Virus record (IMG/VR): IMGVR_UViG_3300032236_000771
Location: 1-64,000 of that record
Direction: 5' to 3' (one strand)
From: a virus
Length of the DNA: 64,000 nt
Position 1 is the stretch's first letter, and every line of letters starts with the position of its first letter. This document shows, piece after piece, positions 1 through 64,000 of this stretch. Made by a program: the position numbers and the translations under genes. A model generated the notes under the pieces. The model was not told the DNA's origin. It worked only from the letters and a program-made list of their open reading frames with translations, and ran no database searches.

Positions 1-377
1 GACATCTTTAGTGGCACTGGCGATGGCTCAATGTAAGTAGGCAAAGCCTTCATACGTTCAAGCAGAACTTCTAGCGGGATGTCCTCGAGACCAGACAGCC
101 ACGCCATTGCCGCATCGTAGTCGTAACCAAGTTTGCCCCCAGACCAAGTCTTGTAGAACTCCTTGACGTCGCACACCAACATACGGACGTTGCCTTTGTA
201 GCCACAAGAGAAACAGAGGTGCATCCCCGATTCAAGGTTTATCCACCAAGACGGAGAGTGGTCTGCCTTACCAGTTTGCTTCTCGTGCTGTGGGCAAAGG
301 GCTAGGGCTTCCTCCCCCTTGACCTCGTAATCAAGACCAAGACCCTGCAGGACTAGCTCAATGTCGAGGGTAATCAA
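1..377 (-). CDS. DNA primase, N-terminal CHC2 zinc-finger part (truncated by window edge)
   Basis: Manual translation from TTG at 377 (overlaps DnaB stop): MITLDIELVL...CPQH...DHSPSWWIN...HLCFSCGYKGN; frame runs off window. Confidence 0.85.
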   Translation of the reverse strand, partial: MITLDIELVLQGLGLDYEVKGEEALALCPQHEKQTGKADHSPSWWINLESGMHLCFSCGYKGNVRMLVCDVKEFYKTWSGGKLGYDYDAAMAWLSGLEDIPLEVLLERMKALPTYIEPSPVPLKM

Positions 378-1627
378 AATGCCGCATTCCATGGAGTGCA
401 GAACTTGCACGAAGACGTAGTCACTTCATCGTGGAAGCAGCCAGTGTCCCAGTTCCAAGTCAGGCTGGTTTCGCCTGGTGGGCAGTTACGAGACTGAACA
501 ATCTTTAGCAAGCGGATGTTCTCATCGTCTTCTACTGGCTCAAGGCCGAGAATAACATCCGAGTCTTGGAAGAATGAGGATGAGTAACCAATGGAGTCTG
601 CGGTGACTTTTCCGCCCTTCATCTTCCAGAGCAGGGTCTGGGTACTAATGACGATTGGGATGTTCATTCGTTGGGCAGCTCGCTTGAGGCCACGAGTGAT
701 GTTGGTCAAAGCCTGTGGCGTGTTTGAGTCGCCAGTTACCTCATCCATCATCAGGTAGACGCCGTCTACGAACAGGATGTCTGGGTTCAGGTTCTCGGCC
801 TTGGCAAGCAGCGAGGAAAGGGTTAGGCCGTTGACGGCATCCACTAGGTGGAATGGTTTGGCTTCCTTCATCGTATCGAGCATGGCTAGGTAGCGGTCTT
901 CTTCAGCACCATCAAGCTTGCCTCGGCGTAGTCGCGAAGACGACACGTGTGCCCGCATAGCATCGTGACGCTGTGCCTGCTCGTGGTTGTTCATCTCAAA
1001 CGACTGGAACATTGGTACTAGACCAGACTCGTGGACGTTAGCGGCCATACGCAAAATGATTTGCGACTTACCAGTCTTCGGCGGAGCGATGACGGTAATC
1101 AACTGGCCACCCTGCAGTCCAGCGGTTGCTTCGTCAATCTTTTCAAAGCCAGTAGGGATGCCGAGCATCTTGTGGTTCTGGATGTTCTCGTATTCGGCCC
1201 AGCGAGTGTCTGGGTCCTTGGTCAAGTCAATGTGATTGGTGCCTAGGTTTCCCTGTGCATTGACAAGAGTGACCACCTTGGACATCTCAACGATGGCCTG
1301 CTCGTGGTTGTTCTCCGCCATGATGCTGACGACATCCTGGACACCGTTTCGGGTAAGCATGTTACGGCGAAAGGAAACCATCGTGTCGATGAGGTAGTCG
1401 ATGGTGTCTTCAACGTCATAGATTTTGAAGTTGGGGAAATTGTCCTTGACGGTTACACCAGTTGGAACCTCACGGTAAGTGGTGTAGTGCTCACGCACAA
1501 ACTTCCATACTCGGCGTAGGTCTTCATCAACGAACCAGTCGTCGCGAACACCCTGCTCGAGAACCGGGATGATGTTGCGGTCTCGGATAACTTTACTGAC
1601 GAGACGATGCTCGTTGTCTACTGCCAT
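374..1627 (-). CDS. dnaB: Replicative DnaB-like helicase
   Basis: GIPTGF..ID....GL..G.L, Walker A APPKTGKS, SFEM, FVDGVYLM, LKR.A..MNIPIV, QDSDVIL. Confidence 0.95.
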   Translation of the reverse strand: MAVDNEHRLVSKVIRDRNIIPVLEQGVRDDWFVDEDLRRVWKFVREHYTTYREVPTGVTVKDNFPNFKIYDVEDTIDYLIDTMVSFRRNMLTRNGVQDVVSIMAENNHEQAIVEMSKVVTLVNAQGNLGTNHIDLTKDPDTRWAEYENIQNHKMLGIPTGFEKIDEATAGLQGGQLITVIAPPKTGKSQIILRMAANVHESGLVPMFQSFEMNNHEQAQRHDAMRAHVSSSRLRRGKLDGAEEDRYLAMLDTMKEAKPFHLVDAVNGLTLSSLLAKAENLNPDILFVDGVYLMMDEVTGDSNTPQALTNITRGLKRAAQRMNIPIVISTQTLLWKMKGGKVTADSIGYSSSFFQDSDVILGLEPVEDDENIRLLKIVQSRNCPPGETSLTWNWDTGCFHDEVTTSSCKFCTPWNAAF

Positions 1628-1646
1628 TTTGCCCTCATGTTCTTTG

Positions 1647-2063
1647 TTACAAGTTGTTCAGTTCAATTCCAAATGAACCGTACCGAGCCACTCTACTCGG
1701 TAAGTCTACGATTCCCCTAAGGTTATTTCTATACGGGATTTCTCCCACGAAGTCATCTATGTCTGAATACAGCTCAGCATAATTAAATGGGTTGCCGCCA
1801 CGCCTGTCAAGTTTGTCCATCAAGGCGTCTAGGTGCTCCTGCTCCCAGTTCTCGTCAGCAAAGCCAGCCAACTCTAATGACATCCCGTATTTGTTGGAGA
1901 TGTTCCATAGGTGCGATAGTGCTAGGTGATTCAGTTTGGTCACCTTGCGAGTGGCTGAGCTAGAAAATAACTTCTTCTGCTCGGTCATCTCTGACTCGGC
2001 TACCACGTCAATTGTTACGATGAGCCGGGGAGACGACTCGTTTGAGATGTCTCCGCCAATCAT
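1647..2063 (-). CDS. Hypothetical protein in replication module
   Basis: 138-aa ORF translationally coupled (TAATG) to the upstream gene. Confidence 0.7.
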   Translation of the reverse strand: MIGGDISNESSPRLIVTIDVVAESEMTEQKKLFSSSATRKVTKLNHLALSHLWNISNKYGMSLELAGFADENWEQEHLDALMDKLDRRGGNPFNYAELYSDIDDFVGEIPYRNNLRGIVDLPSRVARYGSFGIELNNL

Positions 2064-2368
2064 TACAAAACCTCAATAGGAGAATACTTCAGCATGAACT
2101 GGCGGAAACCCTCTGAGGACTCGGTGCTCTCCATGACCTCTTCGTCAGATAGGTCTGCCTTGATAGTCAGCGAGTACTCTCCGTTGTTGGCCTTCAGAGC
2201 GTTCTCTACCCATCGCTGGTGCTTACACTTAGTCAACTGGCGATACTTGGGGCAAGTGCAACGCAAGTGGTCTGAGTTACGGAACCCTGACTGGACCTCA
2301 CACACCCCTTCTTCAGAAATAAAAAACTGAATTGGTGTCCACTCGATTTCCATCCCTAGGCCTTTCAC
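2063..2368 (-). CDS. SWIM-type zinc finger protein
   Basis: CTC-x8-CKH motif. Confidence 0.65.
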   Translation of the reverse strand: MKGLGMEIEWTPIQFFISEEGVCEVQSGFRNSDHLRCTCPKYRQLTKCKHQRWVENALKANNGEYSLTIKADLSDEEVMESTESSEGFRQFMLKYSPIEVL

Positions 2369-3081
2369 TTGGCTCTCCTCAAGTCTTTGTTTAGAATCCT
2401 TACACGGCGGAAGGCTTCGTGGGCAAAGCTACCCATCGCCTCACCGTATTGAACTGCCCAGTTCTCACGCATGTGATTCGTCGTAATTATTGTAGGCAAT
2501 CCTTTGTCGTAGCGTGAGCGAAGCAGGTCGTCAAATGACGAGTCGTTGTAAGTACTGCTGTTCTCTTTGCCTAGGTCGTCGATAATCAAAAGGCGGACAT
2601 TCATCCAGTCTTCTTTGGCACGACCATGGAAGCCTTCGATTTGGCGGTGGATTTCGCGTCGCTCTTCTGGCTCGGCATCAAACGCTGCCTTCTTTAGCGA
2701 TAGGAACTCTGGGAAAGTCAGGAAGTGGATTGCTCGGAAACTTCTGCCCAACTCACCCTGCTTGACGTGTAGAACCTTACGCATCTCGTTCTCGTCATCT
2801 GGCAGACGGCGGATGAACTCAGCAGCGGTTACTACAGCGTGTGTAGTCTTGCCTTCACCCGGTCCGCCATCAAACAAGAGACCAACGCCAGTGGTGCCAA
2901 CACCACCTGGGTTCAAGATGATTTTTCCGTCAATCGCATCGTCAAGCCATTCGTCAATCAAGATTGGGAACTTGCCCAAGTGTTCGACGATTCGGCCTCT
3001 AGTCCAGCCCTCATAGCGGATTGGGATGTTCGATGACTTAGTTAGCCAATACCGCTTCAGCGGTGATAGTTCATTTAGCAA
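2365..3081 (-). CDS. DnaC/IstB-like AAA+ ATPase (helicase loader)
   Basis: GLLFDGGPGEGKT Walker A, LLIIDDLGKE Walker B, RY...LPTIITTN. Confidence 0.9.
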   Translation of the reverse strand: MLNELSPLKRYWLTKSSNIPIRYEGWTRGRIVEHLGKFPILIDEWLDDAIDGKIILNPGGVGTTGVGLLFDGGPGEGKTTHAVVTAAEFIRRLPDDENEMRKVLHVKQGELGRSFRAIHFLTFPEFLSLKKAAFDAEPEERREIHRQIEGFHGRAKEDWMNVRLLIIDDLGKENSSTYNDSSFDDLLRSRYDKGLPTIITTNHMRENWAVQYGEAMGSFAHEAFRRVRILNKDLRRAK

Positions 3082-4039
3082 GGTCCCTCAACTTTTCCTC
3101 ATAGCGTTGCAAGGCGGCACGTCCAGACAACGAGTTGTCGAATTCGCGGCCGTCTGATGCATAAACATACTCGTCCGCATCCTGCTCGTCAACCTCGCCA
3201 GCCAATACCTGTCGAGATGGCATACCGAGGTTCATCAGAGCCTGGTCCATGTGGGTCGTAAACATCTTCAGGTAACGCTTGTAGAAGTACTGGGCCTGCG
3301 ACATGTCTGCCGAGTGCAGGCGTTCATCGCCCATAAACAACCGCAGGATTTCCAACTCAATCAGGGCAGTGATTCCAAACTTAGAGCGGTTCTGTCGCAA
3401 CGCACCAGTCAGTTCTTTGGTCTTGAACAAGCCAGGGAGAAGTGGGTATTTGCGTCCCAGTTGGAATGCAAACTCGGCGGCAACATCTGCTGGGGTCCAC
3501 TCAATGTCTGGACGGCGTCCTCGGGTTCGTGGGTCTCGCTTGTCAGTGCTTAGCTTGTGCTTGACCGCTGCTGGCTTCTCATTCTCAAATAGACCGAAGC
3601 CACCTACTTCGTCATCGCCAGTGGTGTCTTCTCCAGTTGGTCGCCATTTGCTTGCCACGACAATCTCCTTAAGCCCAGAATTCTTGGCATCTAAGTCATA
3701 TATGTTAGTAGTTTTAAATATAGATATATCTTTACTACTGTTAACTATTGATATATCAGCTGTTGATGCCAAGGCTGGTTGGCATGGTAGTAACTGATAA
3801 CGGTTCTTGTGAAACTTACCTAAGTTACGCTTTGTTCTGGCCGTGTCTACTAGAGATGCCTTCTCCAGCCCTCTAAGGGCTATACGCAGACTTTCACGGC
3901 TATACCCAGTAAGCACCCCTAATTCGACCATTGTGGCTTCTACGAGCCCCACAGGGCTTGCTAGGTGCCTTAAGGCCAATAGGGTGCGTAGTTCGCTGGG
4001 ACTAAGCCCAAGAAGGATAACTTCCTCGGAGTAATTCAT
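3071..4039 (-). CDS. Putative replication initiator with N-terminal winged HTH
   Basis: ELGVLTGYSRESLRIALRGLEKASLV HTH, low-complexity linker, directly upstream of DnaC-like gene. Confidence 0.65.
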   Translation of the reverse strand: MNYSEEVILLGLSPSELRTLLALRHLASPVGLVEATMVELGVLTGYSRESLRIALRGLEKASLVDTARTKRNLGKFHKNRYQLLPCQPALASTADISIVNSSKDISIFKTTNIYDLDAKNSGLKEIVVASKWRPTGEDTTGDDEVGGFGLFENEKPAAVKHKLSTDKRDPRTRGRRPDIEWTPADVAAEFAFQLGRKYPLLPGLFKTKELTGALRQNRSKFGITALIELEILRLFMGDERLHSADMSQAQYFYKRYLKMFTTHMDQALMNLGMPSRQVLAGEVDEQDADEYVYASDGREFDNSLSGRAALQRYEEKLRDLAK

Positions 4040-4056
4040 TTGCCCTCACTTTTCGA

Positions 4057-4326
4057 CTATCTACGTCTGTCGATGACGTAAGGCCGATTTGCTAAGGCAC
4101 TTACGAGCAGACCTAGGAATGATACTAGGAAAGATGCTGCCAGTCCAGCCACCGCTAGTGCAAACCCGGTTATGGAAAGAATCCAGCATCCATAGAATGC
4201 CAATGGCAATGCCACGGCCGTCTTGAATAGGCGTGGACTCCAGTTGTCTGGGAGAGCCAGAGCGAGAATTTCGACTAGGTAACTGACGGCAAAACTTACT
4301 AGCAGGACTGATAAGAAAATGTTCAT
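4057..4326 (-). CDS. Small membrane protein (about 3 TM), leaderless start
   Basis: Three hydrophobic stretches; TAGTAT 6 nt before ATG. Confidence 0.65.
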   Translation of the reverse strand: MNIFLSVLLVSFAVSYLVEILALALPDNWSPRLFKTAVALPLAFYGCWILSITGFALAVAGLAASFLVSFLGLLVSALANRPYVIDRRR

Positions 4327-4335
4327 ACCCAGATA

Positions 4336-6549
4336 CTAATCGGTAATTCCAGAAGCCTCAATACCAGACTGCGAGGTAATCATCCACGGAGTGTCATTAG
4401 GGATAAACGCCACGATTTCATCTGCCAACCGGGCAACATTGGTTATCTTGTTTGGGTAAAGATACGAAGGGCTAGTGCTTGAACTTCCAGACCAGACTGC
4501 ATCTCGCTCAGTTCCGTAGTCTCCGTCGAAGTATTCGGTGGCACCAAACGTTGGTTCAAACTGAACTGCATCGAACAAGGCAGTTCCAGCAAACGTTCCG
4601 CCCAAAGAAACAACGAAGTCCGTGCTTGCTTGAGCAAAGCCTGCAGGAATTGACCAAGCAAACTGTAGTCGAGACCAATCGGTGCCTAAGGCTAGGGTTG
4701 TGGAGCTAGTTGCAGAGAACTCAATGGTTCCGTCCGCATTAGTTTCCGCTACGTCGCTACCGCTTACGATAAAACCGATTTGACTTGGAGTAACTAAAGT
4801 CACAATGTGGGTTCCGTCGTAAGGACTTCCCAAGCCACTAACGGCCACAGTGTTTCCGACAACAACTGGGCCAACCGATGACACGCTTAGAACTGCCGTG
4901 TTGTTACTGACAAAAAAACCATAAACAACGCTGGAAGTATGGGCGGTGATTCCCAAAGTTGCGGTATCAGCAGCGTTGGTGCTATTAGCAAATGCCGACA
5001 GTGTTACGTATCCCGATGTTGGGACAAGGCCAGTAGCAATTGGAGTAGTTGCCGTTTGACCAGCCGTAAGTTGCAATGCCTTAGTTCCAACCAGGACCTG
5101 AGGGGCTGACGTCGCAGACACCTGAGAGCCAGCAGTAGTCCAGCCAGCAGTGCTTACTTCAAACGATGGGTTGTTGATGTAGTTGACTTTCTTCGGTGAC
5201 AGATAGGCAGTGATTCCACGTGCCTCGTGGTAATCGGTGATGTTGGCAGTAGCAAACTGAATCTGGTCCAAATTGAAATTGCCAGTTGCACCGAATGTAA
5301 ACTTTAGGCTGGCATAGCTTGCTCCAGTAGGGGATGTCGATAGGGCCACAGTCTGCTTAGCCCAAGTTGGGGTCACCGAGTTGATTGTTGATGAGGTAGT
5401 CGCTGAGCTGATGACCTGGCCCAAGTAATCATACCAAGTGACTGACGGGGTAACAGTTGCTCCGCCCAAAGTGTCGGTGCGAATGTAGTAAGACAATGCG
5501 TAGTCCACACCAGCAATGACTGGGATTCCTCGAGTAATTGGGTAGTCTTCACCATTACGGATAGACGGGCTCGTCGCACTATTTACGACTACCTTGGCCG
5601 AATACATGCGGTCAATCGTCAGGCTCTCAGAAGTGATTGGGGTTACGTCGTCCACACTTAGAGTGCAGTCACCGATGTTTTGCCAAAAACCTAGGCCCTT
5701 GTAAAAAGTACTGTCAGCGTTTGAGAGCATTAGGTTTGGTGACTGAGTTAGCACTGGAGCATACCCAGTAAGACTCTCAACCAAAGTCCCGAGTGCCGCT
5801 AGGGTGCCCTTGTTGCGGTAAAGATAGAACGCCTCACGAAGCATACGCTTCTGGTTCTTGATTGAAACCGTTGGTTCAACGGTCAGTCCCAACTGAGAAG
5901 CTTTAGCAGCAATGATGGTTGGGCTAGTAGTTGACCCCGAGTAGTCAGGCAGTAGAGACTCAGCCATGGTCAAGAACTCGTCAACAGTAAAGGACATGCC
6001 CTGCAAAAAGCGGTAGAGGTCGCTATCTGGGTTGACCGAGTCCAATGGAGACTGCGATACCGAAGTGTAAGTCCTAGGTAGCAGGTTCATAAAGCGGTCA
6101 TGCGTAGTCATCAACGATGACTTATTGAGCCCAAACGTTGGGTGGTCTGATGGGATTAGGGCGTAACTATCCCCGGCTGGATACCAGACATTGTCACTAG
6201 AGCGAAGAATCCAAAAACGGTAATAGACAAACTTTCCACCAACTAGTGGCGGGTTTGAGTTGTCCGCATTGTCCACTCCGTCAACAAAGGAACTGATTGC
6301 GATGCTTCCAGTAAGAGGGTCAATGCCATACTCTTCAAAAATTACCGCACCGTCTTCGTATGTCTCAGAATACCCGTCCTGGTTACGAAGCAGTTTGACG
6401 GCAGTATAGTTCCCGATTGGAGAACTCCAAGTAAGGCGTACCGAAGTGTAGGTTAGTGCAACGCTCGTAAAGGGGTTGAACGAAAACGCTAATCTAGACT
6501 TCTGACCATAGGTAGACTGGTCATACGCAAAGGAACCATATTTAGACAT
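4336..6549 (-). CDS. Baseplate wedge (P2 gpI-like) / tail protein with carbohydrate-binding-like domains
   Basis: LLP..Y...L.RFL and YLYRNKGT..AL..LVE.LTG; NYINNPSFE...GW repeats; follows baseplate J. Confidence 0.75.
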   Translation of the reverse strand: MSKYGSFAYDQSTYGQKSRLAFSFNPFTSVALTYTSVRLTWSSPIGNYTAVKLLRNQDGYSETYEDGAVIFEEYGIDPLTGSIAISSFVDGVDNADNSNPPLVGGKFVYYRFWILRSSDNVWYPAGDSYALIPSDHPTFGLNKSSLMTTHDRFMNLLPRTYTSVSQSPLDSVNPDSDLYRFLQGMSFTVDEFLTMAESLLPDYSGSTTSPTIIAAKASQLGLTVEPTVSIKNQKRMLREAFYLYRNKGTLAALGTLVESLTGYAPVLTQSPNLMLSNADSTFYKGLGFWQNIGDCTLSVDDVTPITSESLTIDRMYSAKVVVNSATSPSIRNGEDYPITRGIPVIAGVDYALSYYIRTDTLGGATVTPSVTWYDYLGQVISSATTSSTINSVTPTWAKQTVALSTSPTGASYASLKFTFGATGNFNLDQIQFATANITDYHEARGITAYLSPKKVNYINNPSFEVSTAGWTTAGSQVSATSAPQVLVGTKALQLTAGQTATTPIATGLVPTSGYVTLSAFANSTNAADTATLGITAHTSSVVYGFFVSNNTAVLSVSSVGPVVVGNTVAVSGLGSPYDGTHIVTLVTPSQIGFIVSGSDVAETNADGTIEFSATSSTTLALGTDWSRLQFAWSIPAGFAQASTDFVVSLGGTFAGTALFDAVQFEPTFGATEYFDGDYGTERDAVWSGSSSTSPSYLYPNKITNVARLADEIVAFIPNDTPWMITSQSGIEASGITD

Positions 6550-6553
6550 TTAT

Positions 6554-6991
6554 TTAGAGAGTTCCGCAATCAATCAGGTTTGCAACAAGGTTTCCCGAAA
6601 CGTCTACTGAGGCCACTAAGGCGTTAGAAGAGTTACGCACCTCAATGAGGTTTGCGGTCTGGCCCGACTTAGCTCGTAGAGTAAGTCCTACGGTGCTGTT
6701 CGACAACGACTGGATGGTTGAGCCACCGCCCACGTCTACGCGGTCAGTAAACGCTGTGTAGACACCAGCCTCGATGTTAGTAAGTCGGTCCTTTAGGTTA
6801 GACCAAGCGGTAGTTGTTGAGTCGAAGTTTCCGCTACCCCAAGTAGGGCTAATAGCAACTCCACCAGCACCGAGGTTCTGCTCAACAGCGGTAACCTCGT
6901 CATAGATGGTGTTCACATCTGCGGCAACTACTAGGTCCTGTAGGTCTCGACGAGCGGTCCAAGATTTAACTCTGGCAGGGTATTCGGTCAT
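6554..6991 (-). CDS. Tail-associated structural protein
   Basis: 145 aa, AGGAG RBS, within baseplate module. Confidence 0.6.
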   Translation of the reverse strand: MTEYPARVKSWTARRDLQDLVVAADVNTIYDEVTAVEQNLGAGGVAISPTWGSGNFDSTTTAWSNLKDRLTNIEAGVYTAFTDRVDVGGGSTIQSLSNSTVGLTLRAKSGQTANLIEVRNSSNALVASVDVSGNLVANLIDCGTL

Positions 6992-7058
6992 AATGACTCT
7001 CCTAAAGTGATGTTTCTATTTTGCCCTGAAAGACGGGCTTTGATTGGGTGAACTGGGG

Positions 7059-7529
7059 CTATCCACCAAGGGCGGTAATCCTAGAACTCAGGGATGCAAT
7101 TTGTGACTGCTGGGTCGCAATCGTATGGGCCATAGCAAGCATTGACGCGGTTACGTCTACTTCAATTGACCCATCTGCGTTTCGTGCCGTAATGATGTAA
7201 CTAGTGATTCCAGATAGTGATTCCCCAGCCGCTAGTTGGCGAAGAAGCAGATTGTTGCCCGGTCCTTGGTTCTTACCAAAAACACCTACCCAAATAGGGA
7301 AGGCAACGTCCCCGCCCTCAAACATGACCCATACGCCTTGACCGACTGCTGGAGCCTTTTGACGACCAGTTGCTGAGAACGATGGCCAAGCCCACTCGGT
7401 TGGTTCCTCGTGGAACAACTGCGGAACCTTGATGCGGATACGGCCGTTATTCTGAGGGTCCTTATTGTCTACGACTATGCCTCGATAGACGCCGTAGGCC
7501 CGCTGAGCCCCAGTGCTATCCTTCAGCAT
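7059..7529 (-). CDS. Baseplate spike, gp5/gpV OB-fold
   Basis: YGVYRGIVVDNKDP...GRIRIKVP...P.VGQGVWVMFEGGD..FPIW.G. Confidence 0.9.
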   Translation of the reverse strand: MLKDSTGAQRAYGVYRGIVVDNKDPQNNGRIRIKVPQLFHEEPTEWAWPSFSATGRQKAPAVGQGVWVMFEGGDVAFPIWVGVFGKNQGPGNNLLLRQLAAGESLSGITSYIITARNADGSIEVDVTASMLAMAHTIATQQSQIASLSSRITALGG

Positions 7530-9394
7530 TATGCGTTCCTAGTGATGGCGATTCGGTAAGTCTGAGTGGTGAATCCGTCTTGAGCTAGAACTACTACGTT
7601 GGCAGTCGTTACTCCAACTGGCGTAGTAACCACGGCACCGAGGACTGAGTCGTAAGCAGTTCCGTTGACAGTAATGCTTGCAGTTGACGATACGGCGGTA
7701 AGGGTTACCGAAGTGGTGCTGTCAGCAATGAGCAGGTTGTAGTTCAAGTGGTCTGAGGCAAAACTTGGGCTTAGGGTTCCGTGGTTAGAACTCAAAGCAG
7801 ACAGCGTTGAATCCGAAGATGCAGGGTTGATGTCTAGGTTAGGCTCATCGAATACAAAGATTTCACTAGCGGTTCCTTGCAAAACATTTCGTCCAGTAGC
7901 ACCTGGTCGAGCCAACAAAAGAACCTTGGCATTGTACACGCCGTCAGCCTGACGAATCTGGGCCTCAACTTCTTCTGGAGTAATCAAGTCTCCAAAAATC
8001 ATGTTGTTGTAAGAGAAACGATTTATCAAAGTAGCCAAGATGTTGGCCTTGACCGCATCGTTGGTGTACTGTGGTCGCTTAGTAAACTGAACGCCTAGGT
8101 GAACTGGTACATAACTAGGTGGCGATACAGTGACCGAAACGCCAATCTGAGTCTTGTTAGACAAGTACGAAGTAACGCCTTGGCTAAGTCCAGACCAAGT
8201 CACGGAGTCCAATGTTCCGCCAGCAGTTGGGTCCCCAGTAAAGCCTGGGTAAAGGTCGGTTACATCCGAGTTCTGCTGTGGAGAAACATAGAGGGTTACC
8301 GAGTTCTTCGACTCAGCAATCGCATTGCTTTTACCCACGTTGGTGACCTGAAGGGCTAGGCTTGCATAGTCCAGCAACGTAACGGCTCGGTTCAAAGTAG
8401 TAAGTGCTCGAGGAGCGTTGTAGCGAATGCTGGTGTTGCTCTCTGGCTCTGAGCCACCTACGCCTACGGTCGTATTGCTAACCTCAATGTTTGGCAGAGT
8501 GTAGCCAACTGGAATTGAGTAAATAGTGGTCAGCACGTTCGTAGTTACGTTTCCTACGGCACCTCCGCCAATGGTGTAGTCCACCTTGATGCTCTTACCA
8601 GTGCTTGGGATAGCTCCTGAGATTCCATCGCCAAAGGTGACGTAGACGTAGTTGTTAGCATCGATGTCAATGGTGTAGACGCTGTCCGTTGGCCCACTGT
8701 CTGAAAGGTGGGTAACTGGCTGCCATTCAGCGTAAGTGGTTCCGCTACCAATCTCAACGAAGACCTTGACCGAACCTTCAACTACCTGATTCTCAGCCAG
8801 CATAAAGGTCTGGCTTGGAGTGCCATCACTAATGCCAACTGCCTCGCCATAGTTAGGGTCATTGTTAGGAAGAGTAGATGCGTTTTGTCCGTGCAAAGCA
8901 ATAACGGCCGAACTTGCTCCAGCAGTTCCGTCTACAGCCGCTGGGGCTACTACCGCAGACTGAGTAGTGAAAACCAGTTCTTCAACTGCATCGTTTACGA
9001 CTACCTGTCCGCTAACCTGAGTTCCAGCAGGCACGGTAACATCGCTATTGCCAGTGTTGTAGAAGACAACCGAGCAACTAGCGGACTTGTAACTAGACGG
9101 GTTGTAGCCATAGACTTTGGCTAGATTGATGATGTTCTGACGCTGAGTTGCGGTGCTCAGATAGTTCTCGTTTGCAATTCGGTCAATGTAGTAGTTAGTT
9201 ACGTCGCCCATGTATGCGAATGCCTCAACTAGGGCTACGCCGAAGTCAGCAGGGTCGTTAGCACTCCAAGTAACGCCTGAGTTAGGGACGTTGACGTTTG
9301 CCTGAATGCGGGCAATCAAGTCGCTACGAAGCGAGTAGAAGTCGCGAGACGTATAGTCTACTGATACTGGAATTTCATTGGCAGGAGTGGTCAC
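7529..9394 (-). CDS. Baseplate J-like wedge protein with C-terminal cadherin-like beta-sandwich
   Basis: DYTSRDF.S.R, D.G.ALVE.FAY.GD, RAVT..DY; C-terminal LSALS...LSPSF. Confidence 0.92.
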   Translation of the reverse strand: MTTPANEIPVSVDYTSRDFYSLRSDLIARIQANVNVPNSGVTWSANDPADFGVALVEAFAYMGDVTNYYIDRIANENYLSTATQRQNIINLAKVYGYNPSSYKSASCSVVFYNTGNSDVTVPAGTQVSGQVVVNDAVEELVFTTQSAVVAPAAVDGTAGASSAVIALHGQNASTLPNNDPNYGEAVGISDGTPSQTFMLAENQVVEGSVKVFVEIGSGTTYAEWQPVTHLSDSGPTDSVYTIDIDANNYVYVTFGDGISGAIPSTGKSIKVDYTIGGGAVGNVTTNVLTTIYSIPVGYTLPNIEVSNTTVGVGGSEPESNTSIRYNAPRALTTLNRAVTLLDYASLALQVTNVGKSNAIAESKNSVTLYVSPQQNSDVTDLYPGFTGDPTAGGTLDSVTWSGLSQGVTSYLSNKTQIGVSVTVSPPSYVPVHLGVQFTKRPQYTNDAVKANILATLINRFSYNNMIFGDLITPEEVEAQIRQADGVYNAKVLLLARPGATGRNVLQGTASEIFVFDEPNLDINPASSDSTLSALSSNHGTLSPSFASDHLNYNLLIADSTTSVTLTAVSSTASITVNGTAYDSVLGAVVTTPVGVTTANVVVLAQDGFTTQTYRIAITRNA

Positions 9395-9810
9395 AGGAGT
9401 TCCTCACTTGATGGGCGGTTGCCTGGCGTAAGTACTACGCCGATGTTGGTGGTCACGGTGTCTTGGTTAGGTAGGCTGTAAACTACCTCTACAGACAAAA
9501 GGTTCTCTCGGTCGTCAAAAGAGGTATTGACCTTCTCAAGAGATAGGGCAGGTAAGAAGTTAGCAAAGGCATCGTGAACCGCACCCTTGAGCTTCTCTTG
9601 TGCACCTTGTTCGTTCTCAAAGTTCTGATAAGCAATCTTGGAGCCAAAGCGTGGTCGCATAACTCGCTCACCCACAACAGTGCCAAGAACCCCACGCACC
9701 CGGTCAGCCCAAATCTTGGACTGAGTATTACTTACGGCTACTCGTCCATACTGAGAAATGGCGAATGGTAGTGAGATAGAAATCTCTGAGATTGGGGCTT
9801 GCTGTGCCAT
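9391..9810 (-). CDS. Baseplate gp25/gpW-like protein
   Basis: VLGT..GERVMRPRFGS motif. Confidence 0.9.
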   Translation of the reverse strand: MAQQAPISEISISLPFAISQYGRVAVSNTQSKIWADRVRGVLGTVVGERVMRPRFGSKIAYQNFENEQGAQEKLKGAVHDAFANFLPALSLEKVNTSFDDRENLLSVEVVYSLPNQDTVTTNIGVVLTPGNRPSSEELL

Positions 9811-9816
9811 AGGTGC

Positions 9817-11106
9817 CTACTTCTTCGGTCCTTTGTGAATCCAAGTCGTTGGGGTTCTGGTATAGCCTTGACCCGTTTCTTTGGTCAATGCTCGCATAGG
9901 GGAAAGCATTGTCCCGCTAGTAGTTCGCAAATGAGGTGAATGCCCTCCGTTTGCTACTGCTGCTTCTAAGTCTACCTGACCCACTACGCTTGCGTTGGTC
10001 TTACGGCTTGGGGCTGGGGCGTTAGTTCCCGTGCCATCTGAAAGGGCTTGAATCTCTACTTGGTACTCACCGATGTAAGTGAGAGTGTGAGTTATCTCTG
10101 AAGGAACCCAAAATCCATCAAGGCGGGAGTCTACCCCCTGAACAAATACTGGGTGGTAAGGCCTCATGGCTGGGTGGCCCTGACCTTTGATACGAGCAGG
10201 GAGATTGAACCTTGCCAACTGGGCAGCTCCGTCCGCAGAGGTTGAAGCACCTACAACGTCATGCACTACCTGGTCCGTGCGTTGTTCGTCAAAGAAGACC
10301 GCATTGTTGCCACTACGCAGTTTTTTACCGACCTTAGTAGGAGCCTTAGTTGCAGTGACTGGCTTGCTAGTAACTGGGTCTACACCAGATACGGTCTTAG
10401 TATTGCGGAGCTCTAACCCGTCGATGTATTCGCCCTTCATGGCCTTGATGTAATCCAACGTACGGTCGCTATCCAACGTATCAGTTGGGACATCTCGACC
10501 AAAGGTTGCCATGACCGGGGCCGTCCCAGAGCCCTCATCAATAATTTTGTCCAAAGGTCGGAAGTAGAGAGTAGTGTTCTCTACGTACATGGCATAGCCA
10601 ATACGGGTAGCCTGCTCGTGCAACCACTCCCAATAGGACTGGTTAGCAATCGTAAGTTGAGGAAAAATTCGAGAATGTGGCTCACCGACAAACTTCAGGT
10701 TCTTTTCACGAGCAATCTGTTGAGCCACTTGCGTAATCGTCTTGTTACGGAATGTGCGAATCTTTCGTTCCTTCAAAACAAAGGAAGCCCCAATGCATAC
10801 AACTTCCATTACCTTCTTAGGGGCAACTGAGAGCTCAGAGGTGACGTGGGAGACATAGCCAGTAAAGGTTCCTTTATCAGAACCTTTGTTCCAAGTAAAA
10901 GTAACTGGGATACCAGTAGTTAGAGTGTCCAATAAGCGTTCATTCTGTGTGCTGTACTGCAAGACCGCAATGTCGTGAGACTTCATCTTCTGCGTAATAG
11001 TAACCTTGGCAGGAGGCAACAACGCCGTGTTCAAAGACGGCAACGTTGGAAACGTTACCGAATAGCCAGAACTTCGGCGGTTTGAACCGACTGAATTAGA
11101 GGGCAT
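9817..11106 (-). CDS. Baseplate hub (gpD/VgrG-like)
   Basis: FTGYV, RTF.NKT..QVAQQIA, Q...SYWEWL...A.RIGY, G.P...P...V.V.G...L.G.W....TH. Confidence 0.85.
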   Translation of the reverse strand: MPSNSVGSNRRSSGYSVTFPTLPSLNTALLPPAKVTITQKMKSHDIAVLQYSTQNERLLDTLTTGIPVTFTWNKGSDKGTFTGYVSHVTSELSVAPKKVMEVVCIGASFVLKERKIRTFRNKTITQVAQQIAREKNLKFVGEPHSRIFPQLTIANQSYWEWLHEQATRIGYAMYVENTTLYFRPLDKIIDEGSGTAPVMATFGRDVPTDTLDSDRTLDYIKAMKGEYIDGLELRNTKTVSGVDPVTSKPVTATKAPTKVGKKLRSGNNAVFFDEQRTDQVVHDVVGASTSADGAAQLARFNLPARIKGQGHPAMRPYHPVFVQGVDSRLDGFWVPSEITHTLTYIGEYQVEIQALSDGTGTNAPAPSRKTNASVVGQVDLEAAVANGGHSPHLRTTSGTMLSPMRALTKETGQGYTRTPTTWIHKGPKK

Positions 11107-11374
11107 TTGGAATTCGCACTACCGTTCCAACTTGGATGTCAAATGGGTCAATAATCTCTGGATTGAAGTCCATGATTTTCCACCATGACTCAGGGCTACC
11201 CAAGAACTCATTTGCAATTAGGTCGATGCGGTCATTCTCAACCCAGGTGTAGTAATAGAACGAAGCTGTTGCAGTAGGGAACTCCCTGAATGCAGTAAAG
11301 AAGTAGTCATCTCTATTTGTATCATAGGTTTTAGCAATTAGTGCAGTCGCATAGCGGCTATCTGTATAAATCAC
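11096..11374 (-). CDS. LysM / tail protein X-like
   Basis: DRIDLIA.EFLG....WWKIMDFNPEI.DP..I..GT..RIP. Confidence 0.85.
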   Translation of the reverse strand: MIYTDSRYATALIAKTYDTNRDDYFFTAFREFPTATASFYYYTWVENDRIDLIANEFLGSPESWWKIMDFNPEIIDPFDIQVGTVVRIPNAL

Positions 11375-13044
11375 TCGAGAACCAATCCTTTGTTTCCAGA
11401 AGCACCATTCCTATTGCCAATAGGCGTGTAGGTAGTGCTCCAAGTATTGCTGTCTGGGTAATCAGGGTAACGACTAAAGCCAATGTCAACGTAACTCAAG
11501 ATTGGAACCATTCGCTCGTTAAACATCACGTGGTTCACCATCATGGTATTGACGTAGCCGTAGTATCGAAGATTAGGACCTAGGTGTAGCTCTACCTTAC
11601 GGCGACTGAAGAAGCCCATGTCCGCAGTCATTTCATACCGCAACTGGCTTTTCATGGTGTAGCCCAAGAGAACACGAAGCAAGTACTCAACGTCATACAT
11701 GGTGCCCTTGTTGTAAATGGCGTTCTGCTCATCGAATTCGATACCATGGGCTTTAGCTTGAGCCAAGTTCCAAGGATTACGTGGAGCATACAGGTTGGCA
11801 GCCAAAGCCTCTGACTTCAAAGTCCCATCCGTGTTGTAATACTTCATGTCGTACATACGGTTTAGCAAAATCTTAAAACTAATGCTGGCTGAGGCAACGT
11901 TAGGCGGGATGTAGTTGGCTGGGTCTTTACCAGACATCTGTAGTGCCACGTCCGTCTGAGCAACTCCCAAGTAGTTCATGTTGATTGACCCAGGGTTGTA
12001 TAGGAACTGGAACCCATACTTCTTTTGAGACTCATTCTTTGGGAAACCAGATACCGTGCCGTTGTAGTCAGTGACTCCCCCAGGTGGGAAGTAGGTCTGG
12101 AACATGCCCTTGCTACCTTGGACTTCTCGCCACAACTGTTTAGCGTCCAGTACTGCAGAAGGCGAGTTAGACCAAGTATTTCCTGGAATACCATTGACCG
12201 CTAGGTCCGCTTCTTCAACAGTTGTGTGTGCAGTTGCACGGGTAGGTAGGTAGCCTTCCTTGACAGAACCAACGTTGTAAATAACTGGTTTTGCATCTAG
12301 GTCAGCCTTTGAGATAAAGTTGCCCGGTGGTTGAGTGGTGCCTCCACCGTTGCCACTGAAAGAAGAAAAAGGAAGGCCAGCGGTGCCAAAGATGTACTTG
12401 CTGGCATTTGCTCCAGCCAACTTCTTGAACAAAGCAACTTCTGGAGCAAGTTGTGCTGAGGCCTTGTCTAACTTGCTTGAGATGGTTGAAATACGTGCCT
12501 CAAGCTCCTTCTTAAATACTCGAAAGTTTAGTCCCGTTAGGCTTGCTCTATCCAGCTCAGGGCTAATTGGTGCATTTGGACTTTCTGGGGAATGCCAAAG
12601 CATGTTATCTGCGGGAAAGTAGACGTCGTAAGGGCCGCCATCATCGTTACCATCTACGTTGTAGAGTGGTGAGCCAACGTATTCCGTTGGTAGAGCATTG
12701 TAATCGCCAGTAAAAAAACCTGTGTGGTGAATCCACCTTCCCTTTGCGTTAGAGAAGAAATTGTGCACAGCGGCCTTAGATACCAGTGCACTTGGCTGAC
12801 CATCGTAAGCATGACTAGCGTGTGCAGGGGGAGAAAAACTGCCAGAGCATTTATTCAACAAGTCCTGTAGCAGAAATAGCTGTCCCTTGTATTTCTCAAC
12901 CTCTTGCCACTTAGGGCTCCAAACCCAGTCAGACAGTTTATTAATCTTTTGCTGTTGAGCAAGGGTTTCTTGCTTTTGGGTCGGATAGATTCTGTATGCG
13001 TCTTCTTTAGCCGCACCTCTTGGAGTACCTGGATGTCCTGACAT
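11371..13044 (-). CDS. Tail tube-initiator/baseplate protein with long N-terminal extension
   Basis: C-terminal FQFLYNP.SI...GYV..M.V.H.MF.E.MVP; lies between tape measure and LysM gene. Confidence 0.65.
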   Translation of the reverse strand: MSGHPGTPRGAAKEDAYRIYPTQKQETLAQQQKINKLSDWVWSPKWQEVEKYKGQLFLLQDLLNKCSGSFSPPAHASHAYDGQPSALVSKAAVHNFFSNAKGRWIHHTGFFTGDYNALPTEYVGSPLYNVDGNDDGGPYDVYFPADNMLWHSPESPNAPISPELDRASLTGLNFRVFKKELEARISTISSKLDKASAQLAPEVALFKKLAGANASKYIFGTAGLPFSSFSGNGGGTTQPPGNFISKADLDAKPVIYNVGSVKEGYLPTRATAHTTVEEADLAVNGIPGNTWSNSPSAVLDAKQLWREVQGSKGMFQTYFPPGGVTDYNGTVSGFPKNESQKKYGFQFLYNPGSINMNYLGVAQTDVALQMSGKDPANYIPPNVASASISFKILLNRMYDMKYYNTDGTLKSEALAANLYAPRNPWNLAQAKAHGIEFDEQNAIYNKGTMYDVEYLLRVLLGYTMKSQLRYEMTADMGFFSRRKVELHLGPNLRYYGYVNTMMVNHVMFNERMVPILSYVDIGFSRYPDYPDSNTWSTTYTPIGNRNGASGNKGLVLE

Positions 13045-15134
13045 TATCTACTTCCCATACTTGAAGTCATTGCGTGTTCGTCGAGAATCTGCTTCACGGT
13101 CTCTGCAAACTTTCGTGCCTCGGCCTCTGATGCTTGAGCAATAGTTAGGTTGATGTCTACCTTGGTGCCACCGCCCATAACCGAGCCACCACCCGCTGGG
13201 GTAATCCCGCCAAGACTCATGCCAGAGTAAGAACCACCAACGCCAGTAGCGGCAGTGGATGCAGAAGTTCCCAGCGAGTAAGAACGGCCTTGGTTAGAAG
13301 ACCCTGTCCATGCTGGAACACTAGCCGAAGTTGTTGGGGCACTAATGCCCAGCAAGTCGTTGACAGAAGCAGATAGTGTGGCTCCAGAGAAACCGCCAGC
13401 ATCGTTTGTAGACGACGTGCTGTATTTTCCATTACCCGCTTTAGATGGGTCAATCTGAGCTGCACCAGTAAGGATTACTGATGGGTCTACTGGAGTTCCA
13501 TCCTTAGTAACCTCAAAGTGCAAGTGAGGACCAGTAACGTGTCCGCTGTGGCCCGAGGTACCGATGCGTTGACCAGCAGTTACCTTTTGCCCCGGCTGGA
13601 CATCGGCACTAGAAGGGTCCAAGTGAGCATAGATAGTTTTGTACCCATTGCCATGGTCCACAGTGACATAGTGCCCAAATGAGTACGCTCCGCTACCTAC
13701 TGAGTCAGTAGAGACAACACCGTCTGCCGCTGCGTAAACTGGAGAACCGTCGCGAACTCCGTAGTCCACACCGTTGTGTCCTTGAGCACCCCACATTGGC
13801 CCCATCTCGTGCCATGTAGCAGTGATTGGTCCATTAGCGGGTACCGCTGACCCACTAGACGAGGCACCAGTTCCGCCACCAGAAAATGCACCAGTTCCGT
13901 TACCGCCAGAAGTTCCACCCTTAGGCACGATGCTTCCAAGAGCACTGCCTATAGTGGAACCCAGCAAAGCACCCGCAACAGTTCCTCCACCGGGCTCAAT
14001 AATCGTTCCAACGATTCCGCCCAAAACTGCTCCACCGATAGTCATTGCACCAGAGAGGGCTGAAGAACCTTTTTGCACTGCTTGACCAGCAGGGGTTCCT
14101 GCAGCAGTCTGCAACTGAGCGTTGAGCTGGCCGAACTGGGTAATGGTGTCCTTGATTACGCCATTCAATGAAGCAAACCACGCAGCAGCTTGATTGGCAC
14201 CTTGCTCATAAACACCAGATGCGGTGCCCATTTGGTCCGTCATGGTGGTGTTGATACTTAATGCCGATGCAAGTGGGTTGGTATTTCCCTTAGCATTGTT
14301 TGCCCCCATAATACTTTTCATCGCCGCATTGTTGGACAAGTCCATGTTCTTGCCGCCAAGTTTATTGACCATGTATGACATGAACATAGTCTGCTGGTCT
14401 TGGCTCAAACCAAGGTTATTGAGGTCAGCACCCAAGTTGCCTCGACGGTAACTATCCATCAAGTTAGTTACATTGAGGTTTCCGCTATTGCCAGAGAATA
14501 CCTGATTAGCAATCTGACCAAAGATTTGACTTTGAGTGAGAGATTTACCCGTCATTGGGTCTGAAGTGTAGATGCCCAAGGACTGCATCATGTTTGCTGA
14601 GGTCTGACCAGATGTCAGGCCCTCAAGGGCAGTGGCAGCGGACTGGTTATCCATGCCCAGATACTTGGCAGCGTTTGAGGTAGACCGCATCAACTGCATG
14701 TAGGTGCTGTTAGACGCAGTGCTGAAGTTAACGCCTCGACCCATGAAGTAGTTGGACACCATCGAGTCCGCACCAGGCGAAGTGATTCCTCCAGCCATAG
14801 CACTGAAGGATGCCTTCATCATGGTCTGCTTGTTGTACCCAGGAGCAAAGATGGAGCCCTGATAGTAGCCCATGTTATAGGTTTGGGTAGCAGCCACATT
14901 CGGCATTGCGGCAGCCATACCTGAAATTACGCCACTAACGACATTTCCCACACCGCCCACAAGGTTGGAAGCAAGCATGCTTCCTGGGGTCATGCCTCCC
15001 ATAGAAGAGCCAACGCCTCCACTCGAGCCACCAGCAAGAAGGGTGCTGAGTTTAGGGAGGACTGCGTTTAGTTTAGAATCGAGGTTGGCAACGGCACGGG
15101 TTAGGCCATCAACCTGTTGAGTGGTATCAGTCAT
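13044..15134 (-). CDS. Tape measure protein with M23 peptidase domain
   Basis: Ala/Gly/Ser/Met-rich helical body; HNGVDY...YAHL...TGPHLHFEV. Confidence 0.88.
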   Translation of the reverse strand: MTDTTQQVDGLTRAVANLDSKLNAVLPKLSTLLAGGSSGGVGSSMGGMTPGSMLASNLVGGVGNVVSGVISGMAAAMPNVAATQTYNMGYYQGSIFAPGYNKQTMMKASFSAMAGGITSPGADSMVSNYFMGRGVNFSTASNSTYMQLMRSTSNAAKYLGMDNQSAATALEGLTSGQTSANMMQSLGIYTSDPMTGKSLTQSQIFGQIANQVFSGNSGNLNVTNLMDSYRRGNLGADLNNLGLSQDQQTMFMSYMVNKLGGKNMDLSNNAAMKSIMGANNAKGNTNPLASALSINTTMTDQMGTASGVYEQGANQAAAWFASLNGVIKDTITQFGQLNAQLQTAAGTPAGQAVQKGSSALSGAMTIGGAVLGGIVGTIIEPGGGTVAGALLGSTIGSALGSIVPKGGTSGGNGTGAFSGGGTGASSSGSAVPANGPITATWHEMGPMWGAQGHNGVDYGVRDGSPVYAAADGVVSTDSVGSGAYSFGHYVTVDHGNGYKTIYAHLDPSSADVQPGQKVTAGQRIGTSGHSGHVTGPHLHFEVTKDGTPVDPSVILTGAAQIDPSKAGNGKYSTSSTNDAGGFSGATLSASVNDLLGISAPTTSASVPAWTGSSNQGRSYSLGTSASTAATGVGGSYSGMSLGGITPAGGGSVMGGGTKVDINLTIAQASEAEARKFAETVKQILDEHAMTSSMGSR

Positions 15135-15261
15135 CCAACTTCACCTTTCCTCGTTCTCGGGCTATCTCTAGCCAGTTCAGTCTTTCTCTACGAGATAGGC
15201 TCTTGATTTCCTCAAGAGTCCATCCCGGATAAATCTCGGTAATTGTGGCCCACTGATTCAT
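15127..15261 (-). CDS. Small tail assembly chaperone partner
   Basis: YPGWTLEEIKSLSRRER..W motif typical of small ORFs after tail chaperones; start uncertain. Confidence 0.7.
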   Translation of the reverse strand: MNQWATITEIYPGWTLEEIKSLSRRERLNWLEIARERGKVKLDD

Positions 15262-15283
15262 CAGTAGGTTGAACCCCGTAACA

Positions 15284-16099
15284 CTAGAAGCGAAACAACG
15301 CTCCAAGCGATACTGGAACCACAACCTCTCCACCACAGTCTGGACAAGTCACCTTGACCGCTTCAAACTTTGGTCCCGGTGCCCGCTTGACAATCTCTTC
15401 GACAATCTTTCGACGGTCAACCAGACCCAAGTTCTGCACCTGTAGTGGACTTACTACTGGACTTCCATTTATCTCAATAACGGTGTTCTCGAGCAAAATG
15501 GTCGTCAACTCTGCCGAGTTCTTCTCCTCAGCAGCGATAATCTCTCGTTGAGTCATGCCAGTTGGCAGACTCACCAAGAACTCCCCCTTATTACCTTGGA
15601 CGGTAAAGTTTCGGTCAGCAATTGGGTCTACCAGAACCTTGCTCTGGATGTCGCCATCGATGTCCACAGAAACCGTCTTGAAGTCCTTGCATCCATCGCA
15701 GAATGCCCCTAGTTCAGCAGTCTTGCCGAAAGTCGCCTTGTAAATACCAAGAAGAAGAGCATCTCGGTCACCCGCTAGAAGACCATCCAAGACTCCTTCC
15801 GTGGCCTTTTTGTTTCCAATAGAAACCACAGCTCGGTTCAGAATCGTGACCCAAGTCTTGCCTTGGTTAGTCAAACGACCAATTGCCTCTTCATCCTTGC
15901 CGTTTAGTTCTCGAACTTCTGCGGTCCTAATGACCTCCCCAGTATCACTGATGTATCCACCAGGGAGGGTCACTAGGTTGTCCGCAGGAGAAGCGAGGTT
16001 GGCTTTTTCGATTGGTGCTACAGGTACAGCGGTAGCGTCTTCAACCATTGCGTTGAATACGTTTGGATTACTTGCTGCACTGACGGTGTTATTTTCCAT
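15284..16099 (-). CDS. Tail assembly chaperone / T4-type hub assembly protein
   Basis: LPGGY...VREL.G.DE, L..GDRD.LLL, two CxxC motifs; follows tube gene. Confidence 0.75.
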   Translation of the reverse strand: MENNTVSAASNPNVFNAMVEDATAVPVAPIEKANLASPADNLVTLPGGYISDTGEVIRTAEVRELNGKDEEAIGRLTNQGKTWVTILNRAVVSIGNKKATEGVLDGLLAGDRDALLLGIYKATFGKTAELGAFCDGCKDFKTVSVDIDGDIQSKVLVDPIADRNFTVQGNKGEFLVSLPTGMTQREIIAAEEKNSAELTTILLENTVIEINGSPVVSPLQVQNLGLVDRRKIVEEIVKRAPGPKFEAVKVTCPDCGGEVVVPVSLGALFRF

Positions 16100-16115
16100 T
16101 TAGTTTCCTTTTTAG

Positions 16116-16739
16116 TTACTGGGTTAGTGCTTCTGCCGAACCAGCAGTTGGTTCTTCGTTTAGACCAGGTAGCTTGGTTGCCCAAGTTGAGTCCATGCCC
16201 TCGTGAACAACGGTGAGCTGCTCTACGAAGATAGCGTTGTCCGCTGCGTTGAGGTCCGAGTAAGCCAGCGAAGTAATCCACGCATTGTAGATGTAGAAAC
16301 GCTGTGCGATGTGGTCCTGGTTACGAGAGCCGTCCTCTGAGCCAGCACCAGCGATTGGGTGCGAGAGAACCTGAATCTCGATGTCGCAACGGAAATTGTT
16401 GGCACCGACGTTGGTAGCGGTTGAGCCACCCTGTACGGTTGCAAACAACTTACGCATCCACTCCCAGTTCTGCTTGGTGCCAAGAACGACGCCACGCTGG
16501 AAGGTGACTGGAGAGAACGTGGTCTGACCAGGGATTTGGTGGAAGGTGGTGTTGTAGCCACCCTCACGGTAAGGGATTGAATCGGTGGTAACCGACAGAC
16601 CCGATACCGAGGTGAATCCAAGCAAACCCGAAGGCACGTTTGGAGTGTTCGAGTCTAGCGGGGTGAACTTGACCAAGAAGCGGAAGTTTCTTAGCGGGTC
16701 AGTCGCTAGAGTAGAGCGGTTGTTAACAATAGTTGCCAT
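16116..16739 (-). CDS. Tail tube protein (T4 gp19-like)
   Basis: DPLRNFRF.V, GF.SVSGL....I.YREGG, IPG...F..VT..RG, NAW......DLNA. Confidence 0.95.
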   Translation of the reverse strand: MATIVNNRSTLATDPLRNFRFLVKFTPLDSNTPNVPSGLLGFTSVSGLSVTTDSIPYREGGYNTTFHQIPGQTTFSPVTFQRGVVLGTKQNWEWMRKLFATVQGGSTATNVGANNFRCDIEIQVLSHPIAGAGSEDGSRNQDHIAQRFYIYNAWITSLAYSDLNAADNAIFVEQLTVVHEGMDSTWATKLPGLNEEPTAGSAEALTQ

Positions 16740-16751
16740 TGTCTATTCTCC

Positions 16752-18263
16752 TTAGTTAGCAGTCTTTTGACTGATGTTGATGACCACAAACTCGGCAGGA
16801 TACTGGAGGGCAACTCCGACCTGAATGTGAACTTCACCGTTAGCGATGGTCTGAGCGGTGTTGTTCTCAGCGTCAACCTTTACAAAGTAAGCCTGTGCAG
16901 GAGTAGTTCCACGCAGACCTCCCTGGTTACGGTATGCGTTTAGGAATACGCTGATGGTGGTTTGGATTCGTGCCCAAAGGTCCTCATTATTGTTCTCAAA
17001 GAGAGCAAACTGAGTGAGGTCATTGAGCGACTTCTCGATGTAGTTCAGCGAACGACGCATGTTTACATATTTGTTCGATGTTCCATCCTGAAGCAGGGTA
17101 CGAGCACCCATCGATACAACTCCAGCACCCGGCAGGTTGCGGAGAGCGTTGATTGGGTATGCACCAGAGTTCAAAGCGTCCAACTCAGATGAGGTGAACA
17201 ACTTCTCGAGTGCAAGGGCACCCTTTACGCCAGCGTTCAAACCTGCAGGGGCCTTGAATGGTCCCGACTGCTTGTCAGTCTGGATGTAAAGTCCAGCGAT
17301 AGCACTTGCTGGAGCAACCTTGCGGAGTGACTGCAGACTACGGCCTACTGGGTCAGTAATGTAGTAGTTAGGGAAGTAAACCGCTGCGTGGCTTGAGCTG
17401 GTCAGTCCCGCTGCATAGTCAAGTGCATCTGGAACAGCCGTTGAAGGTGCCGAGATTGCTGGGGTGTCAATTACAGCAAAGCTGTAAGTCGAGTCTGCCC
17501 AAGCAATCAGTGCATTGTGAACGGTAGTTGCGTTAGTCGAACCCAACTTAGCGATAACCTCAGGAGCAAAGACAACCAGTGGGCGGTCAATTGCACCGAA
17601 GTCAGCGACTGCACCCGAGTAGTCGGTAGCAGTAGCGGCCGAACCATCAGCCCCATTTACCAAAGGCAATACAGCGGTGGTAGGGGTCTTGGTCAAGTCG
17701 CTGACCGAGATGGTGATTGCGTTTGAGGCGTTGTTTACTACCGACTCAACGAAGTCGCCCGAAGTGCGGTCATTCACAACAACGTTGGTGTAACGCTCAA
17801 GGATGATGTCATCAGCAACGTTAGTTGGGGTGTTGCCACCTTCCTTGTAGACAGTCAGGTCAAAGTAGCCCGACTGAGCTGCTGCGGTGAACTGAATACG
17901 TAGGTTGTTGCCGTCTGAACCAAAGTCCTTAGCCGTAACGGTAGCCATAGTGTCGGTACCGTTAGTGGTGTGAGGAACAACAATGCTGGCCTTGACTGCA
18001 TCAGTGTGGACAACGCGACGAACGTAGAGTTCGCTACCGCCATTCTGGAAGAACTGGCCAACACCGAAGGTTGCTGGGTAACTAACGTTGTAACCGCCAA
18101 AACGCTTTACAAAGTCATACCACGAGGTAACCAAAGTTACCGAGGTTGGTCCCTGAGCAAACTCGCCAACAGCAGCACCCGCAGCATTTGCGGAACTGGT
18201 TGCAGCAATCTGAGCAGGGAGCAGAGTTTCACTGATGTAAACACCAGGACGCTGATACGTCAT
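16752..18263 (-). CDS. Contractile tail sheath protein
   Basis: PGVYI.E, F.NGG..LYV.RV, KAPAG, GARTL, YVNMRR, FE.N...LW, PAEFVVI. Confidence 0.96.
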   Translation of the reverse strand: MTYQRPGVYISETLLPAQIAATSSANAAGAAVGEFAQGPTSVTLVTSWYDFVKRFGGYNVSYPATFGVGQFFQNGGSELYVRRVVHTDAVKASIVVPHTTNGTDTMATVTAKDFGSDGNNLRIQFTAAAQSGYFDLTVYKEGGNTPTNVADDIILERYTNVVVNDRTSGDFVESVVNNASNAITISVSDLTKTPTTAVLPLVNGADGSAATATDYSGAVADFGAIDRPLVVFAPEVIAKLGSTNATTVHNALIAWADSTYSFAVIDTPAISAPSTAVPDALDYAAGLTSSSHAAVYFPNYYITDPVGRSLQSLRKVAPASAIAGLYIQTDKQSGPFKAPAGLNAGVKGALALEKLFTSSELDALNSGAYPINALRNLPGAGVVSMGARTLLQDGTSNKYVNMRRSLNYIEKSLNDLTQFALFENNNEDLWARIQTTISVFLNAYRNQGGLRGTTPAQAYFVKVDAENNTAQTIANGEVHIQVGVALQYPAEFVVINISQKTAN

Positions 18264-18303
18264 CTTTTCTCCTTAGATAGGTTAGTAATACGGGGTGAAC
18301 GAA

Positions 18304-18957
18304 TTATGAGCGGATTATGTTCGAGGCAATGCCCGTAAACTGTGGCTGGTGAGCAGTGCCGCCAGCGTAAGCAGAGTCGAGCGAGTCGATGTTGATGGAC
18401 GAAACTTTTGTCAGAGTTCGGTAAGTATCCTGCGATACTTCACTCGAGACTCGGACGGTTATTGCATTGACGAACAAACGCTTGGCCTGCTCTGGTACAT
18501 CTCGCTTTGAGATGTTGATTACGTCTAGACGGCGGATGGTTCCATCCTCCAGAACTAGCGAACCAAATCGAATTGGCAGTTTCTCAAACATAATCTGAGT
18601 AACTAGTTGACGGTCGTGGCGTGGGTTACGAGAGTAGACACTAATCTGGTAATCCAGCGATACTGGGATAGGCAGGTGAAGTTGCCAGTTCTCAGCCTCG
18701 GTGCCCGTCTTTAGGTAATCGATGTTTGGTGTGTCCGAGTTGACAAGGCCACGCATTTCGCGGTCCGTCTCTCGACTAATGTCAATCATGTCGATGGTGA
18801 CGTAGGGGTAAGACTGGGTACGGATTTCTTGGTCAGGCTGCCCAAACCAAACGCCAACCTCACGTGGAGTGTCGGTGCCGTCTGACTTCTGGTCAGATAC
18901 AACCATTCCTTTGAGTTTCTCTCGCAGGGCTTTATCTTCTGAAAGTAGAAATGCCAT
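18304..18957 (-). CDS. Tail terminator / sheath-cap (Pvc16-like)
   Basis: YP.VTID, P.PV.LDYQI..Y; immediately upstream of sheath. Confidence 0.65.
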   Translation of the reverse strand: MAFLLSEDKALREKLKGMVVSDQKSDGTDTPREVGVWFGQPDQEIRTQSYPYVTIDMIDISRETDREMRGLVNSDTPNIDYLKTGTEAENWQLHLPIPVSLDYQISVYSRNPRHDRQLVTQIMFEKLPIRFGSLVLEDGTIRRLDVINISKRDVPEQAKRLFVNAITVRVSSEVSQDTYRTLTKVSSINIDSLDSAYAGGTAHQPQFTGIASNIIRS

Positions 18958-19265
18958 TACAACTTCCCCAAGTGCTTGTTGAGCTGTTTCATAAATACAG
19001 CCTCGGCTTTACCGGGATTGTTTGAATACTTACGCAAAACTGCAGTGGGACGTTGAGTCTCTGAGCCGTATTCACGGGTCCAAGCATCGCCAGCATGCTC
19101 TCCATCTAGGTGAGCATTGAACGCCTTGCCATCGTAAGATACGTGGATGGCACTAATCTCATGAGGTGCCCAGCCATGCTGACGTGCCGAACGGCGGATG
19201 TCAGCAGTCATGTAACGTGCTGTATCCGAGGCAGCTTTGGCGATTGCGTCTGGGAAGTGCTTCAC
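18957..19265 (-). CDS. Putative neck/tail completion protein
   Basis: EYGS...RP.AVLR motif; coupled to terminator gene. Confidence 0.55.
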   Translation of the reverse strand: MKHFPDAIAKAASDTARYMTADIRRSARQHGWAPHEISAIHVSYDGKAFNAHLDGEHAGDAWTREYGSETQRPTAVLRKYSNNPGKAEAVFMKQLNKHLGKL

Positions 19266-19462
19266 TTAGTTTTCTTGCCTGTGTAGGGTTCTGGCTTGTC
19301 AAACTTGTTCCGAACGTAACCTTGGCTCATCATAGAGAACATGACGTCTTGGCGAAGGTTTGGGCGGTACGCTGTGGCACCACGCAAGAACTCGTCCCGT
19401 TCCTCGAAATCGAGAAACTCATTGACCTTTTCCCACCAGGGTTTAAAGTCATTGTTTGACAT
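19262..19462 (-). CDS. Hypothetical protein
   Basis: 66 aa, AAAGGA RBS, GTGA overlap with next gene. Confidence 0.6.
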   Translation of the reverse strand: MSNNDFKPWWEKVNEFLDFEERDEFLRGATAYRPNLRQDVMFSMMSQGYVRNKFDKPEPYTGKKTK

Positions 19463-19535
19463 TGCAAGAATCCTTTTCAGGAGGCAAGGCTACGTGAGTA
19501 GGTAGGCTCCGCACGGAGGTCTACGTATTTAGGAT

Positions 19536-19563
19536 AAAGAAAAGCCCTGCAAAAAGCAGGGCT
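19536..19563 (-). terminator. Intrinsic terminator overlapping a TATCCT -10-like box
   Basis: AGCCCTGC-TTTTT-GCAGGGCT then TTTCTTT. Confidence 0.75.
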
Positions 19564-19584
19564 AATCTAAACTGTTTGGACTAC

Positions 19585-19782
19585 TTACTTGCCAGTAATT
19601 TTCCTGGCTAGAGCCTTGTCCTTCTTCATGTCCTCAGACTTGGACATCTTCTTGTTCTTGTCCATCTTCTTGTCCTTGGCTTCAAACTCTTTCTTCTGCT
19701 TAGGGGTCATGCCCTTTTCTAGCTTCTTGTCAGCCTTTTCGTCAGCCTTTGAGCCAGGCCATACCTTCTTCTTTTCAGCCAT
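19585..19782 (-). CDS. Small Lys-rich protein
   Basis: 65 aa, very K/D/E-rich; AAGGAG RBS. Confidence 0.75.
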   Translation of the reverse strand: MAEKKKVWPGSKADEKADKKLEKGMTPKQKKEFEAKDKKMDKNKKMSKSEDMKKDKALARKITGK

Positions 19783-19834
19783 TTACAGGCTCCTTTTCTT
19801 TGTCTTTACCGCAAGTGCAGTTTCCGTTACACAT
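19775..19834 (-). CDS. 19-aa Cys micro-peptide
   Basis: Manual: MCNGNCTCGKDKEKEPVNG; TAATG-coupled to upstream stop. Confidence 0.4.
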   Translation of the reverse strand: MCNGNCTCGKDKEKEPVNG

Positions 19835-19986
19835 TATCTTTTTGCCTTTCCTGCTGTTGGGAGAGTTCTGGCCTGCTGAGATTCCGACTTGTGCTTTTGC
19901 TGTAGCTTAGCGATAGCGACTTCGTGGGTCTTCTTCATTGCCTCAAGTTCAAGTTTCTGAAGGGCAGTTCGTCGGGTATTAGCCAT
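19834..19986 (-). CDS. Small basic protein
   Basis: MANTRRTALQKLE...; GAAAGGGTGG RBS; start reassigned from the track ORF. Confidence 0.6.
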   Translation of the reverse strand: MANTRRTALQKLELEAMKKTHEVAIAKLQQKHKSESQQARTLPTAGKAKR

Positions 19987-20038
19987 GGCTAGGAATCCAC
20001 CCTTTCCGCCGTTAGGCAATGGTGCTGGCTCTACCTTA

Positions 20039-20170
20039 TTATTTTGCACGTTTCTTTGCTTTCTTTTTGGGTAAAGGTTTGTTCTTTGGAGTTTCCTTTT
20101 CCCACCGCTCCGCCATCTCTGGGTGGGTCGCATACATCCATTTACGCTGGGCCTGTGATTTGAATGGCAT
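20039..20170 (-). CDS. Small basic protein (43 aa)
   Basis: Manual: MPFKSQAQRKWMYATHPEMAERWEKETPKNKPLPKKKAKKRAK; TAATG-coupled. Confidence 0.75.
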   Translation of the reverse strand: MPFKSQAQRKWMYATHPEMAERWEKETPKNKPLPKKKAKKRAK

Positions 20171-20454
20171 TAGTGGTGCTTCCTGCGGTGGTCTTCTTTT
20201 GCAACGTTCTTACTGTGGCTCATAGCCTGAAGGTTAGACATAGAGTCGTGGCCCCTACGTCCGCCATTGTCTTTGTGGTCCACATCCGTGTGGCGGTCTA
20301 GGGTTTCGTGGTGGTCATCCTCATAATCCACACGAGCCTTGTTAGATGAGGTGGTAACCCACTTGCCATCTACCTTTTTCTTGTAGACATAGATAGGGCG
20401 TCCGCCATTCTGTGCGGAGCCCTTGTAAGGACCGAAACGCTTAGCCTTAGCCAT
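20170..20454 (-). CDS. Small HNH-motif protein
   Basis: DVDHKDN......NLQ.MSHS.N. Confidence 0.6.
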   Translation of the reverse strand: MAKAKRFGPYKGSAQNGGRPIYVYKKKVDGKWVTTSSNKARVDYEDDHHETLDRHTDVDHKDNGGRRGHDSMSNLQAMSHSKNVAKEDHRRKHH

Positions 20455-20618
20455 TACTTCTTCTTCTTGCCCTTTGATGCCGCCATGTTATCGACGAGGT
20501 TAGGGTATGGGCGACCAGCAGCCTTGGCACGAGCCTTAGCCGAAGACTTCTGACCCTTGGTCAGTTTCTTGTCTTTCTTAGTTGGGTCTGGCGTATTCCA
20601 GACTTTCTTCTCAGCCAT
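20454..20618 (-). CDS. Small basic protein (54 aa)
   Basis: Manual: MAEKKVWNTPDP...AKARAKAAGRPYPNLVDNMAASKGKKKK; TAATG coupling at both ends. Confidence 0.75.
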   Translation of the reverse strand: MAEKKVWNTPDPTKKDKKLTKGQKSSAKARAKAAGRPYPNLVDNMAASKGKKKK

Positions 20619-21151
20619 TAGTTACCCCAATCTTTGTTGTGATGGCAGTCCACGTGGCGGGTAGTCCACTTTTCGTTTTGCTTAACCGTCAAACCTTCAT
20701 TAGCCCCGACAGCATTGCCACACTCAGCACACTTTCCTGGGTACTTATTAGTGAAGCCTTTAGGTGCAGCAAGCCGCTTTTGTTCTCCCACATTTTTGGC
20801 AGCCCTTTCTCCCGCTACTTGAGCGGTGAACTTGCCTAGTAATTCATTCATTTTGTCAGGGTCAGATAAGACAGCAAGTCTATCTGGAACCGTGTCTAGG
20901 TGAGCCATGAGACGCCTGCCTGCTTCGCTAGCATCGTCTTTTTCCTTGGCTGCCTGTACGTTTTGGGCAAACTCAGTGCACTTTTCCTGAGTATGAGGGA
21001 TGTGGGGTTGGGCCACCCAACCAGCACCGCCCTTAGTCTCTGCCAAGTAGGGCTTACCAGCACTGCTTCGTTCCCAATACAAATGTGGATTACCACAATT
21101 TTTACAAGTAACCAATTTGTTGTCTGGAATTATCTCGCCTCTACGTGCCAT
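20618..21151 (-). CDS. Hypothetical protein with two zinc-finger-like ends
   Basis: CKNCG...H...C and KYPGKCAECG...HVDC. Confidence 0.65.
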   Translation of the reverse strand: MARRGEIIPDNKLVTCKNCGNPHLYWERSSAGKPYLAETKGGAGWVAQPHIPHTQEKCTEFAQNVQAAKEKDDASEAGRRLMAHLDTVPDRLAVLSDPDKMNELLGKFTAQVAGERAAKNVGEQKRLAAPKGFTNKYPGKCAECGNAVGANEGLTVKQNEKWTTRHVDCHHNKDWGN

Positions 21152-21462
21152 TACTTCTTCTTCTTTGCGTCAAGACGCTTTGAGATAGCAGCAGCCTTCT
21201 TCTTGGCATCTGCCTTGGATGATGCTCCCCAAGCCTCTAGGCTGAGGAGTAGACGGGTAGGCTCACCGTTAGGCTTACGTTCTGGGCCAGGCATGTTACC
21301 CATGCGGGCTAAGAACGAAGCACGACGAGGATTGTCGCCAGACTTTACAGGAGCTTTGAGGTCAGAGCCAGGGTGTGCCTTCTCGTAGGACTTACGGCCC
21401 TTCTCGTTCAGGCCACCCTTCTTAGCCTTACCCTCTTTGCGTTGCCAAGCTTCACTTGCCAT
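21151..21462 (-). CDS. Basic conserved phage protein
   Basis: AWQRKEGK...GGLN.KGR.SY...LKAPV...RR.SF.ARM. Confidence 0.75.
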   Translation of the reverse strand: MASEAWQRKEGKAKKGGLNEKGRKSYEKAHPGSDLKAPVKSGDNPRRASFLARMGNMPGPERKPNGEPTRLLLSLEAWGASSKADAKKKAAAISKRLDAKKKK

Positions 21463-21650
21463 TATTCTTCATTCTCATTTCTTGACCGGGAGATTGCCGT
21501 ACGCAAAGCATCCTGACGGCTACGCTCGCGGTTAGGTCTCTCATCGTGTGTTCCAGCGGCATTGCTTCGACGAATCTGACGCATGCCCTCAATGTACGCA
21601 GTGTTCTGAATCTTGCCAGGCTTGGCTGGCTTAATCTTCTTCTGGGTCAT
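21462..21650 (-). CDS. Small basic protein
   Basis: RRSNAAG.H; TAATG-coupled. Confidence 0.65.
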   Translation of the reverse strand: MTQKKIKPAKPGKIQNTAYIEGMRQIRRSNAAGTHDERPNRERSRQDALRTAISRSRNENEE

Positions 21651-21835
21651 TACTTTGCCTTTACGCGACTGCTCTTCTTAGCGTTTAGTGTTCCAGCGTT
21701 GTGCTTCTGGTGGACCTTTTCGACAGCCACATCATTCTTGTTGTGCTTAATCAATCCCGTGTGGTAGGCCTTTACGACCTTCTTTCCCTTACCGTTGCCA
21801 CGGACTTCTTGCTTCTTTACTTCGATTTTTGCCAT
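21650..21835 (-). CDS. Small Lys-rich protein
   Basis: 61 aa, TAATG-coupled. Confidence 0.65.
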   Translation of the reverse strand: MAKIEVKKQEVRGNGKGKKVVKAYHTGLIKHNKNDVAVEKVHQKHNAGTLNAKKSSRVKAK

Positions 21836-22407
21836 TAGACACTCCTTGGGTCGGGACGGGCAGGCAATGCATATCGCTGGAATTGCGGGTCATTGACCAA
21901 CTCTTCTGGGTTTATCTGGTTGCAATCCACAGTGATTGTGGTCCAGTTGTAAGACAGGGAACCGCGAGGTAGTACTCGAGTAGGCACGAAGACTTCGCCA
22001 CGATAAAGGATGCGGTCTTTGATGTGGTTGTTTGAATCAGTGACCAAGCTAGGAAGTAGACGCTGAACATCGCCAATGTTCATTACAAGACGAAGGGTGT
22101 CAGTTACGTAGAAACCACGCTCGTTCATTACGTTGGTACCACGAACAAACTGTGCCATCAAGGTAGGCATCTTGAACGGGAGCATCCAACGGCGACCATG
22201 GCCAGCAACGCTCGAGGAAACATCGTAGATGTCATCAACAATTGTGTTGAAGTTATCTTCTAGGTAGTAGTCTTGCCAACGGAACCAGTCAACTTCCTGA
22301 CCAACAGTTCCGCCAATTTCTTCGGCAAGGCCTTCATAGATAGACTGAATCTCGTAGTCCAAATCAAACTTGGAGTTACGGTCAGTGCTTTCGTTTCCAC
22401 CACGCAT
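21835..22407 (-). CDS. Putative head-closure/neck protein
   Basis: G..V.W...D.IYD...KDRI.YRG.VF pattern; structural module. Confidence 0.55.
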   Translation of the reverse strand: MRGGNESTDRNSKFDLDYEIQSIYEGLAEEIGGTVGQEVDWFRWQDYYLEDNFNTIVDDIYDVSSSVAGHGRRWMLPFKMPTLMAQFVRGTNVMNERGFYVTDTLRLVMNIGDVQRLLPSLVTDSNNHIKDRILYRGEVFVPTRVLPRGSLSYNWTTITVDCNQINPEELVNDPQFQRYALPARPDPRSV

Positions 22408-23048
22408 TAACTACTCGCCCCCCAATTAGAGCCATTCCAAACATAAACAGGCTTAGTAACCCATGCTGAGCCATTCCAAACCTGTACCGCTTTGGACGCC
22501 CATGAAGTTCCGTTCCAGACCTTTACTCCGCCACCAATAGTCCAAGAAAATGACTGACTAACAGAGCCGTCACCATTAGAGGCAGTAATAGTAAACGAGT
22601 ATGAGCCAGATACTGTGGGGGTTCCAGTGACGGCTCCAGAAGAAGAGTTCAACGAAATACCCGAAGGCAAGGAGCCAGAACTAACCGAGTAACTTGGTGA
22701 ATTAGTTGCGGATACGGAGTCGGAGTAGGCAACGCCAGCAATGGGTGTCGCTAGAGCATTGTCCGACCACGAAGGCGGATAAGTCGGTGGGGGAGCACAG
22801 GCTGGAGAGGTTCCTCCTACATCATAAAAGTCCGTGTAGGTAGTTCCAGATAACTTATAGCTAATGATGTAGGTTTGAGCCGCGTAAGTGCCACAGGCAA
22901 CATGCGTTGCACCAGATTCAACTACAGATGGGCCACTACGGTTTGTAGAGCCAGAAGGGAACACGTAGCCAGGAGCAGTGTAGGAAACGTTATACCCACC
23001 TGAACCATCAGATGAGAAACTTATAGCCCCAGGCGTCCAACCCGACAT
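22407..23048 (-). CDS. Ig-like (He_PIG) virion protein
   Basis: YSVSSGSLPSGISLNSSSG.VTGTPT.SGSYSFTITASN; C-terminal VWNG.W x3. Confidence 0.8.
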   Translation of the reverse strand: MSGWTPGAISFSSDGSGGYNVSYTAPGYVFPSGSTNRSGPSVVESGATHVACGTYAAQTYIISYKLSGTTYTDFYDVGGTSPACAPPPTYPPSWSDNALATPIAGVAYSDSVSATNSPSYSVSSGSLPSGISLNSSSGAVTGTPTVSGSYSFTITASNGDGSVSQSFSWTIGGGVKVWNGTSWASKAVQVWNGSAWVTKPVYVWNGSNWGASS

Positions 23049-23051
23049 TGG

Positions 23052-23612
<561 letters not shown>

Positions 23613-23646
23613 GTTTACCTCTCTAAAGTAAAGGGCTCGAAGTCAA

Positions 23647-24690
23647 TTATGCCTTGTAGAACTCCATGTTTCGGGCTAAACGGTCGTCTTCCGGGTTGAA
23701 GCCTAGGGCTATACCGCCATAGCGATAGGCCGTTTCCTTATTGCCAAGATTGTAGGCGGATATTGCCGCTAGGTCGTATGGAAGTCCGCCCCAAGCAAAC
23801 TCCTCGCAAAGGTAGTCCAAAGGCTTTTCCTCAATGTCGATGGCCTGCAATACCGTCTCTAGGCAGTTAGCCCAATCCTGTTTGGTGTAGTGGTATTGAG
23901 CCATCTCAACTAGGGCCTCACGGCGACCCGGAGCCTCGTTGATTGCCTGCTCCAAATAAAGGTGAGCAAGGTCTGGCAAGCATTTCGCCAGGTATCGACA
24001 AGAAGCAGCCCTCTCTGGACCCCAAGTGGCTTTAGGGTTTTGCAGGTGACGCTTAAACATGTCTGCCGCTTTATCTAACATTCCATGGAAGAAGTACTCG
24101 CGAGCTAGATAGTACTGGTTACGGTCATCGGTCGGGTCTTCTTCAACTGCCAGTTCTAGCAGTGGGAAATACTGGCCACGGCTCTTAGACTCGTCTGGGT
24201 GATGGTGAATCTCAAGAGCAATCCACTCCTGCACCTCTTGGATGCGGTCTGTAGTTAGCGTCTCGTGTACGGGGTGTTTCCATCGGTATCCGTGGCGTTT
24301 GTGAATCTTGTCCCCGCCGTATTGAAGCCCTGGTTGGTTGTCATCAATCCAAGACCAGGTGTATTGGTATCTAGGTCTTGTGGTGTCTGGAGAAACCTTT
24401 TCCAACGCTTCACGCCAGCCAGGAACAAGGACCTCATCCATGTCCAAAGCAATGCAAAAATCGATATCATCAGGAAGCAAAGCGAGGCTAGTATTCCTAG
24501 CGTCGTCGAAACGCCAAGGATTAATAGAAGCAGAAAAAACCTCAACACCGCACTCGTAAGCCCTATCAATAGTGCTATCGGTAGAACCAGTATCGAGAAT
24601 AAGGCGGTAGTCTGCCTCTTTGCAAGACTCTGCCCATCTTGCCACATGTTGTTCTTCATTTTTCGCAATTGCATAAACCGCTACTTTCAT
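23647..24690 (-). CDS. GT2-family glycosyltransferase with TPR-like C-terminus
   Basis: KNEE, DTGSTD, FDDARN, LDMDE, HE; YYLAREY; start reassigned to MKVAVY. Confidence 0.9.
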   Translation of the reverse strand: MKVAVYAIAKNEEQHVARWAESCKEADYRLILDTGSTDSTIDRAYECGVEVFSASINPWRFDDARNTSLALLPDDIDFCIALDMDEVLVPGWREALEKVSPDTTRPRYQYTWSWIDDNQPGLQYGGDKIHKRHGYRWKHPVHETLTTDRIQEVQEWIALEIHHHPDESKSRGQYFPLLELAVEEDPTDDRNQYYLAREYFFHGMLDKAADMFKRHLQNPKATWGPERAASCRYLAKCLPDLAHLYLEQAINEAPGRREALVEMAQYHYTKQDWANCLETVLQAIDIEEKPLDYLCEEFAWGGLPYDLAAISAYNLGNKETAYRYGGIALGFNPEDDRLARNMEFYKA

Positions 24691-24932
24691 TCTTCGGTGA
24701 AACCTACTCCTGAAGTATCTACTGCATCCCACTTGTGCACAGGGCAAAAGGCGTGAGGAAGTCCAGTCTTAGCGGGCATAATGCAACCGCATTTAGTGCA
24801 CTGCTGAGTTAGCGAGATGAAGAACTCGCACTCACGGCAGATAGCCATACGAGATTCTTTGACTGATTCGCCTACTCGGCCAATGTTGCGGTTGAAGAGG
24901 TCCCAAGGCCTGGCTGGTTTAGGGTCATTCAT
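24687..24932 (-). CDS. Small Cys-rich protein
   Basis: CRECE...CTKCGC.M..K......CP..KW. Confidence 0.8.
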   Translation of the reverse strand: MNDPKPARPWDLFNRNIGRVGESVKESRMAICRECEFFISLTQQCTKCGCIMPAKTGLPHAFCPVHKWDAVDTSGVGFTEE

Positions 24933-25891
24933 CGGTAGTCCTTCGGCATGTAGAACGGGGAGATAGCCCCAAAGCGTACGTTAGTTCTAGTGTAAACCTC
25001 GTAGGCATGAATTGCGTCAGCATTTTCTGGGTCATTGATGAACTTTGTGTAATGAGCCTGAAGTCGGGATGTAATCTGGTCGTTCAACTCAGGAGTTACG
25101 TAGTCAGTAAAGAACATACGCTTGCCTCCGTACTCATTGATGTCGTCCGCATTTAGGTGGGTAATAGGGAACACGTCGCAGTTCGGATAAACAAACGAGA
25201 AGCCACGACCAAATAGGCTAATAGAGTAGATGAGGTCTTCATCATAAAACGTGGCATCTGGGTCCACGCCAGTATCCTTGGCCCACTCACGGTCGCCAAA
25301 AGCACAGGCAGGATTGAACTTTACGTTAGGGTAATACTTATTTGGGTATTTACCTGGCCAGAGCTCATTGAGCGGAAAGTCGCCCCATCGAGGCACTGCG
25401 TACAGCCATAACTCATTTGGAAGGTAGAACGGGTAAGCGTTTCGTTCCTTGCCCTCACGAGGCTTGCGTTCCGGGTGGTACTTAAACAGGCCCACATAGG
25501 TAGTCATAATGGTTTTAGGATTGCCCGACGCTTCCTTGGCCCCCTTATAGAGGTCAATCATGTCCACGTCCCAGCCCTGAGCTAGGTGGGTGTGGCAGTC
25601 AATCTGAAGCATGTAGTCCTCGTCCTCATACAGACGAGCGGCTCTCCAGCGGCCCTTACCAACGCCCAATGGCTCTAAGTCGTTCCGCTGAATCTCCTCG
25701 TAGGTAATACGGAGCCTAGGGTCGTCTCCGTAGAACTCCTTGAGTTCGTTGTAAATAGACGGCTCTAGGGCGGCTAGGCCAACTCCCACAACAACACGCT
25801 CTGGGTGAGTTGCTGCGTCAAAACAGTTCTTGACCGTAGGTACGACTTCGCTGTCGTCCATAGCGGCAATTGAAACAAAGATAGTTTCCAT
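24929..25891 (-). CDS. GlcNAc-transferase-like (GT60 / Skp1-GlcNAcT family) glycosyltransferase
   Basis: IFVSIAA..D.E...T, A..P.R...G, G.G..R..A..LY..E.Y.LQID.HT...GWD. Confidence 0.8.
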   Translation of the reverse strand: METIFVSIAAMDDSEVVPTVKNCFDAATHPERVVVGVGLAALEPSIYNELKEFYGDDPRLRITYEEIQRNDLEPLGVGKGRWRAARLYEDEDYMLQIDCHTHLAQGWDVDMIDLYKGAKEASGNPKTIMTTYVGLFKYHPERKPREGKERNAYPFYLPNELWLYAVPRWGDFPLNELWPGKYPNKYYPNVKFNPACAFGDREWAKDTGVDPDATFYDEDLIYSISLFGRGFSFVYPNCDVFPITHLNADDINEYGGKRMFFTDYVTPELNDQITSRLQAHYTKFINDPENADAIHAYEVYTRTNVRFGAISPFYMPKDYR

Positions 25892-26547
25892 TATGAGTAC
25901 CGCTTCCTGCTCCACCATTTACGTTTGTACCACGCATACGGAGGCATTTCAACCTCGTACGACTTCGGGTAGAAGTGGGTGTGGTCCTCGTCAATTACAG
26001 ACTCCCAGTCGTCTCGCTTAAATGGGATTATCTGAATAAGCGGAGTACCTGCTGGGATTACACCCTTAAAGTCTCGCTTGAGAATAAAAGGGAAGTTGAT
26101 TACTACTGGGTGCTTATCGGTGTCTACTACACCGCTAAACGAATAAAACGGCAAGTTAGGGCTGTTGAGCGGGTGGATAAACAAGCAACTGTACCCCTTA
26201 GGGGTCTTAATGTGCCACTGGTTAATCCACTTGTGAGGAATAGCGGAAAAGCCCTCAGGGACTTCCATGCCGTCAGTCTGCGAGGTGTGGTGCCGAGACA
26301 CTACTTCAATCTCAGAGTGCGTTGGCTTAAACGTAACCCAGTCTGGGTCCCACTCCACGTCTACTGGAAGTGTAATGATGTAGCCGCTAGTTAGAGCGTC
26401 TAGGAATGGCACACACTTCTTTACAGAGTGAATTTTCTCTTGGGTGCCGTCCATCTTTCGATACCAGTCAGGAACAGCCCTACTGGCCGGGATTGGTTTG
26501 GGGATGTTTACAGCCGCATTAGTTGTTTGAAACTTTATTTTCTTCAT
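25891..26547 (-). CDS. DUF6065-like / dUTPase-fold-like protein, paralog A
   Basis: P.WY, KKCVPFLDA..SGY, W.IKTP.GYS.LF.HP.N, SGVVDTD, GTP..Q.IPFKR. Confidence 0.7.
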   Translation of the reverse strand: MKKIKFQTTNAAVNIPKPIPASRAVPDWYRKMDGTQEKIHSVKKCVPFLDALTSGYIITLPVDVEWDPDWVTFKPTHSEIEVVSRHHTSQTDGMEVPEGFSAIPHKWINQWHIKTPKGYSCLFIHPLNSPNLPFYSFSGVVDTDKHPVVINFPFILKRDFKGVIPAGTPLIQIIPFKRDDWESVIDEDHTHFYPKSYEVEMPPYAWYKRKWWSRKRYS

Positions 26548-26926
26548 CTGGGTCCTTGAATCCTTCGTCGTTGTAAATCCAATTTAGTGTCGGTTTCTTG
26601 TCGGTATCCTTTACCAAAACAAACTGCGGATGGCTTAGGAGCAAGGCAGCCATGCGGTTCTCTGCCCTAATTACCTCCTGCACAACGCCATCCAGAACTA
26701 TGGCAATCGTGTTTATTTGGCCGTGGCTAGGCATAGCTGGCGTTGCGGCAGCGTGAGTATGTGACGGTGCTCGCTTTGAGGTTACGCCAAGCTTCTTCTG
26801 CAACCAGTTGCGGAGAAGCTCACGAGTGGTAATTACTATCGGGTCATGGTCGTGGCTGTGCTCTCCGCCGCCGTGGTCGTGCCCGTGGTCATGGTCGTGT
26901 GAGTGGTCGTGGTCGTGGTCAGTCAT
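26519..26926 (-). CDS. His-rich N-terminus protein
   Basis: MTDHDHDHSHDHDHGHDHGGGEHSHDHD. Confidence 0.75.
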   Translation of the reverse strand: MTDHDHDHSHDHDHGHDHGGGEHSHDHDPIVITTRELLRNWLQKKLGVTSKRAPSHTHAAATPAMPSHGQINTIAIVLDGVVQEVIRAENRMAALLLSHPQFVLVKDTDKKPTLNWIYNDEGFKDPDEENKVSNN

Positions 26927-27615
26927 TATTTAAACTCTTTTCTTTGCCACAGGGCACTCTTGTACGAGCGTCCCTTACGTCTAACATTCCAGCCCTGAGA
27001 CATAATCTTGTCAATTAGGGATTGGTCGATAATCCTTGCCCACTTCTCCCGCTTGTACGGGATTATCTGGATGTATGGCGTTCCCGCTGGAATTACGCCA
27101 GTAAAATCTTCACGAATAAAGAACGGCACATTGCCAGGAGCGGCGAACTTATCGGCGTCAATGATGCCTGCCAAGGTGGTAAACGGAAGGTCTTGGCGGT
27201 TTAGCGGGTGGCACATAATCGCACTGTAACCACGAGGAAGTTTAAACCCCCATGCCGAGGACCAGACCAAGTGGTTGTGAGAATGCCCAGCAGGTCTAGG
27301 CATCTTCTCCCCAAGTGCCATGGGACGTTCACCAATAAAGCTGGCGTACTCTGGGGGGCCGTCCCACTTAAGGTCCAGCGTCCCGTCTTTCTTTTTAGAT
27401 ACGTAAATATCAAACGGGGTAACCAGAGTATAGCCCGCAACAAGGGCATCTAGATACGGAGCACATTTCTTCAGGCCAGCCGATTCTTGACCGTGCTCAT
27501 TTAGGTAAGTGCTCTCAGAAAGGCGATACCATTCGGGCATGGTTTCTTTGATTGCCCTTGGCTGCCCTAAATCAGAGAAGTTCAACTTATCGGTGACGAA
27601 TTTAATGAGCCGCAT
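26926..27615 (-). CDS. DUF6065-like / dUTPase-fold-like protein, paralog B
   Basis: PEWY, KKCAPYLDA..AGY, W...LP.GYS....HP.N, GIIDAD, GTP..Q.IPYKR. Confidence 0.7.
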   Translation of the reverse strand: MRLIKFVTDKLNFSDLGQPRAIKETMPEWYRLSESTYLNEHGQESAGLKKCAPYLDALVAGYTLVTPFDIYVSKKKDGTLDLKWDGPPEYASFIGERPMALGEKMPRPAGHSHNHLVWSSAWGFKLPRGYSAIMCHPLNRQDLPFTTLAGIIDADKFAAPGNVPFFIREDFTGVIPAGTPYIQIIPYKREKWARIIDQSLIDKIMSQGWNVRRKGRSYKSALWQRKEFK

Positions 27616-27626
27616 TAGAGTCCTAA

Positions 27627-28688
27627 TTAACTGATGGTGATATCCCCAATTGTACTGCCTTGGTTGTAATTAGTAGGGGTAACTACAATTCCGTATTTAG
27701 GAGTAAGGGCAACGCCAGTCGGGGTGTAGACCCAGTCAGAGTCAATCTGAGTTACCTGGTTGGTATCTGAGTAAGCCTTGGTAGTAATCTGCGAACCGCT
27801 AGTGGTGATGCGAAGTGACTGAGCTACAGCCGAAATAGCCTGGCTTGCAATTTGGGTTACAGTGTTAGCCACTGACTGGTACAAGCGAATGTACGCAGGG
27901 TAAGTAGTCACAGGGTTGCAGGCGTAGGTGTAGGCGAAATAAGCGTTGCAGTTTGAGCCTGAAAAGTTAGTGTACGCATTGCAGTTGCTCGTTCCGCCGC
28001 TGCAGTTGTAGTACAAATAGCCACCTGAATTACAGACTGCGTTATAGCTATACGCAACACAGGTTGCCGCATTCCAAGACGAGCAATACGTGGCATACCA
28101 AGAAGAGCAGTATGTCGCATACCAAGATTTACAAGTCTTACCAGAGTTATATGCAGAACATCCACCGCCCGAGTATCCTGAGCAGCCTCCACCAGCATAG
28201 GTGGCACAGTTAGAGGTATTAAATGTGTTGCAGGACGCTACGTAGTATACGTTGCCTAGGGTGCAGGCTGCAGTGTAGGTGTTGCACGTAAAGCTATACG
28301 CGTTGCAGTTAGAGCCAGAATAGTTGGTATAGGCATTGCAGTTAGAGGCGTTGCAAGTGCTGTACGTAGTCAGCGTTTCCTGGTCAACTGCAATAGCCCA
28401 CCAGTTACCTGAGTCAGTTACCCAGAGGCCCGCACCAGTTCCATTAGCCGTGCTAAGCAGGTCAATCTGCACGTTCTGCTTAGGCATGCCCACCGTGGCC
28501 AATGGGTACGACGATGGCGAAGTAGAGCTAGAAGCGGCGTTGCCAGAGATGCCCCAAGTACCACGAAGAACATCCCAAGTAGAGCCGTCGCTGGCGGTGC
28601 CTAGAACGCTGGCATTATCCGCACGGTTAAAGGTGTCCTTAAACTTCTTGCGAACGCCAGACGCAATCGAGCCAATATTAATTCTCAT
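27627..28688 (-). CDS. Beta-sandwich virion protein with 18-Cys insert (putative fibre tip)
   Basis: DTFNRAD...LG....W....GTWGISGN.A N-terminus; Cys-periodic insert; TAATG-coupled to the fibre gene. Confidence 0.75.
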   Translation of the reverse strand: MRINIGSIASGVRKKFKDTFNRADNASVLGTASDGSTWDVLRGTWGISGNAASSSTSPSSYPLATVGMPKQNVQIDLLSTANGTGAGLWVTDSGNWWAIAVDQETLTTYSTCNASNCNAYTNYSGSNCNAYSFTCNTYTAACTLGNVYYVASCNTFNTSNCATYAGGGCSGYSGGGCSAYNSGKTCKSWYATYCSSWYATYCSSWNAATCVAYSYNAVCNSGGYLYYNCSGGTSNCNAYTNFSGSNCNAYFAYTYACNPVTTYPAYIRLYQSVANTVTQIASQAISAVAQSLRITTSGSQITTKAYSDTNQVTQIDSDWVYTPTGVALTPKYGIVVTPTNYNQGSTIGDITIS

Positions 28689-31600
28689 TATGCAGTCAGG
28701 TCTCCCGATACTACCCAAGTGTCAGTAGCAATCTTTACCAGCGATACTAGAGACCACTGAGCACGAAGCTTTAGGCCCGGTGTGCCATTTACAGTTACGC
28801 CAGAGCCAGCCACAATCGTGGTCTGTCCAGCACCATACTGAAGCACGGTCAAAGTAGTGCCGATGGCAAATGCCACTGAGGAGTTTGGTGGCACGGTTAG
28901 GTTGTTTGCCGAAGCAACGTTCATCTGAACCAGCACGTTCTTGTCGCTTAGCACCAAGGTGTACGACGAGGTCTGAGCGTTGATGCTAGTGACAGTGGGG
29001 GCATCTGCACCAGTTGGACCTGTGGGTCCCGTAGGTCCAGTTACCGCAGGCCCTGTAGGGCCAGTAGGACCAGTTACGGTAGATGCCGCACCAGTCGGTC
29101 CAGTAGGACCAGTTCCAGTGGTCATCAAGGCAGCCGAGAAGTATGTTCCCTGACTGCTGCTACCGCCATACTGAAGCGTTTGCGAAGTCGGGTTACCTGT
29201 GTAAGCGGTGAAGTCTACGTAGTCGGTTGAGCCGTTTAGGTAAACCAACTTGGTGACGTTTTGCGAGTAAGCATTACCAGACAAGGTCTGAGTCTGGTCA
29301 ATGGCGAACGTGCTGCCATTCTTACGCAACTGGATGTTGTTCTGGTTGTTAGTGACCGAAGCAACCGCCCACCATGCTTGGAGGGTAACCTCGTAGTAGC
29401 CAGCGTAAAGCGGAGTGAACTTCTTAGTCGAAGCGTTCCACCAAGAGTTAGGGTCAAAGTCAGCCACAAATGGGATGACCAAGTCTGAGCCATTAGTAAC
29501 CGTCTGGTCACCAGTCAACTTACCCTGAGTAACGGTGTTAGTTGCAGAGATGTTAGCACTTGGACCAGTAGGGCCTGTTGGTCCAGTCGGACCCGTAGCC
29601 CCAGTAGGACCAGTTCCACCGTTGTTTCCTGGAACACCTTGAGGACCAGTTGGACCTGTTGGACCTGTCGGACCAGTAGCACCAGTAAGGCCAGTGGCAC
29701 CAGTAGGCCCAGTTACCGTAGAGGCGGCTCCCGTAGCACCAGTAGGGCCAGTCGGGCCAGTTGGGCCAGTTGGGCCAGTAGCTCCTGTTGGGCCAGTGGC
29801 ACCGTTATTTCCAGCGGTTCCTTGGATACCCTGAGAACCCTGAGCACCCTGCGGCCCTGTCGGTCCAGTAGGTCCCTGAGCCCCTGTAGGGCCCGTAGGG
29901 CCAGTTACAGTCGAAGCGGCACCAGTGGCACCAGTTGGACCAGTAGGCCCTGTAGGACCCTGTGAGCCCGTGCTACCAGTAGGACCAGTGGCACCAGTTG
30001 GTCCAAGTTGGGTGTACATAACCTGAGTAGCGGTTACGATAACACCAGGGGTTGCTGGGGTAGTTGGAGTAGTTCCAGCGGCAATAGTCTCAATAGATAA
30101 AGAAGTAGACTCTGCCTGCCACCAGAACTCAATGTAGTCATTAGCCGCAACGGTAAAGACAAAGTTCACGGTCTCAAGCATCTGACCGTTAATTCCACCG
30201 TGGGAGTTAGGGACAGTCAACTGGCTGCCTGAATAAGGCATGTCTGTGCCGTTCTTACGCAGCCACAAGTTGGCGTTGGCAATTGACGATGAAGTGTTGA
30301 CCAACTGAACCGAGATGGTGACGCTATAGGTTCCAGCGTGTTGGAAAGTTAGGCGACCAGCAGCGTCGTTCGCTACACCATTGGCCTCGTAGGTGTTGTT
30401 GATGTCTACGAGGTAGGCAGTGGTGGTGCTTGAGATGTTCTGGGTGGTGGTGTTGTAGAACGAGCCGTAGTAACCCAGGGCACCGCCAGCACCAGTGGCA
30501 CCAGTAGGACCGACAATCTGGCCTACGTTGTTCCAAGTAGAGCCGTTCCAGACATAAAGGTCGCTGTTCGACTGAACGATGTAAGCATCGTTAACCGAGT
30601 TGCCAGAGCCTGGCAAGTTAACTGGGGCTGCTACTGAGCCCTTCAAGTTGATTGAGGTACCCTGCGGACCCGTTGGTCCAGTTGGGCCCTGCGGACCCGT
30701 TACGTTAGACGCAGCACCAGTTGGGCCAGTTGCTCCCGTTGCACCTGTAGGTCCCTGAGGGCCTGTGGCTCCAGTTGCTCCAGTAGCACCAGTTGGGCCA
30801 GTAGCACCCGTCGCTCCCGCATTGCCCTGAGTACCCTGCGGACCCTGTGGGCCTGTGTCTCCTTGTGGGCCAGTTGGGCCTGTGTTTCCACGAGGGCCAG
30901 TGGCACCAGCTGGACCAGTGGCACCTGTCGCACCAGTAGGTCCAGTTGCTCCGTTAGAACCAGCAGGTCCAGTTGCTCCAGTAGGGCCAGTAGGGCCTGA
31001 GCCAGCAGGGACGTTGACCCACGCCTGAAGTCCCGCATCAAACGCAATAACATCGCCATCGGCAAGAGTTAGTGGGTCTACAAGGAGGTCACGAAGTTCC
31101 TCAAGAGTAGGGAGGAACTTAGGGTAAACAAATACCTGACCAGCGGTGGCATCCTGGAAAAGGCACACGCCGATTGGGGTACCGAAGTAAACGCCCGTAG
31201 GGTAGTCGGTAGTAAGTTGGCCGTCATCGTAGGTGAAGACAACTTGCCCTTCAACTAGGGACGAGGTGTCTAGGCCGTGGACAACGCCGTAGGTGGTTAC
31301 GTAGCCTAGTTCACCCGCAAGGATGTCCTGAGTAAGAATGCCCAAGAAGCGTTCGGCAGAGCCGTCATTGGTATCGGTAACGTGGTCAACAACAAGGTTA
31401 TCGTTGTCTGAGCCTGTTACATAAACGGCACGACCGTTAAGAAGAGTGTGGCCCGCACCATTCTTTACAAGCTGGTTTAGTTCTTGGCCAATTTGCAAGT
31501 TAGCGTTGCCGTTAAGCATCTGGAACTCAAGAGTTCCAACCTGGGCATTCCAAGCCAACTGACCCGGCTGCTGTGAACGGTAGTCACTGTCTACAGCCAT

Positions 31601-32311
31601 AGATAGACGTGTAAAGGCATCAGTGCCGTCTAGAAGGGCAGAAGTATTGGCATCGCTTCCAGAAGGACCAGTGTCGCCCTGAGGCCCCGTAGGACCCAAA
31701 TCTCCTTGAGGACCAGTAGGTCCAGTATCGCCTTGTGGTCCAGTAGGACCGAGGTCTCCCTGAGGGCCCGTAGGTCCTTGAGAGCCCGCTTCACCAGCAG
31801 GCCCCGTAGGTCCTTCCGAACCGTTCTCGCCAGCAGGACCAGTCGGTCCTGTAGGCCCAGTGTCGCCTTGAGGACCAAGGCTTCCTTGAGGTCCAGTAGG
31901 TCCCTGGTCTCCTCGCTCACCAGCAGGTCCAGTTGGGCCAGTTGGGCCCGCAGGTCCAGTTGGACCAGTAGGACCAGTCGCACCAGTAGGTAGCGGGATA
32001 GTGTTCTGTACCCAACCACCGTCTGCATACGTGTAGATGTAGACGATGGTCGGGTCAGTAGAGAGAACAAATGCCCACTGCTGTGGCTGAAGTCCGCTAG
32101 GGAATCCTGACTCTAGGTCAGACAGCGATGGGTAGGTGCCAGCGAACTGGGCAGGGTGTCCCTCTGCACCAGTTCGTGGCGACCAGGTAGAGCCATCGTA
32201 AACATACACAACTTCGTCATTAGTATTGAAAAAGAGGTCGCCAGTGTGGCCCACCGACGGCAGCGTACTGCCAGTCGGTAGACCTACTGGGGTGAGAAAT
32301 TTTCTAGACAA
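28688..32311 (-). CDS. Long collagen-like fibre with C1q/BclA-C-like domains
   Basis: Several (GPT/GAT/GPQ)n blocks; AGTYSV and AGYYEV beta-sandwiches. Confidence 0.9.
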
Positions 32312-32331
32312 AGCTGTGTTCCTTTAGGTTA

Positions 32332-34104
32332 TTAGCCTACGATTACGACTCGGTAAGTGTTGGAAGATACGTTGCTTGATGCCCAAGTAATGGTAACAGT
32401 ATTTACGTCAGTCATCACTACATCGGCCTCAACAAGAGCACCACTGCTAACTTCACGCATCTGGACAGTAACGTCCTGGGTGCCGAAGTTGTGGGTAACA
32501 GTCCAGGTAACCTGGCCACCCGATGCAGTCAGTAAGCCGTTAGCAGCAGCATACTTGCGAACGCCGTAGCCGTTGGTGGTGTCTAGAGCAACGCCACCGC
32601 TTCCTACGGTAATACCAGTTCCACCAATAACGTAGATTCCGCCATCGGTGTCAAGACCACCAGTAGAGCTGAGGTTGGCTTTTAGACCAGAGCCCGATAC
32701 TGAAAGGCTGTCGCCATCAAGGTCAACCGAGATGGTGTTACCAGTGATGTCGATTCCGTTGCCAGAAGAGTACTCACCAGCAGCCGAGAACTGAGTCCAG
32801 ACGACACCTCCAGGTGGAAACATTGTAGTAATGTTAGTAACAATAAAGCCTCGAGCAGCGTTAGTGCCTTGCTCTACGAATACATAGTCGCCCTTTTCTG
32901 GGGTCAACTGGTCCGCAGCACGGGACAGGGTGGTGGTGGCTAGGTCGTAGACATAGATACCGTTCTGAGTTATGTCAGCCTGGTCCTTAAGCAGAACACG
33001 GGCACCATCCTCAAGAGTTCCTAAGTCCACAGTGGTGACGTTAGTAAGGTCTGGAACATCTGCAGTAGAGGCAACAACTACAGACTCCTTGACGTTCAGT
33101 CCAGAAGCAACTGAGTCAACGTATGCCTTGGTAGCAGCGTCCTGTGCACTTGATGGGTCAAGGAGGTTGACGATGCGGTGTGCAGACTGAGCATCAAGGT
33201 CATCGCCAAGAGCGGTGTTGGTCAGAGTCTTGCTGTCGAAGGTCTGGCTAGTACCAACAGTTGCAATCTCACGCTCTGGGTGAGCCGAGGTTGCGTCGTT
33301 ACCCCAGTGGATGTATGCCTTACCAGTGTGGCCACCGCCAGCGTCGTTACCTGGGTAAAGAACGATGTCGTTAGTTGCACGTAGCGATAGGTCATCTGCA
33401 GCAATAAGGTGAGCGGTACCAATACCCGAAACATCGATGGTAAGGCCCTCGAAGGTACCGTTACGGAACGAGGTGGTTCCAGTTACGATTGCACCGTCGA
33501 TGGTCTTGTTGCTGAGGGTCTGGGTAGCGTCGGTAATAACAACGTTCTCACCGAGGTCTAGTTCGCCAGTAGTAACACTGAGGTTTGAACCAACCGAAGT
33601 GATGTAGTTAGGTGCTAGACCAGAGATTGCAGACGAGATTCGGTCTGAAACAGTGTTGCCAGCGGTGCCGTCTACGGTGCTGTCACCAATCAGGCTGTTG
33701 ACGAAGGTCTCGGTAGCGTAGCCAGAAAGGGCGGCAGAAGTGATGTAGCCCTGGCCAGTAACGAAGGTCTCGGTTGCGTAACCTGAAAGAGCGGTTGAAA
33801 TGTCGCCAGTAGTAGCAAAACCATCACCAGTAAGGGTCGACTCAATAGTGCTGTAGTTAAGCGACAGTTCGCCAGTAGAGACGTTAAAGTCGCTAGTGGT
33901 CGAAGTGATGTAGCCACCGCCAGCCTCAGAGGTGATGTAGTCGAGCCACTGAGTGCCGCTCCACTGACGGAGGTTGCCTGCGTTAGTGTCAAAGTAAATC
34001 TGACCAGTAACAGGTGAAGATGGGGCAGTTGACAAACTCTGAATGGCTGCGTTAAGCAGTTCATTCTTATTTAGGTCAATGCCTGTTAGAAATTGTCTTG
34101 ACAT
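32332..34104 (-). CDS. Fibre protein
   Basis: YATET repeats, QTLSNKT, DAATKAYVD, RVLLKDQ....NGIY; C-terminal THNFG domain. Confidence 0.85.
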   Translation of the reverse strand: MSRQFLTGIDLNKNELLNAAIQSLSTAPSSPVTGQIYFDTNAGNLRQWSGTQWLDYITSEAGGGYITSTTSDFNVSTGELSLNYSTIESTLTGDGFATTGDISTALSGYATETFVTGQGYITSAALSGYATETFVNSLIGDSTVDGTAGNTVSDRISSAISGLAPNYITSVGSNLSVTTGELDLGENVVITDATQTLSNKTIDGAIVTGTTSFRNGTFEGLTIDVSGIGTAHLIAADDLSLRATNDIVLYPGNDAGGGHTGKAYIHWGNDATSAHPEREIATVGTSQTFDSKTLTNTALGDDLDAQSAHRIVNLLDPSSAQDAATKAYVDSVASGLNVKESVVVASTADVPDLTNVTTVDLGTLEDGARVLLKDQADITQNGIYVYDLATTTLSRAADQLTPEKGDYVFVEQGTNAARGFIVTNITTMFPPGGVVWTQFSAAGEYSSGNGIDITGNTISVDLDGDSLSVSGSGLKANLSSTGGLDTDGGIYVIGGTGITVGSGGVALDTTNGYGVRKYAAANGLLTASGGQVTWTVTHNFGTQDVTVQMREVSSGALVEADVVMTDVNTVTITWASSNVSSNTYRVVIVG

Positions 34105-34112
34105 TTATTTCC

Positions 34113-34559
34113 TTAAGAAAGAATTGCAGTTCCAGAGATTGCCGCTGAAAATGCGATGGTTAAAGTGGTGTTGTCGGTGTGTGTTATCGTGCCCTCAACC
34201 ATGCGGTTTGAACTATCAAACGCCGTAACGTTCGGATAGAACCGTAGGTTGTGGGTAATGACCCAGTTATTGGAAGTTGCTGATTGCGTATGTCTGTACG
34301 CAACTTTGGTTGGCAGCAAAGGGTCTGCCGACGCTCCTGGACCCGTAGGACCAGTAACTCCTTGAGGTCCTGTAGGACCAGTTGGTCCCGCAGGACCAGT
34401 AGGGCCAGTCGCCCCTCGTGCACCCCTTTGACCAGGAACACCGGGCAGTAGAGTGGTGTCAATTGCTGGATAGCCTGGGCTATTGGGAACAAATGTTCCA
34501 GCATCTAGTAACGCCACATCTACTGGCGGCATTTTCGGAGCAGTAGGGTTAATTGGCAT
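34113..34559 (-). CDS. Short collagen-like adaptor
   Basis: GPT block then HTQ.....W.ITHNL..YPNVT. Confidence 0.8.
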   Translation of the reverse strand: MPINPTAPKMPPVDVALLDAGTFVPNSPGYPAIDTTLLPGVPGQRGARGATGPTGPAGPTGPTGPQGVTGPTGPGASADPLLPTKVAYRHTQSATSNNWVITHNLRFYPNVTAFDSSNRMVEGTITHTDNTTLTIAFSAAISGTAILS

Positions 34560-35875
34560 TACAAGACCACACTGCTGACTGGGTCTGTAAAGAAGTTGCC
34601 ACCTTGTACTTCGTCTGGAAGAATAGTTCCGCTATTAGGGTCAGTGTGATTAGGGTCAACCAACTGTAGCGACCAGTAAGTCCGACTTGGCAGACGCAAG
34701 GTCTGGTCCGCAGTCAAGGACAGCGTGGCGGTGTAGGTTCTGTCTGCGTTGAGCAGAGCAGTTGCGGTTAGCCCAGTCAATGCCAATGGCGTTGTGTGGG
34801 TAGTGGTTACAGTGAAGTTATTGGCGTCTACGACTGCGGTTACAACCCATGTTTGATTTAATTCAGTGTTTACGCCAATAACGTTTATGGAATCACCCAC
34901 GGCAAAAGTATTGCCCGCAGCGGTGATTTGAGCAGTAGTGCTTCCAGATGCCCTAGTGACGGCAGTGACTGCAAAGCTATTTAGGTCAACTACTTCTAGC
35001 CCGAACTCTTGCACTATCAGTACGCTTCCACGCTGAGGCAGCACATTAGCCACAAATGAGCATGAAAGGTCATACTGACCAGTAAAAGTAAGGGTAGTGC
35101 TGAAAGCACGGCCTTGATACGCCGTTAGCTCACCAGCATCGGTAGGCCATACGGCAGGCTTGTCGCCGTAGGTAGGCAACTCGTCGCGAACACGCTGTGG
35201 GTATGAGCGGTCATCGACTTCTTGAGGCTTGTACACAGGAACGTAACGGTTGGTAGCCTTCGATACTCGACGCAACGTAAACACGTCAATCTTGTACATA
35301 CCTAGGCCAAGTTGAACACAAAGTTCCTTATACTGAGCCTGACGCTCAGCAATTTGCTGGTTCAACTGGCGGTAACGCTCAGATCGCGGAATGCTGACGC
35401 CATCTGGTGCGGCAATGTCGATGTCAAAGGCAGCATCGGTTGCTAGGGTATACAAAGCCAAAGTAGTGGCATAAATAGCCACTGGGTATTCCTCAATAGG
35501 AGGCAATGTTGCTACGGTCACTTTACGGCCCAGAGAGTCTACGTGATTAGCAGTGTGCTGAAGAACAGCGTCAGTTACAAGCGACGATAGCTCAGCGGCG
35601 GTGAAGTAGCGGTAGTAGTTGCCACTTACAGTAACCTCAACACCGTCGTCTAAGACGGTGTCAGTTACGAGAATGCCCGTAGATTCCTCAACGGAGGACT
35701 GAGAGGTAATGTCGGTGCCGTCAGCAAAGACGTAAACGCTTGAAGCGTCTAGGGGAGAGTAGTGGAGTTGGAAACGGTTTGTCGTTCCATCGGCAACGAA
35801 CTGGGTAACAAAAGACTTGCCGAGGTCACCAAGTTCCAGACGAACCCGGTCAACAAGACTAGAGATGGTTGCCAA
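34559..35875 (-). CDS. Head-tail connector/neck protein with C-terminal extension
   Basis: LVDRVRLELGD...YF...EL; GGAGG RBS before TTG; follows capsid module. Confidence 0.7.
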   Translation of the reverse strand: MATISSLVDRVRLELGDLGKSFVTQFVADGTTNRFQLHYSPLDASSVYVFADGTDITSQSSVEESTGILVTDTVLDDGVEVTVSGNYYRYFTAAELSSLVTDAVLQHTANHVDSLGRKVTVATLPPIEEYPVAIYATTLALYTLATDAAFDIDIAAPDGVSIPRSERYRQLNQQIAERQAQYKELCVQLGLGMYKIDVFTLRRVSKATNRYVPVYKPQEVDDRSYPQRVRDELPTYGDKPAVWPTDAGELTAYQGRAFSTTLTFTGQYDLSCSFVANVLPQRGSVLIVQEFGLEVVDLNSFAVTAVTRASGSTTAQITAAGNTFAVGDSINVIGVNTELNQTWVVTAVVDANNFTVTTTHTTPLALTGLTATALLNADRTYTATLSLTADQTLRLPSRTYWSLQLVDPNHTDPNSGTILPDEVQGGNFFTDPVSSVVL

Positions 35876-35933
35876 TTTTCCTCCGAAAATCTTCTGTATT
35901 TATGTTCCCCTAAACAGGGCAAAAATACTGCGT

Positions 35934-35982
35934 AAAAAAAGTCCACCCTGCTGGGAGGAGGGCGGGTACCAGCAGGGTGGAC
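35934..35982 (-). terminator. Strong intrinsic terminator
   Basis: 14-bp perfect stem GTCCACCCTGCTGG/CCAGCAGGGTGGAC followed by T7. Confidence 0.85.
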
Positions 35983-35996
35983 AGTTTAAGAGGCTA

Positions 35997-36368
35997 CTAA
36001 CCTACTGAGGAAATGTAACCAAGCTGGTCGAGATACACGGCAAGCGAACGAGGAACTCGGTACTTGACGCCCATCTTGAATGTGTAGTGATTGCCTACAC
36101 CAAAAGTCATGTCTTCGATGTCGTGTGAAGTTCGGATAATGACAGTGTCGTTATTTACCGAAACTCCGACTGATTCAACCTCGTCGATAAGCAGTGGCTC
36201 ATCTGGCTTCTTTGGGTCGAAAACATCGTTCTGAAGACTCTCTGCTTCAGCCTGACGGCTGAGAGAAATCTCGTCTGCACGGTCCTGAAGGGCCTTTGCA
36301 TTTGCCTTAGCAGCCTGTTCTGCTGCACGGCCTGTTGCGTCCATTGGACTAGTTGAGGATTTTACCAC
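35997..36368 (-). CDS. Conserved protein downstream of MCP
   Basis: GTG at 36368 with AGGAG RBS; Y.FK.G.KYRVP..LA.YL...GY. Confidence 0.7.
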   Translation of the reverse strand: MVKSSTSPMDATGRAAEQAAKANAKALQDRADEISLSRQAEAESLQNDVFDPKKPDEPLLIDEVESVGVSVNNDTVIIRTSHDIEDMTFGVGNHYTFKMGVKYRVPRSLAVYLDQLGYISSVG

Positions 36369-36406
36369 GTTGATTATTCTCCTAATGTGATTTGGTTTTA
36401 GTGTAA

Positions 36407-36430
36407 GGGACGGGGCCGAAGCCCCGCCCC
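36407..36430 (-). terminator. cUUCGg hairpin after MCP (terminator or stabiliser)
   Basis: GGGGCGGGGC-TTCG-GCCCCGTCCC with a weak U tail. Confidence 0.65.
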
Positions 36431-36447
36431 CTGCACAAAGGTGGCTA

Positions 36448-37575
36448 CTAGTTGGTGTAAACCTTGTTGATAGCCTGGTCGGTGATGATACCGAGACCCC
36501 AGATTGAGTACCATGCGAGTGCGTGTTCACGACCGAAGTCCAGAACACCACCGTCACGGAGCTCAACAGGGAGCGAGATTGCGTGACCAAATGCGTTGTC
36601 ACCAATCATGATTGACTCGTAAACGTCAGCTGCGTTACCAGTTGCGTTGGTCAAGTAACCCGAAGCCTCTGAAGGGTTTTCTGGGTTACCACCCTGACCG
36701 CGGCCAGTGTTAGCAAGTACTGGCACAGAAGTCTGTGAACCAGGAGTGCCTACCAGCGACGAGGTGGTGTAGCCCGACTGCGATGCAGCAAGCTTCTTAA
36801 CCTGAGTGGTCTCGATGAAGACGACGTCGTAAAGACGACCAATCTCACCAAGCATGAAGTTACCTGGAGCAGCGTACTTGGTGACTTCGATGAACTCTGG
36901 GTTCGAGCGAAGGTCACGGCTCTGCTTAGGGTGGATGAACTGGACGTAGGTCTCACCAATGCGAGGGATGTTCTTGCCAGCAAGAACCAGTGCCGAGTCC
37001 TTGATTGCACCGGTGGTCAACTTGTAGTTACCATCGAGGTCAGCAATCGCGGTACCAACGGTACCCTCGTCATAGTTGGTGAAGGCACCACCCGAGATGC
37101 CCGAACGGTCGTAACCGAACGAAGCCGAGGTAGCAGCCGAGAGGGTGTCACGAGCCTGTACGTCGAGGTACTGGGCCATGTGACGACCGAGCAGACGCGA
37201 AGCCGATGCCATGATGTCATCGAACGATGCGTTGAGGAGCAACTCCGACACAGCAACTGCGTAACCGTGCTCAGCAACGGTGATAGCAATCTGCTCTGCA
37301 GTAAGTGCGTTGGTGGTCATACGGACACCTTCGGTCAGTGGAGTTGGGTCCACTGCGAAGTTCTTGTAACGCAGGAAGTTCACACGGAGACCTGGTGCAA
37401 CACCAAGCTCAGTCTTCTTTACTGCGAACTGCTCAAAGCGAAGAATAGGCATCGCCTGGAACAGGATTTCCTTCGACCAGATGGTCTGGATTGCTTGCGA
37501 TAGCTGGCTGTTTGAACCAGAGTACGCAGTAGGAGCCGAGGCAAGCTGGCTCGAACCAGTAATAGCAGAAGCCAT
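36448..37575 (-). CDS. Major capsid protein (N4-gp56-like)
   Basis: LRFEQFA, LTEG, EHG.AV, FIHP.Q..DLR, GEIGRL..V.FIET, DFGR...LAWY. Confidence 0.93.
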   Translation of the reverse strand: MASAITGSSQLASAPTAYSGSNSQLSQAIQTIWSKEILFQAMPILRFEQFAVKKTELGVAPGLRVNFLRYKNFAVDPTPLTEGVRMTTNALTAEQIAITVAEHGYAVAVSELLLNASFDDIMASASRLLGRHMAQYLDVQARDTLSAATSASFGYDRSGISGGAFTNYDEGTVGTAIADLDGNYKLTTGAIKDSALVLAGKNIPRIGETYVQFIHPKQSRDLRSNPEFIEVTKYAAPGNFMLGEIGRLYDVVFIETTQVKKLAASQSGYTTSSLVGTPGSQTSVPVLANTGRGQGGNPENPSEASGYLTNATGNAADVYESIMIGDNAFGHAISLPVELRDGGVLDFGREHALAWYSIWGLGIITDQAINKVYTN

Positions 37576-37608
37576 TATAGGGTTCCTTTCAATTGATTAT
37601 TTACGGGG

Positions 37609-38379
37609 TTATCCAAAGAGACCCTGACCTCTGTTGTTTCCTGAGCCATTCAAAAGCTTGGCTCGATTCTTCGCATAGTCTGCCATGGACATATTTGCAA
37701 TATTGTCCGGGGTGTACGATAGTGAGTCCGAATTGTTGTCGAGGGGTCCGCTGGCTGGCATGGTGATACTTGCACCACGTCCAACCACTTCTTTACGAGT
37801 CTGTTGCGATACTGCTGCAACCGAATCGAAAATCTTTTGTGAACGGGTCTTAAGGTCAGCGATGCTGGCCTCAATCTCGTCCTTACTGTTACCAGAAATC
37901 AGGTCAATTAGTTCTGGCACAATGTTGTCTCGCTCAGACTCAAGACGAGCCTGACGATACTGCTGGAGTTCCTGGAATTCACGCTCACGCTCAAGAAGAG
38001 CAAATGCCTTCTCGCGTTCCGCACGTTCCGAGGCTAGCTGAGCCTGGAACTCCTCTTCCTTGGTCTTGAGAAGCTTCTTGAAACCCATCTCCTCTTCGGC
38101 CTTGGCCTTTTTCTCAGCCTCACGCTCAGCCTCACGGGCTGCTCGTTTCTGAGAACGCTCGGCTTCTCGAGCCTCACGCTCTTCGCGTTCCTTGCGGAGT
38201 GCGGATACCTCTTCACGCAACTTCTCTACCTGTGGGTAAAGTTTTGCTTTCTCCTGAGCACGGGCCTTGGCGATGTCCTCTGCTGTAAATCCAGCAGCGG
38301 CATTAGCCTCTGACGCAAATGCTTCAGCAGGAGTTGGTACGGTTTCGGTAGATTCTACTACCTCTGCATTATCTGCCAT
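37609..38379 (-). CDS. Capsid scaffolding protein
   Basis: Charged coiled coil, C-terminal I..MSM.DY.K.R.KLL; between portal and MCP. Confidence 0.8.
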   Translation of the reverse strand: MADNAEVVESTETVPTPAEAFASEANAAAGFTAEDIAKARAQEKAKLYPQVEKLREEVSALRKEREEREAREAERSQKRAAREAEREAEKKAKAEEEMGFKKLLKTKEEEFQAQLASERAEREKAFALLEREREFQELQQYRQARLESERDNIVPELIDLISGNSKDEIEASIADLKTRSQKIFDSVAAVSQQTRKEVVGRGASITMPASGPLDNNSDSLSYTPDNIANMSMADYAKNRAKLLNGSGNNRGQGLFG

Positions 38380-38510
38380 AGTATTTTCTCTTTTCATTCT
38401 CGAGGGTCGTTATCCGAATTAATGCCACATGACCTTGTCACTTGTACAAAATAAGTTCACCTTATTTGTCCAAACTTGTGTTGCTAAAAGCAAGATAGTT
38501 AGTAAATTAA

Positions 38511-40061
38511 CTAGTCTTTGTCAACGGTACGTCGTGATGGAAGTTTGGTCCCATAAGCCTCAGTTACGAGTTCATTACGGATTGCCATTTCGTCCTGGTC
38601 CTCTGCACCCTGACCGTTGGCCTCTTCGTTCTTGGCGTCTGGCCCAATTACGCCATCGCCTAGAACAGAGCCATCGCCCATCATCATTGGGTCCATTGGA
38701 GTAGCGGTGCCATCAGGGCCTGCCATCATGCCAGTGAGGTCCATAATGGACTTCTGGATTTGAACCTTGACTAGGTTGAGAGCACCATCAGACTTAGCGT
38801 CTTCAATAAGTTCTGAACGAATCTCAAGCAACTTCTCTGCTGGGAACTCTTCGCCAAGGGCACGGAGAGCACCTTCCTTGGACTCGAGGCCCATAGACAT
38901 CTTCTGCTGGAGCTCGTTGAGCAGAATCAACTTGTCTAGTGGCAGTGGCTCTGGGAAATGAGCGTAAGTAACGTAAGTCAGCGGGTCATTAGGGTCCAAC
39001 TGAGCAAGTTGGCCTTCGTTGATTGGGCCGTCTTCGTCTGGATTGTAGGAGAGAGTCTCAGGCTCTTTGACGGCCAAGTTCAGGATAACCAGTTCGTTGA
39101 TACGCTCTAGTCCACTTCCATACTGAGAAATTTTCTGTGACCAACGGTTCATCAATGGCTGGTACTGAATCGAAAGTGCTACACCTGAGGTGTTAGAGAT
39201 GGGCTGAACCTGACCAAGAGCGGTCTCAGGAACACCCATCATCTCATGCATTGAACGCTTAAGGGTTTCAAGGTAAGTCATAGCACCGTTGAGTCCAGCA
39301 GAACCGCCCTCAAGGTTGAATACCTGAGCGTCCTTAGGAAGACCTCCCCAAACCTTCTTAGCACCCTTTTCAAGGTTAGAAGACTTGGCACCAACGATTA
39401 CTGTCACAGGGGCAGCGTGGTAGTTGATGATGTCCGCAACGTCAGTAGCGATTTCGTTGTAAGAACGGTTAATGGTGATGATGTCTTGGGCATCCGACAG
39501 TCCCCAAGGCGAACCAGACACTGGGATATTAGGGATGTGGACAACTGGGATAACGCCCAGTGGATTTGGTCGAGAATCAATCAACTCGTCGTTTACGTAT
39601 TCTTCGATAATGTCATCGGTAAGAATTTCGGTGTAGGTAAAGACCTGACGAGTTCCCTCTAGCGAGGTTCCCCAAAAGCGGTACTTCTGCTTGAAACGAA
39701 GCAGGCGAGTACGGTCGTGTGGGTGGAACTCGGGGAAGCAAAAGGCTGAGTTCAACGGAAGGATGCGGACACGTCCCGGGTGGAAACGGCCAATACTGTC
39801 CTCCCACGCCTCTTCATAAGCAACCTTTACGAAGCAGTCGCCAGTGATGCCGCCGAGCTGTGCCATCTCAAGTAGAACGTGCTGCTTGTCGTTATCGATT
39901 TCCCAGACTCGCTCAAGACGTGCAGGGACGATAGCCTCGGTTGCCTTAGGAGAACGGAAGTGGACACCCTTGCCAAAAGTAAAGCGGGCAATGTAGTCAA
40001 GGAAGGCACGGTAGTAGTTGACCGAAATCTGCATCTCGCCTGACTCACGCTTGTAGCCCCA
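38511..40061 (-). CDS. Portal protein, main 3' segment
   Basis: ITGD.FVKV, NPLG.IPVVH.PN, WG.SD, SGVAL.IQYQPL; open frame extends upstream of the track ATG (40034) as HWGYKRESGE. Confidence 0.9.
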   Translation of the reverse strand, partial: WGYKRESGEMQISVNYYRAFLDYIARFTFGKGVHFRSPKATEAIVPARLERVWEIDNDKQHVLLEMAQLGGITGDCFVKVAYEEAWEDSIGRFHPGRVRILPLNSAFCFPEFHPHDRTRLLRFKQKYRFWGTSLEGTRQVFTYTEILTDDIIEEYVNDELIDSRPNPLGVIPVVHIPNIPVSGSPWGLSDAQDIITINRSYNEIATDVADIINYHAAPVTVIVGAKSSNLEKGAKKVWGGLPKDAQVFNLEGGSAGLNGAMTYLETLKRSMHEMMGVPETALGQVQPISNTSGVALSIQYQPLMNRWSQKISQYGSGLERINELVILNLAVKEPETLSYNPDEDGPINEGQLAQLDPNDPLTYVTYAHFPEPLPLDKLILLNELQQKMSMGLESKEGALRALGEEFPAEKLLEIRSELIEDAKSDGALNLVKVQIQKSIMDLTGMMAGPDGTATPMDPMMMGDGSVLGDGVIGPDAKNEEANGQGAEDQDEMAIRNELVTEAYGTKLPSRRTVDKD

Positions 40062-40065
40062 ATGC

Positions 40066-40236
40066 TCAATGGTGCCCTAAGTACATAGCCCAGTTCAAAC
40101 TATAACGGTTTAAACGTGGTCCGTGTACTTCGAACTCCTCATCGGCTAGTTCTACTAGACCCAGTGGAGAAATAGAGATAGTTAAATCGCTACTCGCTGC
40201 ACGGTACGATGGTGGGGAGAAATCGAGGAAGGACAT
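40066..40236 (-). CDS. Portal 5' segment (56 aa) ending at in-frame TGA, out of frame with the 3' segment
   Basis: Manual: MSFLDFSPPSYRAASSDLTISISPLGLVELADEEFEVHGPRLNRYSLNWAMYLGHH*; GGAGGTG RBS. Confidence 0.8.
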   Translation of the reverse strand: MSFLDFSPPSYRAASSDLTISISPLGLVELADEEFEVHGPRLNRYSLNWAMYLGHH

Positions 40237-40292
40237 CAGGCATCACCTCCTAGAGTTTCGGCGGAATTCCGCATTGGCATGTAAACCTTGCC

Positions 40293-40868
40293 CTACTTGT
40301 AATGTTCTTCTAAAATGGTAGCAATAAGTTGCTCCGTACTAATGCCTAACCTAAGAGAATCTTCTTGCAATTTTGACGCCGTGTCTGTGCTAACTAAAGT
40401 TTTTGCACGAATAATGCTCTCTTTAGTCCCAAGCCATCGGCAGTTTTCAGGAGAGTAAGGCCCATCAGGATTGATTCGGTCAAGTTGTTTCTCCGGGCTA
40501 AATCCGTTATTTAATGCCCATTCCTTAAACGTAAAGAAGTCATTTAGCCATTCGTCACAGACCGTAACTCCGAGTGCTCCATAAAAACGATAATTACCAG
40601 CGTTTTTGTTATAGCAACGTTCTTTAATCTTTAGCCAACGCCTATAGATAGGGGTTCTTGACTCGCCATGGTTTTTGACCCTAGTGAAGGTCTGAACTTT
40701 GCCATCCCGCAAACGAGTCACTTCTTGCCTAGGATTGGTGTCCCATTTTTCTACCCTCTTGATGTGGCGACAATTCTTGCACTGGGACTGTAGTCCGTCA
40801 GCAGTGGTTTTGTTTTTATGGAAATCATCAATGGATTTCACTAGACGACACTTTGAGCAAGGTTTCAT
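40293..40868 (-). mobile_element. Free-standing HNH-like homing endonuclease
   Basis: CSKC...CKNC, W..IK.RC.N....Y..YG..G..VC.EW, LDRIN.DG.YSPENCRW; AT-richer; own TATACT leaderless promoter. Confidence 0.8.
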
Positions 40869-40904
40869 CCACTAAGTATAGCGGTGAACAGCAGGTGGGA
40901 ATGT

Positions 40905-41189
40905 CTACTTCTTGTCGCCCTTTTTTCCCTTAGCTGACTTATCAGCCTTGTCCTTGTCCTTGAGTTTCTTGCTCTTGGCGAGGTGCTCTTTACGACGAGC
41001 CTCCATCTGCTGAGCCATAATCTTCTTACGGCGAGTAGTTTCGGAGGTGTCTTCAAACTTTCCGCCCAGTTCCACATAACGCTTGTGCACCCAGTGCGAA
41101 GCACCTGGGGATGGGTAGGTAGCGTACTTGGCCTTAGCCTGTGTGACAACCATGTGCCACAAAGTAGAATTAGTAGGTACCTGTGCCAT
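40905..41189 (-). CDS. Basic hypothetical protein
   Basis: AK.KY.TYPS..AS.WV.K.Y...GG.F; AGGAG RBS. Confidence 0.75.
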   Translation of the reverse strand: MAQVPTNSTLWHMVVTQAKAKYATYPSPGASHWVHKRYVELGGKFEDTSETTRRKKIMAQQMEARRKEHLAKSKKLKDKDKADKSAKGKKGDKK

Positions 41190-41243
41190 AGAACTCCTCT
41201 ATGTCTAAGCACCCCGCCCTAAGGCGGGGCACTCCGACACTAA

Positions 41244-41639
41244 TTAGTCGTTGACTACGGTAGGGTTCAGACGCTGAGTGCGTCCACCCGATACAACGGT
41301 AGTCTCGAACTTCTGCTCTGCGTAGTCGCTGAACGAGCCGTGAGCAAACTCCGACAGGAAGGTCGGGGCTTCAATCCAAGCAGCCGAGCCAACGTGTGCT
41401 CGTTCTGACAGGGTCTCAGCAGCAGGCTTCTGCCATACTGGTGCATTGCGGTTTGGGCGACCAGGGGCAGCAGCGAAACCGCTCATTACGCCCTTCTGGA
41501 AGTCGGTTGGAACGTCAGTGTCAGTAGCAACGCCTTCTTCAAAACGAAGTGGGCCACGACGCTCAAGGTTGCCAGCAAGCTTACGCTCGTAGACCTGAGG
41601 TGAACGCTCTGGGAAGTTAGGGGTTGGACTGATGCCCAT
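41244..41639 (-). CDS. Conserved virion-module protein
   Basis: 131 aa, AAGGAG RBS, between terminase and portal. Confidence 0.75.
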   Translation of the reverse strand: MGISPTPNFPERSPQVYERKLAGNLERRGPLRFEEGVATDTDVPTDFQKGVMSGFAAAPGRPNRNAPVWQKPAAETLSERAHVGSAAWIEAPTFLSEFAHGSFSDYAEQKFETTVVSGGRTQRLNPTVVND

Positions 41640-41732
41640 GATAAACTCCTTAGTGATGGATAGGAAACTGCAGTATTTCCAATCTCTAGTTTGGAGTGTT
41701 TCGGGCCTTTTTGTCGGGCTAACTCAAACTTT

Positions 41733-43325
41733 TTACGCAAAGAATGGCGACATGCTGACCTCTACCTCAGGCATTGTAAGTTCCTTGGTTAGAGAGCAGG
41801 CAATGGCTAGGGAGTCAACAAAGTCATCGTGTGCATGGGCTTCGTTAGGGGCTGCTACTGTGAATATGTTTCCCTTGTACTGGATTTCGGCATCAGTCAT
41901 TTGCTGGTAGAAACGCTTCCAAACGCGAAGACGGCGGGTCTTAGCGTGGGCTGGGTAACTGATTGCCCGTCGCTGAATCAGAGCCTGTAGGTGCTTGAAT
42001 CGGCCAGACTGCTCTTGCTGGCTTGACGTTAGTCCAATAACCTCGGCCCTTGGCAATAGCAGACGAAGACGCTGGGCTACTACGTCACCAACACCGTTGG
42101 CGTCAATGCCCACGGCCAGTACGTCGTAGTTAGATAGGAAGTTGACGATTTGGAAGTACTGTTCTTCCCAGTCATCTCCCTGCAGTTCTAGCCAGTTCAG
42201 TACCCGGTGGTCGTAATAGCCAAACTCATCTGGCCTATCCCAGTCCACGAAGACCACGGTCACAATAGTGGAGTCCATCTTACGGGCGGGGTCAATTCCT
42301 ACGACTACTGGAGTCTGGTGCCAGACCTTGACTAGCTCTTGAGAGGTGTCTCCTAGTTCATCCATGACAGAGGATGACACAAACATTCCTCGCTCAAGGA
42401 GCCACTTGCACATGTAAGACATCTGGAACTCATCAGAGTCCTCGCCAATGCGGAGCATCTCCTGCTTGATGAACTTCTCGTAGTTAGGGTTGACCTTGGC
42501 TACTTCTCGCCAATCCCATTGGAAGTGGTTCTGTCTAGCCCCACGCTCAGTCTGCTTACGTTTGTTCAACTGGATGGACTGATAAAAGTTATTCTTCGAG
42601 GTCGTTGGGGTTCCAGTCTTTACCATGGTTCCCGCATAGTATGCCATCATCGGAGAGATTGACTTGTTGACGATAAAGTCGTCCGCTTCCTGACACTCAT
42701 CGATAATGACGAGGTGGAATGACTTTGACTCAATCTTTGCACGAGGGTTGGCCGTCATCATCATTACGGTAGAGCCGAGTCGCTTTAGGCGAATCTGTCG
42801 GACTACTCCACCCACACGCTCGGTGCTGTCGTCAATTTCTGGGTCGTCTAGAATCTCCACAGCTCGCTCTGAAGTCAGGCGGCTAACGGTACGGCCAAAC
42901 AGTGTTTCAGCCTGACCTTCAGTAGGTGCAAATAGACCAACCCACAGCCCATCTTTGAACTTACCTAGAAGGTCTGGATACAACTTGGCAAGGCTAGGTA
43001 GTAGAACCATAAGGGTGGCTACTGTGTCAGCAACGGTCTCAGACTTTCCTGACTGACGAGAGGCTAGGGCAGTGATTGCCTTACCGTCACCAATAATGAC
43101 TGACTCCATAATGCGTCTAGCCAAAGGCTTCTGGTATGGGTGCAAGTCGTGGCCAACAAGGTGCTTTAGGAATTGCATCATCTTGTCGATAAGGCGGTCA
43201 ACGAACTGCTGAGACAACTCATCGAGTTGCTCCTCATCGTCTACAACGGAATCGGAACCATCCTCCTGATAATACTCAGGATTGATTTCCTCAAACTGTT
43301 CTAGGTCTGGCTGGGTATCGTTCAT
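41733..43325 (-). CDS. terL: Terminase large subunit
   Basis: HPYQ, SRQSGKS, IIDECQ, TGTP, GIDPAR..D, D.NGVG, HDDFVDSLA. Confidence 0.96.
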   Translation of the reverse strand: MNDTQPDLEQFEEINPEYYQEDGSDSVVDDEEQLDELSQQFVDRLIDKMMQFLKHLVGHDLHPYQKPLARRIMESVIIGDGKAITALASRQSGKSETVADTVATLMVLLPSLAKLYPDLLGKFKDGLWVGLFAPTEGQAETLFGRTVSRLTSERAVEILDDPEIDDSTERVGGVVRQIRLKRLGSTVMMMTANPRAKIESKSFHLVIIDECQEADDFIVNKSISPMMAYYAGTMVKTGTPTTSKNNFYQSIQLNKRKQTERGARQNHFQWDWREVAKVNPNYEKFIKQEMLRIGEDSDEFQMSYMCKWLLERGMFVSSSVMDELGDTSQELVKVWHQTPVVVGIDPARKMDSTIVTVVFVDWDRPDEFGYYDHRVLNWLELQGDDWEEQYFQIVNFLSNYDVLAVGIDANGVGDVVAQRLRLLLPRAEVIGLTSSQQEQSGRFKHLQALIQRRAISYPAHAKTRRLRVWKRFYQQMTDAEIQYKGNIFTVAAPNEAHAHDDFVDSLAIACSLTKELTMPEVEVSMSPFFA

Positions 43326-43549
43326 AAGGCACGTTTCTTGAGTTCTCGGATAATGGCCGTCAATGCCTCAGCGTTGGCTTCTGCGTCAATCAATACCTCG
43401 ACGCCATCACGCTGGTGGTGGACTACTGCCCTACCAATCGCTGGGAGCAGACTCTCCGTCCACATAATCAAGTCCATAGTCGAAAGACTCTGTGCCCGCT
43501 TCTCTGCCTTGGTAGGCTGGCGGTTCCCATCCTTCTTCAAAATCTTCAT
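43322..43549 (-). CDS. Hypothetical protein coupled to terL
   Basis: ATGA overlap with terL start. Confidence 0.6.
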   Translation of the reverse strand: MKILKKDGNRQPTKAEKRAQSLSTMDLIMWTESLLPAIGRAVVHHQRDGVEVLIDAEANAEALTAIIRELKKRAL

Positions 43550-43790
43550 CAGTTAGTACTCGCTCCTGAATGGCCTTTCGCAAGGCTTGTTCTTCATCTA
43601 GTTGACCTGACCACTTACCAACGACTAGGGTGCGGTAAAACGGCAATCTAATCATAAAAGGACGAGAGGTCCTAAAGGGCTCTGAAATCTCTTGGGTTTC
43701 ACCACGGACAACAAACTTCTTGCCCCAGTCTGCTGGTAGTCGAAAGTATTGTACGAAGTGATTTTTTCCGATGTTGTGTACCTTGGGCAT
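43431..43790 (-). CDS. Hypothetical protein
   Basis: Likely start MPKVHN just after the upstream stop; 3' end overlaps the next ORF by 119 nt. Confidence 0.55.
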   Translation of the reverse strand: MPKVHNIGKNHFVQYFRLPADWGKKFVVRGETQEISEPFRTSRPFMIRLPFYRTLVVGKWSGQLDEEQALRKAIQERVLTDEDFEEGWEPPAYQGREAGTESFDYGLDYVDGESAPSDW

Positions 43791-43794
43791 GGGC

Positions 43795-44571
43795 CTAACT
43801 TGCTCTGCGTTGTCTTGGTGGGGTTGCTCTTGCTGGATTCTTTCCTGGCGACTTCTTGGCTCTGTTCCCGTAAGTCTGGTTAGGCTCTCGAACAGTCCTA
43901 ACTTTTCTAGACTCAGTCCATACTTTAGTGGCTGAGTGAGTAGTCTTGCCTGGCTGGATGTATCGCTTGTGGACAATCTGCTGGGTACGGGCTACTCGGT
44001 AAAGTTGCTCACGAATGCTTGCATCAATGGTCGATACATCGGCAGGGCCTCGGTCTTTGGCGATAAATAGGCCATCAACAGCCTGAGCACCGGGCTTTGG
44101 GTCTTCGGCTGCCTTATTTAGCCAAGGGCGTCCTTTAGAGTAAGATGCACGGAATGCTTCCCATTCAGACTGGGTAACCCCGTAGTAGTTGTAGAACGTG
44201 CCGTCCCGGAACACGACCGTCATGGTCTGACGACCAGCATCATAACCAGCGGCTACAGTGCGAGGACGGCTGTAGTTGGTGGACGATGTCGGGATGTCTG
44301 ACTCGGTAAAGGCGACTACGTTACCGCTCTTTGCAGACTCCTCGTGCTTGTCCTCATCTTGGTCATAGTAAAAACCAGCACCTGCGTACTCTTCACCGCG
44401 AACAAGGATTGACTCTTCATCACTAGCAAAAATTTCAGCGGCAGTTTTACCTGTGCGGGTACGCATGTCATAGGTAAGGCCGTAAGTATCGCCCTGAACA
44501 ATTGGGCCCAAGCTAGACTGGGCCTGACGACGGTTAGGTAGTTGATTTGGGGGAAGACTGTTCCTAGCCAT
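43795..44571 (-). CDS. KTSC-domain protein
   Basis: AGYD.....M.V.FRDG..Y.Y.GV....W..F..S.SKGR. Confidence 0.75.
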   Translation of the reverse strand: MARNSLPPNQLPNRRQAQSSLGPIVQGDTYGLTYDMRTRTGKTAAEIFASDEESILVRGEEYAGAGFYYDQDEDKHEESAKSGNVVAFTESDIPTSSTNYSRPRTVAAGYDAGRQTMTVVFRDGTFYNYYGVTQSEWEAFRASYSKGRPWLNKAAEDPKPGAQAVDGLFIAKDRGPADVSTIDASIREQLYRVARTQQIVHKRYIQPGKTTHSATKVWTESRKVRTVREPNQTYGNRAKKSPGKNPARATPPRQRRAS

Positions 44572-44585
44572 TACAACTCCTTAAA

Positions 44586-44630
44586 TAAAGAAAACCGCCC
44601 TACCAGTTTAGAGGTAGGACGGTTTCTTTA
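44586..44630 (-). terminator. Intrinsic terminator
   Basis: AAACCGTCCTACC...GGTAGGGCGGTTT-TCTTT. Confidence 0.75.
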
Positions 44631-44641
44631 CTTGCTAAGTA

Positions 44642-45316
44642 TTACGAAGCGAAGTACGGGGTGATGGTGATTGCGGTACCAACTGCGATGTCCGAAGCAC
44701 CTGCAGCAACCGACTGGGCCTTGATACGTCCAGCCTTTGCAGCAACCTTAGCGGTAACGCCAGTGAGACCTGAGTGAGGGGTGATGTTACCGTGAGTCTG
44801 TGCCCAAGCAAAGTTATTAGCGTCAGTTACGATGGTAATGGTGTGGGTGCCGTTTAGGTCCGCATCTGCTGAAGCCGAGCCTGAACCGTTAACGAATCCA
44901 GCAACAGTAACAACGTCACCAACAGCGTAGCCGTGACCAGTTGAAGTTACCGAAGCGACGTTAGAGGTTAGCGAAACACCTGTGATTGCAGGGGTTACTG
45001 CACCAGCAGTGGTGATGGTGCCGAACTCTGCATCAGTCAAGGTGTCAACTGCGTCTGCAGTCAACTGACCGATTACGTTAGGAACAGTGATGTAGGCAAC
45101 GCCTGCATCAACTGAGCCAACAGTGTTTGGTACGTACAGTGGGTAGCCGTTCCAGCCAGCCTCAGCAATTACGTGGTTGTCCTTGGTGTAGTCAAGGTTA
45201 GTGCCACCATTGTCACGGCGAACGTCGTTTGGCTGTAGAGGGAAGTTTCCCCATACAAAGTCAATAGCGACGTTACCCTTGTCGTCGAGCAAGTGCCCGT
45301 CTTGATTGGTTGTCAT
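44642..45316 (-). CDS. Virion decoration-type protein (PASTA-like fold with beta-barrel insert)
   Basis: VPNVIG....A...L..A ... I.AQS.AAG....GT.ITI, split by HGYAVGDVVTV...LNGTH. Confidence 0.6.
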   Translation of the reverse strand: MTTNQDGHLLDDKGNVAIDFVWGNFPLQPNDVRRDNGGTNLDYTKDNHVIAEAGWNGYPLYVPNTVGSVDAGVAYITVPNVIGQLTADAVDTLTDAEFGTITTAGAVTPAITGVSLTSNVASVTSTGHGYAVGDVVTVAGFVNGSGSASADADLNGTHTITIVTDANNFAWAQTHGNITPHSGLTGVTAKVAAKAGRIKAQSVAAGASDIAVGTAITITPYFAS

Positions 45317-45369
45317 GTTTTTCTTTCTCTAGAGTGATTTGTTGCATTCCCCGTGCACGGGGGAAACCT

Positions 45370-45606
45370 TTAGTCTTCTAATTCACAGTCGTGAATCGCC
45401 AGTTCGTGTTCGGAGACTATCTCGGTGCACTTCTTGCAACGAAACATTCTTACGTCGTCTAGGGCTATGTGTAGAGAGTCCCCGTATTGTTCCTCGGCCT
45501 GAATCCTTGGCTGATAGAACAGCTCAGGAGGAAATGGGCCTCTTGCTGGTGAAAAACCATGAGGGACTGCATGTCCCTGCACAGCGAATTTACGAATTAT
45601 TGGCAT
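45370..45606 (-). CDS. Hypothetical zinc-finger protein
   Basis: FRCKKC...L..H.C. Confidence 0.6.
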   Translation of the reverse strand: MPIIRKFAVQGHAVPHGFSPARGPFPPELFYQPRIQAEEQYGDSLHIALDDVRMFRCKKCTEIVSEHELAIHDCELED

Positions 45607-45829
45607 CTTCTGCTGGGGCTTCCTCAGCAGGAGTGTCAGTAACTACTGGGTCCGTTTTCTTTTTACTTGGTGTTGGCACGACTGGTGCTGGTACGTCAAT
45701 CTTTAGAAGTCCCGCAGCCTTCTGGCTTAGCAGGAACTTAGGCAGGTGCTTTTCGCAATAGTGGATGACAAAATCAGCGGTGACCTTGTAACCGTATAGG
45801 GCGTCTGATGCACAGTTTGAACACTTCAT
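45590..45829 (-). CDS. Hypothetical protein
   Basis: CSNC...YCEKH; TAATG-coupled. Confidence 0.65.
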   Translation of the reverse strand: MKCSNCASDALYGYKVTADFVIHYCEKHLPKFLLSQKAAGLLKIDVPAPVVPTPSKKKTDPVVTDTPAEEAPAEDANNS

Positions 45830-46308
45830 TAGTCCTCCTCAGGCTGACGTGGGGTTTCTGGGGTTGTAAAGTTCACTTCGTGGTTAGGGCCCTTGAAAGT
45901 AACAGGGCTACCTGGCTGCACGTGTTGGGCAAACTCAGTAGACAAGAACAGGTGGTGGAAAGATGCGTCCTTGGCAAGTTCGGCATCTGACTGGGCTTTT
46001 TCCAAAGACTGCTGGTGACCGAGTGTCTTCATGGCCACTTCGTGCTTATTGGCCAAACGGTTCTGGGCCATAGTGCGAAGGTGAGCACCCTTATCTAGTT
46101 TTTCCGAGGCTTCAGTAACCTTGTCGATGAGTTCGAGTTTCTCGGCCTGAGTCATACCTGCACCCACTCCTGCTTTAGTGGCCTTCGACTTAGCTCGAGC
46201 CTTGATGGCCTTCTGAGCTAGGGTAGCCGCTCCGCCAGCAAGATTGCCAACGACCTCTAGGCCAGTGTTGCCAACAACTGGCTTAATTCCGCCTGGATTT
46301 AGTTCCAT
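45829..46308 (-). CDS. Hypothetical protein
   Basis: Helical ORF; start uncertain (MELNPGG). Confidence 0.6.
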   Translation of the reverse strand: MELNPGGIKPVVGNTGLEVVGNLAGGAATLAQKAIKARAKSKATKAGVGAGMTQAEKLELIDKVTEASEKLDKGAHLRTMAQNRLANKHEVAMKTLGHQQSLEKAQSDAELAKDASFHHLFLSTEFAQHVQPGSPVTFKGPNHEVNFTTPETPRQPEED

Positions 46309-46648
46309 TAGCAATCCTGTTCTCAATGTCCTCGAAGCGTTTATTGCCCTCTTCTAGTCTGCCATCTATTTGGTTTATTTTCTCTTCAACTCGCTTCAAA
46401 GAATCTTTCATCGAAGAACCGCCATTATGGCTCAATTCGTTCTCCAAACGCTGAAGTCGCTCTAGAACACCCGGAACAGCTTTGTGGCCACGAGATGCTG
46501 GTTCACCAAACCAGTCGCGAGTAAACCTATCTAGAGCCTCGAGCAATTTACGAGTTTTCTTGACAATAGGATTCAGCAATTTCCACACCACACCAACAGC
46601 ACCACCAATTGCGATGATGGTGGTGCAAACCATTACTAACGTATTCAT
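46283..46648 (-). CDS. Single-TM lysis-cassette membrane protein
   Basis: N-terminal TM, PGV.ERL..LE.EL..NGGSSMKD. Confidence 0.7.
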   Translation of the reverse strand: MNTLVMVCTTIIAIGGAVGVVWKLLNPIVKKTRKLLEALDRFTRDWFGEPASRGHKAVPGVLERLQRLENELSHNGGSSMKDSLKRVEEKINQIDGRLEEGNKRFEDIENRIANGTKSRRN

Positions 46649-46842
46649 TTTTGGATTAGACGTCCTCCGCCAAATCCCTCCGAGTTTTGCCTGCCCGGTC
46701 GTAGGTAATGGAAAATTACGCTACGCTCGTTGGACTTGACCTTGCCAGAAGGAATGGCCTCTGACTCCAGGGACGCTAGGAAGGCGGAACGGTTACGTCC
46801 GCCTAGCCTATTGTTTGGAGCCAGAGGCTTTCTTGGAATCAT
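46645..46842 (-). CDS. Small basic hypothetical protein
   Basis: Coupled at both ends. Confidence 0.5.
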   Translation of the reverse strand: MIPRKPLAPNNRLGGRNRSAFLASLESEAIPSGKVKSNERSVIFHYLRPGRQNSEGFGGGRLIQK

Positions 46843-47252
46843 TAGCCAAATGGGTCTGGTGCAAGCCCAGTTGCTGGGGCTTCAACCACAGGTGTGGCTG
46901 GAGCAGCAGGAGTAGTCAAGGTGAAGTCCTTGGCTTCTACGGCAGGGGCAGCAGGAGTCTCGGTGGCACCCTCAGTAAGTTCGAGAGCAGCCTTAACATC
47001 CTTGTCGCCTTCGGCCTGCTTAGCAACAGCAGCACGGAAGCCCTTTTCGATGTCCTCGTGCGAGACGCTTGCGTCCCAAGCCAACTGGATACCAAAGTAG
47101 ATGATGATGCTTGAGAACACGGTTGCAACACCGTTAAGTCCACCAAGCACTGGGCCAATGCCAGTTGCGGCACCTGATGCCATACCTGGGATAAATGCGA
47201 AGAGAATCACACCGACAGAGCGGGTGATAATATCCTTGAGTTTCTGCAACAT
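46842..47252 (-). CDS. Putative holin
   Basis: Two hydrophobic segments; directly after endolysin. Confidence 0.65.
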   Translation of the reverse strand: MLQKLKDIITRSVGVILFAFIPGMASGAATGIGPVLGGLNGVATVFSSIIIYFGIQLAWDASVSHEDIEKGFRAAVAKQAEGDKDVKAALELTEGATETPAAPAVEAKDFTLTTPAAPATPVVEAPATGLAPDPFG

Positions 47253-47262
47253 AATTCTTTCC

Positions 47263-47844
47263 TTAGATTGCTACTGGAGCCTCAGGACCCGCTGGGGTGT
47301 CGTGAGGGGGAACGACTGGGGCAGGGGCATTGTGCTGGTCCTGCTGGTCAGGGTGTGGTGCTGGGATGACAGTCGGAGTCTCAAGGAACTTGACTGGACG
47401 ACCAAAGCCTGCAATCCACAGGGTTCCAATGGTGTTGATGGTTACTAGACCAGGGGTTGGGTTAGTCGAGTCAGCCGATACGTAAGTAACGGTCTGCTTC
47501 TTGAGGTCAACCGAGATAACCATGCCGACGTGGTCGGTGTTGGTGTTCTTGCCGAGACCCTTCTTCGACTCCCAGTCAAAGATTACACAGTCACCAGGCT
47601 GAACCTCGGTGAGGTCAGTGGTCCAGGTCTTGTTGTGGATGCAGAAGTCGCGGAGGACGTGGCACGATACGATTACTGGACGGAGACCCGAGAAGTACGA
47701 GTAACCCAGTGCACAGTCGTAGAAGCCGTGAACACGGTTAGGGAAGCCCTTAGTGGTGCCGTTGAGCCATGGAAGCTCAGTACGAGGCTTGCCTACAAAG
47801 GTCTTAAAGTTGTGGATTGCATCGTGAGCAGTAATTGCCACCAT
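47263..47844 (-). CDS. Endolysin, CHAP/NlpC-type amidase
   Basis: DCA.GYSY, PGDCVIFDW, DHVGMV, IAGFGRP. Confidence 0.8.
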   Translation of the reverse strand: MVAITAHDAIHNFKTFVGKPRTELPWLNGTTKGFPNRVHGFYDCALGYSYFSGLRPVIVSCHVLRDFCIHNKTWTTDLTEVQPGDCVIFDWESKKGLGKNTNTDHVGMVISVDLKKQTVTYVSADSTNPTPGLVTINTIGTLWIAGFGRPVKFLETPTVIPAPHPDQQDQHNAPAPVVPPHDTPAGPEAPVAI

Positions 47845-48144
47845 GTTGTTTCCTTCTTCCTTGCCAATCAGGCGTAGAGAATTTGATAGGTATGGTTTGG
47901 TGAGCTCAGATAGTGTGACGAATAGAAGGCGTCAAAGAGTTGTACGAGTATTATTGTCGAACATTACTCCAGAATAAACACGCCTAACTCTCAGGGTCTT
48001 CCTGAATTTTGGCTTTACTTTGGGCCGCTCGTCGTGTTATCGACATCTTTTGTTGACTAGCGAGAAGATTTCGGGGCCTAGTCACACGTTGCGGTTTCTT
48101 TTTACTCTGATGAGATTGTCTGACCAAAAACACTCCTGATAGAG

Positions 48145-48179
48145 CAAGGGGCACTAGTCACCTCTGCTAGTGCCCCTTG
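48145..48179. terminator. 13-bp perfect hairpin
   Basis: CAAGGGGCACTAG-9nt-CTAGTGCCCCTTG. Confidence 0.6.
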
Positions 48180-48227
48180 TCTCACTATTCCTGTCGGGAT
48201 TTGTTCCTACCATTGCACGTGGCAGGT

Positions 48228-48548
48228 CTAGTAAGCAGCCGTGCCCCCATAGTCAGGCACTTGAGCCTGAATAGGACCGCCGCCAACCTTGCCCTCATCT
48301 GGAACCTCAGGGGTTCCCACTGGAACACCAGTATCGGTGCTCACTTGCCCAAAGTCTGAAAGGCCACCAATTAGGCCAGGCATTACATTCCAAGCGTAGC
48401 CGGGAGTTCCGTCATATCCCATGGCTGGGTCGCCAACGCCCTGCACGACGTATGAACCGCGAGGGGCGATAACCTGCTTCTGGCCACCAAACATCCCAGA
48501 GGCTAGGGCACGGGAAGAGTTCTGTGCTAGAGATAGTGGGGCAGTCAT
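48228..48548 (-). CDS. Gly/Pro-rich hypothetical protein
   Basis: TAATG-coupled. Confidence 0.6.
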   Translation of the reverse strand: MTAPLSLAQNSSRALASGMFGGQKQVIAPRGSYVVQGVGDPAMGYDGTPGYAWNVMPGLIGGLSDFGQVSTDTGVPVGTPEVPDEGKVGGGPIQAQVPDYGGTAAY

Positions 48549-48763
48549 TAACTACCAAATCCTTGTTCGCCAATTTGAGTGTTCTTGGCTGGAGTGCTCT
48601 TGGTCTGCTCGAACTTTTCGTCCTGACCGTTAGGCAGGCCCTCTTCAGAGGCTGAGCCACTCTCACTCTGTGCACCGTTATCGTCGGTGTAAGGCTTAGA
48701 GTTGAGGTTATCTTCAGAAGTGTTGTAAACACCCTGGGTAGAGCTACGGCAATCTGAGCACAT
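48548..48763 (-). CDS. Small hypothetical protein
   Basis: MCSDC start, TAATG-coupled. Confidence 0.55.
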   Translation of the reverse strand: MCSDCRSSTQGVYNTSEDNLNSKPYTDDNGAQSESGSASEEGLPNGQDEKFEQTKSTPAKNTQIGEQGFGS

Positions 48764-49239
48764 TAGTTAACTCCCTTGGCATCTACGCCTAATTTTTCAA
48801 ACATTTTTCTGTTCTTTTTTTTGTCATCGTAAGCAGTCTTGACATCGAACTTTGGCAGGATGTCTTCCTCAAGTAGGTCACGCTTGACCTTCTTGTCCTT
48901 GTCTTGGTTGTCGGTAGGACGCATAACTAAGGCGTCGTACTCAATGCCGTTCTTAGCAAGCCACTTCTTAGTCTCATCACGGTAGTGAGCGGAACGAGCG
49001 GTAAGGATTACGATGTTGTCGCCATCCTGCTTGGCTTCCTGAAGTTTCTCGACAATCTTCTTGTTAGTGCCCACCTCGAGAGCCTCAGCCGCGAAGTTGG
49101 CGTTCTTGCCGTTCTTAGCCTTGTGGTGCTTCTCCCAAGTCATGTTGTCTGCGAGAGTGCCGTCCAAATCGAACACAACGGTGTTTCCACGCTTGTGGAG
49201 TGGCTTCTGTAGCTCAAACTCGTTGTTATGACTAGACAT
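48763..49239 (-). CDS. HAD phosphatase (T4 PNKP phosphatase-like)
   Basis: FDLDGTLA, ILTAR, T..WL, L.MR....D..VK, YDD. Confidence 0.88.
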   Translation of the reverse strand: MSSHNNEFELQKPLHKRGNTVVFDLDGTLADNMTWEKHHKAKNGKNANFAAEALEVGTNKKIVEKLQEAKQDGDNIVILTARSAHYRDETKKWLAKNGIEYDALVMRPTDNQDKDKKVKRDLLEEDILPKFDVKTAYDDKKKNRKMFEKLGVDAKGVN

Positions 49240-49252
49240 ACCCCAAGAATAG

Positions 49253-49278
49253 CAAAAGGGGCCCCTTTCGGGACCCCT
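49253..49278 (-). terminator. Terminator fused to leaderless promoter
   Basis: GGGGTCCC-GAAA-GGGGCCCC-TTTT then GC-TATTCT-6nt-ATG. Confidence 0.75.
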
Positions 49279-49283
49279 TAAGA

Positions 49284-49826
49284 CTAGAGGGTTTGTATCA
49301 ACCGAATGAACTTCGGCGTACTGCCTTTGAAGTTCATACTACTCAGACTGATAATCTGCGTAGTAGTTCCCTTATAGAAACCAGAGTGAATTACTTTTCC
49401 GTTACCAATGTAGATAGCGGCGTGGTAGTAAGACGTGGACTTACCATAAGCCCATACCACGATGTCCCCAGGACGAGGGTCTTTTACACCCTTGTTGAGG
49501 TGTCCCAACTTATTTGCTGAGTGTGGGACATTGATTCCTAATTGTTGGTATGCCCACATGACGAGACCTGAACAGTCCCACCCTGCGGGGGTGTCGCCTG
49601 AGAATACGTACCAAGTCTTTCCGATACGACTCTCCAAGCGGCGGATTACAGTCTGAACTCGCTGACCTTCAGCCATAAGGCTGACTTTCTTTACGAGATT
49701 CACCTGTGCAGGTTCCACAACCTGCTTGACGGCTACTGCACTAGCCTGATTAGTTGCTCCAATACTTGCGGAGCACCCTGCCATTACCAGTGCGATAGCA
49801 CTTGCTGCAATGAACTTCTTTACCAT
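49284..49826 (-). CDS. Secreted/lipoprotein NlpC/P60 peptidoglycan hydrolase
   Basis: Signal peptide with MAGC lipobox-like site; DCSGLVMWAY, PGDIV, HAAIYIGNG..IH. Confidence 0.9.
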   Translation of the reverse strand: MVKKFIAASAIALVMAGCSASIGATNQASAVAVKQVVEPAQVNLVKKVSLMAEGQRVQTVIRRLESRIGKTWYVFSGDTPAGWDCSGLVMWAYQQLGINVPHSANKLGHLNKGVKDPRPGDIVVWAYGKSTSYYHAAIYIGNGKVIHSGFYKGTTTQIISLSSMNFKGSTPKFIRLIQTL

Positions 49827-49895
49827 GGCGACCTACCTTTCATTTCTTTAGTACTCGGTCGTTACTCTATTTAAGTGTTGCCAATATTCAGTTAG

Positions 49896-49925
49896 AGAAA
49901 AACCCTAGCACAGAAGTACTAGGGT
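49896..49925 (-). terminator. Intrinsic terminator
   Basis: ACCCTAGTAC-TTCT-GTGCTAGGGT-TTTT. Confidence 0.75.
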
Positions 49926-49944
49926 CTCAAATTGTTAACTGCCG

Positions 49945-50115
49945 TTAATCTTTAGATGCCCAACCGCCACCTTTGAAACTCACAGGAGGGGCTGAAAACG
50001 CCTTTACAAGGGCTACATGGCAGTTCTCACAGGTTTCCTCGTTATTGTCGTGAATGGACTTTACAACCGATTTTGAGGCGTTACAGAGGGGGCAGGAGTA
50101 GTCGTAGGTAGGCAC
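49945..50115 (-). CDS. FmdB-family zinc-ribbon protein (56 aa)
   Basis: Manual: MPTYDYSCPLC...CENC...FSAPPVSFKGGGW. Confidence 0.8.
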   Translation of the reverse strand: MPTYDYSCPLCNASKSVVKSIHDNNEETCENCHVALVKAFSAPPVSFKGGGWASKD

Positions 50116-50408
50116 TAGAGCAATTCCCCGGTCTCAGGGTCAATGCGAGGGTCGCCAAGTTCCTTGAGCTTTGCAACATACTTGTCACGGGACTTCAGCA
50201 GGAAGTTTTCGATTTCCTTCTTCTGCTCTTCAAACTTAGCAGTGACATCTGCGTACTGACCATCAGTCAGTTCGTCTCGATACTGCTCAACCGTAGCAAT
50301 TGCCTTAGTGAGCTGTTCAGCAGCAGTAGCCGCCTGTAGTTGCTCTTCTTGGAACTTCTTATCGGCATTAGCCAAATACTTGAGTTCCTTCTTGCTGAAA
50401 TTAGGCAT
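50115..50408 (-). CDS. Coiled-coil hypothetical protein
   Basis: TAATG-coupled; ends IDPETGEL. Confidence 0.65.
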   Translation of the reverse strand: MPNFSKKELKYLANADKKFQEEQLQAATAAEQLTKAIATVEQYRDELTDGQYADVTAKFEEQKKEIENFLLKSRDKYVAKLKELGDPRIDPETGELL

Positions 50409-50755
50409 TATTCTCCTACCAAGAAACTAACTAATCCTGGGTTATCCCTAAGGACCATCACTAAAGGCTCTTGCACAAGGTAGATGAACCAGTGCTCAAG
50501 ATTTTCATTGGTATCGGTTCGCTCGTCTTTATCGGCCTTATCGTTCTGGCCAAAAATAAAAATGACTGCATGAAGGATTTCATGCATCAAATAGCGACGC
50601 TGTAATTGTGGGGTCAGGTCTTTGTTGACAACGATAAAGTTGCCGTTAGTGTAGGTATACGCATGGGCGTCGTTTAGCCCCGCATCCTCGCTTATTGCCC
50701 GCTCGTAAATTGCGTACGTCTGAGAACCGATTTTTATCTTTTTGGGCAATGCCAT
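50408..50755 (-). CDS. HExxH metallopeptidase-like protein
   Basis: LP.KIKIG..Y.I, LMHEILHA, E, VLRDNP. Confidence 0.75.
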   Translation of the reverse strand: MALPKKIKIGSQTYAIYERAISEDAGLNDAHAYTYTNGNFIVVNKDLTPQLQRRYLMHEILHAVIFIFGQNDKADKDERTDTNENLEHWFIYLVQEPLVMVLRDNPGLVSFLVGE

Positions 50756-50764
50756 TTTTGCTCC

Positions 50765-51214
50765 TTATTCTGACCGAAATTCGATTTTATCAATCTCAGA
50801 ATGCCCTGAACGCCTAAACGTCCTCTCTCGGTGGCAGTTAGAACAGACTAGGTCGCACTTGTAGATTTCCTCGATAATCTTGGCCTCTGAATTGCCATTG
50901 GAAATCATGTAGGAGATAGGGGCCACTTTTTCGCCATTTACGTGGTCAAAGTCCATGACATACCAAGGGAACTTGTTACCACAGTCAAAACAAGGGGTTT
51001 CGGACTTGAAGTTGCGGACCCAAGACTTGATGCTGTCCATACGGGTTTTGCGGTTGATTTTGACGTGCAACTTGTGCAGGTCTCGGTCTCGGTGGTACCG
51101 CTCCCTAGAGGCGATGTTGGTGCATTCCTTACACCACGCCTGAAGACGAGTAGCCCCCTTCTTATTGAACTGGCCCAGAGGCTTGTCCGTGTCGCATTTA
51201 TTGCAGTGCTTCAT
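50765..51214 (-). mobile_element. Free-standing HNH endonuclease
   Basis: CNKC..CKEC, PC.DCG, MDFDH, E..KC.LVC.NCHR.RT; start reassigned to MKHC downstream of the tRNA. Confidence 0.8.
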
Positions 51215-51263
51215 AGCCCCCAAGATAGCACAAAACCCCCTGTGTTTCCACAAGGGGTCTGAG

Positions 51264-51334
51264 CTGGTCCACCTGGAATCGAACCAAGAATCACGAGTTA
51301 ACAGCTCGTCGTTATGCCTTTTAACTATGGACCA
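51264..51334 (-). tRNA. trnN: tRNA-Asn (GTT), CCA not encoded
   Basis: Cloverleaf: TGGTCCA/TGGACCA, GTTA/TAAC, ACGAG-CTGTTAA-CTCGT, CTTGG-TTCGATT-CCAGG, discriminator G. Confidence 0.9.
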
Positions 51335-51433
51335 ATGCGGGGGCCCGTGTACTTTGGGCCCCCTAAGGACTTGCACCCTTGTCCAAAACTCCCTATAGCG
51401 GATTTTGGTCAGTAGAACAGTTAACCAGAAAAA

Positions 51434-51955
51434 CTACTTAATGTCAATAGTCTTTGGCTTCTTTTCTTCAGGCAATTCCTTCTGGAAGGTCACGGTTAGT
51501 AGTCCGTTGTTGAGAGCCGCTCCGTTTACACGCCAATACTCGGCAATCGCCAGTTTCAGCGTGAAGTCACGAGCTGCGATGCCCTGGTATAGGACTTCGC
51601 CTTCGGCTTTGTTCTTCTTGCTCTTTTTGCCCGTGATTACGAGAGTTCCGTCCTCAACTGTGACTGAGAGTTCCTGCTTGAAGAACCCGGCTACTGCCAC
51701 GTTCAACAGGTTGGTCTCGTCATCAATCTTGACGATGTCGTAAGGAGGGTAAGCAGGCTTCTCAGCAGAAATCTGCTTGAGCTGCTCGAGAATTGGTGAC
51801 CAGCCAATAGATAGGCGTCCCAAATGTGGGAACAGGTCTGCGATGGTGAGAGGCTTTACCTTCTCAGGTTTCTTCCAGCCGTCCGACTCGTGGGGATTCC
51901 AAGGTTCGTTTGGACGGGGAGTGTATGGTTTGTAATCAGGATATTGATGTGACAT
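51434..51955 (-). CDS. Small heat-shock protein Hsp20 (IbpA-like)
   Basis: YPPYDI, AVAGF, L.ITG, YQGIA.R.F, A.L.NGLL.V, PEEKKP..I.I. Confidence 0.93.
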   Translation of the reverse strand: MSHQYPDYKPYTPRPNEPWNPHESDGWKKPEKVKPLTIADLFPHLGRLSIGWSPILEQLKQISAEKPAYPPYDIVKIDDETNLLNVAVAGFFKQELSVTVEDGTLVITGKKSKKNKAEGEVLYQGIAARDFTLKLAIAEYWRVNGAALNNGLLTVTFQKELPEEKKPKTIDIK

Positions 51956-52043
51956 GCTATCTCTTTCGACGATAACTGTGCTACAAGCATCCCTGCCCGA
52001 AGCACAGGTTGTTTATGACACCCAATTGGCGTGTCCGTCTAGG

Positions 52044-52052
52044 AGTATAGCA
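52044..52052 (-). promoter_or_regulatory. Extended -10 promoter for hsp20
   Basis: TGC-TATACT. Confidence 0.6.
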
Positions 52053-52424
52053 CTACTTTGATGATTTACGTGGTTTTTTCCACTCTTCCAAAGGAACCTT
52101 ACCCACAACTTTAAATCCCGCCTTAGACTGGATTTCCATCCCATCAAAAGTATCTTTTAGGTCGTTTTCGTCTATTGGTGTAACTTTATAGACATTTGGG
52201 GTTCCACCAAGTTTTTCCGCTGCACGTCGTGCGTAATAAGTTGCAGCAGGAGCGTATTTAGAGGCAAAGGCAACCCCCTCATGCTCATTGAATGGGGGCA
52301 GCCCCTCCCCGTATTCCGCTTCCGTAGGACGAGAAGCACCCGTCACACTTGCAGGAAGGACTAGGTCGCCTTCTGAAAACTCTTTATTGGTTCCATGAAA
52401 AAAGTCTGCGTTATTACGTCCCAT
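52053..52424 (-). CDS. Arr-like ADP-ribosyltransferase-fold protein
   Basis: FFHGT...F..GDL.LP, AFA, A.YYA, P.VY.V.P, E..S..GF.V. Confidence 0.7.
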   Translation of the reverse strand: MGRNNADFFHGTNKEFSEGDLVLPASVTGASRPTEAEYGEGLPPFNEHEGVAFASKYAPAATYYARRAAEKLGGTPNVYKVTPIDENDLKDTFDGMEIQSKAGFKVVGKVPLEEWKKPRKSSK

Positions 52425-52434
52425 TAGCCCAGAA

Positions 52435-52470
52435 TAGCAAAAACCCCGCCAAATAGCGGGGTTTTTGCTA
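52435..52470 (-). terminator. Terminator fused to leaderless promoter
   Basis: AAAAACCCCGC-TATTTG-GCGGGGTTTTT then GC-TATTCT-6nt-ATG. Confidence 0.75.
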
Positions 52471-52478
52471 GATTTTGA

Positions 52479-52904
52479 CTAGAACTCGTCGTCCTCGTCG
52501 TCATCCGAGTCATCGAAATCGATGTCATCCGACTCTGGGTCATCGTCAAAGTCGATGTCCTCACCGTCAAACTCGTCATCCGAGTCATCGGTTGAATCAG
52601 TAATCTGGTCGTCAGTTGCGACTACTGGAGCAACAGTTGCGTCTACAACAGGAGCGGCTGGTGCCTCAACTGGAGCAGCAACAGGTGCGTCTACAACAGG
52701 TGCTGCATCTGCAACAACTGGAGCAGCGTCAACTGCAGGAGCAGCGTCAGCAACTGGAGCGGTGGTGTCAACAACAGGTGCGGTAGCATCTGCTGCTGGG
52801 GCTACGGTTGCGTCTACCACTGGGGCGGCAACAGGAGCGTCGGTAGCAACTGGAGTAGCGTCTACTACTGGAGTTGCGTCTGGGGTTACAGTCTCGTCAG
52901 ACAT
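52479..52904 (-). CDS. Low-complexity acidic protein (APVVDA repeats, D/E tail)
   Basis: Start MSDETV after AGGAAAAAC. Confidence 0.7.
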   Translation of the reverse strand: MSDETVTPDATPVVDATPVATDAPVAAPVVDATVAPAADATAPVVDTTAPVADAAPAVDAAPVVADAAPVVDAPVAAPVEAPAAPVVDATVAPVVATDDQITDSTDDSDDEFDGEDIDFDDDPESDDIDFDDSDDDEDDEF

Positions 52905-53103
52905 GTTTTTCCTAACGTTAGGGGTGGATGTTAAAACGATAACAGACGAGGAGCCTAAAGTGAAGACATAACGCATGAATAAAATGCAAACACTCAAGAT
53001 TCCCCGTCTGCTACGTCAAACGAAAGAATTCGATATTAAGTTATATTTCTCTGCGTCTCAGAGGGCTACATTCAAACACACTTATTGACCAAAGTCAAAT
53101 CGG

Positions 53104-53445
53104 CTATTCGCCCCATACATTTGGGGCATCTGGATTGTGGATGCCGTTATTATCTGGGACATAGTCGCCAGTAGAAGCTGCCCAAGCATCGCCATCCTTG
53201 GTTCGGCTATCTGAGTGCTCTGGGTTGAAGCCTTGTGCCTTAGCGTAATTCCACATACCCGTGGCCACACCTTTGCGACGAAAAGGCTCCCCAACCCTAA
53301 TGTCCTTGACTTCTCGGTATTTACTGAGTCTCATCGAGCCCAAGAACCCAAGCTCTGGGTGGCTGGCTTCAATCGTTATTTCGCCGTATGGCTGCTCTTT
53401 GTGAGTAAAGACTAGGCCATGGAAGTCTGCGTTATTACGGCCCAT
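53104..53445 (-). CDS. GNAT-like acetyltransferase
   Basis: I.V.E.FRRKGVATGMW, HS..RT.DG.AWA. Confidence 0.75.
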   Translation of the reverse strand: MGRNNADFHGLVFTHKEQPYGEITIEASHPELGFLGSMRLSKYREVKDIRVGEPFRRKGVATGMWNYAKAQGFNPEHSDSRTKDGDAWAASTGDYVPDNNGIHNPDAPNVWGE

Positions 53446-53759
53446 TAGTCTTCCACTTCCTTGATAACCCTGAAGCCCTGCTTATCGTTCACTTCTTTTC
53501 CGCCAAATTTGCCATGAGTGGCTGTGCTTACAGGTTCAACCTGAAATACTCGAGGCTTGTAGCCCTTCGCAACTAGATGTGGGAGAGGAAGAAAACGGCT
53601 CTGAGCATATCCTCTAGCCATGTCTTTATCTGGCGTGGCTGATGCACCTAGTTTAGGGTTTCTAGGGCGAATGATGTCACCAGGCTTAAATGGGTGAGGA
53701 GAGCCGTGGTATAGAGTGCCCCCCTGAAACATCGGCCCTAAGTTATTCTCTGCACCCAT
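53445..53759 (-). CDS. Arr-like ADP-ribosyltransferase-fold protein
   Basis: LYHGS...FKPGDII.P, AT.....A.GYA, PRVFQVEP, E....GFRVI. Confidence 0.7.
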   Translation of the reverse strand: MGAENNLGPMFQGGTLYHGSPHPFKPGDIIRPRNPKLGASATPDKDMARGYAQSRFLPLPHLVAKGYKPRVFQVEPVSTATHGKFGGKEVNDKQGFRVIKEVED

Positions 53760-54040
53760 TAGTCTTTATCCCTAGTGATGATGTCGTTAATAGGATTGCC
53801 CTGGATACGAGAGACATTGCGGTTTATTTTTGGCTTAGGTTCTTCATTCAAGAAACTAGGTGGCAACTTGAAGCCCAAGTGATTCTCAGTTGCTTTACGC
53901 CAAGCAGTATGTGCCTTCTTAGAGCTCCAACTAATCTGACGAGCCACCTTCATGCAGCCATAGTGCATCACATCTAGGTGTTCATCAATAGCCTTCTGAA
54001 GCTCAGGATTGATTTCCTTGCCTTCAAGCCAATCAGCCAT
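53759..54040 (-). CDS. Hypothetical protein
   Basis: TAATG-coupled chain. Confidence 0.65.
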   Translation of the reverse strand: MADWLEGKEINPELQKAIDEHLDVMHYGCMKVARQISWSSKKAHTAWRKATENHLGFKLPPSFLNEEPKPKINRNVSRIQGNPINDIITRDKD

Positions 54041-54252
54041 TAGTCGCCCTCAATCTCCTTGCCCTGTAGGCGGAGGTTATCTTCTGGAGTAACGCCGTCC
54101 TTAGGGGTTGGACGACCACAATACGGATTCTTCATTGCGTGAACCCAAACGCCACCTGCGATGTCTCGCTTAGTTATGGGGCCGTTAAAACGGAAACGAG
54201 GGCTGAACTTAATCCAGTCACCACAGTACTTACAGTCATGCGTGGTTGGCAT
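54040..54252 (-). CDS. Small zinc-finger-like protein
   Basis: CKYCG..I...W.H.....C. Confidence 0.6.
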   Translation of the reverse strand: MPTTHDCKYCGDWIKFSPRFRFNGPITKRDIAGGVWVHAMKNPYCGRPTPKDGVTPEDNLRLQGKEIEGD

Positions 54253-54255
54253 GAG

Positions 54256-54597
54256 TTACTTACCGAGTTTTCCAAACTGCTCTTTACGCAGTGCATTGTG
54301 TGCCTTGATTGCAAGACCGCCCAAAACTAGGGCACCAACAGTTGCACCAACACCGTGGCCAATCTGAGACGCCTGAGCAACCTGGTCAGCATTAGTAGCG
54401 ACCATGTGAGGCACGTGGTCAATTACAGCCTTGGTGACAGGATTGGTGATAGGGTCGTAGCCATCCTGCTTAGTCTGCAGTGGCACAATAGTGGTTGCAA
54501 CGTCTCGACCAATCGATGAGCCAGCCTTGGCACCGAAGCCAGAGGCAAGAGCGGCTACACCCGCACGGTTGATTGCGTTTCTGATTCTACCAGCCAT
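54256..54597 (-). CDS. Gly/Ala-rich hydrophobic protein
   Basis: GxxxG-rich segments. Confidence 0.65.
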   Translation of the reverse strand: MAGRIRNAINRAGVAALASGFGAKAGSSIGRDVATTIVPLQTKQDGYDPITNPVTKAVIDHVPHMVATNADQVAQASQIGHGVGATVGALVLGGLAIKAHNALRKEQFGKLGK

Positions 54598-54636
54598 GAT
54601 ACTTCTTTCAACCCGCCCAGTAGGTTAGTTCCAATA

Positions 54637-55062
54637 CTACCAGTATCGGAAGTCGGTGTCTTTATGTTCTTCTTCAGCATCCTTTGCATGTTGCAAGAAC
54701 TCTTCTGGAGCTAGTGTAGGCAACTCTCCCTTGCGATTGCTGACGTTAGTCATGTCTACAACGCCATGCTTTGGGTGACTGTGTTCGATGTACTCTCCAC
54801 CATGCCAGGTGTGCTTCCAACCGCTAGGCGAAGTGTAAGAAACGTGGCGACCATCTTCGTCAATGCTCATCATGTGCTCTGGGAAGAGAGCCATACGCTG
54901 ATTGGCCTCGTGCTCAACGGCACCGCGATAAGAGCCGAAAATGCCTTCCATGTCGCTCCAAGCCTTAGCACCAACTGCATCGCCAACCATTTTCTTTTGG
55001 TCATTGGCAGTAAAGTTTCGACCCATAATCTCGTCGAACTGTTTGCTATCTTCTGGATTCAT
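54637..55062 (-). CDS. Hypothetical protein
   Basis: ATGA-coupled. Confidence 0.65.
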   Translation of the reverse strand: MNPEDSKQFDEIMGRNFTANDQKKMVGDAVGAKAWSDMEGIFGSYRGAVEHEANQRMALFPEHMMSIDEDGRHVSYTSPSGWKHTWHGGEYIEHSHPKHGVVDMTNVSNRKGELPTLAPEEFLQHAKDAEEEHKDTDFRYW

Positions 55063-55652
55063 CGTGCACCCTCGAACTCTTGGAAATTACCGGGGTGAAT
55101 CATGTTTGACCAATACCCATCATTCCTTTTAGAGACACCGTCGCCCTCAACTAGGCGAGTATCCATGTGCAGCGGTGCTCCCCTAAAAAGAGACTTCCGC
55201 TTCTCAAAACGTTCAGGGTAAACACTTCCGATTACACGCACAGGAATGTGAGTTAGACCTGCTCGTTTCGCTGCTTCTAGGCGGTGATGTCCTTCACCTA
55301 GATACGCATAATTCGTTTCGTGGTTGTAGTCCAAATAAACAGGTTCACGCATAGCGTTGACTCCGCCTTTGCGTAGGTCATCTGCAATGCTGTTGATGAT
55401 TTGCTCACTGTCTGGATGAGCCTGAGCACCAGTTCGGTCGTACTCACGATAGCGGTTTAGTTTAGAAACAGGTACTAGAGCGACATCTCTTCCCCAGCGG
55501 GCACCCGGTTCGCCTTTAATCTCATCAGGCTTTCGCTCTGACAATGCGTACTTGTTCCACCTAAATGCACGTCCAAATCCTGCTAAACCTGGTCCTGAAT
55601 ACACAGGTCTGGCGTACTGGAGCTGCTGTCCAATGTTTTCTTCGCTGACCAT
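55059..55652 (-). CDS. ParB/Srx N-terminal-domain protein
   Basis: VPVSKL, IADDLR.G...EPV.L, GEGHHRLEAA...G.THIPV; no HTH seen. Confidence 0.8.
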   Translation of the reverse strand: MVSEENIGQQLQYARPVYSGPGLAGFGRAFRWNKYALSERKPDEIKGEPGARWGRDVALVPVSKLNRYREYDRTGAQAHPDSEQIINSIADDLRKGGVNAMREPVYLDYNHETNYAYLGEGHHRLEAAKRAGLTHIPVRVIGSVYPERFEKRKSLFRGAPLHMDTRLVEGDGVSKRNDGYWSNMIHPGNFQEFEGAR

Positions 55653-56119
55653 TACTCGCCCTTCCAATCTGGGTGACTCTCTCGAACTACATCGCCAATT
55701 GTACGGAACTGCTGACCAACAGACAGGTTATTCTGCTGAGGCTCTACGACGTTGTTCTTATAGTGGCGAACTAGGTTATTAGCATCAACAAGTCCGCTAA
55801 AGTAAACGTGAGTCAATGGGTGGTTCTTACCCATAACAGAACTGGTGTTATCAAGCATCTTTTCTAGAGTGTCTGCGTGGTTCTGCAAGTGGCCCAATGC
55901 CTGGCCATAGGAGCCCTCATCGTGAGCAGCGTGAGCTAGAATCTCGTGGTCTTCTGCCTGAGCATGCAAAGCGTCATTGGTATTGAATAGTTTGACTACC
56001 TTTGGGGTCTGCTTGATACTGCCCAAGACAGAATTAGCCTTACCAATCAAATTGTCGTAATTGGCCGCTTGACGTCTCATAACGTCTATACCAATGCCGT
56101 GGATGTTTCCTATTGCCAT
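55652..56119 (-). CDS. Helical His-rich hypothetical protein
   Basis: 155-aa ORF in coupled array. Confidence 0.65.
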   Translation of the reverse strand: MAIGNIHGIGIDVMRRQAANYDNLIGKANSVLGSIKQTPKVVKLFNTNDALHAQAEDHEILAHAAHDEGSYGQALGHLQNHADTLEKMLDNTSSVMGKNHPLTHVYFSGLVDANNLVRHYKNNVVEPQQNNLSVGQQFRTIGDVVRESHPDWKGE

Positions 56120-56165
56120 TAGTTAGTTGGCCCTTTCCGCCGAGGCACTACTTTTTCGCATCACT

Positions 56166-56507
56166 TTAGCCCTTCCACCAGTGAATAGGAATAGGCGTGT
56201 TTGGGCGATGCTTCAACATAACTGCCAAACGGTGGTGCCCTTGAGTCAACGTCTTGTCCCCGTACCTGTCTACGTGAATCTCAATAGGCGACTGGATGCC
56301 ATTCTCTAGGATGTCGTCCTTTAGCCCATTGGCAACAGCGTTCTTGTACTTGTAGTTGAGCAGTTTCCTGTCATCGCCACCAGCAAAGTCAAAACGGCCT
56401 CGAAGGTCCTCGTGGTCTTCTAGTGCTACATGGCCAAAGAGTTCATTGGCGGACATGTGTGAAGGCAAGCCCTCGATGCCACCTTCAAACTCATCGCTTC
56501 TAGCCAT
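56166..56507 (-). CDS. ParB/Srx N-terminal-domain protein
   Basis: LKDDILENGIQSPIEI...L.QGHHRL. Confidence 0.75.
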   Translation of the reverse strand: MARSDEFEGGIEGLPSHMSANELFGHVALEDHEDLRGRFDFAGGDDRKLLNYKYKNAVANGLKDDILENGIQSPIEIHVDRYGDKTLTQGHHRLAVMLKHRPNTPIPIHWWKG

Positions 56508-56929
56508 TAGGACAACTCTTCCATAACTAGACGGTGAACAGAATTGATTTTGCCCAATGCATCGGTCATGTGATTGACTATGGCACCTTTATCTGCATCG
56601 GTGATGTGTGGAGACTCTGTAGCAGCTTTGACTGCCTCTACAAGGTGCTTTCCGCCTTGAGCAGTGCTATTCAATACGCCCATAGTGTCGCCATTGGTTG
56701 ATGCGTCCTGTGCATACGTCATGTGGTGCTTTGCATGATACAAGTTGTTATCTGCCTGGACAGATGGGTGGTCTAGCATTTCCCGGTCAGATAGGTCTTG
56801 ACCAAATACCTGCCCTGCTGCTGGGGCAGTAATTTTTTTGATAGCGTCAAGATGGTCATGGATGCCATCTAGCAACATTTGACGGGCTATCGGCCTGAAT
56901 TGGCCACCTACGTTATCTGGTTCTGCCAT
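56507..56929 (-). CDS. Helical His-rich hypothetical protein
   Basis: Start reassigned to MAEPDN. Confidence 0.65.
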   Translation of the reverse strand: MAEPDNVGGQFRPIARQMLLDGIHDHLDAIKKITAPAAGQVFGQDLSDREMLDHPSVQADNNLYHAKHHMTYAQDASTNGDTMGVLNSTAQGGKHLVEAVKAATESPHITDADKGAIVNHMTDALGKINSVHRLVMEELS

Positions 56930-56931
56930 GA

Positions 56932-57321
56932 TTAGCGGGCAAGCCACCGCATGTTGAAGTCTGGGGTTTCGACATCATTGTCGTGGGTGATGCCTTCAGC
57001 AGCCTTGTCTAGTGACGCTACGTGACCTTCAGTGGCATCGTTCTCTCCACCATCGCCACAGTAAGCCCTGTGCTCTGCAGATAGGTTCAAGACGCCACCA
57101 GCAACCTCGTTTAGCAAGTTACTTGGCACACTGCCGTTCTTCTGATACTCCGCACCTAGTTGGTGTAGACCCTTGTGAATTGAGTCAGTGTAGGCACTGT
57201 AGTCATCAAGGCGGTCTTTAGGAGCATTACGCACGAGCTGAGCGTGTAGACGCGATACGTGACCAATGTTGTCGTTGATTGCCCTCAACATTGCTGGGTA
57301 CTGGGAAAAGTCGTAGGTCAT
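56932..57321 (-). CDS. Helical hypothetical protein, leaderless
   Basis: TAAAGT 7 nt before ATG. Confidence 0.65.
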   Translation of the reverse strand: MTYDFSQYPAMLRAINDNIGHVSRLHAQLVRNAPKDRLDDYSAYTDSIHKGLHQLGAEYQKNGSVPSNLLNEVAGGVLNLSAEHRAYCGDGGENDATEGHVASLDKAAEGITHDNDVETPDFNMRWLAR

Positions 57322-57416
57322 ACGAAAAACTTTACCTTAGAACGCCCCTGCTATCTTGACTAACGTGGCTACTGTGTGCTATGTGCTGAGTAAAAACTTA
57401 TCGGGGCGTTTTATCC

Positions 57417-57773
57417 CTAAATTTGACGAGTAATTAGGTGGCCACCAGCAGTAGGCTCAACGGTAAATCCGTGGCTAGATAGTTGGCTCAAAATCTTAGG
57501 CAATTCCTCATCGTGTTTAGCCATAGCAGGAGCCTTAGTGCTCGACCAGGTGCTTCCGTCTCGATAACTCATCAAAACAGCTTCGGCTGGGGTGTGGACT
57601 CGGCCACCAGAAGACAACGCCTTGTTGCCTTTACGGTCTACAGAGGTCAGTTTCCAGCCACGAGTGTCATACCCGCCCTTCGTGGACTTCCCGGCTGACT
57701 TAGATAGGTCCACGCCGAGCATTTTTAGGTGGGAAAGGACTTGTGAAGGTCTAATAGGGGTAATCTCACTCAT
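57417..57773 (-). CDS. Hypothetical protein, leaderless
   Basis: TAAGGT 6 nt before ATG. Confidence 0.6.
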   Translation of the reverse strand: MSEITPIRPSQVLSHLKMLGVDLSKSAGKSTKGGYDTRGWKLTSVDRKGNKALSSGGRVHTPAEAVLMSYRDGSTWSSTKAPAMAKHDEELPKILSQLSSHGFTVEPTAGGHLITRQI

Positions 57774-57821
57774 GCGACAACCTTACAGGAACAGCAGGGG
57801 CCGTTTATACCTAAATTTTGA

Positions 57822-57837
57822 TGTTTCACGTGAAACG
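57822..57837. promoter_or_regulatory. parS: Chromosomal-type parS site
   Basis: TGTTTCACGTGAAACG, 15/16 match to TGTTTCACGTGAAACA; intergenic. Confidence 0.8.
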
Positions 57838-57875
57838 GTCAATGGCAGGGTGTTTGTTCCTTGGGCAAAACCGAC

Positions 57876-58460
57876 ACTTTGGCCCGTACTTTAGCCACTT
57901 TGGCCTATCTAGCAGGGGCGATTTATGCCTAAATTTGGCTACTGTGTCCAATTTGGGGGTGTTAGGTGCGGCTGTCACCTGGCCGCCCCAGCCAGCTATC
58001 TTAGTCTAACCCTGCCCCCTAGTCAATTCGACACGCCGATAACCTCGATAACGATTAGATAACGATTAGCCGGGAGCATTCCTGTGAATTTGGCTACTTT
58101 GGCCACTTTGGCAGGGGTCGCTGTGGATACGACCAGCTCTACACACCAGGTCTGGCTTGGTATCAGGTATGAGATTGGCTTCTAACGCCTTTTCAGGCGG
58201 TGGGTGGGGTGATTACCTATTTAGGGGGGGTCGTGGCTTCTACGGGCATTCTGGGGCTGTTTAGGCCATACGCGATCTAAACCCTATTCTGTGAGTATCC
58301 TGTGAGTTCTAGGTTTTACTTGACTTTGAGCTGCATCTGTGATTCTTCCGTTTTGCTGTGAATGTCCTGTGAGCTCTTGTTATCTCTCTCTTCTTTGTGT
58401 ATCCTTCTCCATCTGGATGCTGTGAGTTTGCTTGGTGTTCCCTGGTCGTTCCCTGTGAAG
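57876..58460 (+). repeat. Short-repeat-rich divergent control region (origin/terminus/pac candidate)
   Basis: A(C/A)TTTGGC-like clusters, GATAAC x3, CTGTGA x8. Confidence 0.6.
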
Positions 58461-58716
58461 GGGGCAAGCCCCCTTTGACCCCCGAGGGCAGGGGCGTTTC
58501 ATACCTTGTATATATGGCGATAGGGGGCTGGCAATTCGCGATCTCAGCTTGCTGGCAACTTGCTGGGAATTACGATTTTTTAGGTGTCGGTGTTTGCTTT
58601 TGTCGGTGGGTTGTGCTTGGATTGGTCTTGTCGGGTAATTACCGACACCGAGAGCGGGGGCAACCCCCTGGCCCCCGCTCTCATCAAACCAACAGGGGGG
58701 ACAGGGGCACCACCAA

Positions 58717-58935
58717 ATGGACATCCGTCTTCACCTTCACGACCAAAGCGTTCGTATCTTCTGGGGGACAGAGCTCAAACCAATGACCTTTGACCAACCA
58801 ATTGCGAATGACGACACCCTTCGGTGTGTCTTCTGCTCAAACGAAACCGAGCCAATGTTGTGGTGGCAATGGAGCAACCACCTAGCCAACCACCACAACT
58901 TCACCATTCTGGGCAACACCAAGGCAGGCAACTAA
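58717..58935 (+). CDS. Early hypothetical zinc-finger protein
   Basis: CVFC...HL..HH; first of a coupled plus-strand chain. Confidence 0.55.
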   Translation: MDIRLHLHDQSVRIFWGTELKPMTFDQPIANDDTLRCVFCSNETEPMLWWQWSNHLANHHNFTILGNTKAGN

Positions 58936-59219
58936 TGAGCAACTTAGCGAAACTGGCCACCCGCCTGGGCGGTCTTGGAATCACCGCCGAATATGACGGC
59001 AACTACTGGGCGGGGGGAATCGAAGGCGTTTATGTGCCACTCCGTGAAGGTGTTGGAATCGGTATCGGTGAAACTTGGGATGAACCAACCAAGACCTTCA
59101 CCATTTGGCTCAATGCCGAACCAACCGAAGGGCAGGAGCAACTGACCTACACCAACCGACCAACCGAGCTCATTGCCAACTTGGTGGCAATGTTCCAGCA
59201 GAAGGGAATCACCAACTAA
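58935..59219 (+). CDS. Early hypothetical protein
   Basis: TAATG-coupled, MSNLAK. Confidence 0.65.
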   Translation: MSNLAKLATRLGGLGITAEYDGNYWAGGIEGVYVPLREGVGIGIGETWDEPTKTFTIWLNAEPTEGQEQLTYTNRPTELIANLVAMFQQKGITN

Positions 59220-59455
59220 TGGCACTTTACGACACCAGCCTGAAACAAGTCCCCGCAATCACGCCTGACCCGGCCCAGCCCTTGACCCGTGCTGAGATTC
59301 ACGCCATCTCGGTGGCCTTGATTGTGCTTCGTGATAGGCACATTGCTGCCCACTACCGAGCCAAAGACCCAAGCAACGAAACCCACAACCGACAGGCGGG
59401 CGACTACCTAGACCAGCTCCGCCGCAAGGTCGAACTAATGAAGGAGAGCAACTAA
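59219..59455 (+). CDS. Early hypothetical protein
   Basis: TAATG-coupled, MALYDT. Confidence 0.65.
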   Translation: MALYDTSLKQVPAITPDPAQPLTRAEIHAISVALIVLRDRHIAAHYRAKDPSNETHNRQAGDYLDQLRRKVELMKESN

Positions 59456-59649
59456 TGAAGAAGACCGAAGTTGAGCGTTGCGAGCGTTGCGACCGCCCGG
59501 CCACCGCAGAAGTGTGGTGTGCGACCCATTATCGCCAATGGTTGAGCGAGTGGGCTTGTGAGTGTGGCGAAGTCAATGGGGGCGGCATAAACCGATTCAC
59601 CAAGCGTTGCGGATTCTGTGGCAAGGCCAACGAAGAAGGGGGCAAGTGA
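59455..59649 (+). CDS. Early small Cys-rich protein
   Basis: CERC..C..H, CECG..CGFC; AAGGAG RBS. Confidence 0.65.
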   Translation: MKKTEVERCERCDRPATAEVWCATHYRQWLSEWACECGEVNGGGINRFTKRCGFCGKANEEGGK

Positions 59650-59903
59650 TGAGCAACATTTGGACAGCAGACCGAGCCACCAAGGCCACAACCGAAGACC
59701 TGACCAAAGCCTGGGCGATATTCCACCAAGCCCACGGGTGGCTAATGGCCAGCCCTTGGGACAGCACCCGCCACGCCGATGACCTGCTCCACGATTGGCA
59801 GGTTATCGAAGACGAGCTCGTGAAGCGGGGGGTTCTTGACCCCGAAGAAGAAGACCACACCTACACCTTGGCGGATGTTCTGCCGAGTGAGTTCATCTAC
59901 TAG
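59649..59903 (+). CDS. Early hypothetical protein
   Basis: TGATG-coupled. Confidence 0.6.
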   Translation: MSNIWTADRATKATTEDLTKAWAIFHQAHGWLMASPWDSTRHADDLLHDWQVIEDELVKRGVLDPEEEDHTYTLADVLPSEFIY

Positions 59904-59912
59904 AAGGGAAGA

Positions 59913-60281
59913 ATGAAGATGAGCAAAGCAACATTGACCGAGCAGGAGAAGGCCGACATTGCCCAGCGAGTAGCCAAGGGGCTAGGAGCGGGTGGCAAGT
60001 TGGTTGTCGCAATCCACCGCACGAGCCAAAGTAATCTGTCGTATTCGTATTCCATTCGCTTGGTGTATCCAACTGACCAAGGCCTTAGCGACCTATGGCT
60101 GAACTATTGGTTCGCCGCCGAGTATGGCGAGAGCCTGACCAAGCAAGATTGGCTCAAAGGCCAAGGTGTTGGGACTGACCGCTACTTCTTGGCGGGCTAT
60201 GAGCTCGGCGGTCTGTTGGTCAAGCGTGGCCTAATCGAAGACCGCTACATTCCCGCCCGTCAAGTCTTGGCGATTGCTTAG
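59913..60281 (+). CDS. Early hypothetical protein
   Basis: AAGGGA RBS. Confidence 0.65.
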   Translation: MKMSKATLTEQEKADIAQRVAKGLGAGGKLVVAIHRTSQSNLSYSYSIRLVYPTDQGLSDLWLNYWFAAEYGESLTKQDWLKGQGVGTDRYFLAGYELGGLLVKRGLIEDRYIPARQVLAIA

Positions 60282-60292
60282 GGGGCCGGGGA

Positions 60293-60562
60293 ATGAGCGA
60301 GTTGGTCAAGATTGAGCAGGAGAGCTTCGTGGCTCGTATCTATCCGCACGGGGAAGGCTTCGTGCTGGTGTGGAATGATTATGCCGTGAATGAATGGGTG
60401 GAGAGATTCACCACGCTCCCGCAGGCCATAGCCCGCTTGGCTCTGTTGGTCCAGGCTGTGGAGAGCGACAGGGGCTTTACCAAGTGGGCTGGCGAGTTCG
60501 CAAGCGACGCGGAAGCGTGGTTCGATAGCCAACTGAATCAAGAGAATGGGAAGGTGGCCTAA
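60293..60562 (+). CDS. Early hypothetical protein
   Basis: W.D...N.W.E.F..L..A.AR. Confidence 0.65.
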   Translation: MSELVKIEQESFVARIYPHGEGFVLVWNDYAVNEWVERFTTLPQAIARLALLVQAVESDRGFTKWAGEFASDAEAWFDSQLNQENGKVA

Positions 60563-60780
60563 TGCTGGTTGTGATTGCGAAGGGTGTCGAAGTGCTTGCT
60601 GTATCCACTAAGCGAGATTATGAGCAGGCAGGCATTGCCGAGCTCTGGTGGCAAGAGCAGGCGGTGGAAGCCCCCGCCAACTTGGTGGCTGCCTATCAGC
60701 AAGCCCTTGCCCAAGTCCTAGACCTAGGCCACGCCTTGGAGCAAGTCCAGGCACGAGCCGGGCAGGGGCAGGCCGAGTGA
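60562..60780 (+). CDS. Early hypothetical protein
   Basis: TAATG-coupled. Confidence 0.55.
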   Translation: MLVVIAKGVEVLAVSTKRDYEQAGIAELWWQEQAVEAPANLVAAYQQALAQVLDLGHALEQVQARAGQGQAE

Positions 60781-60834
60781 TTGTTTGTGTTGGCTGGCAG
60801 TTTGCTGTGAAGTTCAGTTTTTTGTGTGTCGCTA

Positions 60835-60863
60835 TTGTTATGTCCCAAAGTGTAGGATAAACT
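60835..60863 (+). promoter_or_regulatory. SigA-like early promoter
   Basis: TTGTTA-17nt-TAAACT. Confidence 0.55.
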
Positions 60864-60899
60864 CCTACTTATCAAACGCTCAATGAAGGAGAGCAGAGA

Positions 60900-61457
60900 A
60901 TGAAGAAGACCGAGTTAGTTGTAGGCCGAGAGTATGCCTACTCAACCAAGAGCAACCCGACCTGGGTTGAGCGGGTCAAGGTGCTAGACCTGAACCCAAA
61001 GCTTCTATGGCGAGATGCCAAGGGCAGTATCGAAGTGGAGTTCATCCGCACGGATCGCGAAACGGGCGAAGACAAAGCAGGTTCGCCAACCAAAGTTCTA
61101 GGCCGATACCTGATTGGCGAATACCGAGAAGCAGTCGCAAACATTGAGATTGCCAAGCGGGATAAAGAGATTGCCTATCTCCGCCGACAGGCAAACGAGA
61201 GAGAGCAGCGGGACTTCTTGGAAGGCCGGGTAAAGCCACTTCTCAAAGAAGTCTTAGAAGGCCAGTCGTATTCGATTCGCTTCGATTCATCGCGAACCTA
61301 TCAGCCATTCACTTTGGAGCTATCTCGTGAAGGTCTGCGAGTGCTTGTCGAAGACTTGCGAATCGGCAAGCACAACGCTGCCCGCTTGGAGAATGTCCTG
61401 CTGGAATTGGAGCGGGTTCGTGCCGAGCAGGCCAAGACCGAGAGCGTGGTGGCCTAA
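60900..61457 (+). CDS. Early hypothetical protein
   Basis: AAGGAG RBS. Confidence 0.7.
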   Translation: MKKTELVVGREYAYSTKSNPTWVERVKVLDLNPKLLWRDAKGSIEVEFIRTDRETGEDKAGSPTKVLGRYLIGEYREAVANIEIAKRDKEIAYLRRQANEREQRDFLEGRVKPLLKEVLEGQSYSIRFDSSRTYQPFTLELSREGLRVLVEDLRIGKHNAARLENVLLELERVRAEQAKTESVVA

Positions 61458-61777
61458 TGGAGAAGCAGTTGTTTGCCCGGTGTAAAGCCCGTGCCGAGTT
61501 TGAGATTCTAGACGACATTAGTCGGGGCTATGTCCCGCTGTCGGTCAAAGCGTTTGACGAGATTCACGCGTTTATGGACGCGAATTGCTATGGCGGTGTA
61601 GCCGATTCTGCGGGTGTCTTTTCGCGATCAGCATTCCCGACCACGGAAGACTGGCTGGCCTTCGTGGGAGAGCTTCACGCTCACCTAGACGGGTGGATAA
61701 AGTCGGGGTCAATGGCTCACGACTTCGGGCAGTTCTATGGCGAAGTCCTGACCTGGGGCAAGGTGGGCGAGAAGTGA
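61457..61777 (+). CDS. Early hypothetical protein
   Basis: I..G.VP..V..F.E.H...DAN.YGG. Confidence 0.65.
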   Translation: MEKQLFARCKARAEFEILDDISRGYVPLSVKAFDEIHAFMDANCYGGVADSAGVFSRSAFPTTEDWLAFVGELHAHLDGWIKSGSMAHDFGQFYGEVLTWGKVGEK

Positions 61778-62133
61778 TTACCCAAGTCCTGCCTATGGTC
61801 AATACGGATGAGCCTGATGTGGCCTATCGAATCGTTGGGAAGATAGACACCGACCAAGAGTTCTTCGCCTATGCGGAAGAGTTCTTGGAAGGTGAGTGGC
61901 AACCCGTTGAGAGCATTCAGTATCAGCGTGATTCGGTCAGCGTTCCAAACTTGGAGTATGACCCTGATGTGCTTCACTTCTTCGCAATGACTTGTAATCT
62001 CACCAAGCCGGGCGATTCATTCGATTGGCAGGCCAGTCGCAAGCTGGTGGATAGCCATACCTTGGTCTTCTTCGTGAATGGAGAATACCTAAGCCAAAGC
62101 GGTTCGCGATTCGTAAGCGTTATCGAATCGTAA
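61774..62133 (+). CDS. Early acidic hypothetical protein
   Basis: GTGA-coupled. Confidence 0.6.
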   Translation: MITQVLPMVNTDEPDVAYRIVGKIDTDQEFFAYAEEFLEGEWQPVESIQYQRDSVSVPNLEYDPDVLHFFAMTCNLTKPGDSFDWQASRKLVDSHTLVFFVNGEYLSQSGSRFVSVIES

Positions 62134-62226
62134 TCAAACAAAGCCTGTCGCCTGTTGTTTGTGTTGGGCAAGTGCGGCAGAATCAAAGTGTCGGATAACG
62201 ACAGACAGAGAATGAAGGAGCGGTAA

Positions 62227-62811
62227 ATGGAATTAGCAAACATCAAAGCGGCCTTCGGCGTGATCGCGAAGAAGGGTATCACGACCAGGCTGAATGTAAT
62301 GTCGTGCTGTCGCAGTTGTGCGGTTGCCGAGTTCCCGTATGCGGATGATGTGCCAATGATTTGGACATTCGGCGGTCAGGGCAACCGAATCACTAGGACA
62401 GACAGCCCCGAAGAAGTGTGGGTCTATCACGGGAATCTCTCCAAAGACGGAGAGCTCACGCCGAGCGGCCGGGTGGTCGTGGCAGCGTTTGAGCAGGCGG
62501 GCTTCGCCATTGACTGGGAAGGTCAGAGCGAGCATAAGGCCATTCGCCTTACCGACGCGAAGCCAGTCGAAGATGAGTTTGGCGATTGCGATAAGTGCGG
62601 TGGCAAGTATGAGCTTGGATCGCGAGAAGGTCGCTGTGGCGATTGCGGTAATTGCTCCAAGTGCTGCGACCACAACGGAGCTTGGGTCTGCCCTACTTGC
62701 CACTACGAATGCCACCAAGACATTGCCAAGGGCGAGTGCGGGTCTTGTGCGGACTGCCACGCCTATCACCACGGGAATTGCCAGGTCTATCACGAGAAGG
62801 AGATTGTCTAA
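62227..62811 (+). CDS. Early protein with CCxxC N-domain and multi-CxxC tail
   Basis: AF....KKGI......CC.SC; several CxxC motifs in the C-terminus. Confidence 0.7.
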   Translation: MELANIKAAFGVIAKKGITTRLNVMSCCRSCAVAEFPYADDVPMIWTFGGQGNRITRTDSPEEVWVYHGNLSKDGELTPSGRVVVAAFEQAGFAIDWEGQSEHKAIRLTDAKPVEDEFGDCDKCGGKYELGSREGRCGDCGNCSKCCDHNGAWVCPTCHYECHQDIAKGECGSCADCHAYHHGNCQVYHEKEIV

Positions 62812-63047
62812 TGACCACCAAAGCAGAGCTCATTGAGTTCATTCAGAAGCGTTATTCAGATGACGAGCAGTTGGTCTGGCAGATTGTGAGCCGGGATGAC
62901 TTGGTTGATGTCGTCAGCGACCTAAACACTTGGGAGCGATTCGTGGCCTATGCCGAGCAGTATTCGACCTTGGCAACACCATTCAGCGATTCTGCTGTTG
63001 AGCAGTATCAGGACTTCGCAGAGAAGTGTGGAGAAGAGAATGACTGA
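62811..63047 (+). CDS. Early hypothetical protein
   Basis: TAATG-coupled, AAGGAG RBS. Confidence 0.65.
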   Translation: MTTKAELIEFIQKRYSDDEQLVWQIVSRDDLVDVVSDLNTWERFVAYAEQYSTLATPFSDSAVEQYQDFAEKCGEEND

Positions 63048-63336
63048 CCACGAAGCGGTCTATGTTTTCGACTGCCCAAGTTGCGGTGGCTTCTATGGCG
63101 AGAATGCTCTCACCAGCGACAACCGCCTGCTTTGCCCTAAGTGCTATGCGGAGCAGAGCATTCCAAGCCCGTATGTGGAGCGTATGCTCACGAGCTACGA
63201 GGTCGAACCATTCACCGACCACTTGCGGGACTGCTCCCACGAATGGTTGGTCGAAGCCCGGCTGACCTGGTGCGAGTATTGCGGAGCAAGCGAAACAGAA
63301 GTTCAGAATTACCTAGCCAAAGGAGAAGGCGAATGA
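63040..63336 (+). CDS. Early zinc-ribbon protein
   Basis: CPSC, CPKC, C.H.W, CEYC. Confidence 0.6.
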   Translation: MTDHEAVYVFDCPSCGGFYGENALTSDNRLLCPKCYAEQSIPSPYVERMLTSYEVEPFTDHLRDCSHEWLVEARLTWCEYCGASETEVQNYLAKGEGE

Positions 63337-63905
63337 GCAGCAACGAAGAATTGGTAGAAGTCTTGGAGAATGGTCAAGGCCACCGAGTAGCCATTTACTA
63401 CGACAACGAAGCGGAATGCCCATTGCTCTGGTGGGACAACCTTGGTTGCCAACTCATCAGCTCTGGTCGCAACATCAGCGACTTCGGCACGACCGAAGAG
63501 GATGACTGGCACAGCGACTTGGTTCGGGACTTGATTCGCGATCACAAAGACACCTATGTCCAAGAAGAATTGGAGCAGCGTATCCGTGAGTATTTTGACG
63601 GGTATGGCGAAGGCGAGTATGCGGTTTCATTCCGAACGCTTCGTGGTGCTACCCAGGGCGAGTGGGCAAAGGTTGTCTTCTATGGCGAGAGCAGCGAAGA
63701 CCTAGACCGAGCGGCGAGATACACCGAAGCGTGGTTCGCTGGTGAAGTCTTCTTTTTGGCTCACGAAGTCGAAGTCATCTACACCTCACCGAATGGCAAC
63801 ACCAAGAAGTTTTGGGAGCTTGCGGATGACGAAGCCCTATCGGGCAACTATCTTGACCCATTGCCAAAGACTTACGAAGAGGCATTGGCAATTATCACAG
63901 GTTGA
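63333..63905 (+). CDS. Early acidic hypothetical protein
   Basis: ATGA-coupled; RG.TQG.W; W..GEVF. Confidence 0.65.
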   Translation: MSSNEELVEVLENGQGHRVAIYYDNEAECPLLWWDNLGCQLISSGRNISDFGTTEEDDWHSDLVRDLIRDHKDTYVQEELEQRIREYFDGYGEGEYAVSFRTLRGATQGEWAKVVFYGESSEDLDRAARYTEAWFAGEVFFLAHEVEVIYTSPNGNTKKFWELADDEALSGNYLDPLPKTYEEALAIITG

Positions 63906-64000
63906 TAACGAATCAACCAAAGGCCTATGCCTGACCAAGAGTGTCGGATAAGGTCGAACCAACTAAACCAAAGAAGGAGAGCAATGCGAACTCTAACCTG

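Follow-up and report, generated by a model that had tools for sequence, protein, structure and literature searches.

An 18-cysteine insertion, probably a two-arm projection, in a predicted lectin-type protein encoded behind the fibre gene of a pond myovirus

Why should a protein encoded directly behind a phage fibre gene carry 18 cysteines within 146 residues, and what could hold such a segment in shape? The gene that raises this question lies in a window of 64,000 nucleotides (positions 1 to 64,000 of IMG/VR record IMGVR_UViG_3300032236_000771), and its source is an uncultured pond myovirus. Coordinates are collected in Table 1. The insert begins and ends with cysteine and has a cysteine content of 12.3%, while both flanks have no cysteine at all and the 33 other open reading frames of the window reach 0.42% (50 cysteines in 11,893 residues). 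This clustering is far beyond chance. The likely start codon is the ATG at 28688, which shares the sequence TAATG with the stop codon (TAA) of the upstream fibre gene. The open reading frame as listed (27627-28718) starts at a TTG and contains a 19th cysteine within its first 10 residues; with the start at the ATG, this cysteine drops out. In variants from the pond, residues ~1-79 of the protein are swapped. The phage was met again in pond metagenomes from three studies (2019-2022).

Table 1. Position of the lectin-plus-ladder gene, its parts and the neighbouring genes within the window.
Feature	Position	Strand	Evidence or remarks
Lectin-plus-ladder gene, 353 aa	27630..28688	-	stop codon 27627-29; 156 homologues; 610 cluster representatives at E<=0.001
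N-terminal half of predicted ConA/CBM66-like beta-sandwich, residues 1-111, short N-terminal helix (5-12)	28356..28688	-	AF2 pLDDT 87-97 (residues 11-110); VIA Z 16.3 to 4b1m_A
18-Cys insert, residues 112-257: eight rungs per arm plus tip loop	27918..28355	-	translation; family symmetry; paired indels
C-terminal half of predicted beta-sandwich, residues 258-353	27630..27917	-	AF2 pLDDT 96-97; 65-100% identity in close clade
Tip loop C177-SAYNSGKT-C186	28131..28160	-	C-x-x-[YW]-[NF]-x-G-[KR]-[TN]-C pattern kept in close clade
24-nt tandem duplication (copies 79% identical), encodes both C(K/S)SWYATY rungs of right arm	28069..28116	.	
48-nt direct repeat copy, 85% identity, encodes SNCNAYTNFSGSNCNAY, right arm	27939..27986	.	
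48-nt direct repeat, other copy, encodes SNCNAYTNYSGSNCNAY, left arm	28296..28343	.	
Collagen-like fibre, 1207 aa	28688..32311	-	Pfam Collagen E 1.2e-47; PHROG tail fibre families
Conserved C-terminal domain of fibre, last 120 residues	28691-29050	-	
DUF6065/phrog_7084 protein a, dUTPase-like fold (predicted), directly downstream of ladder gene	26926..27615	-	
135-aa protein, N-terminal His/Asp-rich tract	26519..26926	-	homologue in 35/57 loci
DUF6065/phrog_7084 protein b, paralogue, 33% identical to a	25891..26547	-	
81-aa six-Cys DUF6171-like protein, CxxC...QCxxCGC...CPxxKW	24687..24932	-	

A preliminary description of this DNA had read the insert as a mirror-symmetric cysteine ladder. Its spacers between cysteines (4,10,6,6,10,7,7,7,8,7,7,7,8,9,6,10,9) were reproduced exactly, and folding the chain at the tip loop pairs them as described. 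The position sums i+j of the nine facing cysteine pairs (369, 364, 364, 364, 361, 363, 363, 363 and 363) correspond to a near-constant antiparallel register. The claim of mirror symmetry holds strongly across the family (see below). In the query alone it does not reach significance (spacer asymmetry of 10, shuffles averaging 15.0, p=0.084), as most spacers measure 6-10 residues. Similarly, Gly-rich rungs (ATYAGGG, SGYSGGG) do lie opposite aromatic ones (SSWYATY, KSWYATY) in this protein, although comparison with homologues indicates that this is not a family rule. The motif SNCNAYTN(Y/F)SGSNCNAY, which recurs on both arms, corresponds to a 48-nt direct repeat in the DNA. Inverted DNA repeats as the origin of the symmetry were discarded, since none occur within 27600-28720. 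The insert contains only two lysines, one inside the tip loop and the other right after C186.

The protein was modelled by AF2 from 67 sequences, giving pLDDT >90 for residues ~10-110 and 250-353. By VIA, the model resembles CBM66 4b1m_A (rmsd 2.6 over 147 aligned residues), chain 8zdo_a of the mycobacteriophage Douge baseplate (Z 15.7), the receptor-binding domain of TM4 gp23 (9n6a_A, Z 14.9) and J-1 Dit CBM2 (5ly8, Z 11.8). The wide VIA search returned 126 chains at Z>=8, mostly lectins, CBMs and GH43 C-domains. Foldseek against pdb was weaker than VIA (best E 3.8e-3), and BFVD matches included actinophage minor tail proteins and DUF7257. According to this model, the flanks jointly form one ConA-like lectin/glucanase domain of the two-sheet jelly-roll type, in keeping with the earlier proposal that a beta-sandwich is interrupted by the inserted ladder. 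The flanks being one domain, the ends of the insert must start and finish side by side. Two long paired strands (106-143 and 224-262) are predicted to lead out of the sandwich. For residues 137-229 pLDDT falls below 50, which neither confirms nor denies the central ladder, so the picture of a straight ribbon derives from sequence symmetry only. The flanks thus share their predicted beta-sandwich with TM4 gp23 (9n6a), Douge 8zdo/8zdp, J-1 Dit CBM2 and CBM66, and, like the ConA-like heads of phage receptor-binding proteins, the protein is encoded in a fibre/tail module. The titles of these matches, by which they were compared, give no sign of a long Cys-laddered insertion.

At the sequence level the protein had no matches in Pfam (E<=0.1), PHROGs (E<=0.01) or NCBIfam (E<=0.1), and the family profile retrieved nothing below E 0.95 among PDB sequences. 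Searches of 50,697 deposited phage records by tblastn and megablast were also negative, to which the low-complexity filter may contribute. The family nevertheless comprises at least 610 clusters at 50% identity, and a cluster look-up of 10 homologues returned 'hypothetical protein' only. From their sequences, the ladder architecture appears to be common to hundreds of undescribed phage proteins.

The mirror arrangement of the cysteines becomes convincing when this whole family is compared. Two sets were analysed, namely 121 proteins (the query and 120 listed homologues) and 118 full-length Cys-bearing sequences, each the representative of a 50%-identity cluster; as members are phylogenetically related, the counts that follow do not represent independent events. 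The number of cysteines ranges from 4 to 46, that is, from 2 to 23 rungs, and is even in 119/121 proteins and 116/118 representatives. Among the representatives, 63 counts are 2 mod 4 and 53 are 0 mod 4, so the unit is the pair and not the tetrad. Compared with shuffled orders, the spacers are more mirror-symmetric at p<=0.01 in 94/121 proteins; among representatives this is so at p<=0.05 in 81/118 and at p<=0.01 in 61/118. For 114/121 proteins and 102/118 representatives, a mirror arrangement also describes the spacers better than a direct repeat does. Very regular relatives include P0103, with 32 cysteines and 4-residue spacers, and P0276, with spacers of 11 residues.

The way in which rungs come and go points in the same direction. 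The preliminary description had proposed that asymmetric indels among homologues would speak against the hairpin. When four 18-Cys proteins were aligned with eight 16-Cys proteins, two 8-residue gaps were found in facing rungs, one on the left arm (CATYAGGG) and one on the right (SWYATYCS); the 16-Cys relatives lack one copy of the 24-nt duplication. A 14-Cys homologue (P0014) has a further gap on each arm, and P0060 differs from P0058 by one cysteine fewer per arm at mirror positions, where spacers of 14+12 and 17+13 become 27 and 31. Close relatives thus lose one rung per arm at facing positions, and the check did not refute the hairpin. Every cysteine column is conserved among 18- and 16-Cys members. 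In P0003, identity is 89% over the N flank, 75% over the insert and 91% over the C flank, and the corresponding values for P0005 are 77%, 45% and 89%; judging from such alignments, the insert diverges faster than the flanking sandwich, while the cysteines and the tip appear to be kept. The pattern has exceptions. At p<=0.05, 37/118 representatives are not symmetric, some of them with uniform spacers on which the test is powerless. Others, e.g. P0204, P0259, P0287 and P0298, seem to be genuinely asymmetric and might adopt different topologies. Odd counts were found in P0024 and P0038, with 21 cysteines each and one 6-spacer missing on one arm only, and in P0254, with 17. Moreover, in 21/139 representatives the insert is about as long or longer yet free of cysteine, so the cysteines are dispensable for some form of projection.

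A further line of evidence is the position of the gene. As the preliminary description had it, the gene belongs with the fibre: it sits directly behind the fibre gene with its start overlapping the fibre stop, and a homologous fibre C-terminal domain ends <=~40 nt from the ladder-gene start in 63/77 loci. Complex prediction with three copies of the fibre C-terminal 120 aa plus the ladder protein supported an association weakly, with a score of 0.53 (runs 0.44, 0.57 and 0.53) against 0.01 for the best of three controls. In calibration this score was reached by 58/80 solved complexes and 2/110 mismatched pairs, with only 7/80 solved complexes and both mismatches at <=0.60. The contacts agreed at >=88% between runs and partner pLDDT was >=79. 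A separate small gene right after the fibre gene is also the arrangement of gp38 in T-even phages and S16, and the ladder protein shares with gp38 and Pam3 gp24 a conserved scaffold with fast-evolving segments rich in Gly, Tyr, Ser and Asn. Unlike gp38, it is modelled as a ConA-like sandwich and not as polyglycine II, with its variability in a two-armed Cys-rich loop. In the Pam3 report, Pam3 gp24 and S16 gp38 are described as lattices of glycine-rich motifs (PMC9942802). No sequence similarity was found between the ladder protein and gp38-type proteins or Pam3 gp24.

Taken together, the results support an antiparallel hairpin within a single chain, with its 18 cysteines in nine facing pairs, and a nine-rung ladder of disulfides on the insert is the most likely form of it. 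Our full explanation, which we consider somewhat probable, is that the product is a lectin-type accessory or adhesin subunit at the distal end of the collagen-like fibre, carrying a Cys-paired two-arm projection of adjustable length. About 111 N-terminal and 96 C-terminal residues would co-fold into a single ConA/CBM66-type lectin sandwich. The chain would leave between two strands of the sandwich, run out for ~65 residues (C112 to C177), turn at the conserved YNSGK tip and return antiparallel, a register that places Cys k opposite Cys 19-k. The nine facing pairs would then oxidise, most likely to disulfides, stapling the arms into a stiff projection resistant to protease and shear. Oxidation could take place once lysis has released the protein into oxic water, or could be assisted by the six-Cys DUF6171-like protein. 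Rungs would be gained or lost by tandem duplications or deletions of 8 codons, which would be needed on both arms. The outcome would be a fast-evolving probe of adjustable length that most plausibly presents or spaces a host-binding surface.

Small peptides offer one comparison for such a ladder. In cystine-ladder peptides such as theta-defensins and protegrin/tachyplesin, antiparallel strands with parallel cross-strand disulfides give the same mirror pattern of cysteines. These peptides have ~18 residues and 2-3 rungs one residue apart, and theta-defensins are cyclic. The ladder protein shares their even, mirror-symmetric cysteines (sums of 361-369 and the family counts above, with the query at p=0.084), but its nine rungs are separated by 4-10 residues in a 146-residue insertion of a 353-aa protein, and no homology is implied. 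Literature matches to 'cystine ladder' were not about phages, and our search, mostly of titles and abstracts, found no published cysteine or disulfide ladder in a phage and no paper with 'DUF6171'.

The preliminary description had called such a ladder odd for a protein made in a reducing cytoplasm, a judgement that needs softening. In cyanophage Pam3, disulfides tie the fibres to the wedge and DTT sets them free, with the bonds verified by MS (PMC9942802). Functional disulfides are thus possible in virion proteins of tailed phages made in that compartment, although the Pam3 bonds reported there are few and inter-subunit, from fibre to wedge (PMC9942802), whereas we propose a long intramolecular ladder. 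Regarding the oxidation machinery, no Erv/ALR, DsbA or thioredoxin match was found in the 85.5-kb record (89% complete), where a glutaredoxin (69522-69683) is the only redox gene of those sought. A six-Cys gene encoded alongside may also bear on this point.

This gene belongs to a conserved downstream cassette. A six-Cys DUF6171-like gene is present in the cassette of 49/49 Cys-bearing loci with enough DNA and in 0/21 loci whose insert has 0-1 cysteine. In one locus (L075) the sole copy lies directly after a second, 16-Cys ladder paralogue. The Cys-free loci belong mostly to one subfamily (WVQSSxDWW motif), so part of the association could merely reflect shared ancestry within that clade. The six-Cys protein matches Pfam PF19668 (DUF6171) at E 2.8e-5 with 24.9 bits, below the cut-off of 27; in Atlas, the three nearest clusters shown and 27/30 feature matches were viral DUF6171 clusters, with scores of 0.93. 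It is tempting to propose a stalk of programmable length (2-23 disulfide rungs set by matched 8-codon duplications) with a dedicated DUF6171-like helper that installs, guards or proof-reads the disulfides, but we regard this extended version as rather unlikely. The cassette also includes a dUTPase-fold gene <=400 nt behind the ladder gene in 69/74 loci. The AF2 model of DUF6065a (pLDDT 88.1) gave 22 rows at Z>=5 in the wide VIA search, all dUTPases, dCTP deaminases or viral dUTPase-like proteins (top 3h6x_A, Z 8.5), followed by unrelated rows at Z 4.5 and 3.4, and Foldseek found 2yzj_A at E 3.3e-4. We conclude from this model that DUF6065a has a predicted dUTPase/dCTP-deaminase beta-barrel fold, and on this ground rejected a cupin/2OG-oxygenase reading. 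Neither DUF6065a nor the six-Cys protein had a significant match among PDB sequences.

Other arrangements of the cysteines have to be weighed against the disulfide hairpin. They could pair locally, as neighbours or in short knots, within a solenoid-like or globular Cys-rich domain whose symmetry merely results from the duplication of repeats. One directional motif, C-x-x-aromatic, makes up both arms and is present in 13/17 rungs, direct repeats are found in the DNA, alternating repeats yield patterns both mirror- and shift-symmetric, the symmetry of the query falls short of significance and the centre of the insert is not modelled by AF2. However, the preference of the family for mirror over direct repeat, the indels in facing pairs and the need for the insert ends to meet do not fit local pairing, nor do non-periodic outer spacers that match across the fold (e.g. 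36/41, 68/64, 91/91; 13,7,[17],7,13). We consider it very unlikely. Alternatively, the paired cysteines could be metal ligands, forming a row of thiolate sites, e.g. two-coordinate Cu(I) or bridged Zn/Fe, loaded with the help of the His/Asp-rich and DUF6171-like proteins. This would sidestep the oxidation of 18 thiols in a reducing cytoplasm. The His/Asp-rich protein, two genes downstream, recurs in more than half of the loci, its tract has weak, sub-threshold NCBIfam matches to Ni/Co transporter loops (E 0.0027), and the CxxC...CxxC of the six-Cys protein resembles zinc ribbons. Nevertheless, the many counts of 2 mod 4 are a misfit with Cys4 sites, the insert has no His, Asp or Glu to complete the sites, and the His-rich gene is absent from 22/57 loci, most of which (20) still have Cys-bearing ladders. 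We know of no precedent for a row of 9 to 23 linear two-thiolate sites, and metal binding seems to us quite unlikely. The cassette could instead modify the cysteines, through thioether cross-links or S-/O-glycosylation near them, to give a RiPP-like or glycan-decorated stalk. It encodes two DUF6065 dUTPase-fold proteins, a PF11397 GlcNAc-type glycosyltransferase (E 1.4e-21), a GT2-TPR protein and the DUF6171-like protein, whose domain is fused to the glycosyltransferase C-terminus in six loci (L012, L017, L018, L022, L024, L042), and the insert has five N-x-S/T triplets. Yet dUTPase-fold genes also stand behind 21/21 Cys-free inserts and so are not Cys-specific, the GlcNAc transferase occurs only in 21/57 loci and in 3/21 Cys-free loci, and no radical-SAM, lanthipeptide or other Cys-modifying family was found among the scanned neighbours. 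Modification of single cysteines would require neither even numbers nor mirror spacing, and we give this reading very little probability.

A different objection accepts the hairpin and its links and concerns the role of the protein, which could be a strut, spacer or redox-sensitive latch of a fibre or head-proximal whisker and not a receptor-binding tip. The fibre genes are flanked by the head genes on one side and the sheath gene on the other, away from the baseplate, the collagen-like fibre already ends in a globular domain of its own, and the tip loop is conserved, not hypervariable. In Pam3, reduction of virion disulfides frees the fibres and triggers contraction (PMC9942802). On the other hand, the ConA/CBM fold is common to several receptor-binding heads of phages, such as TM4 gp23 and J-1 Dit CBM2, and no part of the protein evolves faster than the arms, as expected of a host-facing surface. 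Tip adhesins, moreover, are usually encoded by the last gene after the fibre. A strut or latch is therefore, in our opinion, unlikely, and we keep the fibre-distal adhesin or accessory subunit as the preferred role.

Receptor-binding proteins are the main determinant of phage host range, and few scaffolds are known for them. This family would add one, with a conserved lectin base and a fast-evolving projection whose length changes in discrete paired steps and whose register is set by cysteines. Should the disulfides prove real, every cystine ladder known so far would be much shorter than this one, which would lend itself as a natural model of stapled beta-ribbons and would raise the question of where and how phage virion proteins become oxidised. 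The strict co-occurrence with the six-Cys gene provides a testable candidate for that question. Should the helper reading be true, tailed phages would own a cysteine-handling factor for their virion proteins, for which the sulfhydryl oxidases of large DNA viruses offer an analogy.

The ladder protein is a single lectin-fold domain bearing an inserted two-armed loop. Its gene probably starts at the ATG at 28688, giving a product of 353 residues. The upstream gene for a 1207-aa collagen-like fibre terminates ...GCATAATG..., so that its stop overlaps the start of the ladder gene by one base. Residues 112-257 hold 18 cysteines, and the remaining 207 residues hold none. Translation of this region reproduced the cysteine count and the inter-Cys spacers of the preliminary description (4,10,6,6,10,7,7,7,8,7,7,7,8,9,6,10,9), and the motifs named there were found in the protein. 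Cysteine makes up 12.3% of the insert versus 0.42% (50 in 11,893 residues) of the 33 other ORFs in the window; in so Cys-poor a virion module, the insert and the six-Cys protein encoded downstream are conspicuous. Twelve of 33 minus-strand window ORFs have no cysteine at all. The position sums of Cys k and Cys 19-k are 369, 364, 364, 364, 361, 363, 363, 363 and 363, a near-constant antiparallel register. Taken alone, the query's spacers show no significant mirror symmetry (p=0.084, 2000 shuffles). At DNA level, SNCNAYTN(Y/F)SGSNCNAY, common to both arms, is encoded by the copies of a 48-nt direct repeat (85% identical), and a tandem duplication of 24 nt underlies the two C(K/S)SWYATY rungs; inverted repeats are absent from the ladder region. 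The insert also contains five N-x-S/T triplets.

Throughout hundreds of relatives the two arms are matched cysteine for cysteine. A word-indexed search returned 156 homologues; among the 120 of them listed plus the query, 119 of 121 have an even cysteine count, 94 of 121 have spacer mirror asymmetry at or below that of shuffles at p<=0.01, and the mirror arrangement outperforms a direct repeat in 114, with 1 tie and 6 in which it does worse. Searched exhaustively, 1.84 billion cluster representatives yielded 610 matches at E<=0.001, of which 249 reached E<=1e-10 and 58 reached E<=1e-30; every homologue name seen was "hypothetical protein". The best 150 of these 610, from 50%-identity clusters, made a less redundant sample of 139 after removal of 11 under 255 aa. 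Cysteine is absent from the insert in 21 of the 139 and present in 118, with counts from 4 to 46. The number is even in 116 of the 118 (63 are 2 mod 4, 53 are 0 mod 4), the exceptions being P0254 (17 Cys) and P0216 (9 Cys, the extra one lying 112 residues N-terminal of the others). Spacer symmetry reached p<=0.05 in 81 and p<=0.01 in 61 of the 118, and the mirror arrangement won over the direct one in 102, tied in 8 and lost in 8. Matched outer spacers can be non-periodic, as in [1,36,4,8,4,7,4,7,15,7,4,8,4,7,4,41,2], [1,68,7,6,7,7,13,7,7,6,7,64,2], [1,2,2,7,91,15,91,7,7,1,2] and [11x6,17,11x6]. Among the 37 of 118 that failed the mirror test, some are uniformly spaced, which leaves the test powerless, and others are apparently genuinely asymmetric. 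As the sampled proteins are related by descent, these counts are not independent events.

Within the query's own clade, rungs do change SYMMETRICALLY. The four 18-Cys proteins (the query and homologues P0002-P0004) differ from eight 16-Cys relatives (P0005-P0012) by two 8-residue gaps, CATYAGGG (rung C161-C169) and SWYATYCS (rung C194-C202), which lie exactly opposite each other under hairpin pairing. The Gly-rich and aromatic rungs described earlier as facing each other are thus the very pair lost together. P0014 (14 Cys) has one additional gap per arm. In other parts of the family, P0060 (12 Cys) has one cysteine fewer per arm than P0058 (14 Cys), at mirror positions, and P0088 (18 Cys) has an additional (6,8) spacer pair in each arm. 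Counter-examples are P0024 and P0038 (21 Cys), in which one 6-spacer is missing from a single arm relative to P0020. Indel symmetry, on which the hairpin proposal was to be judged, holds for the facing pairs, in the query's clade and elsewhere, these two one-sided cases excepted. On the right arm, the 24-nt tandem duplication is where the rung was gained, so rungs apparently arise from local 8-codon duplications, and each such duplication seems necessarily to be matched on the opposite arm.

The structure of the ladder protein was predicted with AF2 from a 67-sequence alignment. Confidence was high for residues 11-110 (pLDDT 87-97) and 261-353 (96-97) and fell below 50 for residues 137-229; long paired strands leave the domain (106-117, 120-135 and 138-143 with 224-229, 232-247 and 250-262). 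In an exhaustive structural search the top match was CBM66 (4b1m_A, Z 16.3, rmsd 2.6, 147 residues aligned), followed by the mycobacteriophage Douge baseplate chain 8zdo_a (Z 15.7) and the TM4 gp23 receptor-binding domain 9n6a_A (Z 14.9); legume-type lectins, ERGIC-53/VIP36 and the phage J-1 Dit CBM2 scored Z 10.9-12.5. Foldseek against the PDB was weaker (best E 3.8e-3), and in BFVD six uncharacterised relatives labelled "uncultured Caudovirales phage" ranked ahead of minor tail proteins of actinophages and DUF7257. On these models both flanks form one ConA-like lectin sandwich into which the ladder is inserted, as had been proposed; the flank confidence and the Z of 16.3 to CBM66 agree with the insertion. 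Since the flanks fold as a single sandwich, the two ends of the insert must be adjacent. Each arm of about 65 residues (C112 to C177) would reach up to roughly 20 nm if fully extended, an extension on which AF2 is neutral, neither for nor against.

Among close relatives the insert has diverged more than the flanks. Identity to the query over N flank, insert and C flank is 89/75/91% for P0003, 92/73/91% for P0004, 77/45/89% for P0005 and 66/35/80% for P0010; the cysteine columns and the tip motif C-x-x-[YW]-[NF]-x-G-[KR]-[TN]-C are retained. P0002 is a mosaic (75/99/100%), and the same mosaic occurs in contigs from three pond runs (metagenomes from 2019-2020). In these contigs the ladder (27918-28355) is near-identical, with only 4 listed differing positions; 28451-28672, encoding the first ~79 residues, is substituted by 217 unlike letters, and 27 of the 133 positions in the neighbouring fibre C-terminus (28672-28804) differ. 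The interval 28451-28804 is best read as a recombination mosaic with a breakpoint inside the N-terminal half of the lectin. It appears that the N-terminal piece was swapped jointly with the end of the fibre, which in this one lineage hints at docking.

Of 77 loci with at least 500 nt upstream, 63 have a homologue of the fibre C-terminal domain (the final 120 residues) that stops no more than ~40 nt from where the ladder gene starts, by a manual count from the locus table (39 with a narrower scripted window). Complex prediction with three copies of this domain and the whole ladder protein scored 0.53 (runs 0.44, 0.57 and 0.53) against 0.01 for the best of three controls, with contact agreement of at least 88% among the runs and partner pLDDT of at least 79. 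In a benchmark from whose set-up this job departs (custom alignments, 3+1 design), 58 of 80 solved complexes and 2 of 110 mismatched pairs scored this high; among those, only 7 of the 80 but both mismatches stayed at <=0.60. The predictions lend weak support to docking of the ladder protein on the fibre C-terminal domain.

Features of the ladder locus and its surroundings
Feature	Position	Strand	Evidence or remark
Ladder ORF	27627-28718	minus	ORF listing
18-Cys insert	27918-28355	minus	residues 112-257
DUF6065/phrog_7084 paralogue (DUF6065a)	26926-27615	minus	33% identical to second paralogue
DUF6065/phrog_7084 second paralogue	25891-26547	minus	33% identical to DUF6065a
135-aa protein	26519-26926	minus	N-terminal His/Asp-rich tract of ~28 residues
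PF11397 GlcNAc-type glycosyltransferase	24929-25918	minus	E 1.4e-21
Six-Cys protein, 81 aa, DUF6171-like	24687-24932	minus	Pfam E 2.8e-5, 24.9 bits (cut-off 27 bits, slightly missed)
GT2-like/TPR protein, same cassette	23647-24747	minus	
186-aa Mtd_N/collagen protein	23052-23612	minus	Mtd_N E 1.8e-5 (weak, below cut-off), then collagen repeats E 2.8e-12
Ig-like (He_PIG) protein	22407-23048		next after the Mtd_N/collagen protein
Glutaredoxin	69522-69683	minus	PF00462, E 1.2e-12; outside the window

The source record (IMG/VR, 85,557 bp, 89% complete, the window being part of it) has PHROG matches to terminase, portal, head-decoration-like, tail sheath, tape-measure-like (with a peptidase domain) and baseplate wedge proteins, which identify the phage as a myovirus. 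Part of the window was recovered in pond-metagenome runs from two further studies (2019, 2020). The genes for the fibre (E 1.2e-47 to Pfam Collagen; tail-fibre families in PHROG) and the ladder protein are flanked by the head genes on one side and the sheath gene on the other. The Mtd_N (major tropism determinant N-terminal domain)/collagen and He_PIG proteins look like a putative second small fibre.

Downstream, a DUF6065/phrog_7084 gene starts at most 400 nt past the ladder-gene stop in 69 of 74 loci and at most 1200 nt past it in 72 of 74, behind both Cys-bearing and Cys-free inserts. The DUF6065a model (pLDDT 88.1) has a dUTPase/dCTP-deaminase fold: all 22 structural matches at Z>=5 are of this kind (top Z 8.5), the next rows drop to Z 4.5, and Foldseek gave E 3.3e-4 to 2yzj_A. 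With such a fold, DUF6065a is no obvious redox enzyme. Invariant DUF6065 residues include K49, C51, P53, W122, P137, N139 and D155; H136 and D153 are nearly invariant. Homologues of the 135-aa protein occur in 35 of 57 loci, and an 86-aa ORF between the ladder gene and DUF6065a in other loci (L003, 7057-7317) looks by eye like its C-terminal part. The cassette glycosyltransferases could possibly glycosylate the fibre.

The six-Cys protein co-occurs with Cys-bearing inserts. In the Atlas, viral DUF6171 clusters were its three nearest shown and 27 of 30 feature-based matches, and its alignment retains RPWD and C-x-x-C ... Q-C-x-x-C-G-C ... C-P-x-x-K-W. In a first locus set (n=57, 5 removed because the contig ended too early or the C flank was absent), a homologue lay downstream in 49 of 49 loci with Cys-bearing inserts and 0 of 3 with Cys-free ones. 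A second scan, targeting Cys-free relatives, brought in 21 complete loci whose inserts have 0-1 Cys (3 being contigs of the first set), and in none of them does the cassette that follows the lectin gene include it; in 18 of the 21 there was none within 8 kb. Because the Cys-free loci belong mostly to one subfamily, this association may partly reflect shared ancestry. In the remaining three loci, the six-Cys copy adjoins another Cys-bearing protein: at L075 it is immediately 3' of a second ladder-family paralogue with 16 Cys, which argues against ancestry as the whole cause, and at L064 and L067 it is two genes past a 6-Cys protein that itself follows a fibre-type C-terminal domain. In six loci (L012, L017, L018, L022, L024 and L042) the DUF6171-like domain is the C-terminus of one long PF11397-type GlcNAc transferase ORF (located at about 8.8-10.3 kb in most of the six), behind a His-rich linker; this fusion would connect the two functions.

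Most likely the facing thiols are oxidised to nine disulfides, which would staple the two arms into a stiff ribbon standing out from the lectin base. Disulfides in virions have a precedent in Pam3 (PMC9942802). Oxidation could follow release into oxic pond water or be aided by the six-Cys protein; in the phage record (85,557 bp, 89% complete) thiol-redox families are represented by a glutaredoxin only, with no match to Erv/ALR, thioredoxin or DsbA. The C-x-x-aromatic pattern is present in 13 of the 17 rungs of the query, and in an ideal ribbon these side chains would lie on the face opposite the disulfides, where, more speculatively, they could pack on another copy or coil the ribbon. A two-armed projection evidently exists without a complete ladder, judging from the Cys-free inserts (P0206, P0211, P0224, P0256, P0284 and others; 100-300 residues of short repeats rich in Tyr, Thr, Ser, Asn and Gly) and from other relatives with equally long repeat arms (91/91) and a few clamping cysteines at base and tip.

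The literature searched yielded no description of DUF6171 or of a phage cysteine ladder of this kind. The base groups with the ConA-like/CBM heads of phage receptor-binding proteins in fold, but not in detectable sequence, and cystine-ladder hairpin peptides are alike in principle only. Adhesins of the gp38 type share the gene position and the combination of conserved scaffold and variable segments, whereas their fold is different. In the ladder family the arms evolve fast, the cysteines and the tip are kept, and the gene is tightly coupled to that of the fibre; the projection most plausibly serves in host recognition or in spacing.

What the first reader, a model, noticed from the sequence alone, without database searches (positions are those of the whole stretch)
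40034..40868. Portal gene split by CAT-TGA-G-CAT beside an HNH endonuclease: candidate 7-nt programmed translational bypass
Seen: on the minus strand the 5' ORF reads ...TAC TTA GGG CAC CAT TGA G CAT TGG GGC TAC AAG CGT GAG... (40083-40044). Deleting 7 nt gives one continuous 572-aa portal (...YLGHH-WGYKRESGEMQ...). The codons either side of the gap are identical (CAT at 40071-69 and 40064-62) and a stop follows the first directly. A hairpin (GTTTAAAC-7nt-GTTTGAAC) lies about 25 nt upstream, and a free-standing HNH gene ends 57 nt before the portal start. Established: T4 gene 60 bypassing uses matched take-off/landing codons plus a stop, and lies next to the homing endonuclease mobA. Inference: the insert destroys the HNH target and ribosomes hop over it to make an essential portal. 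That would be an unusually short bypass in a new gene class.
Basis: partly seen in the sequence, partly recalled or inferred. Interest (0 to 1): 0.88.

Follow-up and report, generated by a model that had tools for sequence, protein, structure and literature searches.

The report
Seven-base stop-hop insert in portal gene
The essential portal gene of this uncultured pond phage carries seven real extra bases that begin with a stop codon and arrived with a neighbouring selfish nuclease-like gene; ribosomes most likely hop over them, a rare way of reading a gene.

Summary
Compared with 80 of 80 fetched relatives, the portal gene has 7 extra bases (CAC CAT [TGAGCAT] TGG). A 668-nt cassette with an HNH-like gene sits directly upstream and is in none of those 80 loci. 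An independent assembly of the probable source run holds the insert at depth 84. A strain from another study also holds insert and cassette; between the two strains, 10 of 10 listed portal differences are synonymous, so this is neither an artefact nor a dead gene. Three other phages have different stop-led inserts (5, 6 and 6 nt) at the same codon boundary. All 4 loci found through HNH homologs that hold this portal family are interrupted within four codons of this site. Inserts that shift the frame by 0, +1 and +2 fit one mechanism best: a short hop of peptidyl-tRNA-His from CAU over UGA-G to the next CAU. No protein or RNA data exist. A +1 frameshift or a two-piece portal is not excluded. 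Cleavage by the nuclease-like protein is untested. Earlier agents of this scan reported similar stop-hop inserts on other DNA (unchecked AI notes). I found none in print for portal genes. The closest published case is the 10-nt gaps in the phiHau3 terminase gene.

The parts
40066..40236 (-). Portal ORF1: 56 codons (MSFLDF...NWAMYLGHH) plus the TGA stop
   Evidence: Residues 1-56 are identical to the intact relative P0002. This exact 56-aa product was called on 37 contigs in JGI, Logan and ENA.
40069..40071 (-). Proposed take-off codon CAT (His56)
   Evidence: It is the last sense codon of ORF1 and is followed directly by TGA.
40062..40068 (-). The 7 extra bases TGA G CAT: stop codon, one base, then the proposed landing codon CAT (40064-40062)
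   Evidence: Absent from 80 of 80 related loci. Present in the Logan contigs of X1, X2 and X3. The placement is ambiguous by up to five bases because CATTG is repeated.
38511..40061 (-). Portal ORF2 read from the proposed resume codon TGG (Trp) to the stop TAG: 516 codons
   Evidence: Pfam SPP1_portal E 8e-19. Relatives read ...GHHWGY(R/K)RE across the junction.
40237..40904 (-). 668-nt cassette inserted between the 94-aa upstream gene and the portal gene
   Evidence: In 70 of 70 relatives where it could be measured, the upstream gene ends -4 to +13 nt from the portal start; in 56 the two overlap by 1 nt. GC is 41-45% here against 50-58% on both sides.
40293..40868 (-). HNH-like (putative homing endonuclease) ORF, 191 aa
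   Evidence: phrog_374 and phrog_3377, both labelled 'HNH endonuclease', E about 2e-34 over residues 57-182. No Pfam family above cut-off. 0 of 80 related portal loci hold a homolog. 11 of 13 listed differences from the X2-X4 strain are synonymous.
40243..40251 (-). Strong Shine-Dalgarno-like AGGAGGTGA supplied by the cassette, 6 nt before the portal ATG
   Evidence: Read. In relatives the portal start is instead coupled to the upstream gene. The function is inferred.
40079..40130 (-).
   Evidence: -19.2 kcal/mol against a mean of -11.4 (sd 2.7) for the same 63 nt in 80 relatives, and 0 of 80 are as stable. It is not shared by the three other same-site alleles (-10.5, -14.9, -12.6). A role is uncertain.

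Best explanation
A mobile cassette carrying an HNH-like nuclease gene inserted between the 94-aa gene and the portal gene of this phage lineage. With it came a 7-nt insert 168 nt into the portal gene, in the most conserved stretch of the family (NWAMYLGHH|WGY). The insert most likely makes the carrier's own portal gene unrecognisable to the nuclease (inferred). The portal is still made as one 572-aa chain by a short translational hop. With His56 CAU in the P site and UGA in the A site, peptidyl-tRNA-His lets go of the mRNA. The mRNA slides 7 nt, the tRNA re-pairs with the second CAU, and decoding resumes at UGG. Shown: the insert is real, persists in more than one strain under purifying selection, and travels with the cassette. 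Inferred: the hop itself, its efficiency, and the nuclease's target.
For: (1) The insert is real. An independent Logan assembly of X1 at depth 83.9 is identical over 3.2 kb, and X2 and X3 contigs from another study hold both insert and cassette. An ENA contig of 49,820 nt holds an ORF2 variant (P0368, 1 of 507 residues differs) and an HNH variant (P0122, 99%). (2) The gene is not dead. Between the two insert-bearing strains, 10 of 10 listed portal differences are synonymous (ORF1 1 of 1, ORF2 9 of 9), as are 11 of 13 in the HNH gene (one search did not show 58 further differences). (3) The split is specific. In the 85.5-kb contig only the portal shows a clear frameshift against two complete relatives. 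(4) The same boundary is used in other phages: CAT CAT|TGAAT|TGG (L215), CAT CAT|TAGCTC|TGG (L216) and CAT CAT|TAGCAC|TGG (L217). All start with a stop. The frame changes are +2, 0, 0 and, here, +1, so no single frameshift or readthrough explains all of them, while resuming at TGG does. (5) The triplet before the resume codon is cognate to the take-off tRNA in 2 of 4 designs at this site. It is also cognate in two designs nearby: GGT|TGAATAGGT|CAT in 4 contigs and CTA|TTACGCTG|GGT in L094 and L133. (6) Link to the cassette: of 119 loci fetched by HNH similarity, 4 hold this portal family and 4 of 4 are interrupted within YLGHHW, with the HNH homolog directly upstream in those inspected. L217 keeps only a C-terminal remnant of the HNH. 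(7) Six distinct 56/57-aa ORF1 variants end at ...YLGHH, the exact one on 37 contigs. (8) Precedent: stop-hops in synthetic constructs (PMC5009743, passages), and 10-nt gaps in the phiHau3 terminase gene, where the junction peptide was found by mass spectrometry in E. coli once UUA was changed to UAA (PMC10732093, passages). (9) The genome has no suppressor or four-base-reading tRNA, only tRNA-Asn.
Against: There is no protein, RNA or ribosome data. Two of the four same-site designs (TGAAT, TAGCTC) have only 2 of 3 possible pairs at the landing triplet. The matched CAT could be a by-product of how the insert arose, since CATTG is duplicated. No take-off stem-loop was found, and the 141-nt context does not fold unusually (z -1.25). 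The strong 5' stem-loop is unique to this allele. The 80 intact loci were the best tblastn matches of 597, so they are biased towards intact genes. The nuclease label is weak: no Pfam HNH, no PDB relative, and Atlas scores under 0.9. From my own recall, not from a call: hops in synthetic E. coli constructs run at about 1% efficiency.
Confidence: 0.6

Rival explanations
1. +1 ribosomal frameshift at CAU UGA G, of the prfB type: the ribosome stalls on UGA, shifts one base and reads GAG CAU UGG, giving a 574-aa portal with two extra residues (Glu-His) between HH and WGY.
For: ORF2 is in the +1 frame and the two frames overlap across TTA GGG CAC CAT TGA. A stop sits in the A site. A weak Shine-Dalgarno-like AGGG ends 3 nt before CAU, which by my recall (no call) is the prfB spacing.
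Against: tRNA-His cannot re-pair on AUU: at most one of three pairs forms. The extra residues would fall in a stretch that is invariant in 80 of 80 relatives. Same-site alleles with 5- and 6-nt inserts cannot be rescued by +1. The TTAGGG codon choice also occurs in intact relatives L031 and L065.
Confidence: 0.15
2. The portal works in two pieces, or without its N-terminus: ORF1 ends at TGA and ribosomes restart at ATG 40034, 32 nt downstream, so no recoding is needed.
For: An in-frame ATG lies 32 nt after the stop. The synonymous-only changes in ORF2 fit this reading as well. Phage proteins split by homing endonucleases can reassemble (the preprint 10.1101/2022.08.31.505936, section 12, reports this for T4 topoisomerase and nrdA).
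Against: That Met is the conserved Met of GEMQ in intact relatives and has no distinct ribosome-binding site. L216 and L217 have no ATG/GTG/TTG start soon after the stop: their ORF2 frames have none until about 200 nt (L216) or about 50 nt (L217) downstream. Ten invariant residues (WGYKRESGE) would be lost. No added tails are seen like those of known split genes.
Confidence: 0.1
3. The genome is defective (the portal is a recent pseudogene) and spreads only with help from co-infecting relatives, or the insert is a sequencing or assembly artefact.
For: The record is a single metagenomic contig. Relatives at comparable depth occur in the same run.
Against: The insert is held at depth 83.9 in a second assembly and occurs in another study's runs. 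10 of 10 listed portal differences between the two carrier strains are synonymous. The exact ORF1 is called on 37 contigs. Many other lineages carry inserts at the same place.
Confidence: 0.06
4. The 7 nt are removed or neutralised at the RNA level, by editing, a tiny splice or transcriptional slippage.
For: None from the calls. It is listed because no RNA data could be obtained.
Against: There is no homopolymer run for slippage. From my own knowledge: 7 nt is far below any known self-splicing element, and no such system is known in phages.
Confidence: 0.03

Closest known systems
Phage T4 gene 60 translational bypass within the MobA homing-endonuclease element (bioRxiv 10.1101/2022.08.31.505936: abstract and section 12 read; review PMC5009743: passages)
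   Same: A free-standing nuclease gene lies directly upstream of the interrupted gene. The insert lies about 50 codons into that gene (codon 46 in T4, codon 56 here). A stop follows the take-off codon directly, and take-off and landing codons match. The insert lies in a highly conserved stretch. Loss of the nuclease with retention of the insert is seen in relatives (L217 here).
   Different: The gap is 7 nt, not 50. No take-off stem-loop or gap-internal Shine-Dalgarno is possible. No nascent-peptide signal has been identified. The gene is a portal, not a topoisomerase. The nuclease-like protein is unrelated to MobA as far as tested. Nothing has been shown experimentally.
Streptomyces phage phiHau3 terminase gene g6/7/8: two 10-nt frame-breaking inserts led by UUA (PMC10732093, passages read; PMC5009743)
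   Same: The gaps are short, sit in a phage DNA-packaging gene and are led by a slow-to-decode codon. The flanks are contiguous in insert-free relatives. A stop can replace UUA: the UAA construct was bypassed in E. coli and gave the junction peptide by mass spectrometry. L094 and L133 here have a UUA-led 8-nt version.
   Different: Here the gap is led by a natural stop codon, is 7 nt long, lies in the portal gene and is tied to a nuclease-like cassette. The words HNH and homing do not occur in the main text of that paper. A regulatory role through bldA tRNA is not indicated here.
Synthetic 'stop-hops' in E. coli: matched codons flanking a stop, so that 9 nt encode one residue (cited as B54 in PMC5009743, passages)
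   Same: The arrangement is the same: XXX-stop-XXX with re-pairing of peptidyl-tRNA. L217 (CAT TAG CAC) and the GGT TGA ATA GGT alleles are in-frame versions.
   Different: Those were engineered constructs. The 2016 review states that no natural in-frame stop-hop was known. Here the hop also changes frame (7 nt).
prfB (RF2) programmed +1 frameshift
   Same: An in-frame UGA sits at the shift site, a purine-rich element lies 3 nt upstream, and ORF2 is in the +1 frame.
   Different: The P-site codon CAU cannot re-pair in +1. There is no autoregulatory logic. Same-site alleles need shifts of 0 or +2.

Membership tests
Programmed translational bypass, T4 gene 60 type | Two ORFs of one protein separated by a non-coding gap, contiguous in relatives | tested here: met
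   80 of 80 related loci read ...GHHWGY... without the 7 nt. P0002 has 572 aa, equal to ORF1 plus ORF2 read from TGG.
Programmed translational bypass, T4 gene 60 type | [quoted passage not shown] | tested here: met
   CAT TGA G CAT. In same-site alleles of other phages the landing triplet is cognate in 1 of 3.
Programmed translational bypass, T4 gene 60 type | Take-off stem-loop that includes the take-off codon, and a Shine-Dalgarno element inside the gap | tested here: not met
   The fold of 40000-40140 puts CAU in no stable stem, z -1.25. A 7-nt gap cannot hold these elements.
Programmed translational bypass, T4 gene 60 type | Nascent-peptide signal that promotes take-off | not tested
   ORF1 is nearly invariant in the family whether or not an insert is present, so no insert-specific signal can be read from the sequence.
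Programmed translational bypass, T4 gene 60 type | A single polypeptide spanning the gap is produced | not testable with these tools
   It needs mass spectrometry or a reporter. No RNA run holds the stretch.
Short-gap bypass (phiHau3 terminase type / stop-hop) | A gap of about 10 nt or less, led by a slow-to-decode codon (stop or rare codon) | tested here: met
   7 nt led by TGA. Relatives have 5, 6, 6 and 9 nt led by TGA or TAG, and 8 nt led by TTA.
Short-gap bypass (phiHau3 terminase type / stop-hop) | The interrupted gene stays under purifying selection in carriers | tested here: met
   10 of 10 listed portal differences between the two carrier strains are synonymous. P0368 differs from P0003 at 1 of 507 residues.
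Homing-endonuclease cassette with a protective insert (MobA-like logic) | A free-standing nuclease gene beside the target gene, absent from close relatives | tested here: met
   A 668-nt insertion of lower GC, with 0 of 80 related loci holding a homolog.
Homing-endonuclease cassette with a protective insert (MobA-like logic) | Nuclease gene and insert co-occur across lineages | tested here: met
   4 of 4 HNH-selected loci that hold this portal family are interrupted in YLGHHW. L217 has the insert with an HNH remnant. L218, which carries a different 9-nt insert, has no nuclease gene at that position.
Homing-endonuclease cassette with a protective insert (MobA-like logic) | The nuclease cuts the insert-free allele and spares the insert-bearing one | not testable with these tools
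   It needs an in vitro cleavage or co-infection assay.
HNH / His-Me finger endonuclease | A recognisable beta-beta-alpha-metal catalytic motif | tested here: inconclusive
   PHROG families labelled HNH endonuclease match at E about 2e-34, over residues 57-182. Pfam His_Me_b4a2 scores only 14.1 bits against a cut-off of 25. NCBIfam gives nothing meaningful (one chance-level row at E 0.034), PDB sequences give nothing, and Atlas scores are 0.86 or lower.
prfB-type +1 frameshift | The P-site codon can re-pair in the +1 frame | tested here: not met
   CAU shifted to AUU gives at most one of three pairs with the tRNA-His anticodon (read; the pairing rules come from general knowledge).

The most novel reading that the evidence does not exclude
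Short stop-led inserts of 5-9 nt are a general self-immunity device of homing-nuclease cassettes in phage portal genes. The cassette plants a tiny untranslatable block in the nuclease's own target, the most conserved codons of an essential gene. The ribosome hops over it without dedicated RNA structures, so natural stop-hops, thought absent from nature in 2016, would be common in wild phages. This window would be a clean frame-changing example (CAU-UGA-G-CAU) with an apparently intact nuclease-like gene.
Probability: 0.5. Interest if true: 0.85.

Novelty: new variant of a known kind. Interest (0 to 1): 0.78.

Why it matters
Translational bypassing is known in nature from very few systems: T4 gene 60 and its homologs, yeast mitochondria, and the phiHau3 terminase gene. 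The 2022 preprint on MobA elements still calls the gene 60 cassette unique. A 7-nt stop-led gap in an essential structural gene would be new evidence on three points. It recurs in several designs at one codon boundary. It is tied to a mobile nuclease-like gene. It persists under purifying selection in the wild. Together these would show that ribosomes can be relied on for short hops without the elaborate gene 60 signals, and that selfish nucleases exploit this to protect their carriers. There is also a practical side. Gene callers split such genes, as the 111 short ORF1-like proteins in public collections show, so essential phage genes are being mis-annotated as broken. The case can be tested directly with a small reporter and mass spectrometry.

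Tried and rejected
- **Second copies of the insert.** Scans for this exact insert, or for any 1-30 nt insert between HH and WGGY, found 0 in viral contigs and 0 in JGI metagenome contigs. The protein look-up in fact shows the exact ORF1 on 37 contigs.
- **Cultured genomes.** The scan found 0 for HH+TGA/TAA. It found one match for HH+TAG (L222, a Bacilli MAG), which is a chance match and not a portal.
- **RNA evidence.** No RNA holder was listed.
- **X4.** Its 480-nt contig lies gaplessly on 39612-40091 with 18 substitutions. These are probably the same 18 that X3 shows in 39601-39972, but the table was cut (58 differences not shown). I therefore count a third study as probable only.
- **5' stem-loop as a bypass signal.** It is an outlier here but is not shared by the other same-site alleles, so it is not used as support.
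- **Other frameshifts in the contig.** Four weak candidate pairs (identity 36-84%) were read in six frames. None gave a clear split gene; they are not resolved further.
- **Close HNH homologs.** P0123-P0128 (53-76% identity) could not be fetched as DNA. The scans returned only relatives at 55% or lower. P0124 and the 56-aa ORF1 variant P0357 both list a longest JGI contig of 28,268 nt, which suggests but does not prove one contig.
- **P0002.** Whether the contig of this uninterrupted 96% relative lacks the cassette could not be checked.
- **Fold of the nuclease-like protein.** Not obtained. PDB sequence search gave 0 hits.
- **Supplements.** Supplementary Figures 10, 13 and 16 of PMC10732093 and Table S2 of the MobA preprint may hold gap sequences and hairpins that bear on the comparison.
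- **Not in print.** The claim that this is not in print for portal genes rests on searches of the held library only.
Full report
**What is there.** The window belongs to an 85,557-nt IMG/VR viral contig, estimated 89% complete. On the minus strand a large terminase gene (41733-43325; Terminase_6N and 6C) is followed by a 131-aa gene, a 94-aa gene and a 191-aa ORF (40868-40293). Then come two ORFs that together make an SPP1-type portal: ORF1 at 40236-40066 (56 codons) and ORF2, listed from ATG 40034 to 38511 (507 aa; PF05133, E 8e-19). Scaffold-like and capsid-like genes follow. ORF2 is in the +1 frame of ORF1.

**The 7 bases are an insertion into an otherwise intact gene.** A search with the read-through product (X at the break) found 3340 proteins at E <= 1e-5 among 8000 scored candidates. 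Of the best 120, 119 are 569-578 aa and one is the 507-aa ORF2 itself. All 43 full-length proteins whose N-termini I printed read ...NWAMYLGHH(W/Y)(G/S)Y(R/K)RE... without a break. In IMG/VR, 597 of 600 matched stretches encode a relative. The best 80 were fetched, and 80 of 80 are uninterrupted at this place, commonly with the DNA CAC CAT TGG GG. So the window has CAC CAT [TGAGCAT] TGG. Because CATTG is repeated, the insert looks like a 5-nt duplication plus AG. Leaving it out gives 572 codons. That equals the closest intact relative, P0002, which has 572 aa and differs at 20 of 572 positions, none in the first 100.

**It is real and it persists.**
- Run X1 holds all sampled words of the stretch and may be the window's source. 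Its Logan contig (4197 nt, word depth 83.9) equals window 38500-41700 with no difference and no gap.
- In run X2, a pond metagenome from another study, a 561-nt contig spans 40015-40571 with 6 substitutions and no gap. It therefore carries the insert and joins it to the 191-aa ORF.
- In X3 (same study as X2) a 647-nt contig spans 40042-40688. Its 7 substitutions all lie outside 40042-40110.
- In X4 (a third study) a 480-nt contig lies gaplessly on 39612-40091 and probably holds the insert too, but the difference table was cut.
- The protein collection agrees. A 49,820-nt ENA contig carries a 507-aa ORF2 variant (P0368, 1 of 507 residues differs) and a 99% variant of the 191-aa protein whose two substitutions are the ones seen in X2-X4.
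- Of the 26 differences that one search listed between the window and this second strain, 10 of 10 in the portal are synonymous (ORF1 1, ORF2 9). In the 191-aa ORF 11 of 13 are synonymous, in the 94-aa gene 2 of 2, and one is intergenic. One search did not show 58 further differences.

The insert therefore predates the split of two strains, and the interrupted gene has stayed under purifying selection. Against two complete relatives (G001, G002), the portal is the only clear frameshift in the 85.5-kb contig.

**The neighbouring cassette.** In 70 of 70 relatives where it could be measured, the 94-aa gene ends -4 to +13 nt from the portal start; in 56 the two overlap by one base. In the window, 668 nt (40237-40904) lie between them. 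This stretch has lower GC (41-45% against 50-58%). It carries the 191-aa ORF and a strong Shine-Dalgarno-like AGGAGGTGA before the portal ATG. None of the 80 related loci holds a homolog of the ORF. The protein matches PHROG families annotated 'HNH endonuclease' (phrog_374 and phrog_3377, E about 2e-34, residues 57-182). Its Cys-rich N-terminus matches families annotated 'endonuclease VII'. No Pfam model reaches its cut-off. NCBIfam gave nothing meaningful (one chance-level row) and PDB sequences gave nothing. Atlas feature scores of 0.86 or lower point only loosely to NUMOD, I-HmuI-like and Endonuclease_7 clusters. So 'HNH-like, putative homing endonuclease' is as far as the evidence goes.

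**The same boundary is interrupted in other phages, next to homologs of the same protein.**
- Pattern scans for W-A-x-Y-L-G-H-H followed by a stop found three more viral contigs.
- L215 reads CAT CAT TGA AT TGG, a 5-nt insert. It lies on the contig of L096, where a 158-aa homolog (40% identity) overlaps the portal start.
- L216 reads CAT CAT TAG CTC TGG, 6 nt and in frame. It lies on the contig of L095, where a 155-aa homolog ends 6 nt before the portal start.
- L217 reads CAT CAT TAG CAC TGG, 6 nt, in frame and with matched His codons. Only a C-terminal remnant of the homolog remains upstream.
- Coming from the other side, I fetched 119 loci by similarity to the 191-aa protein: 39 viral and 80 of 576 metagenomic. 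Four of them hold a relative of this portal, and 4 of 4 are interrupted within YLGHHW: L095, L096, and L094 and L133. The last two read TAC CTA TTA CG CTG GGT, an 8-nt insert led by TTA between two Leu codons.
- In the window's own subfamily, four viral contigs read GGT TGA ATA GGT CAT, a 9-nt in-frame insert with matched Gly codons. L218, one of these, has no nuclease gene at that position.
- At the protein level, 111 short products (34-96 aa) match ORF1, many on contigs of 30-120 kb. They end at a few hot spots...YLG...YLGHH...WAFY...NRYAQN...NRY...EEFEV.
- Six distinct 56/57-aa variants end at ...YLGHH, and the exact ORF1 was called on 37 contigs.

**How it most likely works.** The four designs at this boundary change the frame by +1 (here), +2, 0 and 0. 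A +1 shift, a -1 shift and readthrough would each rescue only some of them, and each would add residues in an invariant stretch. One mechanism fits all four and restores the family sequence: decoding stops at the His codon before the stop and resumes at TGG. In the window the triplet before TGG is CAT, identical to the take-off codon. So peptidyl-tRNA-His can unpair with UGA in the A site, let the mRNA slide 7 nt and re-pair.

A cognate landing triplet is also present in L217 (CAC), in the Gly design and in the Leu design. It is absent in L215 (AAT) and L216 (CTC), where two of three pairs are possible. This is the arrangement of the synthetic 'stop-hops', and it resembles the 10-nt gaps of the phiHau3 terminase gene. 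For phiHau3, full-length product was seen in Streptomyces, and in E. coli a UAA-led version gave the junction peptide by mass spectrometry (PMC10732093, passages; PMC5009743, passages). The genome encodes only tRNA-Asn, so no suppressor or four-base decoder is at hand. The cassette's strong ribosome-binding site could compensate for a low hop efficiency; that is inference.

By analogy with MobA and gene 60, the insert would protect the carrier from its own nuclease. For MobA the preprint reports that the bypass insert, not the flanking polymorphisms, blocks nicking (10.1101/2022.08.31.505936, section 12, citing its reference 19). The co-occurrence found here supports that idea, but cleavage is untested.

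**What speaks against it.** There are no protein or RNA data; no RNA run holds the stretch. The matched CAT may be a side effect of a duplication. No take-off stem-loop is predicted, and the 141-nt context folds no better than 21 of 200 shuffles. It is not shared by the other same-site alleles, so I do not lean on it. The 80 intact loci were chosen as best matches and are biased towards intact genes.

**Rivals.** I keep four: a +1 frameshift at CAU UGA G (0.15), a two-piece or restarted portal (0.10), a defective genome or artefact (0.06), and removal at the RNA level (0.03).

**Comparison and novelty.** The element works like the T4 gene 60/MobA pair but is not a member of that family. It sits in a different gene, has a 7-nt gap, lacks the gap-borne signals and has an unrelated nuclease-like protein. 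It is closest in form to the phiHau3 short gaps and to synthetic stop-hops. The 2016 review states that no natural in-frame stop-hop was known, and the 2022 preprint calls the gene 60 cassette unique. Searches of the held library for bypassing together with portal, HNH, coding gap or stop-hop found no description of such inserts in portal genes.

Earlier agents of this scan reported similar stop-hop inserts on other DNA, including portal genes of 95-96-kb freshwater phages. Those are unchecked AI notes. I re-found the 9-nt Gly design and a TTA-led design myself. One related claim on other DNA was marked as having partly fallen. I rate the finding a new variant of a known kind.

Noticed in passing
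L096:4590-7133 (IMGVR_UViG_3300032893_000010): The portal ORF2 of this 116-kb relative is 847 aa. It carries an intein-like insertion (...LNASF|CLTEDTEV...VTGN|CFPEWHPHD) in addition to the 5-nt stop-led insert and the upstream HNH homolog.
   Followed up: no
L218:8421-9896 and L218 about 7360-7520 (IMGVR_UViG_3300025382_000029): The large terminase of this relative holds an intein-like block (CLVPTTKVL...ASHNC). Its portal N-terminus also changes frame a second time, near the EEFEV codons, upstream of the 9-nt GGT TGA ATA GGT insert.
   Followed up: partly
proteins P0242-P0352: 111 short ORF1-like products end at recurrent hot spots (...YLG...YLGHH...WAFY...NRYAQN...NRY...EEFEV), many on contigs of 30-120 kb. 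One (P0350) is named by NCBI as from Streptomyces sp. NBC_01451, where its longest contig is 10.27 Mb. That may be a prophage in a cultured strain and a possible bench system for another insert site.
   Followed up: partly
window 51086-51214 (minus strand, inside a 222-aa ORF) and tRNA-Asn at 51263-51334: A second ORF of the genome shares the Cys-rich N-terminal motif of the 191-aa protein (E 0.0054, 37% identity over 45 residues). It lies next to the only tRNA gene and may be another nuclease-like gene.
   Followed up: no
L217:1-229: Upstream of this portal only the last ~30 residues of an HNH homolog remain in frame (...KAKELGIDPYELIERAVRNYLQEIEGVMS), preceded by stops. The cassette has decayed while the 6-nt insert is kept.
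   Followed up: partly
window 41111-41356: One X2 contig (depth 7, 27 letters on the shorter side) joins 41111 to 41356, skipping 244 nt across the end of the 131-aa gene and the start of the 94-aa gene. It may be a deletion variant or a relative's arrangement.
   Followed up: no
window 38889-39972 against 40015-41700: Contigs of the second strain (X2-X4) differ by about 5% in the portal body (25 of 487, 18 of 372, 15 of 260) but by only 1.1-1.4% across the portal 5' end, the cassette and the upstream genes (6 of 557, 7 of 647, 12 of 876, 11 of 803). This is compatible with recent co-conversion around the cassette but was not tested.
   Followed up: partly
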